From the NCBI GenBank assembly GCA_051006215.1, contig JBPCIO010000364.1, positions 1 through 51,043 of the forward strand: a stretch of 51,043 nt of DNA. The letters run 5' to 3'. The notes beneath the pieces were generated by a model. It was not told the origin of the DNA. It did no database searches and saw only the letters and a program-made list of their open reading frames with translations. The stretch comes from Chloroflexota bacterium. Lineage in GTDB: Bacteria > Chloroflexota > UBA6077 > CF-72. A program made the translations under genes and the position numbers. Each line of letters starts with the position of its first letter. Position 1 is the stretch's first letter. Of this stretch, positions 1-51,043 are shown piece by piece.

Positions 1-873
1 CCGCCACTCGGCCCCGTACCACCTCGAGCCCACGACATGGCCCGCGAGTTCAGGCTCCTCGAGCGGCTGCATCCCAGCTTTCCTCTCGCACCCGAGCCCT
101 ACGTGTTGTGCCAGGACGCCTCGGTCATTGGCGCGCCCTTCTATGTCATGGAACTCCGCCGCGGCCTGGTCCTGGACCAGGATCTTCCCGCACAGTGGAA
201 AGCTGATCCGGGGCTGCATCGTGCCATAGCTGAGTCGCTGGTGCAGGTGCTGGTCGAGCTGCATGCAGTCGACTGGCAGGCAGCGGGTCTTGACCAGATC
301 GGCAGGCCGGCTGGGTATCTGCGGCGCCAGGTAAGCGGCTGGATCGACCGCTATCTCGGGGCGCGAACAGACGACCTGCCTGAATTCGACGCACTTGCTG
401 CGTGGCTAGTGGAGCGATTACCGGAATCTCCGCCGGCAACGGTGGTGCACAACGATTACAAGCTCAACAACGTCCTGCTCGACCCGGAGCAGCCGGCTCG
501 CGTGACCGCGGTGCTCGACTGGGAGATGGCCACCGTCGGCGATCCGCTGTCTGACGTAGGGTCACTACTGGTGTACTGGACCGCACCGGACGAAATGGAG
601 CGCATGGGCGGCCTGAAGTCGGTGACCTCTGAGCCAGGCTTTCCGGGCCGCGACGAGATCAAGACGCTTTACGCGCGGCTCAGCGGACGAGACGTGTCGG
701 GGTTGGACTACTACGTCGCGTTCGCCTACTTCAAAATCGGGGTGATCCTGCAGCAAATTTACTACCGCTTTCACGTGGGGCAGACGCGCGACGAACGCTT
801 TTCTGGGCACGAGCGTGTGGCCACAAACCTGATCCGTAAGGCAGCCGAAGTGGCTGGGCTCGCTAGCTCCTAG
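1..873 (+). CDS. APH/phosphotransferase-family protein (ACAD10/11 kinase-like), 5'-truncated by window edge
   Basis: The frame is open from base 1 (PPLGPVPPRAHDMARE). It has HNDYKLNN and LDWE motifs and lies next to acyl-CoA genes. Confidence 0.85.
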   Translation, partial: PPLGPVPPRAHDMAREFRLLERLHPSFPLAPEPYVLCQDASVIGAPFYVMELRRGLVLDQDLPAQWKADPGLHRAIAESLVQVLVELHAVDWQAAGLDQIGRPAGYLRRQVSGWIDRYLGARTDDLPEFDALAAWLVERLPESPPATVVHNDYKLNNVLLDPEQPARVTAVLDWEMATVGDPLSDVGSLLVYWTAPDEMERMGGLKSVTSEPGFPGRDEIKTLYARLSGRDVSGLDYYVAFAYFKIGVILQQIYYRFHVGQTRDERFSGHERVATNLIRKAAEVAGLASS

Positions 874-876
874 CTT

Positions 877-2484
877 TTAGTGCGCCGCTTCTTCGGCGGT
901 GAGCACGCGACGTAGGACCTTGCCGACGGCGCTCTTGGGCAGAGACTCGCGGAACTCGTACAGGCGCGGCACTTTGAAGGCGGCCAGCCGCTCGCGGCAG
1001 AAGGCATCCAGCGCTTCAGGGCTGACCTCTACATTGGGCCGCTTGACCACGTACGCCTTGACCGTCTCGCCACGATACCGATCGGGCACGCCGGCCACGC
1101 AGCACTCGAGCACGCCGGGATGCTCGTACAGCACCTCCTCGACATCGCGCGGATACACGTTGTAGCCCGAGGCAATGATCATGTCTTTCTTGCGATCGAC
1201 AATCGAAAAGTAGCCGCCCTCATCATGCGTGCCCAGATCGCCGGTATACAGCCACCCGTCGCGCAGGGCGATGGCCGTCTCCTCTGGGCGATTCCAGTAC
1301 CCCTTCATAACCTGCGGTCCACGAATACGGATTTCGCCGACTTGTCCGGGTGCAAGCACACGGGTGCCCGTCTCGACGTCGACAATCTCGCACTCCGTGT
1401 CCGGAGCAGGCATCCCGACAGTTCCCGGCCGCGGTTCGAGGACGAACGGTTGCCCGTGTGAAAATGGCGATGTTTCGCTGAGGCCGTAGCCCTCGCGGAT
1501 CTTGCCCCCGAATCGCTGCTCGAATGCTGCGATGACTTCGAGTGGCAGCGGGGCTGCGCCTGAATTGCAGTACTTGATACAGCTGACCCCGTAGTCTTCC
1601 GCGTTCGGAAAATTGGTGACGGCCACGTACATGGTCGGCACGCCCGGGAAGTACGTCGGCTGAGCGCTCTTGATCGTGAGCATGACTTCTTTCAGCTCAA
1701 ACCTCGGAAGCAGGATCAGCTCATAGCCGTTCGCCAGGCCGAAATTCATGCAGATGGTCATACCGTAGGAGTGGAACAGGGGAATGACCGTCAGGATGCG
1801 CTCCGTCCCTGGTGGGCCAATGCTCGGGTTCCAGGCCTGGACTTGCTGGACATTGGCCAACAGGTTGAAATGCGTCAGCATGGCGGCCTTCGAAACACCC
1901 GTCGTCCCACCCGTGTACTGCAGCGCGGCGACGTCTTCGCGGGGATCGATGCGTACCTCTGGCGGGGCACCGCTTGTGTTCGCCAGGAGTTCTTCGAAGC
2001 CCTGCGCGCCGGCGCCAAGCGGAACGTCACCCTTCAGGTGTGTGACCAGAACGTGCCTCAAGCTGACCGAGGTTGCTTGCAGAACCGCGTACAGCGCATC
2101 TGCGACGACAAGTACGTCGGCACCCGAATCTTTGAGGACGTACTCGAGCTCGCGCGACGTGTACAGGGGATTGACCTGGGCCACAACTCCACCCGCGCGC
2201 AGCGTGCCGTAGTAGGCGATCACGTATTGCGGGCAATTTGGGAGCATGAGCGCTACCCGATCACCCTTCTGAAGGCCGAGCTCGGCCAGAGCCGCGGCAA
2301 AACGCTGCGCCTCGGCCCACACGTGCGCGTAACTCAAGCGAATGTCCGCAAAACGCAACGCAGGCAGGTCCGGATGCTTGGCAGCCGCCTCTTCGAGCAG
2401 GCAGTACAAGGGATCTTCCCGATACTCGATCGACGCCGGGATGTCAGGTGGGTAGTGCTTCAGCCACGGACGCCGGTCGATCAC
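877..2484 (-). CDS. fadD: Long-chain fatty-acid--CoA ligase
   Basis: AMP-binding motifs YTGGTTGVSKA, GYGLSET, TGD and LPKSAVGK. Confidence 0.9.
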   Translation of the reverse strand: MIDRRPWLKHYPPDIPASIEYREDPLYCLLEEAAAKHPDLPALRFADIRLSYAHVWAEAQRFAAALAELGLQKGDRVALMLPNCPQYVIAYYGTLRAGGVVAQVNPLYTSRELEYVLKDSGADVLVVADALYAVLQATSVSLRHVLVTHLKGDVPLGAGAQGFEELLANTSGAPPEVRIDPREDVAALQYTGGTTGVSKAAMLTHFNLLANVQQVQAWNPSIGPPGTERILTVIPLFHSYGMTICMNFGLANGYELILLPRFELKEVMLTIKSAQPTYFPGVPTMYVAVTNFPNAEDYGVSCIKYCNSGAAPLPLEVIAAFEQRFGGKIREGYGLSETSPFSHGQPFVLEPRPGTVGMPAPDTECEIVDVETGTRVLAPGQVGEIRIRGPQVMKGYWNRPEETAIALRDGWLYTGDLGTHDEGGYFSIVDRKKDMIIASGYNVYPRDVEEVLYEHPGVLECCVAGVPDRYRGETVKAYVVKRPNVEVSPEALDAFCRERLAAFKVPRLYEFRESLPKSAVGKVLRRVLTAEEAAH

Positions 2485-2488
2485 GCGC

Positions 2489-3649
2489 TTACAGGGCCCG
2501 TCCGGTCAGCTCGCGAGCGATGACCAGCCGCTGGATTTCAGCCGTGCCTTCCCAAATTTGATAGATCTTGGCGTCGCGGTGCCACTTCTCGACTGGGAAG
2601 TCTCGGATGTAGCCGTAGCCCCCGAGGATCTGGATAGCGTCTTCGGTGACCCGCATCGCTACATCGCCCGCCTTGAGCTTGGCCATGCTGGCCGCTCGGG
2701 CGAATGGCAGCCCCTGATTCGCGGTCCAAGCGGCTTTCCAGATCAGCAGCCGAACAGCTTCGACCTCCGTGGCCATGTCCGCCAGCTTGAAGGCGATGGC
2801 TTGGTGACCGGCGATGACTTTGCCGAACGTCTTGCGCTGGAGCGCATATTCAAGAGCGTATTCCGACGCTGCGCGAGCGATGCCAAGCGCGCCAGCAGCT
2901 ACGCCGGGGCGGGTCGATTCAAGCGTTTTCAGCACCCCGAGGCCACCCCGCCCGCGCTCGCCTCCGAGCAAGTTCTCGGCCGGGACGAAGCAGTCCTCGA
3001 GGATAACCTCGCCGGTGTGAGAGGCACGCACGCCCATCTTGCGTTCCTTCTTGCCAGCCTTGAGGCCGGGATTGCCTCTATCGACGACGAACGCCTGGAT
3101 GCCACCCCAGCCGGCCAGGGGATCGGTGGTAGCAAAGATCACGTGGACGTCGGCTATGCCGCCATTGGTAATGAACCGCTTGGAGCCGTTGAGCAGATAG
3201 CCGCCCTCAACGCGTTTTGCGCTGGTACGCATAGCCGAAACGTCCGAACCAGCTTCGGCCTCGGTCAGCGCCATGGCGCCCAGCACGACTTCCTTCGGAT
3301 CGCAGAACATGGGCACATACTTCGCCTTCTGTTCAGGTGTTCCGCACTGCTGGATGGCTGTGGCGCACAGCCCGGTCGCGTTGATGGCTACGGCGATACC
3401 CGCGCAGCCCCACGACAACTCCTCGGTGACGATCATCTGCGTCAACATGTCGGTCACGCCGCCGCCGCCGTATTCCTCGGCAAATAAGTAGCTGTCCAGG
3501 CCCAGCTCGTGGGCCTGCTTCATGATCGGCCAGGGCGTCTCTTCCTTCTCGTCATACTCGGGTGCCGCGGGCCGAATCACGTCGCGCGCGAACTCATGTA
3601 CGGATTCGCGCAGGTCCTTCTGCTCCTGGGTCAGATCGAACCCGATCAT
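2489..3649 (-). CDS. Acyl-CoA dehydrogenase
   Basis: ALTEAEAGSD, KRFITNG, QILGGYGY and IWEGTAEIQR motifs. Confidence 0.93.
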   Translation of the reverse strand: MIGFDLTQEQKDLRESVHEFARDVIRPAAPEYDEKEETPWPIMKQAHELGLDSYLFAEEYGGGGVTDMLTQMIVTEELSWGCAGIAVAINATGLCATAIQQCGTPEQKAKYVPMFCDPKEVVLGAMALTEAEAGSDVSAMRTSAKRVEGGYLLNGSKRFITNGGIADVHVIFATTDPLAGWGGIQAFVVDRGNPGLKAGKKERKMGVRASHTGEVILEDCFVPAENLLGGERGRGGLGVLKTLESTRPGVAAGALGIARAASEYALEYALQRKTFGKVIAGHQAIAFKLADMATEVEAVRLLIWKAAWTANQGLPFARAASMAKLKAGDVAMRVTEDAIQILGGYGYIRDFPVEKWHRDAKIYQIWEGTAEIQRLVIARELTGRAL

Positions 3650-4422
3650 ATGGCAGTCGCTCCTCCATCCACGGCGATGACCTGGCCGGTGATAAATGAT
3701 GAGGCAGGCGAGGCGAACAGGACCGCAATACCTTTGAGATCCTGGTCGTTGCCAATCCGACGCAGTGGGGTGCGGGCGACGATGCGCTCACCAGAGCGCT
3801 CCAACGTGGCGGCGGTCATCCGGGTCGGGAAAAAACCGGGGCAGATGCAGTTGACGGTGATGTTGTGCTCCGCGAGGGTGGCTGCCAGAGCACGCGTGAA
3901 ATTCACCACTGCGCCTTTGCTGGTGTTGTACGGCAGGGTTGGCATCACCGACGGATCGCTCCCGCGCAGCCCCGCAACCGACGCAATGTTGATGATGCGG
4001 CCACCCTGGGCGCGTTTTATCATGTGCAACCCGACTGCGCGGCTGACGAAGTATGTCCCGTCGACGTTCGTTCTGATGACCTTGTCCCAGGCTTCCAAGG
4101 GCATCTCGGCGAAAGGCGCGCCCCAGGTGGCGCCGGCGTTGTTGACCAGGACGTCTATATGGCCCCACTGGTCAAGCACGTGCTTGACGGCCGCTTCGAC
4201 GTCGGCGTTTTTGGAGATGTCGCAGCGCGTCGAGATAACCCGGATACCCTGCGCCTCGAGCTGCTCGCGTGCCTGTGACAGGCCGTCTTCTCTGCGTGCG
4301 GTGATGGCTACGGCCGCGCCTGCTTCGCCCAGCGCCTCCGCGATCTGCAGGCCCAACCCACGGCTACCGCCAGTCACCAGGGCAACCTGCCCGTCCAACC
4401 GAAACGTATCCAGAACACCCAT
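3646..4422 (-). CDS. Short-chain dehydrogenase/reductase (gluconate 5-dehydrogenase-like)
   Basis: TGGSRGLG, NNAG and YNTSK motifs. Its stop overlaps the next start (ATGA). Confidence 0.9.
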   Translation of the reverse strand: MGVLDTFRLDGQVALVTGGSRGLGLQIAEALGEAGAAVAITARREDGLSQAREQLEAQGIRVISTRCDISKNADVEAAVKHVLDQWGHIDVLVNNAGATWGAPFAEMPLEAWDKVIRTNVDGTYFVSRAVGLHMIKRAQGGRIINIASVAGLRGSDPSVMPTLPYNTSKGAVVNFTRALAATLAEHNITVNCICPGFFPTRMTAATLERSGERIVARTPLRRIGNDQDLKGIAVLFASPASSFITGQVIAVDGGATAI

Positions 4423-4434
4423 CGGACATTCAGT

Positions 4435-5139
4435 CTAGGGGGCCGCGTTTGCCTCTGCGACATGGCTGTGAATGCCCTTCGGCAAGCACGCGCGCTGGGT
4501 ATCGAGCTGGTGTTCGAGCGTGCGGGCAATGCGGAGTTTGAAGTCTTGCACATCGACTGGGTGGCCCAGCATGGCCGCGGCCGATGTGACTCCCAGTTGG
4601 CCGATGCCGCACGCGTTGATCAAGCCAAAATGCGACAGGTCCGGCTGCAGGTTGACCGCGAATCCGTGCAGCGTGACACCATGTCGCTGTGCGACGCCGA
4701 CGGCAGCGATCTTGCCAGCGCTGGCCGTCCACACGCCAACGTGGTGTTGGTCAAGTCGGGCCGCTACACCCACTTCGGACAGCGCCTCCACGATAGCCAT
4801 CTCGATTGCTCGTACGTAGCACGGAACTGTCAACTGGCGGGGCCGAAGCTTCACGATGGGATAGCCGACGAGCTGCCCCGGGCCGTGATAGGTGACCAGG
4901 CCGCCACGGGAGGCGTGATGCACGTGAATGCCCAACGCGCTCAGTCTGGCCTGCGAAACCTGGATGTCTGCCACGGAGGCCCGGCGGCCAAGAGTGATGA
5001 CCGGCGGATGCTCCAGCAGCAATAGCGTGTCGGGGATCTCGTCTGTCAGCCGTTGCTCGACGAGTTGGTCCTGCAGGCGCACTGCCTCGACGTACCCAAC
5101 CCGGCCAAGCTCGCAGACTCGCAATCCCGGATCAGTCAA
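4435..5139 (-). CDS. lipB: Lipoyl(octanoyl) transferase; start uncertain (TTG 5139, frame also open to CTG 5217)
   Basis: LLEHPPVITLG, RGGLVTYHGPGQLVGYP, KIAAVG, HGFAVN and ACG motifs. Confidence 0.92.
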   Translation of the reverse strand: MTDPGLRVCELGRVGYVEAVRLQDQLVEQRLTDEIPDTLLLLEHPPVITLGRRASVADIQVSQARLSALGIHVHHASRGGLVTYHGPGQLVGYPIVKLRPRQLTVPCYVRAIEMAIVEALSEVGVAARLDQHHVGVWTASAGKIAAVGVAQRHGVTLHGFAVNLQPDLSHFGLINACGIGQLGVTSAAAMLGHPVDVQDFKLRIARTLEHQLDTQRACLPKGIHSHVAEANAAP

Positions 5140-5189
5140 GGCTTCCTGCGGAGCCGCGTAGCGGTGGTGGAATCCGGTGCGTCCGGCAT
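5136..5189 (-). CDS. Putative 17-aa mini-ORF MPDAPDSTTATRLRRKP coupled to lipB
   Basis: A GAGGG SD-like sequence precedes the ATG. The TGA overlaps the lipB TTG start (TTGA). Confidence 0.35.
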   Translation of the reverse strand: MPDAPDSTTATRLRRKP

Positions 5190-5213
5190 GCTGCCCTCGC
5201 GCGGCTGGTCGCG

Positions 5214-6755
5214 TCAGCGGGCGCTGGCCGGCTCGGGCTGCTGCTGGCTGGCGGTGGCGGCCCGACGGCGCGGGGGGCCGACGTGGACCGGCAGGCCGAG
5301 CGCGACCATGGCCGCCTCCATCGAGCCCTCGCCCAGGGTGGGGTGGGCATGGATGGTATTGGCGACGTCCTCCAACGTCGCCTCGAGTTGCAGCGCCAGC
5401 ACCGCCTCGGGGATCAGGTCGCTCGCGCTCGGCCCAATGATGTGCACGCCGAGGATCTCGCCATATTTTTTATCGGCCACGACCTTGACCAATCCGTCGG
5501 TGTTGCCGTACGTCTGGGCGCGCCCAAGCGCGGCAAATGGGAACTTTCCCACGACGACTTCATGGCCAGCTTCGCGCGCCTTGGCCTCGGTCAAGCCAAC
5601 ACTGGCCACCTCGGGATGGGTGAACGTCGCGTTGGGAACAGCCTTGTAGTCCATCCGCTCGTCGTGGCCGGCGATGATGCCCGCGACGACGAGTCCCTGG
5701 TGGGTGGCCACGTGCGCGAGCTGGATTTTGCCAACCACGTCGCCAATGGCAAACACATTCTGGACGCTGGTCCGCAACTGATCGTCGACGGTGATGTAGC
5801 CGCGTTTATCGGTCTCGACACCTGTTTTTTCGAGGTTAAGGTCAATGGTGTTGGGCCGCCTCGAGACACCAATAAGAACCGCGTCGGCCTCGACGGCCTG
5901 TTCGTTCTTACCGTCCTTGTCAGTGATCGTCACCTTCAACACTGCCGGCGGCTTCTTCCCGCTGCCTTGCTCGATCTTGGCGACCGTGGAGGAGGTCAGC
6001 ACCTTGATGCCGCGCTTCTGAAACGAGCGGCCGAGGGCGCGGCCCATGTCTTCGTCCTCGAGGGGCAGGAGGCTCGGAAGTAGCTCGACCAGGGTTACCT
6101 CGGCGCCAAATGCCGAAAACATGGTCGCCCACTCGGTGCCAACCGCCCCGCCGCCAACGATCACGATTCGCTTGGGTACTTCCTTGAGCAGGTACGCGCC
6201 ATCGGAGTTGATGACGCCAGGCAGTTCCGAGCCCGGAATCGGCAGCTGGGCGGGTGTCGATCCGGTGGCGACGATAATCTGTTTACCCGCCACGCGCGCA
6301 GTTGGCTGACCGGCTTCGTCGACGGGCGCGTTGTACAAAGGCCCAGCGCTGCCCAGCGGTGACTTACCAACCCCGACGACCTCCAGCAGGGTCGGAGCGG
6401 TGAAGCGGGCGTGGCCGGCGTACACGGTCACGCCATTGGCCTTGAGCAGCTGGCCGACGCCGTCGGTCAGCGCTTTGACGATAGCGTCCTTCCGTTTCAG
6501 GACGGAGGGGTAATCCAGGCGGACGTTGTCGGCCGCGACGCCGAAATCTGCGCTGTGCTGAATGATCTCGAGCACTTCCGCACTGCGCAGCATGGCCTTG
6601 GTCGGGATGCAGCCCCAGTTGAGGCACACGCCACCGGGCCGCTCCTTTTCGATGAGCGCCACACGCAGTCCGTATTGCGCGGCGCGGATCGCGGCAGGGT
6701 AGCCACCCGGCCCACCGCCGACGATGACAAGGTCGAATGCGCTCTGGTCCGCCAT
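5214..6755 (-). CDS. lpdA: Dihydrolipoyl dehydrogenase (E3)
   Basis: GGGPGGY, redox motif GGVCLNWGCIPTK, GGGAVG and HAHPTLGE. Confidence 0.95.
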   Translation of the reverse strand: MADQSAFDLVIVGGGPGGYPAAIRAAQYGLRVALIEKERPGGVCLNWGCIPTKAMLRSAEVLEIIQHSADFGVAADNVRLDYPSVLKRKDAIVKALTDGVGQLLKANGVTVYAGHARFTAPTLLEVVGVGKSPLGSAGPLYNAPVDEAGQPTARVAGKQIIVATGSTPAQLPIPGSELPGVINSDGAYLLKEVPKRIVIVGGGAVGTEWATMFSAFGAEVTLVELLPSLLPLEDEDMGRALGRSFQKRGIKVLTSSTVAKIEQGSGKKPPAVLKVTITDKDGKNEQAVEADAVLIGVSRRPNTIDLNLEKTGVETDKRGYITVDDQLRTSVQNVFAIGDVVGKIQLAHVATHQGLVVAGIIAGHDERMDYKAVPNATFTHPEVASVGLTEAKAREAGHEVVVGKFPFAALGRAQTYGNTDGLVKVVADKKYGEILGVHIIGPSASDLIPEAVLALQLEATLEDVANTIHAHPTLGEGSMEAAMVALGLPVHVGPPRRRAATASQQQPEPASAR

Positions 6756-6762
6756 CGAAATC

Positions 6763-6768
6763 AGTCTA
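6763..6768 (-). promoter_or_regulatory. -10 element TAGACT, 7 nt before the lpdA ATG (leaderless)
   Basis: TANNNT hexamer, no SD, and the same spacing as four other genes in the window. Confidence 0.6.
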
Positions 6769-6817
6769 GGCGATATTCAAGGCTGCGGCTTCACTTGGCT
6801 GACGCTGCGTCGGGAGC

Positions 6818-8743
6818 CTATGTCTGCCATGCGACTTTGCCCATGTCGGAAACGTCGTAGCCGCCCAGGGCAGCGACTTCGGCCCTGAACTCCGGGCCAC
6901 GAATGATGTCCAGCAGCGGCGCCATCAACGGCGCCTCATACTGCTGTCGCGGAATAACGAGTTGATACTGCTCGTTGAAGAGCGGGACGAACTCGAGCTC
7001 GAGCGCCCGGGCTGCGGCCAGGATCCCCAGTCCAACATCGGCTGCACCACTGGCTACGTCAGCCGCGACGGCCAGGTGCGTATATTCCTCGCGCTCGTAA
7101 CCCGGGATGCACCTGGAGTCCACCCCGAGCCGGCCCAGCTGGTAGTCAAGCAAGACTCGCGTACCCGAGCCACGCTGGCGGTTGACGAACTGCACATCTG
7201 GACGAGCCAGGTCCGACAATGTGGCAAGCCGTTTGGGATTGCCCCGCGGCACGATCAGGCCCTGCACCCGCCCGGCAAGGTGGACCAGCACAATGCTGTG
7301 GCCCGTCAAGTAGTGCTTGATCGAGCTGACGTTGTACTCGCCGGTGTGCTCGTCCAGCAGATGCGAGCCGGCCAGGTGGGCCTCACCCCGCGCGAGGGCC
7401 AACAATCCACCCAGGCTGCCGACGTTGGCCGACGCCAGGGATGCGCCCGGCGTGCGCCGTGCCAGGGCATTCGAAACAAGGTCCAGCGCCAGGTCGTGGC
7501 TGCCGATTGCGACCACTGTCTGGCGGATCTCGTCCATGCTCCTGAGCAGGTCCACCTCGACCTCGGCGCCAGCATGCACCCCCTCGGAAAAGCGCGGAAT
7601 GCGCGCCAGCCCGTCGGCGCGCACCATTGACATGATCACCCCCGCCCCGCGCGATAGCGGGGCGGCCATGAGGCGATCGCCGACCTGGCCAAGTTTGACC
7701 CTGACGAACTCGTCCTCGCCCATCGGCGACAGCAATTTGCGGGTCATGGTGGCGCGAGCGGTCGGCCTGGGCGGGCACGGGAGACCCTGCAGCCGGTACA
7801 GCAAAGGTTTCAAGAACAATTCGCTGGTCAGGATTGCTGAGACCGGGTAGCCCGGAATACCGAGCAGGGCTTTATCGTGGGACAACCCCAAAATCAATGG
7901 GTGGCCGGGGCGGATCGCCACGCCGTGCACCAGCAGCTGACCCAGCTCGCGGACGATGCCGGCGGTGTAGTCTTCCGAGCCGGCGGAGGAGCCGGCATTC
8001 ACCAGCACGATGTCGTGCTCGTCCAGCGCACTTGCGACACGGTCGCGGATGAGCGATCGGTCATCTGGCGTGATAGGCAGCCGAGTTGGCTCACCGCCCC
8101 ACCCGCGCACCTGGCCGGCCAGCACGACCGAATTGAAGTCGACGATGGCGCCCGGCGGCATCGGAGCGCCAGGCTCGACAAGCTCGGAGCCGGTCGGCAG
8201 GATGGCGACTCGCGGTCGCCGCCGCACGCTCACGCACGCGTGACCAGCCGCTACGAGAGCGCCGAGATGGACCGCGCCCAGAGTGTGGTTCTCAGGTAGG
8301 ACGAGCTCGGTCGCGACGAGGTCCTCACCCATCGGGCGAACGTGCTGCCAAGGCGCGACCGACGCCAGGATTTCGAGGTGGCCATCTCCGAGGTCCTGGA
8401 CCTGCTCGGCCATGATGACGGCGTTGGTCCCGGGCGGCAGCGCATCCCCGGTATCGACCCACGTTGCCTGGATCCCGGTGCGCAGCTGCAGCGGAGACGT
8501 CTCGCTGGCGCCGAGCGTGTGCTCCGCACGCACGGCGATGCCGTCCATGGCGGCGGCGTGGTAGTGCGGCACGCTGGTGCGTGCGAACACCGCCTCGGCC
8601 GTCACGCGCCCGAGCGCGGCTTCGATGGCGACGCTCTCACCAGGCAGCGGTCTCAGCGCGCCGACAGCCTGGAGCGCCGACCAGAATCGATCGAGCGCCT
8701 CCTCAAGCGGAATGTCCTGGAGATAGATGTCTCGGACTGGCAT
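6818..8743 (-). CDS. MoeA fused to a C-terminal PBP/LysR-substrate-binding-like domain
   Basis: AAMDGIAV, PTGSEL, RPGHP and GIPGYP motifs, then GSHD, VGSLGGL and FVNRQRGSGTR. Confidence 0.9.
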   Translation of the reverse strand: MPVRDIYLQDIPLEEALDRFWSALQAVGALRPLPGESVAIEAALGRVTAEAVFARTSVPHYHAAAMDGIAVRAEHTLGASETSPLQLRTGIQATWVDTGDALPPGTNAVIMAEQVQDLGDGHLEILASVAPWQHVRPMGEDLVATELVLPENHTLGAVHLGALVAAGHACVSVRRRPRVAILPTGSELVEPGAPMPPGAIVDFNSVVLAGQVRGWGGEPTRLPITPDDRSLIRDRVASALDEHDIVLVNAGSSAGSEDYTAGIVRELGQLLVHGVAIRPGHPLILGLSHDKALLGIPGYPVSAILTSELFLKPLLYRLQGLPCPPRPTARATMTRKLLSPMGEDEFVRVKLGQVGDRLMAAPLSRGAGVIMSMVRADGLARIPRFSEGVHAGAEVEVDLLRSMDEIRQTVVAIGSHDLALDLVSNALARRTPGASLASANVGSLGGLLALARGEAHLAGSHLLDEHTGEYNVSSIKHYLTGHSIVLVHLAGRVQGLIVPRGNPKRLATLSDLARPDVQFVNRQRGSGTRVLLDYQLGRLGVDSRCIPGYEREEYTHLAVAADVASGAADVGLGILAAARALELEFVPLFNEQYQLVIPRQQYEAPLMAPLLDIIRGPEFRAEVAALGGYDVSDMGKVAWQT

Positions 8744-9987
8744 CAGAACAACACCACCTCGACCTGAGCGCCGGCGCTCAGGCCGCCTTCGTCGAGTGGG
8801 ATCTTGAGCATGCCTGCCGAGCGGACCAGGGTGAATATCAGGTTGGACTTGCCGAACACCGGCACAGCGTCAAAGCCGCCGTCCTCGCGGCGCTCGAGGC
8901 GGACCTGGACGTAGTCTTCGCGGCCGGCGGCCGAGGCGATATTGCGCGTGAGCCGAGCGCCGACGGTGCGGCGTGGAGGCACAGCCGCCCCGCTCAGGTG
9001 GGCCAGCGCAGGCGCAACGAACAGCTCGTATGTGACCATGCACGAGACGGGATTGCCCGGTAGCCCGAACACGGCTTGGCCCGAACACACCGCCAGAATC
9101 GTTGGTTTGCCGGGCTTGAGTGAAACGCCATGCACGAGCACGCCTGGACGGCCAAGGCCGTCGATGACCTCAGCGGTCATGTCGCGCGCGCTCACCGAGC
9201 TGCCGGCCGAAAGGATCACCACGTCACTTTGCGCAAGCGCCTTCCGAGACGCAGTTTCCAGAGCTGATAGCTCGTCTGGAAAGACACCCGCCAGACAAGG
9301 CTCGTGGCCGCTGCGTTGAACGAGCGCGGCCAACGTGTACGAGTTGATGTCACGGATTTGACCTGCACCGGGCTCCTGTTCTGGATTCACCAGCTCGTCT
9401 CCGCCCGAAACAATGGCCACTTTCAGCCGCCGCGCGACACGCACCACGGTAATTCCGAGCGCTAGCAGTCCGCCCAGATCCTGGGGTCGCAGAATGGCGC
9501 CGCGGCAGACGATCGGATCGCCGCTCCGCACGTCCTCGCCAACCTGGACGACGTTCTCGCCCGGCGCCACCGGGCGTAGCGCCTCGATGGTCGTCCGACC
9601 AACAGCTTGGGTTTGCTCGACCATCAGGACCGCGTCGGCGCCCTCTGGCAGCATGCCGCCCGTAGCTATGCAGGCGCACCCGCCGGGCCCGAGGGCTACC
9701 TTCGACGACTGCCCCATGAAGACTTCGTCGACCAGATCCAGATAGGCCGGCATGCCCTCGGTTGCGCCGAAGGTGTCGGTGGCGCGGACGGCGAACCCGT
9801 CCATGGTTGAGCGACGGAACGTTGGCAGATCGCCAGGCGAGCAGACGTCTTCCGCCAGGACGCGGTCGAGCGCGTCACGCGTGGGGATATCCTCGGCGGC
9901 AACCCGCACGGGAAGCTGGCCCAGCAAGATCTCGAGCGCATCCGACGGCGCGCGGACGTTGAACAACTCATGCGACGTCCGGCTCAT
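8743..9987 (-). CDS. moeA: Molybdopterin molybdenumtransferase (gephyrin E-like)
   Basis: STMDGFAV, IATGGMLPEGADAV, KPGKP and GLPGNP motifs. Confidence 0.93.
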   Translation of the reverse strand: MSRTSHELFNVRAPSDALEILLGQLPVRVAAEDIPTRDALDRVLAEDVCSPGDLPTFRRSTMDGFAVRATDTFGATEGMPAYLDLVDEVFMGQSSKVALGPGGCACIATGGMLPEGADAVLMVEQTQAVGRTTIEALRPVAPGENVVQVGEDVRSGDPIVCRGAILRPQDLGGLLALGITVVRVARRLKVAIVSGGDELVNPEQEPGAGQIRDINSYTLAALVQRSGHEPCLAGVFPDELSALETASRKALAQSDVVILSAGSSVSARDMTAEVIDGLGRPGVLVHGVSLKPGKPTILAVCSGQAVFGLPGNPVSCMVTYELFVAPALAHLSGAAVPPRRTVGARLTRNIASAAGREDYVQVRLERREDGGFDAVPVFGKSNLIFTLVRSAGMLKIPLDEGGLSAGAQVEVVLF

Positions 9988-10484
9988 CGGTGGCCCGTTT
10001 GCGCGACATCCTCAACCGCGCCGCTGGTGATCCTCACCAGTTCCCGCGGCTGGATGCAAAAAACTGAGTTGGGTGTGCCTGCCGCCGCCCACACGTCCTC
10101 ATACTGCATCAGGTCCTGATCGACGTAGGTCGGCAGCGGCTGCAGGTGGCCGACCGGCGGCACACCGCCGATTGCGAAGCCGGTCGTCTGCCGCACCTGC
10201 TCAGCGCTGGCGCGGGCGACCTTGTGCCCGACCAGGCGCGCGACTTTGTCGACGTCAACGCGATTCGGGCCCGAGACCAGAATCAGGATGGGTTGGTCGC
10301 CGTCCATAAAGACCAGCGACTTCACGATCCGCCCCGCGCCTGTGCCAATGGCGGCCGCCGCGTCCGCGGCCGTTGCGGTGCTAGCGGCGAATTCGTGCAC
10401 GGGTAGGTGCTCGAGCCCGTGCGTGGCCAGGGCTGCCACGACGCGAGCAACCGACGTTCCGCGTTGAGGGAGGTTCGCCTGCAT
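9984..10484 (-). CDS. YbaK/EbsC-family aminoacyl-tRNA deacylase-like protein
   Basis: IVKSLVF, TGFAIGGVPPVGH and WAAAG motifs. Confidence 0.88.
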   Translation of the reverse strand: MQANLPQRGTSVARVVAALATHGLEHLPVHEFAASTATAADAAAAIGTGAGRIVKSLVFMDGDQPILILVSGPNRVDVDKVARLVGHKVARASAEQVRQTTGFAIGGVPPVGHLQPLPTYVDQDLMQYEDVWAAAGTPNSVFCIQPRELVRITSGAVEDVAQTGHR

Positions 10485-10537
10485 GGAGCTACGTGCCAGT
10501 GAGTCTACGCGGAACCAGAAACGCTAAACTTGGGTGC

Positions 10538-12031
10538 GTGCCTGCGTTCGCGCTCGATACCTTCGAGCGCCAGGCGGAGGCGTTTCTACGCGCCAGAGCC
10601 TGGCGCGAGTGGAACTTTCTCAGTGGTCAGCGGCCCGGCCGGGGCCTGATCACCCTCTACGACCAGGATTTTCCCAACTTCACGTCGACCGACCAGTGGG
10701 CCGATCTTCAGGCTGCCTCGCCCGACGATCCGCGCCAGCAACAAACGCTGTCCGGTCTGCTCGCCGCGGCCTACCTGGAAGGTCGTACTCGCGACTTCGC
10801 GGTGAAGACGGCTGGTATTCAGGCCCGCGCCACGATTCCGTTTGAAGCGAGCGACATGGCCTGGCGCGAGGCGCCCGCCCGCTGGGCGCTGCTGCCCGAG
10901 GTACCCCGTCGGCACTCGCTCGAGGACAGCTGGCGTGGCGTGTTGCGCTCGGACCTGAACCCCGAACTGGAGCGCTGGCAGGAGGAATTGCGCTCCCAGC
11001 TCACCAGACTGGGCAGCGAGGACTGGCTCGCCTTCTGGTCTCGACACCGCCAATACGACCTCACCGTGATCTCGAAACTCGCCGACAGCCTGTTGCACTC
11101 CACGCTTGAGCTGTACGGCGATGGACTGGGTGTCTATCTGTCGCAGCTGAATCTGCCGATCGACGACGTTCGCACGTCCGACCTGGACTGGGCTTTCCGC
11201 GCGCCGCGCTTCGACGGCATCTTTCCCGACCGAAATCGGATCCCCGTCATGATCCGCACGCTACGTGACCTGGGCATCGAGTTGGAGGAGCAGCCGAGCA
11301 TTCGCCTGGAGTACGGCCCACTGCCCGGCGTTCACGTGGTCGCCACCGATCTGCCCAACGAAGTGCATGTCGTGATGCGCCTGGCGGGCGGTTGGCAGGA
11401 CTTCGCGCGCACTCTGCGCGGACTCGGGATGGCAGAGCACCTGGCGCACGCCGATCCTTCGCTGAGAGTCTGGGAAGGCTGGCTCGGCGACGAGACACCA
11501 ACGATCGGTTACGGGCTGCTGCTCGAGCAGCTGGTGCGTGACCGGACCTGGCTCGCTTCGCGTATCGAATACACGTCCAGCGACGACTACCGTGTGATCA
11601 CACACCTGGCGTGGCTTTATCGCGTGCGTCGCCTCGCGGCCACGGCTGCGTTCGAGCAGCGGCTGTGGCAAGCTGAACCTGGCGCGAGCATGGCGGCCGA
11701 TTTCGAGGCCACGCTGAGCGGAGCGTTGCGAAGCCGCCAATTCTCCGAGGACTACCTACGGGTCCTGTTTGGCGCGCCCTGGACGACGCTTCGAGCGGCC
11801 ACGTTGCTGCGCGCCGAAGTGTTCGCCGCGCATCTTCGGGCCTATCTGCAGCGCGAATTCGACGAAGAGTGGTGGCGGTCCGGGCGAGCAGCCAGCTTTA
11901 TCAAAGATGAGCTCTGGCGCCCAGGCAGGCGGCACACCGCCGAGGAGATCCTGCGCTTCATGGGGTATGCGGACGGCCTGGACGCAGCCATACTTGGGGC
12001 GGAATTCGAGGAGGTCTTGCGACCGCTGTGA
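10538..12031 (+). CDS. M3/M32-like metallopeptidase-fold protein lacking HExxH (probably inactive); likely GTG start 10538
   Basis: The C-terminal LQREFDEEWWRSGRA...LWRPG segment resembles M3-like proteins. The zinc-motif position reads RGLGM. TAAACT lies 7 nt upstream of the GTG. Confidence 0.6.
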   Translation: MPAFALDTFERQAEAFLRARAWREWNFLSGQRPGRGLITLYDQDFPNFTSTDQWADLQAASPDDPRQQQTLSGLLAAAYLEGRTRDFAVKTAGIQARATIPFEASDMAWREAPARWALLPEVPRRHSLEDSWRGVLRSDLNPELERWQEELRSQLTRLGSEDWLAFWSRHRQYDLTVISKLADSLLHSTLELYGDGLGVYLSQLNLPIDDVRTSDLDWAFRAPRFDGIFPDRNRIPVMIRTLRDLGIELEEQPSIRLEYGPLPGVHVVATDLPNEVHVVMRLAGGWQDFARTLRGLGMAEHLAHADPSLRVWEGWLGDETPTIGYGLLLEQLVRDRTWLASRIEYTSSDDYRVITHLAWLYRVRRLAATAAFEQRLWQAEPGASMAADFEATLSGALRSRQFSEDYLRVLFGAPWTTLRAATLLRAEVFAAHLRAYLQREFDEEWWRSGRAASFIKDELWRPGRRHTAEEILRFMGYADGLDAAILGAEFEEVLRPL

Positions 12032-12504
12032 ATGCGTTTACCCACCTAGACGAAAGCGGCCGTGCTCGGATGGTGGATGTCTCGCACAAGCACGTAACCT
12101 CGCGAGCCGCGACGGCGCGCGCAGTGGTGACCATGCAGCCAGACACGGCGCGCCTGATCGCGGCTGGCAAAGTGGCCAAAGGTGACGTGCTGGCGGTTGC
12201 TCAGGTGGCCGGCGTGATGGCCGCAAAACGCACGCCCGACCTGATTCCACTATGTCACCCCCTGCCCATCAACGGCGTCGACATGAGCTTCGACCTGGAC
12301 ATCGAACACGCCCGCCTGGAGATTCGGGCGACGGTGCGCGTCAGCAGCCGCACCGGAGTCGAGATGGAAGCGCTGACGGCGGCATCGGTCGCCGCGCTGA
12401 CGGTGTACGACATGTGCAAGGCGGTTGACCGCGGGATGAGCATCGGCAGCGTGGAGCTACTCCACAAAGCCGGTGGCAAAAGCGGCGAGTTCATCCGATC
12501 ATGA
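12028..12504 (+). CDS. moaC: Cyclic pyranopterin monophosphate synthase
   Basis: FTHLD..G.ARMVDVS, LIPLCHPL, TGVEMEAL, YDMCKAVD and GGKSG motifs. Confidence 0.96.
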   Translation: MNAFTHLDESGRARMVDVSHKHVTSRAATARAVVTMQPDTARLIAAGKVAKGDVLAVAQVAGVMAAKRTPDLIPLCHPLPINGVDMSFDLDIEHARLEIRATVRVSSRTGVEMEALTAASVAALTVYDMCKAVDRGMSIGSVELLHKAGGKSGEFIRS

Positions 12505-13010
12505 CCGACATCCGCCTTGCAATTGTCACCGTGAGCGACAAAGCCTCGCGAGGCGAGCGCGAGGACGCGGGCGGGCCCGCCATTCGCGAAACGCTGGCAT
12601 CCATCGGCGTAGCGATGATCGTGGTCGACTATCGAATCGTTTCCGATGAGGAGCAACTGATCGCCGAAGCCCTGTTCCACCTTTCAGAGCGAGCCGACGT
12701 CGACCTGATCCTCACTACCGGCGGCACCGGGCTAGCGCCGCGTGACGTGACCCCGCAAGCAACGCTTGGGGCGATCGACTACGCAGTGCCGGGCATTGCC
12801 GAGGCGATGCGAGCCGCAAGTCTGAAGGTCACTCCGGCCGGCATGCTCTCGCGTGGCGTGGCTGGCGTGCGGCGCGGCAAGCTGATCATAAATCTGCCGG
12901 GCAACCCGAAAGCTGTACGCGAAAACCTGCACGCCATCGCCGCGGCTCTGCCTCACGCGATAAGCACGCTGCGCGGCGAAGTCGGCGAGCACACGCGACC
13001 TGAGGACTGA
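12501..13010 (+). CDS. moaB: MogA/MoaB molybdopterin adenylyltransferase
   Basis: TVSD, TTGGTG...RDVTP, LSR and NLPGNPKA motifs. Confidence 0.92.
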   Translation: MTDIRLAIVTVSDKASRGEREDAGGPAIRETLASIGVAMIVVDYRIVSDEEQLIAEALFHLSERADVDLILTTGGTGLAPRDVTPQATLGAIDYAVPGIAEAMRAASLKVTPAGMLSRGVAGVRRGKLIINLPGNPKAVRENLHAIAAALPHAISTLRGEVGEHTRPED

Positions 13011-13020
13011 CGCTCAGAAG

Positions 13021-13037
13021 GAGGCGCCACGCGCCTC
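13021..13037. terminator. GC hairpin between convergent genes
   Basis: GAGGCGC-CAC-GCGCCTC perfect 7-bp stem with no U-tract. Confidence 0.35.
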
Positions 13038-13052
13038 GACGGTGCACTCAGC

Positions 13053-13454
13053 CTAGCGTTGGCTTTGGTTCTTCAACTTCCGCCAGCCACCTGCTCGATT
13101 GTCGGCAATTATCTGCTTGAACATGGCAGTCAGGGCGGGCGCATTGATCTTTTCGCCCTTACCGACCGCCACGGTGCGGGCGGTCGTGTTTGCGTGCCCG
13201 GCGGTGATGATGCCCTGGGGATCGGGGACGCTGGCGCCGTCGTACAGAAAAATGTTGACGTGGTCCTTCGCCGCCAGCAGCGCGCAGATATTGCCCTGCA
13301 GCACGAAGTAGGGACGGTTCGTGCGCTTGATGGTTTCGGTCACTTCTGGGTCGGCGGCGTGGACCAGCTCGCGGACCTGCCGGCAGTTGGCCTGCTGCCA
13401 CTCCGGCAGGCCATCGATGTAGGCGTCAACGCGTGAATCGGGGGTGTAGGTCAT
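13053..13454 (-). CDS. DUF1801/YdhG-like protein
   Basis: N-terminus VDAYIDGLPEWQQ...RELVHAADPEVTETIK is typical of DUF1801. Confidence 0.8.
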   Translation of the reverse strand: MTYTPDSRVDAYIDGLPEWQQANCRQVRELVHAADPEVTETIKRTNRPYFVLQGNICALLAAKDHVNIFLYDGASVPDPQGIITAGHANTTARTVAVGKGEKINAPALTAMFKQIIADNRAGGWRKLKNQSQR

Positions 13455-13476
13455 AGAGCGCTACTGGCCGCTCGGT

Positions 13477-14460
13477 TCAGTACCAGGCGGCCTTATCCAC
13501 GACGTTGTGTAACGGCTGGCCGGCCACAAATCGACGTGCGTTCTCGACGAGTATCTGATACCGCCGCTCAGGCAGATTCTCGGCATCGAGTACCGCCACG
13601 TGAGGCGTCAGCAACACGTTCGGCAGGCTCCACAGCCGGTGGTCGGCCGGCAAGGGCTCGGTTTCGAACACGTCGAGTCCGCAGCCGGCTATGTCGCCGC
13701 GCTCCAGCGCTGTGGTCAGGTCCTCCAGCCGCGTGGTCCGTCCGCGGCCGATATTGATGAAAAAGGCGGATGCCTTCATCAAACGAAATCGTTCGGCGTT
13801 CCAAAGCCCTTCTGTTTCGGGAGTGTGCGGGGTGGTGGTGACGACCACGTCCGCCACCGGCAGCAGGGAGTCGAGAGCGTCCGGTCCGTAGCGCTCGGCC
13901 GCGGGCGCAGCATGCTCCCAGCGCGGGTCGATGCCGATCACCCGCATGCCAAACGCGGCGCACAGGCGCGCCGTTTCCTGGCCGATGCCCCCGACACCAT
14001 GAATCAGCACGGTGGCCTGCGCCAGATCCAGCGCCGGCCGCGGGCGAGCCCTGGGCTGCCACCTCTGCTGACGCTGGGCCTCCACGTAGTACGGCAGGCC
14101 CCGAGCGAGCGCCAGCAGGAACATCATGATGTGCTGAGAAATGTGGTCGCTGTAGATTCCGCGGGGGTTACAGATCACGACCGGGTGGTCGATCAAGGCG
14201 GGGTAGAAGTAGCCTGGACGCGGCCCGGCATCCGGGTTCTGCAGCCATCTCAGCCGGCTGGCCAGCGGCAACAGGTCGGGCGGAATCCAGCCAAAGGCCG
14301 CATCGGCGTTTTCCAGCTCACGTCCTGCCTCGACCAACGTCTCCGGGGCGACGACCTGCAATCCGGGCAGATCCTCGGCCAAGCGCGCGGCGAAACCGCG
14401 GTGCAGCTCGTCGAGGGGCGGCATCACAATCAGTTTGGGCATGTTGGCAGCCTCTCTCAT
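13477..14460 (-). CDS. D-2-hydroxyacid dehydrogenase
   Basis: GVGGIG, NIGRG, LDVFETEPL and TPH motifs. The start could be ATG 14442 (GAGAGG SD). Confidence 0.9.
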   Translation of the reverse strand: MREAANMPKLIVMPPLDELHRGFAARLAEDLPGLQVVAPETLVEAGRELENADAAFGWIPPDLLPLASRLRWLQNPDAGPRPGYFYPALIDHPVVICNPRGIYSDHISQHIMMFLLALARGLPYYVEAQRQQRWQPRARPRPALDLAQATVLIHGVGGIGQETARLCAAFGMRVIGIDPRWEHAAPAAERYGPDALDSLLPVADVVVTTTPHTPETEGLWNAERFRLMKASAFFINIGRGRTTRLEDLTTALERGDIAGCGLDVFETEPLPADHRLWSLPNVLLTPHVAVLDAENLPERRYQILVENARRFVAGQPLHNVVDKAAWY

Positions 14461-15911
14461 CGGGGTCGTGGAATAAGCTGGCGCAGCAGCCGGATCTCAT
14501 CATGATCGATGCCGCCCAGGCTCCACAAGGCGATGGGATAGATGACCAGTCCCGCGACGAGTGCTGCTCCAGGGTGGATGGCGTCGCGGAGCCACCACAC
14601 CACTGGCGCCATGAGCAGGGTGGCAAGTACAGGTAGCTGCGCTTCGCGGAGTAGCGACACCCCTGGCGCCACCTTGCGGACTGCCCAGCCGAACGGGACC
14701 AGCAGCACGAGCTCGCTGGCCACGGTCACCCAGGCCGCGCCGATGTAGCCGAAGCGGGGGATCAGGGCTAGATTGGCAGCCACGTTGAACACCAACGCAG
14801 CTACGAAGGCAGCCGTCAGCAAGCGCTGGCGGCCTGCGGCGATGAGGACGTATTGCGTCAGGCCGTTGGCGTAGCTGAGCGGCAGATAACACATCAGGAT
14901 GCTCAGCGCCATGGCAGATTCAGGCAGGTAGTCGCGCCCGGCGACGATGCTCACGATTGGGTCCGCCAGCAGCGCAACCCCAGCGGCGAGCGGGAACGCG
15001 ACCTGGAACAGCAGCCGCAAGGGCAGGCGATACGCACGGGCAAGACCCTCGGCGGCGTTCGGCGATCGGTCGCTGCTGCGCGAAAGGCGCGGGAACAGCG
15101 CCAGCGTAAACGCAGAAGAGACGATCCCAGCGCCTTCGGACACCTTGTACGCTGCGGCGTAGGTTCCGCCGGCAACCGCACCTGCAAGCGGCAATAGCAG
15201 CAGGCCGTCCACTTTGAAGAACAAGCCCTGCAGCAGCTGATTCAAAAAGAGTGGCCACGACTCTGTAAGCCAGCGCATGGGTCGACTCTGGGTTATGCGC
15301 ACGGTGAGCGGAGTACGTGCCGCCAGCCTCCACAGCACGAGAGCCGACATGATGTTCGTGAGCGCCGACGTGGCTGCCAGGCCGACGAGACCGAGCCCGC
15401 CGAACAGGGCTACGCCGCCAACGCCGGTCCTGAACAGCGTCGCCAGGACCGACACACCTGCCGTGAGCTCGAGCCGTTCGCCCGCCCACAGCACAGCAGT
15501 CGCCGTCTTGGCCAGCACGGTTGGCAGTAAGGCCACGTAGAACGTCCATCCGGCCAGCGCGGCCTCTGGTGAAAGGTTGGCCGTTTCGCGCAGCGGTCCG
15601 TACACGATCGCTACCACCGGCAGGCCAACGCACCACAGGGCGAGACGCAGGATGTTCACTGCTCGAAAAGCAGCGCCGGCAGCTACGCTGCCCCGCGAGA
15701 CCTCGCGGGCGACCAGTGCATTCAAGCCAAAGTCGATGAACGTATCCAGATAGGTCGTGAAGATGATCACGAACTGGTAGGCGCCGACATCAGCACGCCC
15801 GAGCAGACGCAGGTAGACGATGGCGAAGGCGGCGTCGACAACCCGCGCCGCCATGGGCGCCAGCGTATTCAGCGCGACGCGGCGAGCCGCGTTCTCAGGC
15901 GCCGGCGCTAT
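14457..15911 (-). CDS. Wzx/MurJ-like oligosaccharide flippase; start probably non-canonical ATA 15911 (first ATG 15854)
   Basis: Multi-TM protein with DFGL...VAREV, NLALIPRFGYIGAAW. The typical ARRVALNT N-terminus lies upstream of the ATG. Confidence 0.85.
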   Translation of the reverse strand: MAPAPENAARRVALNTLAPMAARVVDAAFAIVYLRLLGRADVGAYQFVIIFTTYLDTFIDFGLNALVAREVSRGSVAAGAAFRAVNILRLALWCVGLPVVAIVYGPLRETANLSPEAALAGWTFYVALLPTVLAKTATAVLWAGERLELTAGVSVLATLFRTGVGGVALFGGLGLVGLAATSALTNIMSALVLWRLAARTPLTVRITQSRPMRWLTESWPLFLNQLLQGLFFKVDGLLLLPLAGAVAGGTYAAAYKVSEGAGIVSSAFTLALFPRLSRSSDRSPNAAEGLARAYRLPLRLLFQVAFPLAAGVALLADPIVSIVAGRDYLPESAMALSILMCYLPLSYANGLTQYVLIAAGRQRLLTAAFVAALVFNVAANLALIPRFGYIGAAWVTVASELVLLVPFGWAVRKVAPGVSLLREAQLPVLATLLMAPVVWWLRDAIHPGAALVAGLVIYPIALWSLGGIDHDEIRLLRQLIPRPR

Positions 15912-16003
15912 GTCCCCAGAAAACCTTTCCGCAGCATGAGGCGTGGCATGCCTTTACAGAGCATTCGAGGCCGGCTACGCCTGGCGTGCGCGCATGCGGT
16001 CAG
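15908..16003 (-). CDS. Putative bridging mini-ORF (CTG 16003 or ATG 15964) between pepA and the flippase
   Basis: CTGA overlaps the pepA stop. ATAG overlaps the putative flippase ATA start. Confidence 0.3.
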   Translation of the reverse strand: MTACAHARRSRPRMLCKGMPRLMLRKGFLGT

Positions 16004-17520
16004 AGATCCTTCCACGCCTGGCAGAAGTGCCATAGCAATCGCACGCCGACGCCGGTCGCGCCAGGCTTGGGGTTGTATGGGGCGACGTAGGTCTGATCGC
16101 CGTCTGCGTAGGCGGTTCCGGCAATGTCGAGGTGTACCCACGGCACGTCACCGACGAACTCCTTCAAGAACAGCCCGGCGGTGATCGCACCCGCCGCACG
16201 GCCACCGGTATTGCGGACGTCGGCCATGGCCGTTTTGATCTGCTCTCCGTAAACCTTCCACAGCGGCAGTTGCCAGCACCGGTCGCCGGACCGTTCACCA
16301 GCCGCGAGCAGCTGGTTGGCCAGGGTCTGGTTGTTGCTCATGAGCCCCGTCGCGTGATCGCCGAGGGCTACCCGACAGGCGCCGGTCAGCGTCGCGAAGT
16401 CGATGATGGCGTCAGGTTTCTGTTCGGCTGCGTAGGCCAGAGCATCGGACAGGATGACGCGTCCCTCCGCGTCGGTATTGATGATCTCCATGGTTTTGCC
16501 GTTGTAGGCCTTGAACACGTCGCCAGGTTTGTAGGCCGAGCCGGACGGCAGGTTCTCGGTCGCGGCGAACACCCCGAGCACGCTCACGGGCAGTTTTCCG
16601 GCCGCGGCGAGCTCGACAAAGCCGAGCACGGTTGCAGCGCCCGTCATGTCGTGGCGCATGTACTCCATGCCGTCGCCTGGTTTGAGCGAGATCCCACCCG
16701 AATCGAACGTGATGCCCTTGCCGACCACGGCCAGAGTCTTTGGTGCGCCTGGAGCAGCGTACTTGATGGCTACGAACGCTGGCGGTTGGTCGCTGCCCTG
16801 GTTCACTGCCAGAATTGCGTTCATGCCGTGGGCGCGAAGCTCGTCTTTGCCCCATACGGTGATTTCGAGGCCGTACTTTCGGGCAAGCTCTCGCGCTTGC
16901 TCAGCCAGATAACTCGGAGTGACGAAGTTGCCGGGGCCAACCGAGAGATCACGCACCCGCATCACCGCATCGCACGTGATACGCGCTAGCTCGGCTGTCA
17001 GCTCGAGCTGGCGGACGCCGTCGGCATCCGGCTCGACGACGATGCACGAGCTGACCTCGTGGCGTGACTTGGTGGCTTCTTTGAACTGCTCGTAGCGATA
17101 CAGCGCCAGAACCGAGCTTTCCATGGTCGCCCGGGCAGCATCGTCGTTCGACAGGCCGCCGCTACCGGCGCCGTGCACGACGCACGCGAAACTGTCGAGC
17201 TTCAGATCGCGCGCCTTACGGGCTGCCAGCGCGGAGGCAACCCGGACATCTTCGAGCTCGACCTCGGCCTGTTTGCCCAGCCCGACCACGGCCACGCGCT
17301 TGGCCTTGACGCCCTGGCTGCCATGGGTATGAATCACGGTCACCGTGGCCGGCTCGCCCGTGATCTCGCCCTCGGCGATCAGGCCAGCAATCTGTCCGCC
17401 AAGGGCGGTGTCGACGGCCGCGGCCGCGCTGCTGAGTTGCGGGTGGCCCTCGAAGACGCTCACCACAAGCAGCGGCGTATCGATCTCGGTGACCGACGCC
17501 TGCTGAACGCGAAGCTCCAC
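16000..17520 (-). CDS. pepA: Leucyl aminopeptidase (M17)
   Basis: VGKGITFDSGG, NTDAEGR, ATLTGA and HLDIAGT motifs. AGGAGG SD. Confidence 0.95.
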   Translation of the reverse strand: MELRVQQASVTEIDTPLLVVSVFEGHPQLSSAAAAVDTALGGQIAGLIAEGEITGEPATVTVIHTHGSQGVKAKRVAVVGLGKQAEVELEDVRVASALAARKARDLKLDSFACVVHGAGSGGLSNDDAARATMESSVLALYRYEQFKEATKSRHEVSSCIVVEPDADGVRQLELTAELARITCDAVMRVRDLSVGPGNFVTPSYLAEQARELARKYGLEITVWGKDELRAHGMNAILAVNQGSDQPPAFVAIKYAAPGAPKTLAVVGKGITFDSGGISLKPGDGMEYMRHDMTGAATVLGFVELAAAGKLPVSVLGVFAATENLPSGSAYKPGDVFKAYNGKTMEIINTDAEGRVILSDALAYAAEQKPDAIIDFATLTGACRVALGDHATGLMSNNQTLANQLLAAGERSGDRCWQLPLWKVYGEQIKTAMADVRNTGGRAAGAITAGLFLKEFVGDVPWVHLDIAGTAYADGDQTYVAPYNPKPGATGVGVRLLWHFCQAWKDL

Positions 17521-17566
17521 GTTGTGGCGCCTCCTATCTGGAATGATGGAACGTGTGGGTAGCAGT

Positions 17567-18907
17567 CTAGCCAGTCGAGGCGAAGCCTGGTACGAGCACG
17601 CGCAACAGCGCGTAGGTATTCAGGCCAACCAACCCCACTCCGACCAGCACGATACCCCAGCCCTGGACGCGCTGCGGAAGCCAGGCGGCCCAGCCCACTA
17701 CCAGCAGCATGGCAATGGGTACGAGCGCGGTGAACAGATACCGACCCTGGGGTTGTTGGAACGTCAAGTTGTAGGCGATGTACCCGAGCACCGCCGCGGC
17801 CAGAGTTCCCAGAAGGAGCAGCCACGCCGGCTCGGCGTACAGTCGACGATGCTCCAGGGCAAGGCCCACCACGGCAACCCCCACCATGAGCCCCCAGATC
17901 CAGTACAGCCGTTCAGGTGCGACCACCCCCATCCATCCGAACTGGGCCCAGAAGCTGTGGAAGGTGGTCGTGAGGAAGGAACCGACAAAGGGTAAGCTCA
18001 AACCAGGAAAACGCGGCTGATCGAGCACGACCGCGGCGTGCCGGCTCGTGGCCAGCGGATCGCCCCAGCCGTAGCTGGTGACCTGGTGGATCATCCACGG
18101 CAGCACGACTACGCTGACAGCTCCGAGCATGAGCCCGGCCTGGCGTATGGGGCGCGAGGATCGACACAGCAAGGCCAGGAGGGCCACTGGGACGAAGATG
18201 CCTAAGGCAAGCTTGGTGAGCAGGCCGAGACCGATCAGCGCTCCGACGCCAATGGCGCGCTTCGCATCAACAGGATTACGCCGGGCGGCGACACTGCTCC
18301 AGAAGCCTCGAACCAGGACCAGAACGATGCCTGCGGCCAGCAGGTTGGCGAGGGGATCGGTGCTGATAGCAGCCGACACCGACGTGAACATGGGTATACC
18401 GACGAGAACGAGCGGGACCGCGACGGCCAGGTGCCGTGGCAAGATTTCGCGAGCGACGAGGTAGGCCAAGCAGATGGTGAGCGCCCCAAGCGCAGCGTTG
18501 AACGCGCGCAATCGGAACACCAGCACGGACGGATCATCCATGGGTCCCACGCGGAAAAGAGGGGCCGCCGCGAGGTAGAACAGTGGCGGCTGCCACGCTT
18601 CGTACCGGATCGCGGACACGGAGTCGCCGGGCTGCAAGCGCCCGTTTTTCAGCCGCTCGAGAAGTGCCGAATCCCAATCTCCGGACTGCAGGGTCGGCAA
18701 ACCTCCTGTCTCAGCCACGTAGGCGACATAGTTGTAGTGCGCCGGCTCGTCCGGGTTCTGCCAGATCGGCGTAAGCGTGACATACCCGAACGCCAGCGTC
18801 GCGTACGCGAGGAGAGTAAGGGTGAGGGCGGCGACGCTTCGGCGGTCGAGGCTGTGCGTTCCGCGCGCGCCCGGGTAGGGAGAAGCGCGCCGCGAATGTG
18901 TCGTCAA
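17567..18907 (-). CDS. GT-C-fold membrane glycosyltransferase (DUF2142/PMT-like)
   Basis: PDEPAH after TM1, QPPLFY, FWAQFGW and QGRYLF motifs, multiple TMs. Confidence 0.75.
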   Translation of the reverse strand: MTTHSRRASPYPGARGTHSLDRRSVAALTLTLLAYATLAFGYVTLTPIWQNPDEPAHYNYVAYVAETGGLPTLQSGDWDSALLERLKNGRLQPGDSVSAIRYEAWQPPLFYLAAAPLFRVGPMDDPSVLVFRLRAFNAALGALTICLAYLVAREILPRHLAVAVPLVLVGIPMFTSVSAAISTDPLANLLAAGIVLVLVRGFWSSVAARRNPVDAKRAIGVGALIGLGLLTKLALGIFVPVALLALLCRSSRPIRQAGLMLGAVSVVVLPWMIHQVTSYGWGDPLATSRHAAVVLDQPRFPGLSLPFVGSFLTTTFHSFWAQFGWMGVVAPERLYWIWGLMVGVAVVGLALEHRRLYAEPAWLLLLGTLAAAVLGYIAYNLTFQQPQGRYLFTALVPIAMLLVVGWAAWLPQRVQGWGIVLVGVGLVGLNTYALLRVLVPGFASTG

Positions 18908-20556
18908 GCCGCCTCGGCGGCCGGAACCTCGATCTTCTTGAACAGCGGCTTGGGCGGCGGGAGTTTTCGGCCGTCGGGCAGCGGCTCGAAGTGCCAGCCA
19001 TGTGTTTCCAGCGTGCCGCTATAGCCAAGCAGGCAGTGCAAGGTTGCCGACGTGTGCGGCAAAAACGGTGCGAGCAGGATCTTGGCCGCATTGATGAGAT
19101 CGAGCAGCGAGCCCATGCTGTGGTCGGCCGCGGCGCGGTCCTGTTTGACCTGCCGCCAGGGCGCTTGCCGATCGAACCATTCGTTTCCGAAGCGCACCAG
19201 CAGGAATGCTTCGCGCAACGCTATCCGCAGGTGCACATGGTCGAGTTGCTCTTCGACGCTTGCGCGCGCGCTCGCAATCCGTTGGGCGACCTCTGGATCG
19301 GTCACGTGCTGAGGCACGGCTCCGTCAAATGATCGCTGCAGGAACGACAGCGTGCGATGCACGAGGTTGCCCCAGGTGGCGACCAACTCGTCGTTGTTAC
19401 GTCGGATGAAATCGTCCTGCGTATATTCGGTGTCGGCAGTTTCGGGCGCGTTGGCGATCAGGTAGTAACGAATGGCATCTGGATCGTAAAGGGCCAGCAA
19501 CTGGGGCACGGTGGCGCCTACCCCAGCGCTCTTGGACGCCTTCTGGCCACCCATGTTCATGTACTCGTTGGCCGGCACGTCGTACGGCAAAATGACATCG
19601 CCCCGGGCGAGCAGGATGGCTGGCCAGATGACGGTGTGGAACGGAATGTTGTCCTTGCCAATGAAGTAGTACTGTCGGCAGCTCGGATCCTTCCACCACC
19701 GTTCCCAGGCCAGAGGCTCGCCTCTGGCGCTCGCCCACTCGATCGCCGCCGTAAGGTAACCGCTGACCGCCTCGAACCAGACATAGATGCGTTTGTCGTG
19801 CCAGCCCGGACCCACCTGCGACGGCAGCGGCACACCCCACGTCAAATCGCGGGTTATGGCCCGCGGCTGGAGCCCACCCTCGAGAAAATTGATGGTGAAT
19901 CGATACACGTTCGGTCGCCAGTGGTGCATTGGCGTAGCCCACTCGAGGAGTGGCTTTCCCAGCTTGGGAAGATCGAGATAAAAATGCTCGGTCTGGCGCC
20001 GTTCCAGCGCGGCGCTCGGATTGAGCCGCGAGCGCGGCGAAAGAAGATCTTCGGGCTCGAGCAAGCGCCCGCAATTTTCACACTGGTTGCCGCGTGCTCG
20101 GGCGTAGTGACAGTGCGGGCACTCGCCTTCGATGTACGTGTCCGGCAGGAAGCGCTCGGCCACGGTATCGAAGAAGCCCGTCGAGCGATCCTTGTAGAGA
20201 TAGCCCTTGTCGAGCAGCATCATGAACTCGTCCTGCACGACGTCGCGGTGGTTGTCGGTAGTGGTCGTCGTATAAAGGTCGTAGCTGATGCCCAGATCGC
20301 GCCAGTACGTAAGGAACTCGTCGTGATAGCGAGCCGCGACCTCGGCCGGAGTGATACCTTCCTGGTCGGCGCGGACGGTGACGGGAGTGCCGTGCGCGTC
20401 TGTGCCCGAGATCATCAGCACGTCGTGGCCGCGCAACCGTTGGTACCGCGCGAAGACGTCGGCGGGCACGTATACCCCCGCCAGATGGCCCACGTGCAGC
20501 GAGCCATTGGCATACGGCCACGCGGTGCAGACTAGAACCGGTTGGCGTTCGGCCAT
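18904..20556 (-). CDS. metG: Methionine--tRNA ligase (short form)
   Basis: AWPYANGSLHVGH (HIGH), CPHC/CENC knuckle, GKDN and KASKS. Confidence 0.96.
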   Translation of the reverse strand: MAERQPVLVCTAWPYANGSLHVGHLAGVYVPADVFARYQRLRGHDVLMISGTDAHGTPVTVRADQEGITPAEVAARYHDEFLTYWRDLGISYDLYTTTTTDNHRDVVQDEFMMLLDKGYLYKDRSTGFFDTVAERFLPDTYIEGECPHCHYARARGNQCENCGRLLEPEDLLSPRSRLNPSAALERRQTEHFYLDLPKLGKPLLEWATPMHHWRPNVYRFTINFLEGGLQPRAITRDLTWGVPLPSQVGPGWHDKRIYVWFEAVSGYLTAAIEWASARGEPLAWERWWKDPSCRQYYFIGKDNIPFHTVIWPAILLARGDVILPYDVPANEYMNMGGQKASKSAGVGATVPQLLALYDPDAIRYYLIANAPETADTEYTQDDFIRRNNDELVATWGNLVHRTLSFLQRSFDGAVPQHVTDPEVAQRIASARASVEEQLDHVHLRIALREAFLLVRFGNEWFDRQAPWRQVKQDRAAADHSMGSLLDLINAAKILLAPFLPHTSATLHCLLGYSGTLETHGWHFEPLPDGRKLPPPKPLFKKIEVPAAEAA

Positions 20557-20571
20557 GGGTACGCCTGGATT

Positions 20572-21366
20572 TTAACCGACGACGTACGTCTGACCTTCGC
20601 GCGCGAGCTCGACCGGGCCGCCAAACGAACGACTGGCGCTAGCCAGATGGTGCGCGTCAGACTGTTCGTCTGAGCGAAAGTGCGTGATCAACAGCTTGCG
20701 GGCGCCGGCTTCTCGGGCTGCCTGACCGGCTTCGATTGCGCTCATATGCCCGCGCCGGCCTGGCTCAGCCGTGTCCTGCGAGGCATCCAGAAGGGCCGAT
20801 TCACACAGGAACACATCCGCGTCGCGGGCGGCCTCGATCAACTCGGGACAGGGACCGACGTCAGACGAGAAGACCAGCGTTGCGCCGTCTTGTGCGCGTA
20901 CGCGCATAGCGTGAGATGGCACGTAGTGCTGGACCGGGTGGAACGTGAACTCTAGACCGCCGATGACCGTTTTGCTCAGTGCGGCGTAGTCGCAAATGTC
21001 GAGGACATCCTCGAGCATGGCCGGCTGGTCGGCGATGTGCTGGCCCAGGCGGCTCAAGAACTCTCGGCCACCAGGCGGAACGTACACGGGCAAGCGCGGC
21101 TCGAGATCCACTGGCCTTGGCTCGCCGAACTTGAGCACGTAATACAGCGGCACCAGGTCGAAGTAGTGGTCTGGATGCAGGTGCGAGATGGCTACGCCTC
21201 GCAGTCGGTTCGTCGGGACGTGCTGGGCGACGCGACCGGCCACGCCTGAACCGCAATCCATCAGTACGGCGCTGTCGCCGTGGCGGAGAAGATAGCCGGA
21301 GCACACGCCACCCGGATTGGGTGCCGCGGGGCCTGCACCCAGAATGGTTAAGGTCAGGGGCACCAT
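20572..21366 (-). CDS. MBL-fold metallo-hydrolase (RNase Z/YhfI-like)
   Basis: ILG, DCGSG, SHLHPDH, GH and LITH motifs. Confidence 0.85.
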   Translation of the reverse strand: MVPLTLTILGAGPAAPNPGGVCSGYLLRHGDSAVLMDCGSGVAGRVAQHVPTNRLRGVAISHLHPDHYFDLVPLYYVLKFGEPRPVDLEPRLPVYVPPGGREFLSRLGQHIADQPAMLEDVLDICDYAALSKTVIGGLEFTFHPVQHYVPSHAMRVRAQDGATLVFSSDVGPCPELIEAARDADVFLCESALLDASQDTAEPGRRGHMSAIEAGQAAREAGARKLLITHFRSDEQSDAHHLASASRSFGGPVELAREGQTYVVG

Positions 21367-21400
21367 GCGGGGTGTCTTATCCTAACGTACGAGGCGACGC

Positions 21401-22735
21401 GTGCAGTATCAGGCCTGGTTCCGCTGCGTTAGCGGCGAGCACGGGCAGTGGTCGCTGGAAGATGTGCTGTATCGCTGCCCTACCTGCGACGGGCTGCTCG
21501 AAGTGGCGCACGATATGGACGCGCTCCGGGCGCGCAGTCCGTCGGCCTGGATGAAGCTGTTCGACGATCGCTACAAGCGGACAACCTGGCCCTACGGGAG
21601 CGGGGTGTGGGGCAAGAAGGAGTGGGTCGCGCCACAGCTCGACGACGACAACGTCGTCAGCCTGGACGAGGGCGGCACGAACCTGTTCTGGGCCAATCGC
21701 TACGGCAAAGCCGTCGGCGTCGAAGACCTGTGGATCAAGCTGTGTGGCAACAGCCACACCGGTAGCTTCAAAGATCTGGGCATGACGGTGCTGGTCAGCG
21801 TCGTCAAGCAGATGATCGCCCACGGCAAACCAATCCAGGCGGTAGCCTGCGCCTCGACCGGCGACACGTCGGCGAGCCTGGCCGCATATTGCGCAGTGGC
21901 AGGCATTCGCTCCGTCGTGCTCCTGCCGCGGGGTGGTGTCTCGACCGCGCAGCTCGTGCAGCCATTGGCGAACGGGTCGCTCGTACTGGCGCTCGACACC
22001 GATTTCGACGGCTGCATGACGATCGTCCAAAAACTGGCGCTCGAGCCCGGCATCTACCTGGCGAATTCGATGAACTCGCTGCGACTCGAAGGACAGAAGA
22101 CGATCGCCATGGAGATGGTGCAGCAATTCGACTGGGAAGTGCCGGACTGGGTCGTCATTCCCGGCGGCAACCTGGGCAATGTGAGCGCGCTCGGGGCCGG
22201 TTTTCTCATGCTCTACGAGCTGGGCCTGATCCGTAGATTGCCGCGCATTGCGGTCGCTCAGGCTGAACACGCCAACCCGCTGTACTTGTCATACACGCGC
22301 GGCTTCGACCAGCTCGAGCCAATCTTTGCTCGGCCAACCCTGGCGACAGCCATCCGGATCGGCAACCCGGTCAGCTATGCCCGGGCGGTCCGCACGCTGC
22401 AGCGCTTCGAAGGTGTGGTCGAGCAGGCGTCTGAAGCGGAGCTCGCCGAAGCTGCGGCTCGGGCCGACCTGACCGGCATGTTCAACGATCCCCACACGGG
22501 AGTCGCGCTGGCAGTTCTGGAAAAACTTGCCCGCGCCGGCACGATCCAGCCCTGCCAGCGGACCGTCGTTCTCTCGACGGCCAACGGCTTGAAGTTCACG
22601 GACTTCAAAGTCAACTACCACGAGCGTGCCCTGGGCGGCCTTGGCATCGCCTCCCAGCACGCGAATAACCCAGTCGAGCTCCCTGCCGAGCTCGACGCCG
22701 TCAAGCGCGCAGTGTTCAGCAGAGTGCGCGGGTAA
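21401..22735 (+). CDS. thrC: Threonine synthase (plant-like subtype)
   Basis: [15 protein letters not shown] lysine, [22 protein letters not shown] and PGGNLGN motifs. Confidence 0.93.
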
Positions 22736-22741
22736 GGTTAA

Positions 22742-23023
22742 CTACGCTGGCGCTGCAAAGGGCCAGCTGACGGCGTTCGCGGGCACCTGATCGCGGAAGT
22801 GGTGCTCCACGCCGAGCACGTGCGCACAAATCCCCTCGCCGCGCGAGGCGAATCCGTCGCAGTCGCACTGTAGTCGGCCTTCCAGGAGCATCACCAGGTG
22901 CTCGCCGTTGGCGCCGTGAACGTGTACGCGGAGCGGCTCCTGACTCGTGCGTTCGAAGCGCTCGGGCTCCGCCTGGTAGCGGTGCGCTTTGGCGATCAAG
23001 CTGTGCAAGTGCGATTGCAGCAT
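22742..23023 (-). CDS. Small SWIM-type zinc-finger protein
   Basis: CDC-x10-CAH motif. AGGAGG and TAGACT lie upstream. Confidence 0.7.
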   Translation of the reverse strand: MLQSHLHSLIAKAHRYQAEPERFERTSQEPLRVHVHGANGEHLVMLLEGRLQCDCDGFASRGEGICAHVLGVEHHFRDQVPANAVSWPFAAPA

Positions 23024-23205
23024 GGCGCTCGTCGGGCCTCCTGAAGAGCTTGCCTGTACTAAGTCTACTCCTCAGCGTCTCGACTTCCGCCACCCGGACA
23101 CGCATCCCAGCAGTAGCTTTCCAAAGCTGGCCCATGCACGTCGCACCGTAGCTGGCCTATCGGGACTCGCCCCACCGGCTCTAAACTGGCGCGGGGAGGG
23201 AAATC

Positions 23206-24633
23206 ATGCCCACCGTCACTCGTCGCCGGTTCGTTGTTGGGCTATGTTCGGCAGCAGCAATGCCCGTGCTCCAGGCCTGCCGCCAGGCGAGCCCTTCGGC
23301 GCCGCAGCCAGCGAGCGCGACGACTGCCCAGGCGACGGCCGCTTCGGGTACAACCGCCGCGAGCTCGACCGCTCCTGGAACAACCGCGGCGCCTGTCGTG
23401 AGCAACGGCGTCGAGCTTCAGGTAACGACGCGGGGCGCTAACGACGGCGACATCATGGAGAACAGTGTCACGACGTTCCTGGCCCAGACCGGCATCAAGT
23501 TCAAGCATGTCTCGTACGGACCTGAGCCTGACTACTGGTCCAAGGTTCAGGCCCTGCATGCCACGGGACAAGTCGCGGACGTCCTCTGGGCCAGCACTGG
23601 CAATCTGCACAATTTCGCCAACCGCGGCATCCTGGCCGAGCTAGACCCACTCATCGCAGCCGACAAGTACGACATGAGCGACTACGTTCCTGCCGGATTG
23701 CAGTCGATGTCCTTGAACGGAAAGTTGTACGGCATGCCCTGGGGTGGACATCCCGGCAATGGAGGACTGCTGTACAACGCCGACCTGTTGAACGCCGCCG
23801 GCTTCAACGTCACCGAGGACCCGGACAGCTTGCAGAACTGGACGTACGACACCCTGCGAGATGCGGCCACCAAGACGACCAAGACGAAGGATGGCCGAGC
23901 CGATGTCTTCGGTTATAGCCCCGGCACCGACTTCCTCAGCCTGAACAATGTTCTGGGCGCCTACGGCGCGCGGTTCATGACCCCCGACGGCAAGGGCCTC
24001 GCTATGGATACGCCGGAATTCCTGGCGGCTATGAGCTGGGTGCGTGACATCTTCTTGAGCAAAGCCTCCCCGGCGCCTGGTCCAGACACAACCGCTACTG
24101 CGAACACCAACAACGAGTTGTTCGCCAGCAGCAAGCTTGCCATGGTGCAGGGCCAGTACGCCGCTATGTTCACTCCCGGCGACAAGGTCATTCAGGGTAA
24201 GTTCAAATGGAGCGTCGGGCTACAGCCAAAGGGCCCCGCTGGCAAACGCGGGACGTCGCTGACCATCAACGGCATGACGATCGCCGCCAGTTCGAAGCAC
24301 AAACCCGAAGCCTGGCAGTTTGTCAAATGGCTCATGGAGCCCGAAAATCAGGTGCCGATCGTCCTGAGCGGCGGGAGCCGCCCCGCCGTCCGCACCAAGG
24401 TGCTCGACGACCCGCGCCTGATGACCCAACTGAAGGCGCACAAGGTATTTGTGAAGGCGATCCTCGAGGCCGAGCCTTGGCAAATGCCGGCCAACTTTCG
24501 CTGGCCCGAGTTCAACTCGATAGTCATCCAGGTCTTCGCCGGCGTCTGGGCAGGTACCGACACCCTCGACCAGGCATTGCCTGAGGCCAAGAAGAAATTG
24601 CAGGACGTCATTGACAAGCCATCAATTGACTGA
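23206..24633 (+). CDS. Carbohydrate ABC transporter substrate-binding lipoprotein (Tat-type signal)
   Basis: TRRRF...LQAC signal and SBP_bac_1-like NGKLYGMP, LLYN and EAWQFVKW. GGAGG SD. Confidence 0.9.
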   Translation: MPTVTRRRFVVGLCSAAAMPVLQACRQASPSAPQPASATTAQATAASGTTAASSTAPGTTAAPVVSNGVELQVTTRGANDGDIMENSVTTFLAQTGIKFKHVSYGPEPDYWSKVQALHATGQVADVLWASTGNLHNFANRGILAELDPLIAADKYDMSDYVPAGLQSMSLNGKLYGMPWGGHPGNGGLLYNADLLNAAGFNVTEDPDSLQNWTYDTLRDAATKTTKTKDGRADVFGYSPGTDFLSLNNVLGAYGARFMTPDGKGLAMDTPEFLAAMSWVRDIFLSKASPAPGPDTTATANTNNELFASSKLAMVQGQYAAMFTPGDKVIQGKFKWSVGLQPKGPAGKRGTSLTINGMTIAASSKHKPEAWQFVKWLMEPENQVPIVLSGGSRPAVRTKVLDDPRLMTQLKAHKVFVKAILEAEPWQMPANFRWPEFNSIVIQVFAGVWAGTDTLDQALPEAKKKLQDVIDKPSID

Positions 24634-25573
24634 CCGCTGGCGTTCAACTCCAGCGCTCAAGCGGCGCCGCTTGAGCTTGCGCGCACGGGAAGAGATTGCC
24701 GGATGGCTGTGGACCTCGCCCTGGCTGGTGGGATTTTTCCTGTTTGTGTTTGCCCCAATGGTGGCGTCGCTTTATCTCAGCTTCACCAAGTACGCCATCG
24801 GGGGTACGCCGAGTTTCGTCGGCCTGGACAACTTTGCGCGCGCCCTGTCCGGCAAAGACGATCTGTTCTGGCCCTCCATGGGCAGGACGGTCGAGTATGC
24901 GTTGGTGATGGTTCCGATCGGTATCGGTCTGTCCCTGCTGGCGGCCACACTCCTCAATCAGGGCCTGAAGGGTACCGCCGTGTACCGCACGGTATTTTTC
25001 CTGCCGTCCCTGACACCGGTGGTTGCCGCGGCCGTCATCTGGCGCTGGCTGTATCAGCCTGACTTCGGCGCCATCAACTGGCTTCTCTGGCAGGTCGGCG
25101 TTGACGAGGGACCGCGCTGGCTCACCACGCCCGCTCTGGCCTTGCCGTCGCTCATCCTGATCGGCCTGTGGACGAGTGTTGGCGGCGGGGCGATGGTCAT
25201 TTTTCTGGCAGGCCTTCAGAGCGTGCCGCGGGAGTTGCATGATGCCGCGGCTATAGATGGCGCCGGTGCCTGGCAGCGCTTTCGCAACGTGACCCTACCA
25301 CTCATCACGCCGACCATCTTCTTCAATCTGGTGATCGGCATCATCGCCGCGCTCAAAGTGTTTGCTGTGGCTGTACTGGCGACGCAGGGCGGCCCGAACT
25401 ACGCCACCTGGTTCTTCAATCTGCACCTGTACAACACCGCTTTCCAGTTCTTCGAGATGGGCTATGCGTCCGCGCTCGCATGGATCTTCTTCCTTCTGGT
25501 CGTGTCTCTAACGTACCTGAATGTGCGCTGGTCCCGGAGCTGGGTGCACTACGAGGGGGAGGAGCGCGCATGA
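24626..25573 (+). CDS. Carbohydrate ABC transporter permease
   Basis: EAA loop LHDAAAIDGAGAWQRF. Likely TTG start overlapping the SBP stop. Confidence 0.92.
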   Translation: MTDRWRSTPALKRRRLSLRAREEIAGWLWTSPWLVGFFLFVFAPMVASLYLSFTKYAIGGTPSFVGLDNFARALSGKDDLFWPSMGRTVEYALVMVPIGIGLSLLAATLLNQGLKGTAVYRTVFFLPSLTPVVAAAVIWRWLYQPDFGAINWLLWQVGVDEGPRWLTTPALALPSLILIGLWTSVGGGAMVIFLAGLQSVPRELHDAAAIDGAGAWQRFRNVTLPLITPTIFFNLVIGIIAALKVFAVAVLATQGGPNYATWFFNLHLYNTAFQFFEMGYASALAWIFFLLVVSLTYLNVRWSRSWVHYEGEERA

Positions 25574-26502
25574 GCGCCGCTCAGTCGCTGCCCAGGGTTG
25601 CGCCACTTCGCTCGTCGGGGCAGGGCCGCGAACGCTGGGCCCGGTATGCGGGTCGGGGCGTGCTGTACGTGCTGGCAACTCTGGCAGCCATCGTGTTCAT
25701 GGGCCCGTTCCTGTTTGCCATCTCCGGATCCCTCAAATCAGCGGCCGAGATCCATATCTTTCCGCCTGCGCTTCTGCCCGCGCAGCCGGCATTCGAAAAC
25801 TACGCCCGCCTGTTCGATTTGCCCGGCGTGTATTTCGCGAGGTGGTACCTCAACAGCATCATCATCACCTGCGCTTCAGTGCTCGGCACTGTCGTGACGG
25901 CGTGTGCGGCGGCGTATGGCTTCTCGCGCTTTCGCTGGCGCCTGCGCGACTTCTTCTTCATGGTCTTGTTGTCGACGCTGGTGCTGCCAGAGGAAGTCGT
26001 CATTATCCCCAAGTTCCTGTTGTTCCACTACGTGCCGCTGGCGCTGTTCGGGCACACCTGGATCGACACGTGGTGGCCCCTCATCGTCCCGTCGTGGTTT
26101 GGCGGTGGAGCCTTCAGCATCTTCCTCCTGCGCCAATTCTTCCTCCAGGTACCTCGTGATCTGGACGAAGCGGCCACTATCGATGGGGCAAACAGCTGGC
26201 AGATCCTGTGGCAAATCTTGCTGCCACTCGCTCAACCCGCGCTGGCCACGGTGGCCATCTTCTCGTTCCTCACGCATTGGAACGACTTCTTCCATCCGCT
26301 GATCTATCTGAGCACGGTCGAGAGCTTCCCGCTGTCGGTCGGACTGCGCTGGTTTCAGCAGTCCGCCACCGATCCATCGCAGCCGCGTGAGCACCTGCTC
26401 ATGGCTGCATCGATATTGATGGTTATGCCGTGCGTGCTGATCTTTTTCACCATGCAGCGGTATTTTGTGCGCGGCATCGTGATGAGCGGCATTAAGGGCT
26501 GA
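25570..26502 (+). CDS. Carbohydrate ABC transporter permease
   Basis: LDEAATIDGA loop and GIKG end. ATGA overlap with a GGAGG SD. Confidence 0.92.
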   Translation: MSAAQSLPRVAPLRSSGQGRERWARYAGRGVLYVLATLAAIVFMGPFLFAISGSLKSAAEIHIFPPALLPAQPAFENYARLFDLPGVYFARWYLNSIIITCASVLGTVVTACAAAYGFSRFRWRLRDFFFMVLLSTLVLPEEVVIIPKFLLFHYVPLALFGHTWIDTWWPLIVPSWFGGGAFSIFLLRQFFLQVPRDLDEAATIDGANSWQILWQILLPLAQPALATVAIFSFLTHWNDFFHPLIYLSTVESFPLSVGLRWFQQSATDPSQPREHLLMAASILMVMPCVLIFFTMQRYFVRGIVMSGIKG

Positions 26503-26514
26503 GCGCGGTGGTCT

Positions 26515-26523
26515 TGCTATACT
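26515..26523 (+). promoter_or_regulatory. Extended -10 promoter (TGcTATACT) for the thiamine operon
   Basis: TGnTATACT just upstream of the riboswitch. Confidence 0.6.
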
Positions 26524-26541
26524 GCGGAACCTACCTAACGT

Positions 26542-26636
26542 GAACGCTGGGGGTGCCTTCGGGCTGAGAACGAGGCGGACTGAGTCCTCGTACCCCAGGA
26601 ACCTGATCTGGGTCATACCAGCGGAGGGAAGCGTTC
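26542..26636 (+). ncRNA. TPP riboswitch (THI box)
   Basis: GGGGTGC...GCTGAGA...ACCC..GAACCTGATCTGGGTCATACCAGCGGAGGGAA. P1 pairs GAACGCT with AGCGTTC. It precedes thi genes. Confidence 0.96.
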
Positions 26637-26637
26637 T

Positions 26638-27339
26638 TTGCCATCGTCCAGGTTTCAACTTCATCTCGTCACGGAGCCCCGTCGCAGCCCCGGCGAGCTG
26701 CTCCATGCGGTAGCCCTGGCGCTTGACGGCGGGGCCGACTGGGTCCAGTTGCGCGACAAATCCGCTTCGGCCGCGTCTCTATACGACCAGGCAACTGGGT
26801 TATTGCGCGTAGCCCAGCAGCACGCCGCGCGGCTCGCGGTCAACGACCGTCTGGACGTCGCGCTTGCGATCGGCGCTGACGGCGTGCACCTGGCCGGGCA
26901 GAGTTTGCCAGTCGCGGAAGCCGTCCACCTCGGCGGCGGGCAGATCCTGGTGGGCCGATCAGTACACGGGCTGGCCGAAGCTCGCGAAGCGGCGGCGGCT
27001 GGCGTCGACTATCTCACGTTCGGGCACGTGTTTCCGACTACGTCGCACCCTGGCCTGCCACCGCATGGCCTGGCGCAACTAGCCGCCATCGTCAAAGCAG
27101 TCGAGGCGCCCGTACTGGCGATAGGCGGGATCACGGTTGCCAACGTAGACGACGTCTTGCGAACCGGCTGCGCGGGCATCGCCGTGATATCGGCGATTCT
27201 TTCAGACCCGGACCCTGGCCGAGCCGCTGGACGATTGCGTTTGGCGCTCGACGCGTCGAATCATCACCCCCGCTACCCCTTTCCAATCCTCGAACGGAAG
27301 GAAGCGCATGCAGCTAATCGTCAACCAACAGTCGTGTGA
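26638..27339 (+). CDS. thiE: Thiamine-phosphate synthase
   Basis: VQLRDK, VNDRLD, DGVHL, GRSVH and AIGGI motifs. Confidence 0.9.
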   Translation: MPSSRFQLHLVTEPRRSPGELLHAVALALDGGADWVQLRDKSASAASLYDQATGLLRVAQQHAARLAVNDRLDVALAIGADGVHLAGQSLPVAEAVHLGGGQILVGRSVHGLAEAREAAAAGVDYLTFGHVFPTTSHPGLPPHGLAQLAAIVKAVEAPVLAIGGITVANVDDVLRTGCAGIAVISAILSDPDPGRAAGRLRLALDASNHHPRYPFPILERKEAHAANRQPTVV

Positions 27340-28309
27340 GTTTGCCACCGAAGGCATGGATGTACCGGCTCTGCTGGCGAGCAAAGGCGTGGGGGAGGAC
27401 GCCGTGGCTGTCGCGGTCAACGGCGAGGTCGTGCCACGGCGTCGCTGGCCATCACTGACACTGGCGGATGGAGATCGCGTGGACTTGGTCAAAGTTGTAG
27501 CTGGCGGGGCCTGGCATGACGACGATGCTCTCGTCATCGCTGGAACGTCGTTCACTTCGCGGTTGCTGATGGGCACGGGTCGGTTCGTCTCACCTAGCGT
27601 GCTGAAAGCAGCGCTCGAAGCTTCGCAGACCGAACTCGTGACCGTGGCGATTCGGATGACGGGCGTCGACGGCAGCGGGCCTGACGCGGGCATTCTGTCG
27701 GCGCTGGATCGCCAGCGGTATCACCTGTTGCCGAATACCGCTGGCGCCACCAATGTGCGGCAAGCCGTGTTCATGGCCGAGCTAGCCCGCGAAGCGCTTG
27801 GCACCAGCTGGGTCAAGCTCGAGGTGATTGGCGACGAGCGCACGCTGTGGCCGGACGTGGCCGGGACCGTCGAAGCTACGCGCATCCTCGTGCGGGAGGG
27901 CTTCGTCGTCCTGCCATACACCACCACCGACCTGGTTGCCGCGCTGCGCCTGGAAGATGCCGGCGCCGCAACGGTGATGCCGCTGGGGTCGATGATCGGC
28001 TCCGGCCAGGGCGTCCAGGACTGGGAGGGCGTCCGGCGGATCGTCGAACGCGTCGACGTCCCGGTCGTGGTCGACGCCGGGATCGGCGCGCCCTCGGACG
28101 CCGTTCGCGCCATGGAGGCAGGCGCGGCGGCGTGTCTGATCAACACGGCCGTGTCGCGTTCCGACGACCCGCCGCTGATGGCGGCCGCTATGCGGCAGGC
28201 GGTCATTGCTGGGCGGCTTGGGTACCGTGCCGGGCGCATGCCGCGCATCGACCACGCGGTCCCGTCCAGCCCGACCACGGGACTCGTGGGCGCCGGCCTG
28301 TCCGCATGA
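27308..28309 (+). CDS. thiG: ThiS-ThiG fusion (sulfur carrier plus thiazole synthase)
   Basis: The N-terminal ThiS (AVAVNGEVVPR...VKVVAGG) is in frame with ThiG (SRLLMGTG, LPNTAG, WVKLEVI, DAGIG). Confidence 0.93.
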   Translation: MQLIVNQQSCEFATEGMDVPALLASKGVGEDAVAVAVNGEVVPRRRWPSLTLADGDRVDLVKVVAGGAWHDDDALVIAGTSFTSRLLMGTGRFVSPSVLKAALEASQTELVTVAIRMTGVDGSGPDAGILSALDRQRYHLLPNTAGATNVRQAVFMAELAREALGTSWVKLEVIGDERTLWPDVAGTVEATRILVREGFVVLPYTTTDLVAALRLEDAGAATVMPLGSMIGSGQGVQDWEGVRRIVERVDVPVVVDAGIGAPSDAVRAMEAGAAACLINTAVSRSDDPPLMAAAMRQAVIAGRLGYRAGRMPRIDHAVPSSPTTGLVGAGLSA

Positions 28310-28398
28310 GTCCTCGCGTGGTCGGCTGGGGTGACGCGATGCCCATGCGCTGGTGCCCGGTGGTGAAGGTGGTCGGTCCCGGCGCCGGGGGCGCGTGA
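28306..28398 (+). CDS. Putative 30-aa bridging mini-ORF between thiG and thiO
   Basis: ATGA overlap with the thiG stop and GTGA overlap with the thiO start. Confidence 0.45.
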   Translation: MSPRVVGWGDAMPMRWCPVVKVVGPGAGGA

Positions 28399-29543
28399 TC
28401 GGCAGCTCCGACAGCTCTGACGTTGTCATCGTCGGCGGTGGGGTGATCGGTTGCTCGATTGCCTACTTCCTGGCGCGAGCCGGCGTGCGGGTGACGCTGC
28501 TGGAGCGGAGCCACCTCGCCGCGGGAGCCTCGGGTGTCGCGGCGGGCATGCTGGCGCCGCAGGTCGAAGCTCCGTTCGCGGACCCGTTCTTCGAACTCGC
28601 ACTCCACGGCCGCGCCGAGCACGCTGGATTGGCGGAGCGCCTGCTCGACGAGGTTGGCCTGGACGTCGAGTACCGAGCCACGGGCATCCTGCGTGTGGCC
28701 CGCACGGAGGCCGAGCGAACCGATCTGCAACGTCAGCAGCGGTGGCAGTCGGCGCGAGGGCTGGCTGCCGAGTGGGTCGAGTCTGACGACCTGGGTCGGC
28801 GAGAGCCATTGCTCGGCGGGGTTGCGGGTCGCCTGCTGGCCGGCGGGCTGTGGTTGCCCGACGAAGCGCAGGTGCGCAGCCCGCGCCTGGTCCAGGCGCT
28901 CGCCACGGCGGCCGCTGGCCACGGCGCGCGACTTCTCGAAGGGACCTGGGCGATAGGACTGGAGGCGGTTGGCCAGCGTGTGACTGGAGTTGCAACGCCG
29001 ACAGGTGTTTTAGCCGCGGAGACGGTTGTTCTGGCGGCCGGCGTCTGGAGTCCGGAGCTGGCAGGTAGGGCCGGGCTCGACGTGCCGGTCACTCCCGTGA
29101 AAGGGCAAGTGCTGAGCCTGCGGGCGCTCGGCAAGAGCCCGCGGCGGGTAATCTGGTCAGGCGAGTGCTATTTGGTGCCGCGCCCGGATGGAGAGATCCT
29201 CCTGGGTGCGACCGAGGAGGAGGGCAACTATGACGCCCGGCCCACGCTGGCCGGGCTGAATCGGCTTACCGAGGCAGCGCTGGAGGTCGTGCCAGCCGCG
29301 GGTGGCTTCGTGGTCGAGGGCGCGTGGGCAGGCTTGCGGCCCGCGGCGCCTGACCGCCACCCGATCGTTGGCTGGGCGCCGGGCATGGACGGCTTGATGG
29401 TGGCCACCGCCCACTACCGGAACGGGGTCCTGCTGGGTCCCCTGACGGGACGGCTGGTGGCGGACCAGATTGTCTCAGGCACCCCCGCCGCCGAGTTTGC
29501 AGCGTTCGGGCCCGAGCGCTTCCTTACCCCCAACCCCACGTAG
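28395..29543 (+). CDS. thiO: Glycine oxidase
   Basis: GGGVIG FAD motif, ASGVAAGML, PVKGQ, WAGLRP and HYRNG. GTG 28395 is the likely start. Confidence 0.92.
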   Translation: MIGSSDSSDVVIVGGGVIGCSIAYFLARAGVRVTLLERSHLAAGASGVAAGMLAPQVEAPFADPFFELALHGRAEHAGLAERLLDEVGLDVEYRATGILRVARTEAERTDLQRQQRWQSARGLAAEWVESDDLGRREPLLGGVAGRLLAGGLWLPDEAQVRSPRLVQALATAAAGHGARLLEGTWAIGLEAVGQRVTGVATPTGVLAAETVVLAAGVWSPELAGRAGLDVPVTPVKGQVLSLRALGKSPRRVIWSGECYLVPRPDGEILLGATEEEGNYDARPTLAGLNRLTEAALEVVPAAGGFVVEGAWAGLRPAAPDRHPIVGWAPGMDGLMVATAHYRNGVLLGPLTGRLVADQIVSGTPAAEFAAFGPERFLTPNPT

Positions 29544-29695
29544 CCGCCCAGACCCAGCAGCGCGAGCCCCCTCGCCCGCCACTGCGTGGCTCCGTCCGGT
29601 TCAAAGGGAGCATTGGGAATTAAATTTAGTTGCTGGCGAGCTGCAATTATCACCTGCACGCTCTGGAAGCTGATCCGAGGGCCCTTGAGCGAACC

Positions 29696-29849
29696 CCGAG
29701 TGCTGTTGCTGTGCTGAACTGGTAGCTCCGCGCTTGAGCACTGCCCCCCTCGAGGTAAGCGGCCAATTGCGGACGCCGAGTGCTGCTGCTGTGCTGAACT
29801 CGTAGCTACCGCGCTGGGGCATTGCCCGGTTCGGGTAAGCGGCCAGTTG
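29696..29849. repeat. Imperfect tandem duplication, about 80-bp unit, two copies
   Basis: CCGAGTGCTG(T/C)TGCTGTGCTGAACT(G/C)GTAGCT...GTAAGCGGCCA starts at 29696 and again at 29776. Confidence 0.85.
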
Positions 29850-29956
29850 GCGCCGACCAGACGAACTTACGGCGATTTGCGAGTTGAAGCGCACGGGCGG
29901 TGAGTTCATCGCGAGATCCAGGCCAACGCTGCCGAGGAGTGGGGCGGGATGCGCGC

Positions 29957-31102
29957 TCAGGGAGAAGGAGGTGGTCGCGGGTGGTCGGCGAGGAGTGAGG
30001 CGACGATGCGCTCGGCTGCGTGGCCGTCGCCGAATGGGTTCTCGGCGTTGGCCATGCGCTCGTACTCGGCCGAGTTGTCGAGCAGGCGGCTGGCCTCCGA
30101 AACAATGCGGTCGCGGGCGGTGCCGACGAGTCTCAGGGCCCCAGTCGCAACTCCTTCGGGTCGCTCGGTGACCTCTCGCAACACGAGCGCCGGGACGCCC
30201 AGACCAGGCGCCTCCTCCTGAATACCTCCTGAATCGGTGATCACCAGGTACGCGCGCTTCATCAACTGCAAGTTGGGAAGATAGTCAAGCGGGGGGCGCA
30301 GGGTGATGTTCGGAATATCCGCCAGCAGCTCGTGCACTGGACCCCACACGTTCGGGTTGCGGTGCACGGGATAGATGATGCGGATAGCGTTCCCGTAGCG
30401 CTCAGCCAGGTCCCGCAGCGCTAAGCAGATATTGCGCATAGGCTCGCCGAAGTTTTCGCGCCGATGAGCCGTTACGAGAACGACGCGGGACGCGCCTGAG
30501 CCGCCGAGCAGTTCGAGGACTTCAACGCCTTCCGGCTGAGCAGTAATCCAGCGCAATGCGTCGATGCCAGTGTTCCCGGTGACGAGGACAGCCCCGGCTG
30601 GGACATCCGCCCGAAGGAGGTTGTCGCGTGAGCGCGCGGTGGGCGCGAAGTGGCGATCCGCAATGACCGCCGCCACGCGGCGGTTGATCTCTTCGGGAAA
30701 GGGCTGCCAGCGGTCACGCGTGCGCAGGCCGGCCTCGACGTGACCGACTCTGCAGCGTGCATAGAATGCCGCCAGAGCAGCGGCGGCCACGGTCGTGGTA
30801 TCGCCCTGGACCAGCACCCAATCCGGCTGCTCGTCCAGCAGGATCGGCTCGAGTCGAGACAGCACCGCCGCCGCGACCCGGGTCGGAGTCTGATCAGCCT
30901 GCATCACGTTCAGGTCATAGTCGGGCTGGATCCCAAAGATGTGCAGCACCTGGTCCAGCATGTCGCGGTGCTGGGCGCTCACGCACACCCGACTGAGGAT
31001 GCGATCCGGATATCGGCCAAGCTCGCGAATAACGGGTCCGAGCTTGACGGCTTCGGGGCGTGTGCCGAAAACGGTCAGCACCTTCAGCAGCGGAGACGGC
31101 AC
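29957..31102 (-). CDS. wecB: UDP-N-acetylglucosamine 2-epimerase (non-hydrolysing)
   Basis: GTRPE, QGDT, HVEAGLR, HRREN, DSGGIQEE and NPFGDG motifs. Confidence 0.95.
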   Translation of the reverse strand: MPSPLLKVLTVFGTRPEAVKLGPVIRELGRYPDRILSRVCVSAQHRDMLDQVLHIFGIQPDYDLNVMQADQTPTRVAAAVLSRLEPILLDEQPDWVLVQGDTTTVAAAALAAFYARCRVGHVEAGLRTRDRWQPFPEEINRRVAAVIADRHFAPTARSRDNLLRADVPAGAVLVTGNTGIDALRWITAQPEGVEVLELLGGSGASRVVLVTAHRRENFGEPMRNICLALRDLAERYGNAIRIIYPVHRNPNVWGPVHELLADIPNITLRPPLDYLPNLQLMKRAYLVITDSGGIQEEAPGLGVPALVLREVTERPEGVATGALRLVGTARDRIVSEASRLLDNSAEYERMANAENPFGDGHAAERIVASLLADHPRPPPSP

Positions 31103-31109
31103 GCCAGGC

Positions 31110-31115
31110 AGTGTA
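31110..31115 (-). promoter_or_regulatory. -10 element TACACT, 7 nt before the wecB GTG (leaderless)
   Basis: TANNNT hexamer, 7-nt spacer and no SD. Confidence 0.55.
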
Positions 31116-31129
31116 GGTTTCCGCGTCGT

Positions 31130-31160
31130 TTGACAGGCGTCGATTTGCGTAGCGTATACT
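31130..31160 (+). promoter_or_regulatory. Sigma70-type promoter TTGACA-N19-TATACT of the aro operon
   Basis: Consensus -35 at 31130-31135 and -10 at 31155-31160. The spacer is slightly long. Confidence 0.7.
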
Positions 31161-31167
31161 CGCCGCG

Positions 31168-31233
31168 ATGAGGCAGCAGGCCTACTCGTATCTGTTTACG
31201 TCCGGCATGACGGGGTCGCTGCGGAAACGCTGA
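31168..31233 (+). CDS. Leader peptide MRQQAYSYLFTSGMTGSLRKR (Tyr/Phe attenuator)
   Basis: ATG is 7 nt after the -10. Y6, Y8 and F10 codons are followed by alternative stems and a terminator. Confidence 0.8.
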   Translation: MRQQAYSYLFTSGMTGSLRKR

Positions 31234-31258
31234 GTAGCCACGCGATTCTGTCATGTCG

Positions 31259-31293
31259 AAAGAGCGGTCCCCACCAGGGCCGCTCTTTTGTTT
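31259..31293 (+). terminator. Intrinsic terminator (attenuator)
   Basis: AAAGAGCGGTCC-CCACCA-GGGCCGCTCTTT followed by TGTTT, located before aroF. Confidence 0.88.
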
Positions 31294-31330
31294 ATCCCCT
31301 TCGTCCAGTGAGGAGGCTCAAGGAACGTCG

Positions 31331-32383
31331 ATGATCGCAGTCATGCAACCAACTGCCACGGCCGAGGACATAGAACACGTCGTCGAAGTGCTGCGGCTCC
31401 ACAACCTCAAGGCGCAGGTATCCCACGGGGAGCAACGCACGGTAATCGGTGTCATCGGGACGGGCTTTCCAGAAGACCTCTTAGAAACACTCGAAGTCCT
31501 GCCAGGTGTCGACCGTGTGACACGGATTACGCGGCCCTACAAACTGGCCAGCCGCGACTTCAAGCCGGGCGACACCATCGTCGAAGCCGGGTGGGGGCAG
31601 CCCATCGGCGGTCGCGAGTTCGTGGTCATGGCGGGCCCGTGCTCAGTCGAAAGTCGCGAGCAGCTGCTGCGCACCGCGGTCAGTGTCGCCGCGTCGGGCG
31701 CAACCCTGTTGCGAGGCGGAGCCTTCAAGCCGCGGACTTCGCCATACGCGTTCCAGGGCATGGGTGTCGATGGCCTCGAGCTGCTGGAGGAAGCCAGCCG
31801 ACGCAGCGGCTTGCCAATCATCACCGAGGTGATGGACCCCGGCCAGGTTGGCCGAGTCGCGGAAACGGCCGATGTCCTGCAGATCGGCGCCCGCAACATG
31901 CAGAACTTTCCCCTGCTCAAGGAGATTGGGCGCACCGGCAAGGCCACGATGTTGAAGCGCGGTCTGTCAGCCACGATTGAGGAATGGTTGATGGCCGCCG
32001 AATACATCATGCACGCTGGCAACCCGAATGTGATCCTGTGTGAACGCGGCATACGAACATTCGAAACGGCGACGCGCAACACGCTCGATCTGAGCGCGAT
32101 CCCCCTCATCAAGCGCCTGAGTCACCTGCCGATCATCGCCGACCCGAGCCACGGGACCGGACATCGCTACCTTGTCAAACCGATGGCCCTGGCGGCCGCG
32201 GCGGCAGGCGCTGACGGCCTCATCATCGAGGTTCACCCCGAGCCGGATACGGCCATGTCGGACGGCCCGCAGTCGCTGACCCTCGAAGGTTTCGAGGACT
32301 TGATGCACACGCTCGAGCAAGTGCTGCTAGCGGTGGGTCGCCCGCTGGCACGCCCACGCACACTGCTTCAGGCCACTGCGTGA
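31331..32383 (+). CDS. aroF: DAHP synthase type I-beta with N-terminal ACT/ferredoxin-like domain
   Basis: [27 protein letters not shown] and DPSHG motifs. True start is ATG 31331, since ATG 31253 lies within the attenuator. Confidence 0.94.
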
Positions 32384-33723
32384 GTGTTGCGGGGCCGGCG
32401 CAGGGTTCGACGGGGCGGCAAGCGAGCGCCGGACGGGCGGCGGTCAAACAGGTGGCCCCGGCGCGAGCCATTCGGGGCAGCCTGAGGGTGCCGGGCGACA
32501 AGTCCATTTCCCATCGCGCCGCCCTTTTCAACGCGCTCGGCGAGGGCGAAGCCAGCATCACCAACTTCTCGCCCGGCGGCGACTGCGCCTCGACGCTCAG
32601 CTGCCTTGAGAGTCTCGGGGTCGAGATCGAACGCGACGACGATCGCGTGCACGTCAAAGGCATCGGTCTGGGCGGGCTGCGCGAGCCAGCCGACGTGCTG
32701 GATTGCGGCAACTCGGGCACGAGCATGCGTCTGCTCAGCGGCATGCTGGCCGGCTCAGGCATCTTCGCCGTGCTCAGCGGCGACGGCTCGCTGCGTCGGC
32801 GGCCGATGGCGCGCATCGTCGAACCGCTACGCCGAGCTGGAGCGGCGATCGACGGACGCGATGGGGGCCGCCTGGCGCCGCTGGCAATCTCGCCGGTGTC
32901 GAGCCTGCGGGGCGTCGAGCATCGGCTGAGCATCGCCAGCGCGCAGGTCAAGTCAGCGCTGCTGCTGGCCGGATTGTTCGCCCGCGGCGAGACCAGTGTT
33001 GTGGAGCCAGCGCCGACTCGCGACCACACCGAGCGCCTGCTGAAGGCGATGGGCGCCGACGTGCGACAGACTGGGCACGTCGTCAGCCTGACACCTGGCC
33101 GTGCATTGCGCTGCGTCGACGTGCAAGTGCCCGGTGATTTTTCTTCCGCCGCGTTCTGGCTCGTGCTTGGCGTCCTGCACCCCTCGGCAGAAATTCGTGT
33201 GCGCGACGTCGGCCTCAATCCAAGTCGAACTGGGTTGTTGACGATTCTCGAACGCATGGGTGCCGACGTCGAGCTCGAAAACGCCCGAGATGCCGCGGGC
33301 GAGCCCGTGGCCGACGTGCTGGTGCGATCCAGCCAGCTGCACGGCGTTCACGTGGGCGGTGAGCTGGTGTCGCTGGCGATCGACGAGATTCCACTGGTCG
33401 CCCTGCTCGGGTTGTTCGCCGACGGCGAGACAGTGGTGGGCGAAGCAGGCGAGCTCCGAGCCAAGGAGTCGGACCGCTTAGCAGTTGTGGCGGACGGGCT
33501 CTCAAAGCTCGGCGCTGACATCGAAAGCACTGTTGACGGTTGGCGCATCCGACGCTCACGTCTGGAGATGGGTCGCGCAGATAGCCACGGCGACCACCGC
33601 ATGGCGATGCTGTTTGCGCTGGCTGGCGCGCTCGGCGATGGCGCCCAGATTGACGGCGCGGATAGCGTGTCCATTTCGTACCCCAGCTTCTGGGCCGATC
33701 TTCTGGCCCTGAGCTGCGGGTGA
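32380..33723 (+). CDS. aroA: EPSP synthase (class II)
   Basis: [30 protein letters not shown] and DHR motifs. Confidence 0.95.
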
Positions 33724-34559
33724 GTCACCGATGGGCGTGTTTGCTCGGCCAGCCGGTGGCGCACTCCCTGTCGCCGGCGCTCCACAACGCGGCCTTCCGC
33801 AGCTTGGGTATCGACGCCAAGTACGAGGCGTGGGAGGTTGCTCCGCACGCACTGGCCGAAGCGGTCGCGCGACTCCGCAGCCCAGACTGTATTGGCGCCA
33901 ATGTCACGGCGCCGCATAAGCAGACCGTGGTGGCGTACATGGATGAGGTCTCAGACGAGGTCCTGGCGCTCGGCGTCCTGAACACCATCGCCAATCGGGC
34001 GGGACGGCTGGTTGGAGGCAACACGGACGCACGCGGCCTGGCGCGCTGGATGCGGCAGGTTTCGATCGACCCGGCCGAGCGAGCGGCACTCGTGCTCGGG
34101 GCGGGTGGCGCCGGCCGAGCCGCGGTCTGGGCGCTAGCCGATCTCCAGGCGAGCTCAGTGCGAGTGTTGAATCGAACCGTCGAACGGGCGCAGGATGTCG
34201 TGTCGAGCCTCCAGGCGCATGTGCCGGGCGTGGAGCTGGGCTGGGGCGCCCTGGACGAAGTGGGCAAGCCCGCAACGACTGCCTGGAAGGTGGTCGTCAA
34301 CGCCACATCTCTGGGCCACCACGGAGCTGCGCCGAGTTTGCACCCCAGCTGCTACAGTCGTGACAGCGTGGCCATCGAGCTGGCCTACAACCCCCCGGAA
34401 TCGGCGTTCATGGTCGCTGCGCGCCAGGCCGGAGCGCGAGCCGAGAATGGATTGGGCATGCTGCTGCATCAGGCCGCGCTGGCATTCGAGCTATGGACGG
34501 GACAGCCGGCACCCATGGCCGCGTACGAGGCAGCCATTCCGTGGGCGTTCAGGCCGTGA
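33720..34559 (+). CDS. aroE: Shikimate dehydrogenase
   Basis: HSLSP, NVTAPHK, NTD, GAGGA and GLGMLLHQA motifs. Confidence 0.93.
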   Translation: MSHRWACLLGQPVAHSLSPALHNAAFRSLGIDAKYEAWEVAPHALAEAVARLRSPDCIGANVTAPHKQTVVAYMDEVSDEVLALGVLNTIANRAGRLVGGNTDARGLARWMRQVSIDPAERAALVLGAGGAGRAAVWALADLQASSVRVLNRTVERAQDVVSSLQAHVPGVELGWGALDEVGKPATTAWKVVVNATSLGHHGAAPSLHPSCYSRDSVAIELAYNPPESAFMVAARQAGARAENGLGMLLHQAALAFELWTGQPAPMAAYEAAIPWAFRP

Positions 34560-35752
34560 GCCTGGGCTACTTGCGCGTGGTTACGGCCGGGGAATCGCAC
34601 GGGCCGCAGCTCACGATCTTCGTCGAGAATCTGCCGGCCGGCATGCCGGTCCTGGCCGAGGACATCGACGTCGACCTGGCGCGGCGTCAGAAGGGCTACG
34701 GGCGCGGCGGGCGACAACAGATCGAGCATGACCGGGTGGAGATCGTGGCCGGCGTGCGGCATGGCCTGAGCATGGGCGGCCCAATAGCTATGGTGGTTAA
34801 AAATCGAGACTGGGCCAACTGGCAGGGGAAAATGGATATCGAACCCGTGCCAGAACCGCCGCCACCGGTGACGCGGCTACGGCCCGGGCACGCGGATCTG
34901 GCGGGAGTGGTCAAGTATGGTCTCGGGGACGTTCGGAACGTGCTCGAACGTGCCAGCGCCCGAGAAACGGCATCGCGTGTCGCCGCTGGCGCGTTGGCCA
35001 AGACCTTCTTGCGCCACTTTGGCGTTGAGGTTCGCAGTCACGTGCGGAGTGTTGGCTCGACCCGAGCCAATGTGCCTGACGACCTCACGCTGAAGCCCGA
35101 GGCGGCAACACATGCGTGGTGGTCGAACGTAGAAAATTCGCAGCTGCGGACGGGCGATCAGGTGTTCGAAGCGCAGGCCATCGAGCTCATCAAGACGGCC
35201 CGCGCTGGTGGCGACACGCTCGGAGGCGTCTTCGAGGTGATTGGCTACGGGCTGCCGATCGGCTTGGGCACGTATGGCCAGTGGGACGAGCGGCTGGATG
35301 GTCGTTTGGCCGCGGCGGTCATGAGCATTCAGTCGGTCAAGGGGGTCGAGCTCGGCGACGCCTTCGACAATGCCTCGCGGCCGGGCTCAGAGGCCCATGA
35401 CATCATCGACTTCGATCCTCAGCGCGGCTGGCTGCGACCCACAAACAGGGCTGGCGGACTCGAGGGCGGCGTGACCAACGGTGCCCCAGTCGTCGTGCGC
35501 GGGGCAGCCAAACCGATCTCCACACTCATCCATCCGCTCCCCTCGATCGACTACGCCACCCGCGAGCGAAGCCTGGCCCACGTGGAGCGCAGCGACGTGT
35601 GCGTGGTGCCCGCCGCCGGTGTCGTCGGCGAAGCGATGGTGGCTCTGGTGCTGGCCGACGCGATGCGCTTCAAGTTCGCAGGTGACAGCCTGGACGAGGC
35701 GCTAGCCAATTTTCGGGGTTACACCAAACGTGGAACGCGACGCGGTGACTGA
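34556..35752 (+). CDS. aroC: Chorismate synthase
   Basis: TAGESHG, RPGHAD, ASARET and ERSD motifs. GTGA overlap with aroE. Confidence 0.95.
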   Translation: MSLGYLRVVTAGESHGPQLTIFVENLPAGMPVLAEDIDVDLARRQKGYGRGGRQQIEHDRVEIVAGVRHGLSMGGPIAMVVKNRDWANWQGKMDIEPVPEPPPPVTRLRPGHADLAGVVKYGLGDVRNVLERASARETASRVAAGALAKTFLRHFGVEVRSHVRSVGSTRANVPDDLTLKPEAATHAWWSNVENSQLRTGDQVFEAQAIELIKTARAGGDTLGGVFEVIGYGLPIGLGTYGQWDERLDGRLAAAVMSIQSVKGVELGDAFDNASRPGSEAHDIIDFDPQRGWLRPTNRAGGLEGGVTNGAPVVVRGAAKPISTLIHPLPSIDYATRERSLAHVERSDVCVVPAAGVVGEAMVALVLADAMRFKFAGDSLDEALANFRGYTKRGTRRGD

Positions 35753-35755
35753 CGG

Positions 35756-36313
35756 ATGGACAACCTGATCCTGGTCGGGTTCAGCTGCAGTGGCAAGACC
35801 ACGCTCGGGCGCAACGTCGCCAGACGCTTGGGCCTGGCATTCGTCGACAGCGACCGGTGTATCGAAGAGATGACCGGCCGAAGCATCCCCGAAATTTTTC
35901 GAGACGACGGTGAAGTGGGCTTCCGCGCGATAGAGCGGGAAGTGATCAGCCGCATCCTGGCCGCACGCAACCAGGTGGTCAGCACTGGTGGCGGCGCCTT
36001 CGTCGATCCCGAAAATCGCGAGAAGCTTCGGAGCGGCAATCTGGTCATCCACCTGCAGGTCAGACCCGACACGGTGGTCGACCGTCTGCGGAACAGCAAG
36101 TCGGGCCGGCCGCGGCCGCTCCTGGAGAGCCCTGACCCGCTGGCTCGCGTCGTTCACTTGATGGCGGAGCGCAAGGAAGCGTACGCGGCAGCGCACGTCA
36201 CGATTGGCGTTGACGACCGGTCGCGGTATGAGCTGGTGGGTGAGCTCCGCCGCCGCTGGTTGGCGTGGCAGCGCGCTCATCGCGCAACTGCTGCCGCACC
36301 TGCCGAGCGATGA
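35756..36313 (+). CDS. aroK: Shikimate kinase
   Basis: GFSCSGKT P-loop, FR..E, STGGG and RPLL motifs. Confidence 0.93.
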   Translation: MDNLILVGFSCSGKTTLGRNVARRLGLAFVDSDRCIEEMTGRSIPEIFRDDGEVGFRAIEREVISRILAARNQVVSTGGGAFVDPENREKLRSGNLVIHLQVRPDTVVDRLRNSKSGRPRPLLESPDPLARVVHLMAERKEAYAAAHVTIGVDDRSRYELVGELRRRWLAWQRAHRATAAAPAER

Positions 36314-36357
36314 GCTCGGTCGTGAGTCCGGACACGCGTCGGGCGGGGCGGATGTGA
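36310..36357 (+). CDS. Putative 15-aa bridging mini-ORF MSSVVSPDTRRAGRM between aroK and aroB
   Basis: ATGA overlap with the aroK stop and GTGA overlap with the aroB start. Confidence 0.4.
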   Translation: MSSVVSPDTRRAGRM

Positions 36358-37457
36358 GCGACCCCTACACACGACCCGGCGGGCCAATCGCGGTGCGGGT
36401 GTTGCGCGCAGGTGGGCGCGATGTGCCGCTCCTGGCTGGACCAGGCGCGATGGAGCACCTGCCGCAAGCGCTTGCCGAAGCGGGGTTTACAGGCCGGCTG
36501 TTTGTCGTGGCCGACGAGTTCGCCCTCTCGCTGCACGGCGGCGTACTTCACGGGGTGCTGCCGGATGCGCCGGTGCTGCGTATGTCAGGACGGGAGTCCG
36601 ACAAGACCCTGGACAACGTGGCGCGCGTCTGGGACTGGCTTGTAGAACTCGGCGCGCAGCGGCGGGACGCACTGGTCGCCTTTGGCGGCGGTGTGGTGTG
36701 TGATCTGACTGGCTTCGCCGCGGCGTGTTATCTGCGCGGGATCGGCCTGGTGAATGCACCGACGACGTTGCTTGCCCAGGTGGATGCGGCTGTAGGTGGC
36801 AAAACCGGCGTCAATCACGCGCGCGGCAAGAACTTGATCGGGGCCTTTTTCCAGCCAGTGTGCGTGGTGGCCGATACCCGCCTGCTGGCGACTCTGGCGC
36901 CGCGAGCGTTCGCCGCCGGCATGGCCGAAGTAGCCAAGATGGCGATGATCCTGGATGCCGAGCTGTTCGCCAGGCTCGAGCAGGTCGCTGCGCAGCTCAC
37001 ACCTCACGCTGGCGACATTCTGGCCCCATTCGTGGCGCGTTCGATCGAGTTGAAGGCGCAGATTGTCGAACGCGACGAGCGCGAATCCGGCGACCGCATG
37101 CTTTTGAACTACGGCCACACGGTTGGACACGCGCTCGAGGCTGGTGCCGGGTACGGCGCGCTGCTCCATGGAGAGGCCGTCGCGGTGGGCATGCAGGCAG
37201 CGGCTCACCTTGCGCAATGGCTCGACATGCTGGCGCTCGACGACGCCCGCCGGCAGACTGAGCTGCTGCGGGCCCTCCAGCTACCGCTGTGCTGGCCGTG
37301 TCGCGTTGAAGAGGTGGTGAGCCGCCTGGCGCTCGACAAGAAGCGCTCCGGCAGCCGCCAGCGTTGGGTGCTGGCTGAACGCGTTGGCGCTGCCCGCGTT
37401 CGGGACGACGTGCCGGCCGAACTCGCCCGCAAAGCCGTGCAGGCGATCTGCGCGTGA
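36354..37457 (+). CDS. aroB: 3-dehydroquinate synthase
   Basis: GGGVVCD, PTTLLAQVDA, GGKTG, NYGHT and HGEAV motifs. Likely start GTG 36354. Confidence 0.93.
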   Translation: MSDPYTRPGGPIAVRVLRAGGRDVPLLAGPGAMEHLPQALAEAGFTGRLFVVADEFALSLHGGVLHGVLPDAPVLRMSGRESDKTLDNVARVWDWLVELGAQRRDALVAFGGGVVCDLTGFAAACYLRGIGLVNAPTTLLAQVDAAVGGKTGVNHARGKNLIGAFFQPVCVVADTRLLATLAPRAFAAGMAEVAKMAMILDAELFARLEQVAAQLTPHAGDILAPFVARSIELKAQIVERDERESGDRMLLNYGHTVGHALEAGAGYGALLHGEAVAVGMQAAAHLAQWLDMLALDDARRQTELLRALQLPLCWPCRVEEVVSRLALDKKRSGSRQRWVLAERVGAARVRDDVPAELARKAVQAICA

Positions 37458-37596
37458 CGGTTGGGCTGACGCCGTTCAATTAGGCTGGTGGGAGGCGGCG
37501 GGGGATGGCGGGCCCCCGTGGCGGGCTCGTGACGACTCCTAGCTGATTCTGGCTCTGGCGGGGCCGAGTGCTGCCTATAATCCGACGAAGCTATCA

Positions 37597-39018
37597 ATGG
37601 GCGTTTCCGTCTCGATGAGTGACCCCGCTCCGGGCCGCTCGCACCCGCCGGTATTTGCCGTCGTCGCCTTTTGGGCATTCGTCCTCGGCGGTGCCGCGTT
37701 CGGCGTCGTATTTCTCGCCAATTGGCGTGCGCTCGGCACACGCTCGAGCAGCCTGCCGGAGGGGGCCCCGAGCGTCGTGCTGGTCGGTGCTGGACCGGTC
37801 AGCATGTCGGTGCCTGTGCCGGTCAGCAAGCCAGGCCCGATCAGCAACCCGGTCAACCCGCCACAGGTCACCAGCGGCATCGCCGCCGTCGTCCAGAACG
37901 TCCTGCCGGATTGGCAGGGCACTGACCGCATCAACATTTTGCTGCTGGGTATCGACAAGCGTGACGATGAGCCCATCGCCGGTACCCGCTCCGACACGAT
38001 GATGCTGGCCAGTATTGATCCGGTCACCAAGTCGGCCGCGCTCGTGTCGCTCCCGCGCGACATGTGGGTCAATATTCCGGGCTGCACGTATAGCCAGGGC
38101 TGCTCGGGTGGCCAGCAACGCATCAACGCCGCCCACGCTGTGGGCGGGCCGGACCTGGCTCGGCAAACCGTTATCGCAGATTTTGGCGTGCCGATCCAGT
38201 TCTACGCGCGCGTGGATTTCCGCGGGTTCGAGCAACTCATCGATACCGCGGGTGGCGTGGTCATCGACGTCGACTGGCCGGTCAAGGACGACGAGTACCC
38301 AACCGAGGACTACGGCTACCAACGCATCTATTTCGGGCCCGGCCCACAACTGATGGATGGCCGAACTGCTCTGCAGTACGCGCGGTCCCGGCATGGCATG
38401 AGCGACTTTGCTCGCGCGGGCCGGCAGCAGAAGGTGATCGTCGGTCTGCGGGCTCGAGCGCTGCAGCTCAACATGCTGTCCAAGGCGCCAGAGTTACTGA
38501 GCATCGTTCAGAACTCGCTGACCACCGATTTGACACCCGTCCAGATGCTGGCCCTGAGCAAGCTCATCTCACACATCGATCGCAACAAGATCACTAGCGT
38601 CGTCATCGACGCGAACTACGTCACGCCGTTCAAGGGCTCGGACGGCGCCGACCTGCTGCAGCCGAACTTTGCGGCCATTCGGCGGGCGATCGACACCGCG
38701 CAGCGCACCTCTGCGCACCCGGAGCTGCAATCCAAGATTGAGGTGCTCAATGGCAGTGGCACAGTCGGCCTGGGGCAAAAGACGGCCGACTATCTCACGG
38801 CTCAGGGATTCAACGTGGTGCGCATCGCCGCCGCCGAACGTACTGACTACGCCTCATCCGTGGTGCAGATCCTGACTGAAGACAAGGGGGCTGCGCAGGC
38901 GCTGGCGACGACCTTGCGGGTACCCTCCACGGCGATTACCACGCAGCCGACGCCAAATGCCCCAGCCGATATCCGCATCGTCCTCGGCCAGGACTTTCGC
39001 ATTCCGCAAACATCCTGA
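37597..39018 (+). CDS. LCP (LytR-CpsA-Psr) protein with LytR C-terminal domain
   Basis: TM, NILLLGID, RSDT, SLPRD, YARSR...SDFAR and VLNG...DIRIVLG. TATAAT at 37576. Confidence 0.92.
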   Translation: MGVSVSMSDPAPGRSHPPVFAVVAFWAFVLGGAAFGVVFLANWRALGTRSSSLPEGAPSVVLVGAGPVSMSVPVPVSKPGPISNPVNPPQVTSGIAAVVQNVLPDWQGTDRINILLLGIDKRDDEPIAGTRSDTMMLASIDPVTKSAALVSLPRDMWVNIPGCTYSQGCSGGQQRINAAHAVGGPDLARQTVIADFGVPIQFYARVDFRGFEQLIDTAGGVVIDVDWPVKDDEYPTEDYGYQRIYFGPGPQLMDGRTALQYARSRHGMSDFARAGRQQKVIVGLRARALQLNMLSKAPELLSIVQNSLTTDLTPVQMLALSKLISHIDRNKITSVVIDANYVTPFKGSDGADLLQPNFAAIRRAIDTAQRTSAHPELQSKIEVLNGSGTVGLGQKTADYLTAQGFNVVRIAAAERTDYASSVVQILTEDKGAAQALATTLRVPSTAITTQPTPNAPADIRIVLGQDFRIPQTS

Positions 39019-39041
39019 ACTCGAAACTCGTAGAGCCGCCT

Positions 39042-39266
39042 TCACCAGCCGGTAAGTTGGGCGACGAGTGGGTGATGGCGATTGAGACGGCACAGGGTTA
39101 CCGGCGTGCCATCCAGGCGGGTGCGGTAGTCCACCAGCAGGAGACCTCTGGCGATAGGGTCCGAGACCTGGTGACCCGCTGCGGCCTCGACCTGGGCAAG
39201 GGTGACGTAGCCATCGGCTGAGTCTTCGAGGCCGTCCACCAGGTGGACCAGATGAGCGTCGTTCAC
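39042..39266 (-). CDS. 74-aa hypothetical protein, possibly a reduced winged-helix
   Basis: GTGA overlap with the upstream gene's stop. C-terminus reads GLLLV...CRLNRHHP. Confidence 0.6.
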   Translation of the reverse strand: MNDAHLVHLVDGLEDSADGYVTLAQVEAAAGHQVSDPIARGLLLVDYRTRLDGTPVTLCRLNRHHPLVAQLTGW

Positions 39267-40174
39267 GCCGCCAGGCGCAGCACACCCGCCAGCAGGACGA
39301 GCAGGACGATCGCGCCGCCGATCCACAGCAGGCGAGAAAGCACGCGCTCGCGCGGGTGCACGCATGCCCCTAGCACCCAGTTGACCAGGAGACAGCTCAA
39401 GCCGAGCAGGGGCAGCCGCAGGAGGTCAGACTTGGGCGCAAGGTCGTTGGGTCGACCGCTAGCCTCGAAATGCAGCGCGACCTGATCTGGCAGGCCGTCG
39501 AATCGGAACACGATGGTTGCGAGCACGAGCAGGAGCAGGAGTGCGCCAACCCCGGCGGCAACGGGCAGCCAGGGATCGGCGAGGGCACTCCAGGGCGCGG
39601 TAGCAGGTGGGCTCGGCTGCCAGCCGCCTGGATCGGCGTCGGGCTCCTGACTCGCTTCCACCCGCTCGATTAGCGCGGCACGAAACTCCGCCGGGCGGCG
39701 CGCCGAGACGACTACCCCGCCCTGTTCCACGGTGATCAGGGTGAGCAGCGACTGATCGGACGAGGTCGCAAAAAACCGTACCCGACCCAGGCCCCGAACA
39801 CGCGCCGCCCCCACCCGGATGCCTGGCCAGTTCGGGATGCTCGGGGTGGCGTGTCCTGATAGTCGCTGGCCGGTATAGATGCCCTGAATAACGTTGTACG
39901 GCACGACCTCTGTATTCTCCAGCCACACGATGTGGAGCGCGGTATCCGTGAGCGCGAAGGCCAGCCGTCGGTACGCCAATCCGAGGACGAGCAGCACACA
40001 CCCGGCTCCAGCCAGAATGACCGCGAGCGCGCACAGCAGCAGCAGACTGACACCGGGCTCACGCGAGCCGCCAACCAACACGGCGACAAGCGCGAGACAA
40101 AGCAGCCCGCTCGCAACCCACACTGCGGCGTCGCCTCCGACTGAGCGTTGTGCCGGCCAGATCTTCGCAGCCAC
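39263..40174 (-). CDS. Membrane protein with bacterial PH domain and DUF1648-like domain
   Basis: Two TMs, a PH-like core ending VSARRPAEF, then LPDQVALHFEASGRPN and two TMs. Confidence 0.75.
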   Translation of the reverse strand: MAAKIWPAQRSVGGDAAVWVASGLLCLALVAVLVGGSREPGVSLLLLCALAVILAGAGCVLLVLGLAYRRLAFALTDTALHIVWLENTEVVPYNVIQGIYTGQRLSGHATPSIPNWPGIRVGAARVRGLGRVRFFATSSDQSLLTLITVEQGGVVVSARRPAEFRAALIERVEASQEPDADPGGWQPSPPATAPWSALADPWLPVAAGVGALLLLLVLATIVFRFDGLPDQVALHFEASGRPNDLAPKSDLLRLPLLGLSCLLVNWVLGACVHPRERVLSRLLWIGGAIVLLVLLAGVLRLAA

Positions 40175-40266
40175 ACACTAACGGTAACTGTCCTGCACGG
40201 GACTCGCCCGTGTCGCTTCGCAGCGGCCGCGGATCGAGTACCGTGTGGCGTCCGCCCCAGCACAGC

Positions 40267-41394
40267 ATGCGAATCGCCCTGAACGCCCAACTCCTGTCGT
40301 CGGCCAAGAACTACCGCAGCGGCGGCATCAGCCGGGTCATTTACCACCTTCTGGCAGAGCTCGCCCGAGACCCACGCGGACACACCTACGACGTGTTCGC
40401 GCCCGCGGCGACGTAAGGATTTCCCGACGCAGCGGGGGCTCTTCGATTTCACCCCAGCGGTGAGCTCACGTTGCGGCCAACGCTCCGCATTGCCTGGGAA
40501 CAGGCGCTTTTGCCACGCCGGCTGGCGGCGCTCAAGCCTGACCTGTTGCACGGCCTGGCGTACGCTTTACCAGCAGCGTGGTCAGGTCCAGGTGTCGTGA
40601 CAGTCTACGATCTGAGCTTCCTGCACTTCCCAAGCGCCTTCAAAATCGTCAACCGCTTGTACCTGGCTGCCACCACGCGCGCAGCCGTTCGGCGAGCAAG
40701 TCGCATTCTGACCATTTCCGAACACGCTCGACGTGATATCGTGCGCCTGCTGAGCGTGCCCGAGCAGCTTGTGGACCTGGCCTACCCTGCAGCCGAGGAG
40801 CGCTTTCGTCCGCTGCCAGCTACCGAAGTCGAGGCCTTTCGTCTGGACCGCGGCTTGCCAGAAGCGTTCGTGTTTGCCGTCGGCACGCTCGAGCCGCGCA
40901 AGAACCTGGTCGGATTGCTGCATGCGTGTGCGCGACTGAGCACTCCCCGGCCGCCGCTGTATGTGGCGGGTGGGACTGGTTGGCGGTTCAGTCCCATATT
41001 CGACACAGTTCAGCGGCTTCACCTGTCCGAAGACGTGCATTTCCTGGGCTTCGTCCCGGAAGATGAATTACCCCTTTGGTACAATGCCGCCCGGCTGTTC
41101 ACGTTCCCCAGCCTGTACGAAGGTTTCGGCCTGCCCGTACTCGAAGCCATGGCCTGCGGCACTCCGGTGATCACCTCCACCGCGGCTTCACTCCCAGAAG
41201 TAGCAGGCAAGGCGGCTCTGATGGTCCCAGCTCGAGATAGTGTTCTCCTCGCGCGAGAGATGGAGCGCGTCCTCGGTGACCCCCAGCTTCAAAGGGAGAT
41301 GCGCGCGGCTGGTCGTATCCAGGCCAGCCGCTTCAGATGGCGGGCGATGGCTGACCAAACCGTGGCGAGCTATGCCCTGGCGACTGGACGCTAG
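40267..41394 (+). pseudogene. GT4 glycosyltransferase interrupted by an in-frame TAA at 40414-40416
   Basis: The MRIALNA..GISR N-terminus is in the same frame as GTLEPRKN and EGFGLPVLEAM, with one internal stop. Confidence 0.8.
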
Positions 41395-42932
41395 TGGCCA
41401 CTTCGCGCTCGCCCCAGTCCACCCGACCCACACGCCCTGAGCGCGTTTCGGCAAATCTGAGCTCGTCGGCTGTCAAACGCCACGACGCGCTGGGGGGAAT
41501 ACAGCCGGCATTTGTCGCGTCACCCCACGCGCTCGAACGCCTGGTGTTGGTGGCCATCGACGTCGGCGCCGTCAACCTGGCGTTTTACCTGGCCTGGTTC
41601 GCCCGCTACCGGCTCGGACTGGTGGTCGACCTCGATCCTGGCAATTATGTCGAGCATGAGGTCTATCTGCCGCTCCAGATCGCCCTGTCCCTGACGTTCG
41701 CGTGCAGCATTGGGCTGCGCGGGCTGTACCGTCTTCCACGCGCCGCGAGTGCCTTCGACGATCTATCGACGATCTTCACCGCGTCAGGACTGTCGGTCAT
41801 GCTTTTGTTCGCCGGTTCGACGTTTGTGCGCTACCCGGCCGAATCGCGCCTGACGCTGATTTTCGCCTGGATACTGATGACCGTACTGGTGGTGGTCGGG
41901 CGAGCCGTGTGTCTGTGGATTCTTGGAGTGTTGCACCAGCGCGGAATAGGAGTAGCGCGGACGCTGGTCGTCGGCGACAACACCGTTGGTCGGATGATCA
42001 TGCAGGCCCTGGCTGGGCGCCCGCATCTGGGCTACCAGGTGGCAGGTTTTCTCTCGACTGACGGCGATGGCGACTTCGGTCGCTTCCATCGGCTGGGTAC
42101 CCCCGACGAACTGGAGCGCGTCATCCACCAGGAGCGAATCGCCCAGGTCGTGATTGCGCTGCCGAGCGCTTCGCACGAGGCCATCATGCGCATCGTGACG
42201 CACTGTCGGCGGGACGGCGTCCAATTCCGGCTAGTGCCCGATCTGTACGAGGTGAGCCTTGGCCGCCTGGACATCGACACGGTCAACGGCATTCCCCTGA
42301 TGGGGATGAAGGATCACGCCATTCTCGGGGTGAATTTCATCACCAAGCGGGTCATCGACATCGCCGTGTCTGTGACCATCCTGGTTTTGTTCGCCTGGTT
42401 TTTCGTGCCGCTTCTGTTGCTCATCTGGTTCGAAGACCCGGGCGCCTCACCTTTGTACGGCCAGGTCCGGGTTGGCCGCGGCGGACGTGAATTCAAGATG
42501 CGCAAATTCCGCTCGATGAGGCAAGGCGCCGACCAGCAACTGGCCCAGCTCCTCGAGTACAACGAGGCCGAAGGGCCAATATTCAAAATGCGTGAGGATC
42601 CTCGTCGAACACGGGTTGGAGCCTTCATGCGACGCTGGAGCATCGACGAGCTGCCGCAGTTGTGGAACGTGGTGACGGGTGAGATGAGTCTGGTCGGGCC
42701 GCGTCCGGCTGTGCCACGCGAGGTGGCCTTGTATGAGGAATGGCAGCTCCATCGACTCGAAACGCTGCCGGGCATCACCGGTCTGTGGCAGGTGAGTGGT
42801 CGCAGCGAGCTGGGTTTCTCGGAGCAGGTCCTGATGGACATCATGTACATCGAGAACTGGTCGCTGGGGATGGACTTGCGGATCCTGTTGCGCACACTCC
42901 CCGCCGTGCTCAGCGGCAAGGGTGCGTTTTGA
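41394..42932 (+). CDS. Priming undecaprenyl-phosphate sugar phosphotransferase (WcaJ-like)
   Basis: KRVIDI, KFRSM, DPRRT, IDELPQL, MSLVGPRP and PGITGLWQ motifs. Confidence 0.93.
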   Translation: MATSRSPQSTRPTRPERVSANLSSSAVKRHDALGGIQPAFVASPHALERLVLVAIDVGAVNLAFYLAWFARYRLGLVVDLDPGNYVEHEVYLPLQIALSLTFACSIGLRGLYRLPRAASAFDDLSTIFTASGLSVMLLFAGSTFVRYPAESRLTLIFAWILMTVLVVVGRAVCLWILGVLHQRGIGVARTLVVGDNTVGRMIMQALAGRPHLGYQVAGFLSTDGDGDFGRFHRLGTPDELERVIHQERIAQVVIALPSASHEAIMRIVTHCRRDGVQFRLVPDLYEVSLGRLDIDTVNGIPLMGMKDHAILGVNFITKRVIDIAVSVTILVLFAWFFVPLLLLIWFEDPGASPLYGQVRVGRGGREFKMRKFRSMRQGADQQLAQLLEYNEAEGPIFKMREDPRRTRVGAFMRRWSIDELPQLWNVVTGEMSLVGPRPAVPREVALYEEWQLHRLETLPGITGLWQVSGRSELGFSEQVLMDIMYIENWSLGMDLRILLRTLPAVLSGKGAF

Positions 42933-44047
42933 CCCTGAGGGTCGCGCTCGTTCATGACTATTTGAATCAGTACGGCGGCGCAGAGCGCGTTCTCGAAGAA
43001 CTCCACACGTTGTTTCCCAGCGCACCCGTGTATACGTCGATGTACTGGCGGGAAAAGATGTCGCCTGCCATTCGCGAGCTCGACATCCGCACCTCATTCA
43101 TGCAACGTTTGCCGCTGGTCACCCGCAACCATCAGCCCTTCTTGCTGCTCTACCCTCTCGCCTTCGAGACCTTCGACCTGAGCGGGTTCGACGTGGTCAT
43201 CTCGAACAGCTCGGCGTTCTGTAAGGGCGTGGTCACGACCCCTGCCACGCTGCACATCTGCTACTGCTTGACGCCCATGCGCTGGGTCTGGAACTACCAC
43301 GCCTACGTTGAACGCGAACGGCTCGGCCCAGCGGCGCGAATCGTGCTGCCGGCTGCCATCAGCCAGTTGCGCTCGTGGGACGTAGCCACCGCGCAGAACG
43401 TGGATCGCTTCCTGGCTATCTCACAGTCTGTGGCCGCGCGCATTCGGAAGTACTACCGGCGCGACGCGAGCGTGATTTACCCGCCAGTGAACTGTGATGC
43501 GTTCGTGCACGCCTCGTCGGCGGTTGGCGACTATTACCTGGTCGCGGCGAGGCTGATCCCGTACAAACGGATCGACCTGGCGGTCGATGCGTTCACCAAA
43601 CTGGGCATCAAGCTCAAGATCTCTGGCAACGGGCGTGATCTTGGGTCTTTGCGGGCGCGGGCAGGCCGCAGCGTCGAATTCGTTGGACGTGTTTCCGATG
43701 CTGAGCTGAAGCAGCTGTATGCGGGATGCCGAGGCCTGGTATTCCCGGGTGAGGAAGACTTCGGGATCGCGCCGCTGGAAGCCAATGCCAGCGGTCGCCC
43801 GGTCATCGCCTACGCCGCCGGCGGGGCCCTGGATACGGTTGTGGATGGTCACACCGGAGTTCTGTTTCCCGAACAACAGGTCGAGAGCTTGATGGCCGCG
43901 GTTCGACGCGCCGAGGCGACGCCCTGGGACCCAGACGAGCTGCGCGCGCATGCGCGCAAGTTCGATCGACAGGTGTTTCGCCAGCGGCTGCAGCAGTTCG
44001 TGGGGGAGTCGATCGCCGCTCATGCGGCTGGCACGCGCTTCGCGTAG
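42929..44047 (+). CDS. GT4 glycosyltransferase (WbaZ-like)
   Basis: VALVHDYL...GGAERV, TPMRW and EEDFGIAPLEA motifs. TTGA overlap start. Confidence 0.9.
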   Translation: MTLRVALVHDYLNQYGGAERVLEELHTLFPSAPVYTSMYWREKMSPAIRELDIRTSFMQRLPLVTRNHQPFLLLYPLAFETFDLSGFDVVISNSSAFCKGVVTTPATLHICYCLTPMRWVWNYHAYVERERLGPAARIVLPAAISQLRSWDVATAQNVDRFLAISQSVAARIRKYYRRDASVIYPPVNCDAFVHASSAVGDYYLVAARLIPYKRIDLAVDAFTKLGIKLKISGNGRDLGSLRARAGRSVEFVGRVSDAELKQLYAGCRGLVFPGEEDFGIAPLEANASGRPVIAYAAGGALDTVVDGHTGVLFPEQQVESLMAAVRRAEATPWDPDELRAHARKFDRQVFRQRLQQFVGESIAAHAAGTRFA

Positions 44048-45704
44048 CACGCCGCTCACCGCATCAGCACCTCCGAGCGGGCGAACCCTCGGATTCCGCG
44101 AGCTGCAGCGTGTCTCGGCGGCGTCGGGTGCAGTGGCGCCCGCGACGGAGACAGCAGGCGGGCGAGCGCGGCGACCAACACTCTTCGGAAGCGTGGCCCT
44201 TGCGCTGGTGATTGCGACTGTCTTGACGCGGCTGCCGTTCATGACCCAGACGCTGTACGCCTTCGACTCAGCCAACTATGCCTTGGCTGTGAGCACCTTC
44301 TACAACGTTGCCTTCCATCAGCCGCACCCGCCCGGTTATCCCCTGTATGTCTTCTTCGGGCGGGCCATCGATCTGGTCGTGCACGACGCGAACCGATCGC
44401 TAGTACTCGAGGGCGTTCTCTGGAGCGCGCTGGCGACCGCCTGCACGATTGGCCTCGGACGAGCGCTATTTGGGCGCACTGTCGGGCTTCTGGCTGGGCT
44501 GCTCCTCGTATGCACGGTGGGCTTCTGGGGCTACGGCGAGGTGGCCTACCCGTATGTTGCGCTGGCCGGCGAGACGGCCACCTTGGCCTTCCTGGCCCAC
44601 GCGGTCATCACCGGACGCGCCCGGCTCATCCTAGTGCTGGGACTCGCCTGGGGCATTTCGGCCGGGGTGCGCTGGGATGCGGCGGTGTTCTGCGTTCCGC
44701 TGGGGATATGGGCCATGTGGACCGTCAACTGGCGACTGCGCCTGGCGTGTCTTGGTCTGGCGGCGGCGGTGGTTGGCGCCTGGGCCGTCCCCATGATTGT
44801 GCTGAGCGGCGGCTGGGACGTGTACCGCCAGGCGTTAGCCACATATCTGCAGGTGTGGTCGCCACAATCTGCATATGTGATCGGCGATTTCGCGTCCGGC
44901 GGCGAGACCCAGGCGAGTTACAACCTGAACTTTCTGGTGAATTACCTCCGCCAGATGCTCGGAATCGGCCTGGTGCTGGTGCTGTACCTGCTGGGTCGAC
45001 GTTTCGGGCCAGCCCGACTGGCATCCGACTATCGCAGCCGATTCCTGGGGATCTGGGTCGTGCCGCCAATAGGCGTGTACGTCTTTGCCCATCTGGGGGA
45101 GCCCGGCTACGTACTCTCACTAGCGCCCGCGGCAAGCATGCTCATCGCGCTCGCAATCGCCGACTTACGGGACGAGATCACCCAGCTGACGAGTATCCTG
45201 CGCGGCCGCGGCTTGCGTTGGCTGCCAACCCCCAGCCGTGTCGGCCTTGTCGCGGCTGGGCTGTTGAGCCTGGCGATCATCGGCTGGAACGTCCAGGCAT
45301 TCGCACGTGGCGTCGGGCCTGGGCGCTTACCCGACCTCCGTGCGCATGACGCAACCACCGGCGCTCAGGTCCAGTTCGTTCGCCAGCAACCCCCTGCGAC
45401 GACGCTGGTGCTGTCGCACGACATCTTCCGCCAGCTGCAGTTCTACGTGCCCGAGTACCGATCTGAGCTGCTTTTCAGCGAGTACGTACCAGATTTCCAA
45501 ACCGCGCGCATCCGTACCCAGCTGCCTGCGGGAACTGAGGAGCTAGTCGTGTTGGATTCGCCCCTCCCGTTGGGTGCGGAGGATGCTGGTGGTGCGCGCG
45601 AGGTCGTCCTGCGCGATCAGCCGCGCGTCAGCGTCTGGGTGGTGGACGCTCACGGCGCTGGGGCAGTGGAACACGGCTATCGGTACGTGCGGCTTGTCCC
45701 CTGA
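44022..45704 (+). CDS. GT-C-fold multi-TM glycosyltransferase-like protein (DUF2723/PMT-like)
   Basis: FDSANY...HQPHPPGYPLY after TM1 and many TMs. Start uncertain. Confidence 0.7.
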   Translation: MRLARASRSTPLTASAPPSGRTLGFRELQRVSAASGAVAPATETAGGRARRPTLFGSVALALVIATVLTRLPFMTQTLYAFDSANYALAVSTFYNVAFHQPHPPGYPLYVFFGRAIDLVVHDANRSLVLEGVLWSALATACTIGLGRALFGRTVGLLAGLLLVCTVGFWGYGEVAYPYVALAGETATLAFLAHAVITGRARLILVLGLAWGISAGVRWDAAVFCVPLGIWAMWTVNWRLRLACLGLAAAVVGAWAVPMIVLSGGWDVYRQALATYLQVWSPQSAYVIGDFASGGETQASYNLNFLVNYLRQMLGIGLVLVLYLLGRRFGPARLASDYRSRFLGIWVVPPIGVYVFAHLGEPGYVLSLAPAASMLIALAIADLRDEITQLTSILRGRGLRWLPTPSRVGLVAAGLLSLAIIGWNVQAFARGVGPGRLPDLRAHDATTGAQVQFVRQQPPATTLVLSHDIFRQLQFYVPEYRSELLFSEYVPDFQTARIRTQLPAGTEELVVLDSPLPLGAEDAGGAREVVLRDQPRVSVWVVDAHGAGAVEHGYRYVRLVP

Positions 45705-45744
45705 CAGCCTGGGATATAGTTCACGCCGATCGAGAGGGCAGGCC

Positions 45745-46461
45745 ATGGAGCTGCGCGAATACTGGAATATCGTTCGCTGCCGTTGGTGGCTCCCAGCTGC
45801 AATTACCCTGGTGGCCCTTATCGCGTCGACGGCTGTAGGGCTACGCGGAGCAACGGCCTACAAAACCGACATGCGCGTGGCGATAAGTACGATCCCGACC
45901 CCTGATCCCAACTCGGTACTGTACTACGACCCGATCTACTACTCGAACCTGGACTCAGAGTATCTGGCTGACGACATGAGCGAGCTGCTGACCAGCCGGG
46001 CGTTTGCCGACGACGTCAAGCGCGAACTGGCGACGAGCAGCACCCCATTCGACGTCGACCCAATAACCATCGTCAACGCAACGCGCACCAAGAAAACGCA
46101 TCGCTTCATCGACATCACCCTCACCACGTCCACCTTCGAAGAGGGAGACATGATCGCCGGATCGATCGGCCGCATCCTGGCGGACCCTGCACATCTGGCG
46201 ATCTATCTCAAGGCGCTCACCGCCTACAACACGCAGATGATCGTGGTCACGCCGCCCGCCACGCACCGAGCGAATACGCCAATTGGCTTGATCAGCGACA
46301 TCGCGCTGCGCACGCTGATCGGACTGCTGGTGGGTATTGGTCTGGTGTTTCTGTTCGATTACGTCGACCCGAGCATTCGCTCGCGCCAAGAGGCCGAGGC
46401 TGTACTCCGCATGCAGGTCCTGGGCGAGATTCCGCGTACGCGGCGTGGGGTGGTGGCCTGA
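45745..46461 (+). CDS. Wzz/YveK (CapA-like) polysaccharide co-polymerase 1
   Basis: MELREYW..RWW, two TMs and DPSIRS....L...VLGEIP. GAGAGG SD. Confidence 0.85.
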   Translation: MELREYWNIVRCRWWLPAAITLVALIASTAVGLRGATAYKTDMRVAISTIPTPDPNSVLYYDPIYYSNLDSEYLADDMSELLTSRAFADDVKRELATSSTPFDVDPITIVNATRTKKTHRFIDITLTTSTFEEGDMIAGSIGRILADPAHLAIYLKALTAYNTQMIVVTPPATHRANTPIGLISDIALRTLIGLLVGIGLVFLFDYVDPSIRSRQEAEAVLRMQVLGEIPRTRRGVVA

Positions 46462-46521
46462 TTCGAGACCGGACAACGCAGTGAACGCAGCAATCGAGGG
46501 ACGTCGCTTGAGGTTGTCGGC

Positions 46522-47277
46522 GTGACACCTGGGGAGGCGCTGCGGACGCTGCGCGACCGCTGGCGGATCGTGCTGGCCGCGGGCGTCTTGGCCGCCGCGG
46601 CGGCCTACGCGTATACCCGCATGCCGTGGGTGGAACAGCGCTGGCGGTCATCGGTCCTCATCCAGGCCACCGGTCGCCTCGACTATGGCAACTTCCTGGC
46701 CCTGGAAAAAGAGTTGCGGCCGCTGGCGGAACAAGTCCGCCAGTTGAGCGTTATGCGGGATGTCAACACCAACCTGCACACGGACCTCCCCCCGGAGCTG
46801 ATGCTGGATCGAACCCGCGCCGAGCCGATCACCGACAGCGGACAGATCCGCCTGGATGTCGAAGATGCTGACCCGAATCGAGCCGAGCAGGTGAGTCTCG
46901 AAATTGCGAATGTATACACTCGCCAGCACAACGCTGCCGAGCAGGGCAAACTGCGCGAGGAACGCATCGTCCTCTCGACCCTGGATCGTCAGAATCAGGC
47001 TGTGTTGATCTGGCCGCAGACACGTGTGTTGGTCGCGGCGGCAGCGCTGCTCGGCGTCGTGGTGGCTGGATTGGCGATTCTGGGCGTGGACTACCTGGAC
47101 GATTCCATCCGTTCACCCGCGGACGTTCAGGCGTCCCTCCAGTTGCCTGTGCTGGGCAGCATCCCACGCCACCGGCTATCGTCTGTCGATAGCTCAGGCC
47201 GTTTCGGGCGATGGTCCGGGCCAGCCATGAAGCAGAGTGCGGACGCTGACGTGCCGACGACCGCCGTGGGATTATGA
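46522..47277 (+). CDS. Wzz/YveK (CapA-like) polysaccharide co-polymerase 2
   Basis: LRDRW, two TMs and YLDDSIRS...LQLPVLGSIP. Confidence 0.85.
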   Translation: MTPGEALRTLRDRWRIVLAAGVLAAAAAYAYTRMPWVEQRWRSSVLIQATGRLDYGNFLALEKELRPLAEQVRQLSVMRDVNTNLHTDLPPELMLDRTRAEPITDSGQIRLDVEDADPNRAEQVSLEIANVYTRQHNAAEQGKLREERIVLSTLDRQNQAVLIWPQTRVLVAAAALLGVVVAGLAILGVDYLDDSIRSPADVQASLQLPVLGSIPRHRLSSVDSSGRFGRWSGPAMKQSADADVPTTAVGL

Positions 47278-47355
47278 GTTTCATTTCGGCGCTACCACTA
47301 AGGCGCTCGGGCGTACGGGATGCCGATATTCAGCGGAAGGATTACTACACAGGTT

Positions 47356-48087
47356 ATGAGTCAACCGCCGACCTCGCCTGAAGGTCCAACCTCGCTCGCG
47401 ACGGTCTCGCGCAACGGCCGCACTCTGGCGCCCGTCACCTCGGGCGGGGGGCTGATCATGCTGGCCGATCCTCATTCGCCGGCTGCCGAGGCCTACCGCA
47501 GCCTGGCCGCCACCCTTCAATTCGCGTACGCGGACCGCCAGTTGCAGACGGTTGGCCTCACCAGCGCTGCCGCTGGCGAAGGCAAGTCGAACACGACAGC
47601 CAACCTGGCGATTGCCCTGGCCGAAGGCGGCCGTCGCGTCATCGTAGTCGATGCGGATTTGCGACGCCCCGGCCAGCACGCGCTATTTGGCCTCGATCGC
47701 AAGGACGGCCTCGCCAACGTGCTGTTGGGAGATCCGCCGCAACTGCCGTTGCAGGACACGCAGATGCCCGGCTTGCGCGTTCTGACCAGTGGCCCAACGC
47801 CCGCGAATCCACTCGAAGCGCTTGCCTCTCGGCGCTTTGACCACGTGTTGGCGCTGGCCCGCGCCCAGGCCGACTTCGTCCTGGTGGATACCCCCCCAGC
47901 GGGCGCATTGGCCGATGCCGCGGTGCTTGCGCCCCGCCTCGACGGCATATTGCTGGTGGTGAGCGCTGGACGTACAAAGCGTGAGCTCGCGCGCAGAGCA
48001 CGCGAGCAGCTCGAGCGAGTCAACGCCAATATATTGGGGGTTGTCCTCACCGACGTGCGCCGAGACGACAAGCTTTACAAGTATTAG
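47356..48087 (+). CDS. CpsD/CapB BY-kinase (tyrosine-protein kinase)
   Basis: EAYRSL, GEGKS Walker A, DADLRRP, DTPP and C-terminal LYKY. Start uncertain. Confidence 0.9.
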   Translation: MSQPPTSPEGPTSLATVSRNGRTLAPVTSGGGLIMLADPHSPAAEAYRSLAATLQFAYADRQLQTVGLTSAAAGEGKSNTTANLAIALAEGGRRVIVVDADLRRPGQHALFGLDRKDGLANVLLGDPPQLPLQDTQMPGLRVLTSGPTPANPLEALASRRFDHVLALARAQADFVLVDTPPAGALADAAVLAPRLDGILLVVSAGRTKRELARRAREQLERVNANILGVVLTDVRRDDKLYKY

Positions 48088-48120
48088 CTATCAGCCGATA
48101 GCGGAGGAACGCAAGACCAC

Positions 48121-48882
48121 ATGAAAGGCGTCATTCTCGCTGGCGGCACGGGAAGCCGATTGCATCCGCTGACCCGCATCACCAATAAGCACCTGCTGCC
48201 CGTCTACGACAAGCCGATGATCTTCTACCCCATCGAGACCCTGGTCACGGCGGGAGTTGACGAGATCATGGTCGTCACAGGTGGCAACCATGCAGGCGAA
48301 TTCCTGCCGCTGCTCGGCAACGGGAACGAGTTCGGGTTGAAGCGGCTACAGTTTTCATACCAGGCCCAGGCCGGCGGTATAGCGGAGGCGCTCGGCTTGT
48401 GTGAAAGCTTCACCGACGGTGACAAGGTTGTGGTCATGCTCGGCGACAACATCGTTGGACAGTCCATCGCACCATATGTCCAGCACTTTGTCAGCCAGCC
48501 TCGTGGGGGCAGGCTGTTGCTCAAGGAGATGGAAGATCCGAGCCATCTGCGGCATCTTGGCGTGCCGTTGTTTGGCAAGGAGGATCGCCTGGCGTTCATT
48601 CGCGAGAAGCCAGAGACCCCCCCCAGTCCGTACGCTGTCATCGGCATCTACATGTACGACCCCGAGGTATTTTCCATCGTTCGGGAGCTCAAACCTTCTG
48701 GGCGGGGTGAGCTCGAGATCACCGACGTCAACAATGCCTACATCGACCGCGGACTCATGGAGTACGACATTATCGATGGCTTCTGGGGTGACGCGGGTGA
48801 GTCGATCGACGTGTATTACTCGGTCATCGACCACGTCCGAAAACACGGCGCCAATCGATCCGCAGCTTCCCTCGCAGCTTGA
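48121..48882 (+). CDS. rmlA: Glucose-1-phosphate thymidylyltransferase (short, SpsI-like)
   Basis: ILAGGTGSRL, KHLLPVYDKPMI, LGDN and RGELEITD motifs. Confidence 0.88.
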   Translation: MKGVILAGGTGSRLHPLTRITNKHLLPVYDKPMIFYPIETLVTAGVDEIMVVTGGNHAGEFLPLLGNGNEFGLKRLQFSYQAQAGGIAEALGLCESFTDGDKVVVMLGDNIVGQSIAPYVQHFVSQPRGGRLLLKEMEDPSHLRHLGVPLFGKEDRLAFIREKPETPPSPYAVIGIYMYDPEVFSIVRELKPSGRGELEITDVNNAYIDRGLMEYDIIDGFWGDAGESIDVYYSVIDHVRKHGANRSAASLAA

Positions 48883-48885
48883 TCG

Positions 48886-49914
48886 ATGCGGATCCTGGTT
48901 ACGGGCGGGGCCGGCTTCATCGGGTCTGAGTTCGTTCGGCGAACCTTGGGCTCCTACGCCGACGACGAAGTCACCGTGCTCGACAAACTCACCTACGCTG
49001 GCAATCTCGAGAACCTGCGATCGGTGGCCTCCGACCCACGCTTCCGCTTCGTGCATGGCGACATTGGCGATCGGGAAGCGGTGCAAAATGCGCTACAAGA
49101 CTGCGATGCGGTGGTCAACTTTGCCGCCGAGACTCACGTCGACCGTAGCATCCTGGAGCCGGACGCGTTTGTCAAAACCGACGTGCTGGGCACGTGGACG
49201 CTAGCCGAGGCTGCTCGTGGGGTGCGGATCAAACGCTTCCTGCAGGTCAGCACTGACGAGGTCTACGGAGCCCTGCTCGACGGGGCCTCGATCGAGACTG
49301 ACCGGCTCGATCCGACCAGCCCCTACTCGGCTGCCAAAGCCGGCGGCGAGCTGCTGGTTCTAGCCGCGTACAAAACCTACAGCTTGCCCGCGCTGGTGAT
49401 CCGCGGCGCCAACGCCTACGGACCCTTCCAGTACCCCGAAAAGTTAATTCCGCTGCACATCACCAACGCCATCGACGACCAGCCCTTACCCGTCTACGGA
49501 GACGGCCAGCAGCGCCGCCAATGGACCCACGTCGAGGATTTTGCGTCCGGGGTGGACATGGCGCTCCGCAAAGGCGAGCTCGGCCAGATCTACAATGTCG
49601 GGAGTCCCGAGCCAGAATCCGAGATGCCGGTCAATCTGGCCCTTTCGCGACGGATTCTCGAGTTGTTGGGCAAGCCGGCCAGCTTGATCGAGTACGTGGT
49701 CGATCGCCCGGCCCACGATCGACGCTACCGAGTGGATGCGCGCAAGCTCCTCGACCTGGGCTGGCAGCCCAAGTGGCGCTTCTGGAATGGGCTGGAGGCC
49801 ACGGTCAACTGGTATTCCGAGCAGCCGGCGTGGTGGCGCAGCATCAAGTCTGGCGAGCACCACCAGGCCTACATATCCCAGAACTACGGGGATCGGTCCT
49901 CGTTCGCACGCTGA
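48886..49914 (+). CDS. rmlB: dTDP-glucose 4,6-dehydratase
   Basis: TGGAGFIG, AAETHVDRS, STDEVYG, YSAAK and PEKLIP motifs. Confidence 0.94.
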   Translation: MRILVTGGAGFIGSEFVRRTLGSYADDEVTVLDKLTYAGNLENLRSVASDPRFRFVHGDIGDREAVQNALQDCDAVVNFAAETHVDRSILEPDAFVKTDVLGTWTLAEAARGVRIKRFLQVSTDEVYGALLDGASIETDRLDPTSPYSAAKAGGELLVLAAYKTYSLPALVIRGANAYGPFQYPEKLIPLHITNAIDDQPLPVYGDGQQRRQWTHVEDFASGVDMALRKGELGQIYNVGSPEPESEMPVNLALSRRILELLGKPASLIEYVVDRPAHDRRYRVDARKLLDLGWQPKWRFWNGLEATVNWYSEQPAWWRSIKSGEHHQAYISQNYGDRSSFAR

Positions 49915-49933
49915 AGACGCTACAGTTACGCAC

Positions 49934-51043
49934 GTGCCTGTAACGGCTGTCGTCGGTGGCCATTGGGGCGACGAGGGCAAAGGCAAGGTCATCAACCTGC
50001 TCGCCCGGGATGCAGATGTCGTTATCCGTGGCCACGGCGGCGCGAACGCTGGTCACACCGTCGTCAACGAGCATGGCCGCTTCGCTGTCCACCTGATTCC
50101 GGCCGGCATCTTCAATCCCCGCGCTATGTGCATCATCGGACCGGGCGTGGCTGTGCACCCCGGCCTCCTCGTAGCGGAGCTCGACGAGCTCGGCGCGCGC
50201 GAGATCGACACCAGCGGATTGCGGGTGAGCACCGCCGCGCACCTGGTCATGCCGTACCACCAGAGCCTGGACAAAGCTGAGGATGACGCTCGCGAACAAC
50301 GACGCCTCGGCACGACCGGGCGTGGCATCGGGCCCACCTATGTCGACAAATCTCGCCGAATAGGCTTGCGCGTCGGCGACCTGCTCGACGCGCAACTGTT
50401 CCGCGAGAAGCTCCAGTTTGTGTTGGATCGCAAGTATCACGAGTTGGCTGCTGTGGGGATTGCCCGTCCCGATGCGCATGCGGTCGCCGACCAGTATTTA
50501 CAGCTTGCCCATTGGCTTCGGCCATTCATTGCCGAGACCCAGCCGCTCGTCGACGAAGCTGTTGCACGCGGCCGGCAGGTGCTGCTCGAAGGTGCGCATG
50601 CAACGCTGTTGGATCTGGACCACGGCACCTACCCGTATGTCACCAGCAGTCACTGCACCGTGGCTGGCCTTCTTCAAGGTTCAGGCGTTGGGCCGCGGCG
50701 CTTGACCCGCGCGATCGGTGTCTACAAGGCCTACTGCAGCCGCGTCGGTGAGGGCCCGTTTCCAACGGAGTTGTTCGACGAAACCGGTGACCACATTCGT
50801 GAGATCGGGCACGAGTACGGAACGACAACGGGCCGCCCACGGCGATGCGGCTGGTTCGACGCGGTTGCGGGGCGGCATTCGTCACACGTCAACGCCTTTG
50901 ACGGGATCGCCATCACGCGCCTGGACATTCTGGCCGGGTTCTCCGAGCTGCGAGTCTGCACGGCGTACGAGCTCGACGGACGTGAGATCGATTATTTTCC
51001 AAGCCAGGTCGAAGCTCTCGAGCGGTGCCGCCCGATCTATGAG
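49934..51043 (+). CDS. purA: Adenylosuccinate synthase, 3'-truncated by window edge (absent from the ORF track)
   Basis: GTG start gives MPVTAVVGGHWGDEGKGK, then NAGHT, GTTGRGIGP, DHGTYPYVTSS and TTGRPRRCGW. TACAGT lies 7 nt upstream. Confidence 0.95.
   Translation, partial: MPVTAVVGGHWGDEGKGKVINLLARDADVVIRGHGGANAGHTVVNEHGRFAVHLIPAGIFNPRAMCIIGPGVAVHPGLLVAELDELGAREIDTSGLRVSTAAHLVMPYHQSLDKAEDDAREQRRLGTTGRGIGPTYVDKSRRIGLRVGDLLDAQLFREKLQFVLDRKYHELAAVGIARPDAHAVADQYLQLAHWLRPFIAETQPLVDEAVARGRQVLLEGAHATLLDLDHGTYPYVTSSHCTVAGLLQGSGVGPRRLTRAIGVYKAYCSRVGEGPFPTELFDETGDHIREIGHEYGTTTGRPRRCGWFDAVAGRHSSHVNAFDGIAITRLDILAGFSELRVCTAYELDGREIDYFPSQVEALERCRPIYE

Follow-up and report, generated by a model that had tools for sequence, protein, structure and literature searches.

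In the classical attenuators of Escherichia coli (trp, pheA, pheST, and his), the sensor codons lie inside the first RNA segment, and the second segment pairs with the third. An attenuator at aroR-aroF of Corynebacterium glutamicum was reportedly studied by Neshat et al. (2014, J Biotechnol 190:55). As described in the accessible parts of PMC11802643 and PMC4046766, aroR encodes a short Phe-Tyr-Phe leader peptide upstream of the DAHP synthase gene aroF, and ribosome stalling under Phe limitation raises read-through. The locus analysed here resembles that system in having an aromatic leader peptide upstream of a DAHP synthase gene. Compared for lineage, enzyme class, and leader codons as far as the accessible parts of those papers allow, it differs in belonging to another phylum and in pairing the leader with a type I-beta enzyme bearing a ferredoxin-like domain and with five more shikimate genes; its relatives moreover add Trp codons.

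Leaderless leader peptides have been described in Streptomyces lividans, also before leuS, trpS, thrS, and alaS (PMC8079986), and the leaderless poly-Cys short ORFs of mycobacteria expose a ribosome-binding site and so regulate translation (bioRxiv 10.1101/834739), according to the accessible parts of both sources. Common to these actinobacterial leaders and the present one are an ORF at the transcript 5' end (predicted here) and an occurrence before aminoacyl-tRNA synthetase genes (here pheST). Unlike the present leader, none of the eight listed in the accessible part of the S. lividans paper (PMC8079986) is aromatic-pathway-wide, and the mycobacterial ORFs, going by the accessible part of that preprint (bioRxiv 10.1101/834739), work at the level of translation and not through a terminator. 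The leader described below lies in a window of 51,043 nucleotides, the whole stretch of DNA that was analysed, and comparative sequence evidence makes it highly likely to be a ribosome-mediated transcription attenuator of the aroF-aroA-aroE-aroC-aroK-aroB operon.

The aro leader and the operon downstream

The features of the locus are as follows.

31130-31135, + strand: promoter-like hexamer TTGACA (predicted from sequence)
31155-31160, + strand: promoter-like hexamer TATACT (predicted from sequence), 19 nt from TTGACA
31168-31233, + strand: leader ORF of 21 codons, MRQQAYSYLFTSGMTGSLRKR followed by a stop, starting 7 nt past the -10 hexamer and predicted to be leaderless or nearly so
31183-31197, + strand: sensor codons TAC-TCG-TAT-CTG-TTT (Tyr, Ser, Tyr, Leu, Phe)
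31203-31258, + strand: hairpin P1 (the "protector" of the original prediction), lower stem of 17 bp with 4 G-U pairs, from folding and covariation
31212-31220, + strand: candidate antiterminator 5' arm, GGGGTCGCT, pairing 9/9 with 31263-31271
31259-31293, + strand: predicted intrinsic terminator, 12-bp stem and 6-nt loop, then TTTTGTTT, from folding and covariation
31263-31271, + strand: candidate antiterminator 3' arm, AGCGGTCCC, overlapping the terminator 5' arm
31331-32383, + strand: aroF, type I-beta DAHP synthase with an N-terminal ferredoxin-like regulatory domain (Pfam, NCBIfam)
32380-33723, + strand: aroA (Pfam EPSP_synthase)
33720-34559, + strand: aroE (Pfam Shikimate_dh_N)
34493-35752, + strand: aroC, ORF with uncertain start (Pfam Chorismate_synt)
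35756-36313, + strand: aroK (Pfam SKI)
36204-37457, + strand: aroB, ORF with uncertain start (Pfam DHQ_synthase)

The original prediction had proposed a TTGACA/TATACT promoter motif with an ATG 7 nt further on, opening a 21-codon ORF that contains the Tyr-Ser-Tyr-Leu-Phe codons, and each of these elements was located where it had been placed (ATG at 31168-31170, stop codon TGA at 31231-31233, TAC at 31183, TAT at 31189, and TTT at 31195). The hexamer pair was not listed by a consensus promoter scan covering spacers of 16-18 nt because its 19-nt spacer exceeds 18 nt; sequences of genus relatives read by eye (L002-L005 and L007) have a spacer of 17 nt instead, and both TTGACA- and TATACT-type hexamers are kept in all nine family aro leaders, one copy reading CATACT. 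The start codon, also judged by eye, falls 7-11 nt past the TATACT-like hexamer in 9/9 family aro leaders and 10/10 pheST leaders, a distance that leaves no room for a Shine-Dalgarno sequence. This distance, kept in 19/19 family leaders, would agree with the leaderless or nearly leaderless transcript that had been predicted. In other families the start lies farther from the -10 hexamer, as in L013, where it stands about 30 nt away with an SD-like GAGG.

The aroF product is matched by Pfam DAHP_synth_1 (4.6e-78) and DAHP_snth_FXD (1e-17) and by NCBIfam NF006421 (480.8 bits). The genes aroA-aroE-aroC-aroK-aroB follow on the same (+) strand across 32380-37457, neighbouring genes overlapping or almost touching. 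The earlier notion of control over the whole shikimate operon would apply to the six aro genes downstream; these cover six of the seven shikimate steps, the dehydroquinase gene being located on another contig.

The minimum-energy fold of 31168-31300 consists of exactly P1 and the terminator (-61.4 kcal/mol, z = -4.59), and 0 of 200 shuffles folded equally well. In P1, the lower stem (31203-31219 with 31242-31258) forms 17/17 standard pairs with a duplex energy of -27.3 kcal/mol, and the apical part contains the stop codon of the leader. The GC-rich terminator stem (31259-31270 with 31277-31288, 12 pairs), with TTTTGTTT at 31286-31293, abuts P1 with a spacer of zero; it was not listed by a consensus terminator scan, and its basal A-U pairs include the first U residues of the tract. 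The candidate antiterminator (31212-31220 with 31263-31271) forms 9/9 standard pairs, two of them G-U, at -11.6 kcal/mol. All three stems originally proposed as protector, antiterminator, and terminator can pair in the window (17/17, 9/9, and 12 bp). A 9-bp complement of the terminator 5' arm within 31198-31258 was reached by 70 of 2000 mononucleotide shuffles, and the antiterminator is thus, on its own, only mildly unusual.

Conservation and distribution of the leader

An aromatic-rich small ORF precedes the DAHP synthase gene in 28 of 29 usable order-level relatives, as against 2/29 on the reverse strand, and ends 80-190 nt ahead of the DAHP synthase start. A common layout is found in all 28 of these leaders, whose sensor runs read YSYWF, WYYYF, FYF, and similar. 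The sensor codons lie 3-7 nt ahead of P1, the distance from the last aromatic codon to the conserved P1 core is 9-11 nt in 45/45 leaders, the stop codon falls inside P1 (at the apex or in the 5' arm), and P1 is followed by the terminator after 0-5 nt in 28/28 leaders. UUU is the final aromatic codon of 39 of the 45 leaders; across the six aro genes, TTT makes up only 11 of 46 Phe codons.

In an alignment of 47 rows, compensatory changes were detected in 7/9 pairs of the P1 lower stem (96.0% of cells paired) and in 8/10 pairs of the terminator (97.6%). The consensus fold comprises 19 pairs, 15 of which show compensatory changes; over P1 and the terminator together 96.9% of cells are paired, and the observed covariation score was reached by 0 of 500 shuffles. 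An all-against-all scan of column covariation recovered P1 and the terminator, and nothing else. P1 forms a long, simple helix whose apex varies and which has no conserved loop or bulge. Its arms are conserved in sequence as well as in pairing, and the reading frame through the conserved arm differs among leaders, the three frames being used by 18, 14, and 13 of the 45; the terminator stem sequence is also retained across families. Once relatives are compared, the predicted ORF, P1, and terminator of the window are far beyond chance. Conservation at aroF orthologues, which had been suggested as a check, was borne out for the aromatic leader codons (28/29) and for covariation in P1 and the terminator (15/19 pairs) but not for the antiterminator helix.

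A search with a covariance model showed that the genome of the window has a further copy, situated before pheS-pheT, whose leader reads MSCLVSFTFGTST up to its stop, and nine other pheST copies of the family contain two or three Phe codons and zero Trp. The same scaffold with a Tyr/Phe leader precedes a type I-alpha DAHP synthase gene in three genomes. Sorted by downstream gene, the sensor codons are Tyr, Trp, and Phe before DAHP synthase and Phe alone before pheST. One scaffold carrying differing sensor codons before differing genes amounts to a natural experiment, which suggests that codon choice sets the signal; the predicted Tyr/Phe leader peptide ahead of a terminator and aro operon gains support from codons that track the downstream gene in relatives.

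The RNA motif was found in 26 of 135 sampled genomes from other classes of the phylum (G100, flagged as unpublished, is counted among the 26), and 15 leaders from other classes display an identical layout; the complete genomes G166, G190, and G170 carry the motif. G048, likewise flagged as unpublished, belongs to the 27 same-class genomes lacking a motif match and to the 58 in which AroF was matched. The phylum of the other-class genomes is probably Chloroflexota, a placement drawn from a quick IQ-TREE single-gene tree and two named MAG matches. When named genomes from many phyla were surveyed, a small aromatic ORF stood before aroF in 20/79 on the forward strand versus 13/79 on the reverse, a crude count that is not convincing, and only individual cases such as L065 and L069 are used here.

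At the gathering score, Rfam gave no match in the leader region when the whole window was searched, and up to E = 10 on 30950-31450 it returned merely a chance microRNA match (E = 8.7). The T-box riboswitch (RF00230), unmatched in 30950-31450 to the limit of E = 10, and the known Rfam leader families (Phe_leader, Trp_leader, and others), also unmatched, were rejected as candidates. A T-box occurs in the same genome before trpS-trpE (78.1 bits). The leader would belong to an undescribed and widespread cis-regulatory RNA family without an Rfam model. In this phylum, probably Chloroflexota, the family would govern entry to aromatic amino acid synthesis and, in its paralogue, the Phe-tRNA synthetase.

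From a stalled ribosome to the terminator

Transcription would begin at or shortly before the ATG at 31168, a ribosome would read the 21-codon leader, and RNA polymerase would by default halt at the terminator (31259-31293). When charged tRNA-Tyr or tRNA-Phe runs short, the ribosome would wait at 31183-31197 and the polymerase would continue into aroF. We infer both the direction of this regulation and the manner in which stalling might block the terminator. The conserved geometry, as predicted from the leaders, is that of a ribosome stalled against P1 and not inside it, which is supported by the 9-11 nt distance, the three reading frames, the 0-5 nt spacer, the stop codon within P1, and the layout in other classes. 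It contradicts the earlier proposal that a stalled ribosome masks the 5' half of the protector: from the last aromatic codon, only about the first 5 nt are reached.

In the scheme of the original prediction, such masking would free 31212-31220 to pair with 31263-31271 and block the terminator, and a ribosome at the stop codon would mask 31212-31220. The window itself offers some encouragement: with the footprint masked and the RNA ending ahead of the terminator 3' arm, the 9/9 pairing (-11.6 kcal/mol) forms part of the minimum-energy fold, and its stall gain is greatest with a 13-nt mask (-7.3) and nil at 0-7 nt and 22 nt. In 13 of the 45 leaders, pairing runs of at least 7 nt fall in the same columns of the alignment; these leaders come from two families whose terminators differ, one pairing GGGGCUGC with GCGGUCCC and the other GCUCCUU with AAGGAGC. 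Across the 47 rows, however, 57.9% of antiterminator cells are paired versus 56.1% when shuffled and 34-48% when slid, only 4/45 leaders beat shuffles at p<=0.05, and five families (f3, f5, f6, f4, and f7) are without the pairing while keeping all other features. The stall-specific gain is apparent with a 10-nt mask and over a range of masks, but shuffled arms match it: sequestering of the terminator 5' arm averages -4.88 kcal/mol against -4.89 kcal/mol with shuffled arms over 45 leaders, and the gain ranks in the best tenth of shuffled-arm controls in 4/45 (window value 0.13). With only about 5 nt of its 17-nt arm under the footprint, P1 could fold before the terminator arm exists, leaving no free toehold. 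The 9-bp antiterminator is thus present in the window without being a conserved helix or exceeding shuffled arms, and we consider the scheme built on it possible but doubtful.

Other pairings fared no better. Footprint-masked equilibrium folds left the terminator intact in 28/28 leaders with three footprints, and RNAs cut before the terminator 3' arm gave no consistent rise in 5'-arm pairing upon stalling. These folds do not demonstrate the RNA logic on which attenuators usually depend: the terminator survives all masked folds, and no stall-specific sequestering rises above shuffled arms. Comparisons of cognate with foreign terminator arms were negative for the P1 5' part (-8.11 versus -7.72 kcal/mol), the P1 3' part (-7.06 versus -7.72 kcal/mol), and the sensor-codon region (-5.0 versus -5.25 kcal/mol). 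In a family-by-family arm matrix, 107 of 5000 permutations equalled the diagonal, a result not counted as support since two paralogous f1 sets drive it. In ribosome-free folds the run of aromatic codons pairs with the 5' arm of the terminator. This pairing is weak, shows no cognate specificity, and would be obstructed by a stalled ribosome; it was rejected as an antiterminator. By pairing alone, the free P1 3' arm is the sole competitor for the terminator arm and is free only without a stall; RNA-only logic therefore predicts the opposite sign, because unwound P1 frees a strand able to compete with the terminator. That termination is relieved by efficient leader translation in this manner, or is constitutive without any sensing, is nonetheless very unlikely, given that the P1 3' arm pairs weakly with the terminator arm (the cognate -7.06 against the foreign -7.72) and that such a switch would shut the biosynthetic operon and pheST during starvation, which to our knowledge is opposite to every studied case (the trp, phe, and pheST attenuators). 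Control by a protein or ligand, as in a riboswitch with an incidental small ORF, would agree with a P1 arm whose sequence is kept though read in three frames and with the terminator stem sequence kept across families; it is hard to reconcile with aromatic codons in 28/29 versus 2/29 on the reverse strand, Phe alone before pheST, the fixed 9-11 nt distance, a plain P1 helix without conserved loop or bulge, and the lack of an Rfam match, and we deem it highly improbable.

The reading to which we tentatively lean, though at somewhat less than an even chance, is that P1 stays unmelted. A stalled ribosome would sit at the base of folded P1, whose other strand would run within 0-5 nt into the terminator, and the ribosome or P1 would hinder completion of the terminator in the polymerase; a ribosome that does not stall would unwind P1 and leave the terminator free. 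The rest of the weight, beside this reading and the originally predicted scheme, falls to an alternative pairing not recognised in the analysis. A bolder proposition, which we rate as rather unlikely, is that P1 serves as a bridge in a form of attenuation without antiterminator pairing, conserved across the phylum. The stalled ribosome would have the 5' base of P1 at its mRNA entrance, and the 3' base of P1 would be 0-5 nt from the terminator; with the hairpin so placed, folding would bring the ribosome, about 55 nt away along the RNA, beside the polymerase. There the terminator hairpin would be kept open either by the ribosome or by folded P1, the latter through steric hindrance or an effect on the polymerase. 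The put RNA of phage HK022 acts on polymerase and may serve as a parallel for folded P1; we know of no precedent for steric or bridging attenuation.

Relation to known attenuators

The claim that such a switch was undescribed in this lineage stands insofar as no paper linking Chloroflexi or Chloroflexota to leader peptides and attenuation came up in a literature search, but the kind is known in Actinobacteria from aroR-aroF and the leaderless Streptomyces leaders, as the accessible parts of those sources indicate. Both the predicted leaderless start and the aromatic codons ahead of aroF thus have actinobacterial counterparts, and it is this RNA family, lacking the usual conserved alternative pairing, that is very probably undescribed.

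Two Geobacteraceae loci (L065 and L069) carry a three-segment attenuator with an aromatic leader (FSFYFWFGFYF...) before a type I-beta aroF. As in the window, the sensor codons are closely followed by the hairpin, which contains the stop codon; unlike in the window, the hairpin 3' arm of L069 (CCGGGGCAGAC), as read by eye, doubles as the terminator 5' arm. The arm being shared, the two structures of L069 are mutually exclusive, whereas those of the window family do not overlap.

With the classical attenuators of E. coli the family shares end-product codons in a leader ORF, a hairpin, a U-tract terminator, and a Phe-codon version before pheST. It differs in that its codons stand 3-7 nt ahead of the hairpin, that hairpin and terminator share no nucleotides and are separated by a spacer of 0-5 nt, and that no conserved 2:3 or 1:3 pairing was found in the family. 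The conserved layout, as predicted, does not fit the textbook logic of alternative hairpins, with codons placed ahead of a stable hairpin and the terminator abutting it without overlap, and the family could reveal a second way for the ribosome to signal to RNA polymerase.

Architecture and conservation of the aroF leader

The original prediction placed a Tyr/Phe leader-peptide attenuator at 31130-31333, and every detail described for this region was found in the sequence at its assigned position.

Features of the leader region and operon (window coordinates)
31130-31135 and 31155-31160, + strand: promoter-like TTGACA and TATACT, spacer 19 nt
31168-31233, + strand: leader ORF MRQQAYSYLFTSGMTGSLRKR, from ATG (31168) to TGA (31231-31233), starting 7 nt past the -10 hexamer
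31203-31258, + strand: hairpin P1, lower stem of 17 pairs, four of them G-U
31259-31288, + strand: GC-rich 12-bp terminator hairpin, immediately next to P1 and continuing into TTTTGTTT
31331, + strand: ATG of aroF, about 40 nt past the terminator
Downstream, in order: aroF, aroA, aroE, aroC, aroK and aroB, overlapping or almost touching

P1 and the terminator together make up the minimum-energy fold of 31168-31300 (z = -4.59), with none of 200 shuffles folding as well. The promoter spacer (31136-31154) is 19 nt here vs 17 nt in the genus relatives L002-L005 and L007, and the window leader carries Leu (CTG) at a position occupied by Trp (TGG) in six of eight genus and family relatives. The aroF product is a type I-beta DAHP synthase with a ferredoxin-like N-terminal domain, and a LytR-family gene follows the six aro genes. 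Since the type II dehydroquinase gene sits on a different contig, the operon covers six of the seven shikimate steps, and the claim that the “whole” shikimate operon is controlled went too far. Upstream of the leader lies a UDP-GlcNAc 2-epimerase gene on the opposite strand, so the terminator cannot be that of an upstream gene. Elsewhere in the window, a TPP riboswitch (26539-26646, + strand; 71 bits, over the gathering score) precedes a ThiS-ThiG fusion ORF (27308-28309) and a glycine-oxidase-like FAD enzyme (28353-29543).

AroF was present in 58 of 61 related genomes, from which 30 loci were fetched and 29 were usable, L027 being cut by a contig end. A small ORF with at least three aromatic residues in six, ending 60-200 nt before aroF, was found in 28 of these upstream regions, vs 2/29 when the reverse strand was examined in the same way. 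The aromatic clusters include YSYWF, WYYYF, YAYYF and FYF, and many contain Trp. All 28 leaders are built alike. The cluster is followed, mostly after 3-7 nt, by a hairpin 49-64 nt long whose arms (GGCAUGACGGGG and CCCCGUCAUGCC) are conserved and which encloses the leader stop codon; a terminator and its U tract come 0-5 nt after this hairpin. Consensus folding yielded nine P1 pairs and ten terminator pairs, 15 of these 19 with compensatory changes. Across 47 aligned rows, 96.9% of the cells were paired vs 77.7% in shuffles, in an alignment that was fitted to the model and somewhat favours it; the observed covariation score was reached by 0/500 shuffles, and sliding the partners by 1-3 columns reduced pairing to 32-55%. 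The conservation of aromatic codons upstream of aroF proposed as a check is borne out, and so is stem covariation for P1 and the terminator.

Two further regularities were observed. UUU is the last sensor codon in 39/45 leaders (columns 16-18 of the leader alignment A3; window 31195-31197), while the six aro genes mostly use TTC for Phe (35 TTC vs 11 TTT; window G+C 64.6%), and selection for a wobble-read codon may be involved. The terminator stem, GCAGAGG...CCTCTGCTT, is present a single time in each genome and only in the leader (G166:C1:4722759-4722783, G190:C1:1591736-1591760, G170:C1:2263354-2263375 and G024:C40:371006-371029), yet retains its sequence across families and classes.

Distribution, predicted leaderless starts and the pheST paralogue

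A covariance model of the leader RNA (R1) was positive in 35/66 genomes of the class, all belonging to the window's order (34/38 genomes of that order, own genome left aside), and matched none of the 27 same-class genomes of other orders. An evenly drawn sample of the phylum gave 26 positives among 135 genomes of other classes, three of them single-contig. Of the 15 out-of-class leaders read, most are laid out likewise (gap 3-5 nt, spacer 0-2 nt), and the downstream ORFs were DAHP synthases in 5/5 cases tested. Named records matched by R1 comprise a Candidatus Limnocylindrales MAG (42 bits) and a Chloroflexota MAG (38 bits). In a quick single-gene AroF tree, the window's order clusters with Chloroflexota rows (SH-aLRT 95). 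On the basis of this one tree and the two named matches, the lineage is probably Chloroflexota.

By eye, the start codon lies 7-10 nt past a TATACT-like hexamer in 9/9 aro leaders of the window's family and 9-11 nt past it in 10/10 pheST leaders, too close for a Shine-Dalgarno site to fit. Other families have their in-frame start farther from the hexamer (at about 30 nt in L013, where an SD-like GAGG is present), and the predicted leaderless form therefore characterises the window's family rather than the RNA class.

Searching the window's own genome (G000) with R1 returned exactly two copies, as in every R1-positive genome of the family. The second (G000:C360:911-1021; L112:911-1021, + strand; 44.3 bits), with leader MSCLVSFTFGTST, precedes pheS-pheT and is a predicted Phe-sensing paralogue. 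All nine other second copies fetched precede a pheS-like ORF (one confirmed by NCBIfam), and their leaders contain two or three Phe codons and no Trp, with Tyr in two. In three genomes of another family, a type I-alpha (aroFGH family) DAHP synthase (TIGR00034, 513-524 bits; L136 in G019:C141, L137 in G027:C3 and L151 in G014:C268) is preceded by the same leader, here carrying FYYF, FSYYYF or YYF; the type I-beta aroF of G027 (L024) has no leader, while its type I-alpha gene has one. The scaffold thus tracks function, namely pathway entry or Phe charging, and the codons track the gene, a correspondence that is the strongest argument for a ribosome as the reader of the signal.

The G000 pheS contains an in-frame TAA (L112:1605-1607) between RTHTTA and QARVM of a conserved stretch, splitting the ORF into 1050-1607 and 1617-2114; either a misassembly or a disrupted gene may account for this. 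In the same genome, a T-box (L155:1176-1446, - strand; G000:C363) lies upstream of a trpS-like gene running directly into trpE; the match is full-length (78.1 bits, E = 2.1e-17), under the Rfam gathering score of 93. Control of the Trp branch would thus seem to rely on tRNA sensing, and that of the common pathway on sensing by the ribosome.

Control of the terminator

According to the original prediction, a stalled ribosome frees 31212-31220 to pair with 31263-31271 and block the terminator. This 9-bp antiterminator is present in the window (9/9 pairs, -11.6 kcal/mol), a run of equal length being reached by 70/2000 shuffles, and analogues of at least 7 nt at the same alignment columns in 13/45 leaders, from two families with differing terminators, are suggestive. 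As a helix over all rows, however, it stays at the shuffled level (57.9% of cells paired vs 56.1%). Leader by leader, shuffles were outdone at p<=0.05 in just 4/45 cases, and the pairing with cognate terminator arms is no stronger than with foreign arms. An all-against-all covariation scan recovered nothing beyond P1 and the terminator, and masking the ribosome footprint left the terminator in the minimum-energy fold in 28/28 leaders. When the RNA was cut before the terminator 3' arm, sequestering of the 5' arm became favourable once 13-16 nt past the last aromatic codon were masked (in the window, -7.3 kcal/mol with a 13-nt mask, near zero with 0-7 nt and -0.3 with 22 nt), but shuffled arms equalled this gain (mean -4.88 observed vs -4.89 shuffled; 4/45 leaders in the best tenth; window 0.13). 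A selected antiterminator could not be demonstrated by pairing, covariation, footprint-mask or shuffled-arm tests (up to 47 rows), and regulation by this helix is given only slightly lower odds than the leading reading below.

The leading reading, held tentatively and at somewhat less than even chances, is that the adjacency of P1 and the terminator is itself the mechanism. The last aromatic codon lies 9-11 nt from the conserved P1 core in 45/45 leaders, and the leaders fall into three reading frames across the conserved P1 arm (18, 14 and 13 leaders), which argues for conservation at the RNA level with the distance as what is kept; in the pheST type and some aro leaders, the ACAUGA of this arm furnishes the stop codon. 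A ribosome with a hungry codon in its A site protects about 9-10 nt past that codon, and would hence cover no more than the first 5 nt or so of P1. The stalled ribosome would abut folded P1, which a non-stalled one must unwind, as in a three-segment attenuator. Folded P1 would then bring either the ribosome or its own bulk up against the base of the nascent terminator, where the upstream strand must fold back into the polymerase exit channel. We know of no precedent for such a steric block.

Relation to known leader-peptide systems

Taken together, the conserved leaders, the covariation and the codon-to-gene match make it very probable that the region holds a genuine and highly conserved attenuator of the aromatic pathway, read by the ribosome, as was correctly recognised from the outset. 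A full-text search, in which subscription journals were mostly outside coverage so that absence from print is unproven, returned no paper joining Chloroflexi or Chloroflexota with leader peptides and attenuation, and, within the same coverage, literature on aroF, aroR and DAHP synthase leaders from Corynebacterium and E. coli only.

This kind of attenuator is already known. Available extracts describe an aromatic leader peptide (Phe-Tyr-Phe), responsive to Phe limitation, likewise ahead of aroF in C. glutamicum (PMC11802643, PMC4046766), leaderless leader peptides before biosynthetic and tRNA-synthetase genes in S. lividans (PMC8079986), and leaderless sensory ORFs in mycobacteria (bioRxiv 10.1101/834739); on these extracts, the conceptual novelty first claimed was overstated. 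Aromatic-rich leader ORFs with other RNA scaffolds also precede type I-beta aroF (L065, L069, L039, L100, L078, L102, L077, L097 and L082) in Geobacteraceae, Syntrophaceae, Acidobacteriota, Clostridia and Anaerolineae MAGs. Read by eye, the Geobacteraceae leader is a plain attenuator with the same three-segment logic, in which the 3' arm of the hairpin is the 5' arm of the terminator, whereas in the window's family P1 and the terminator have no nucleotides in common and are merely adjacent, 0-5 nt apart. What is new is the RNA family, its spread in the phylum, the pheST paralogue and this non-overlapping hairpin-terminator layout.
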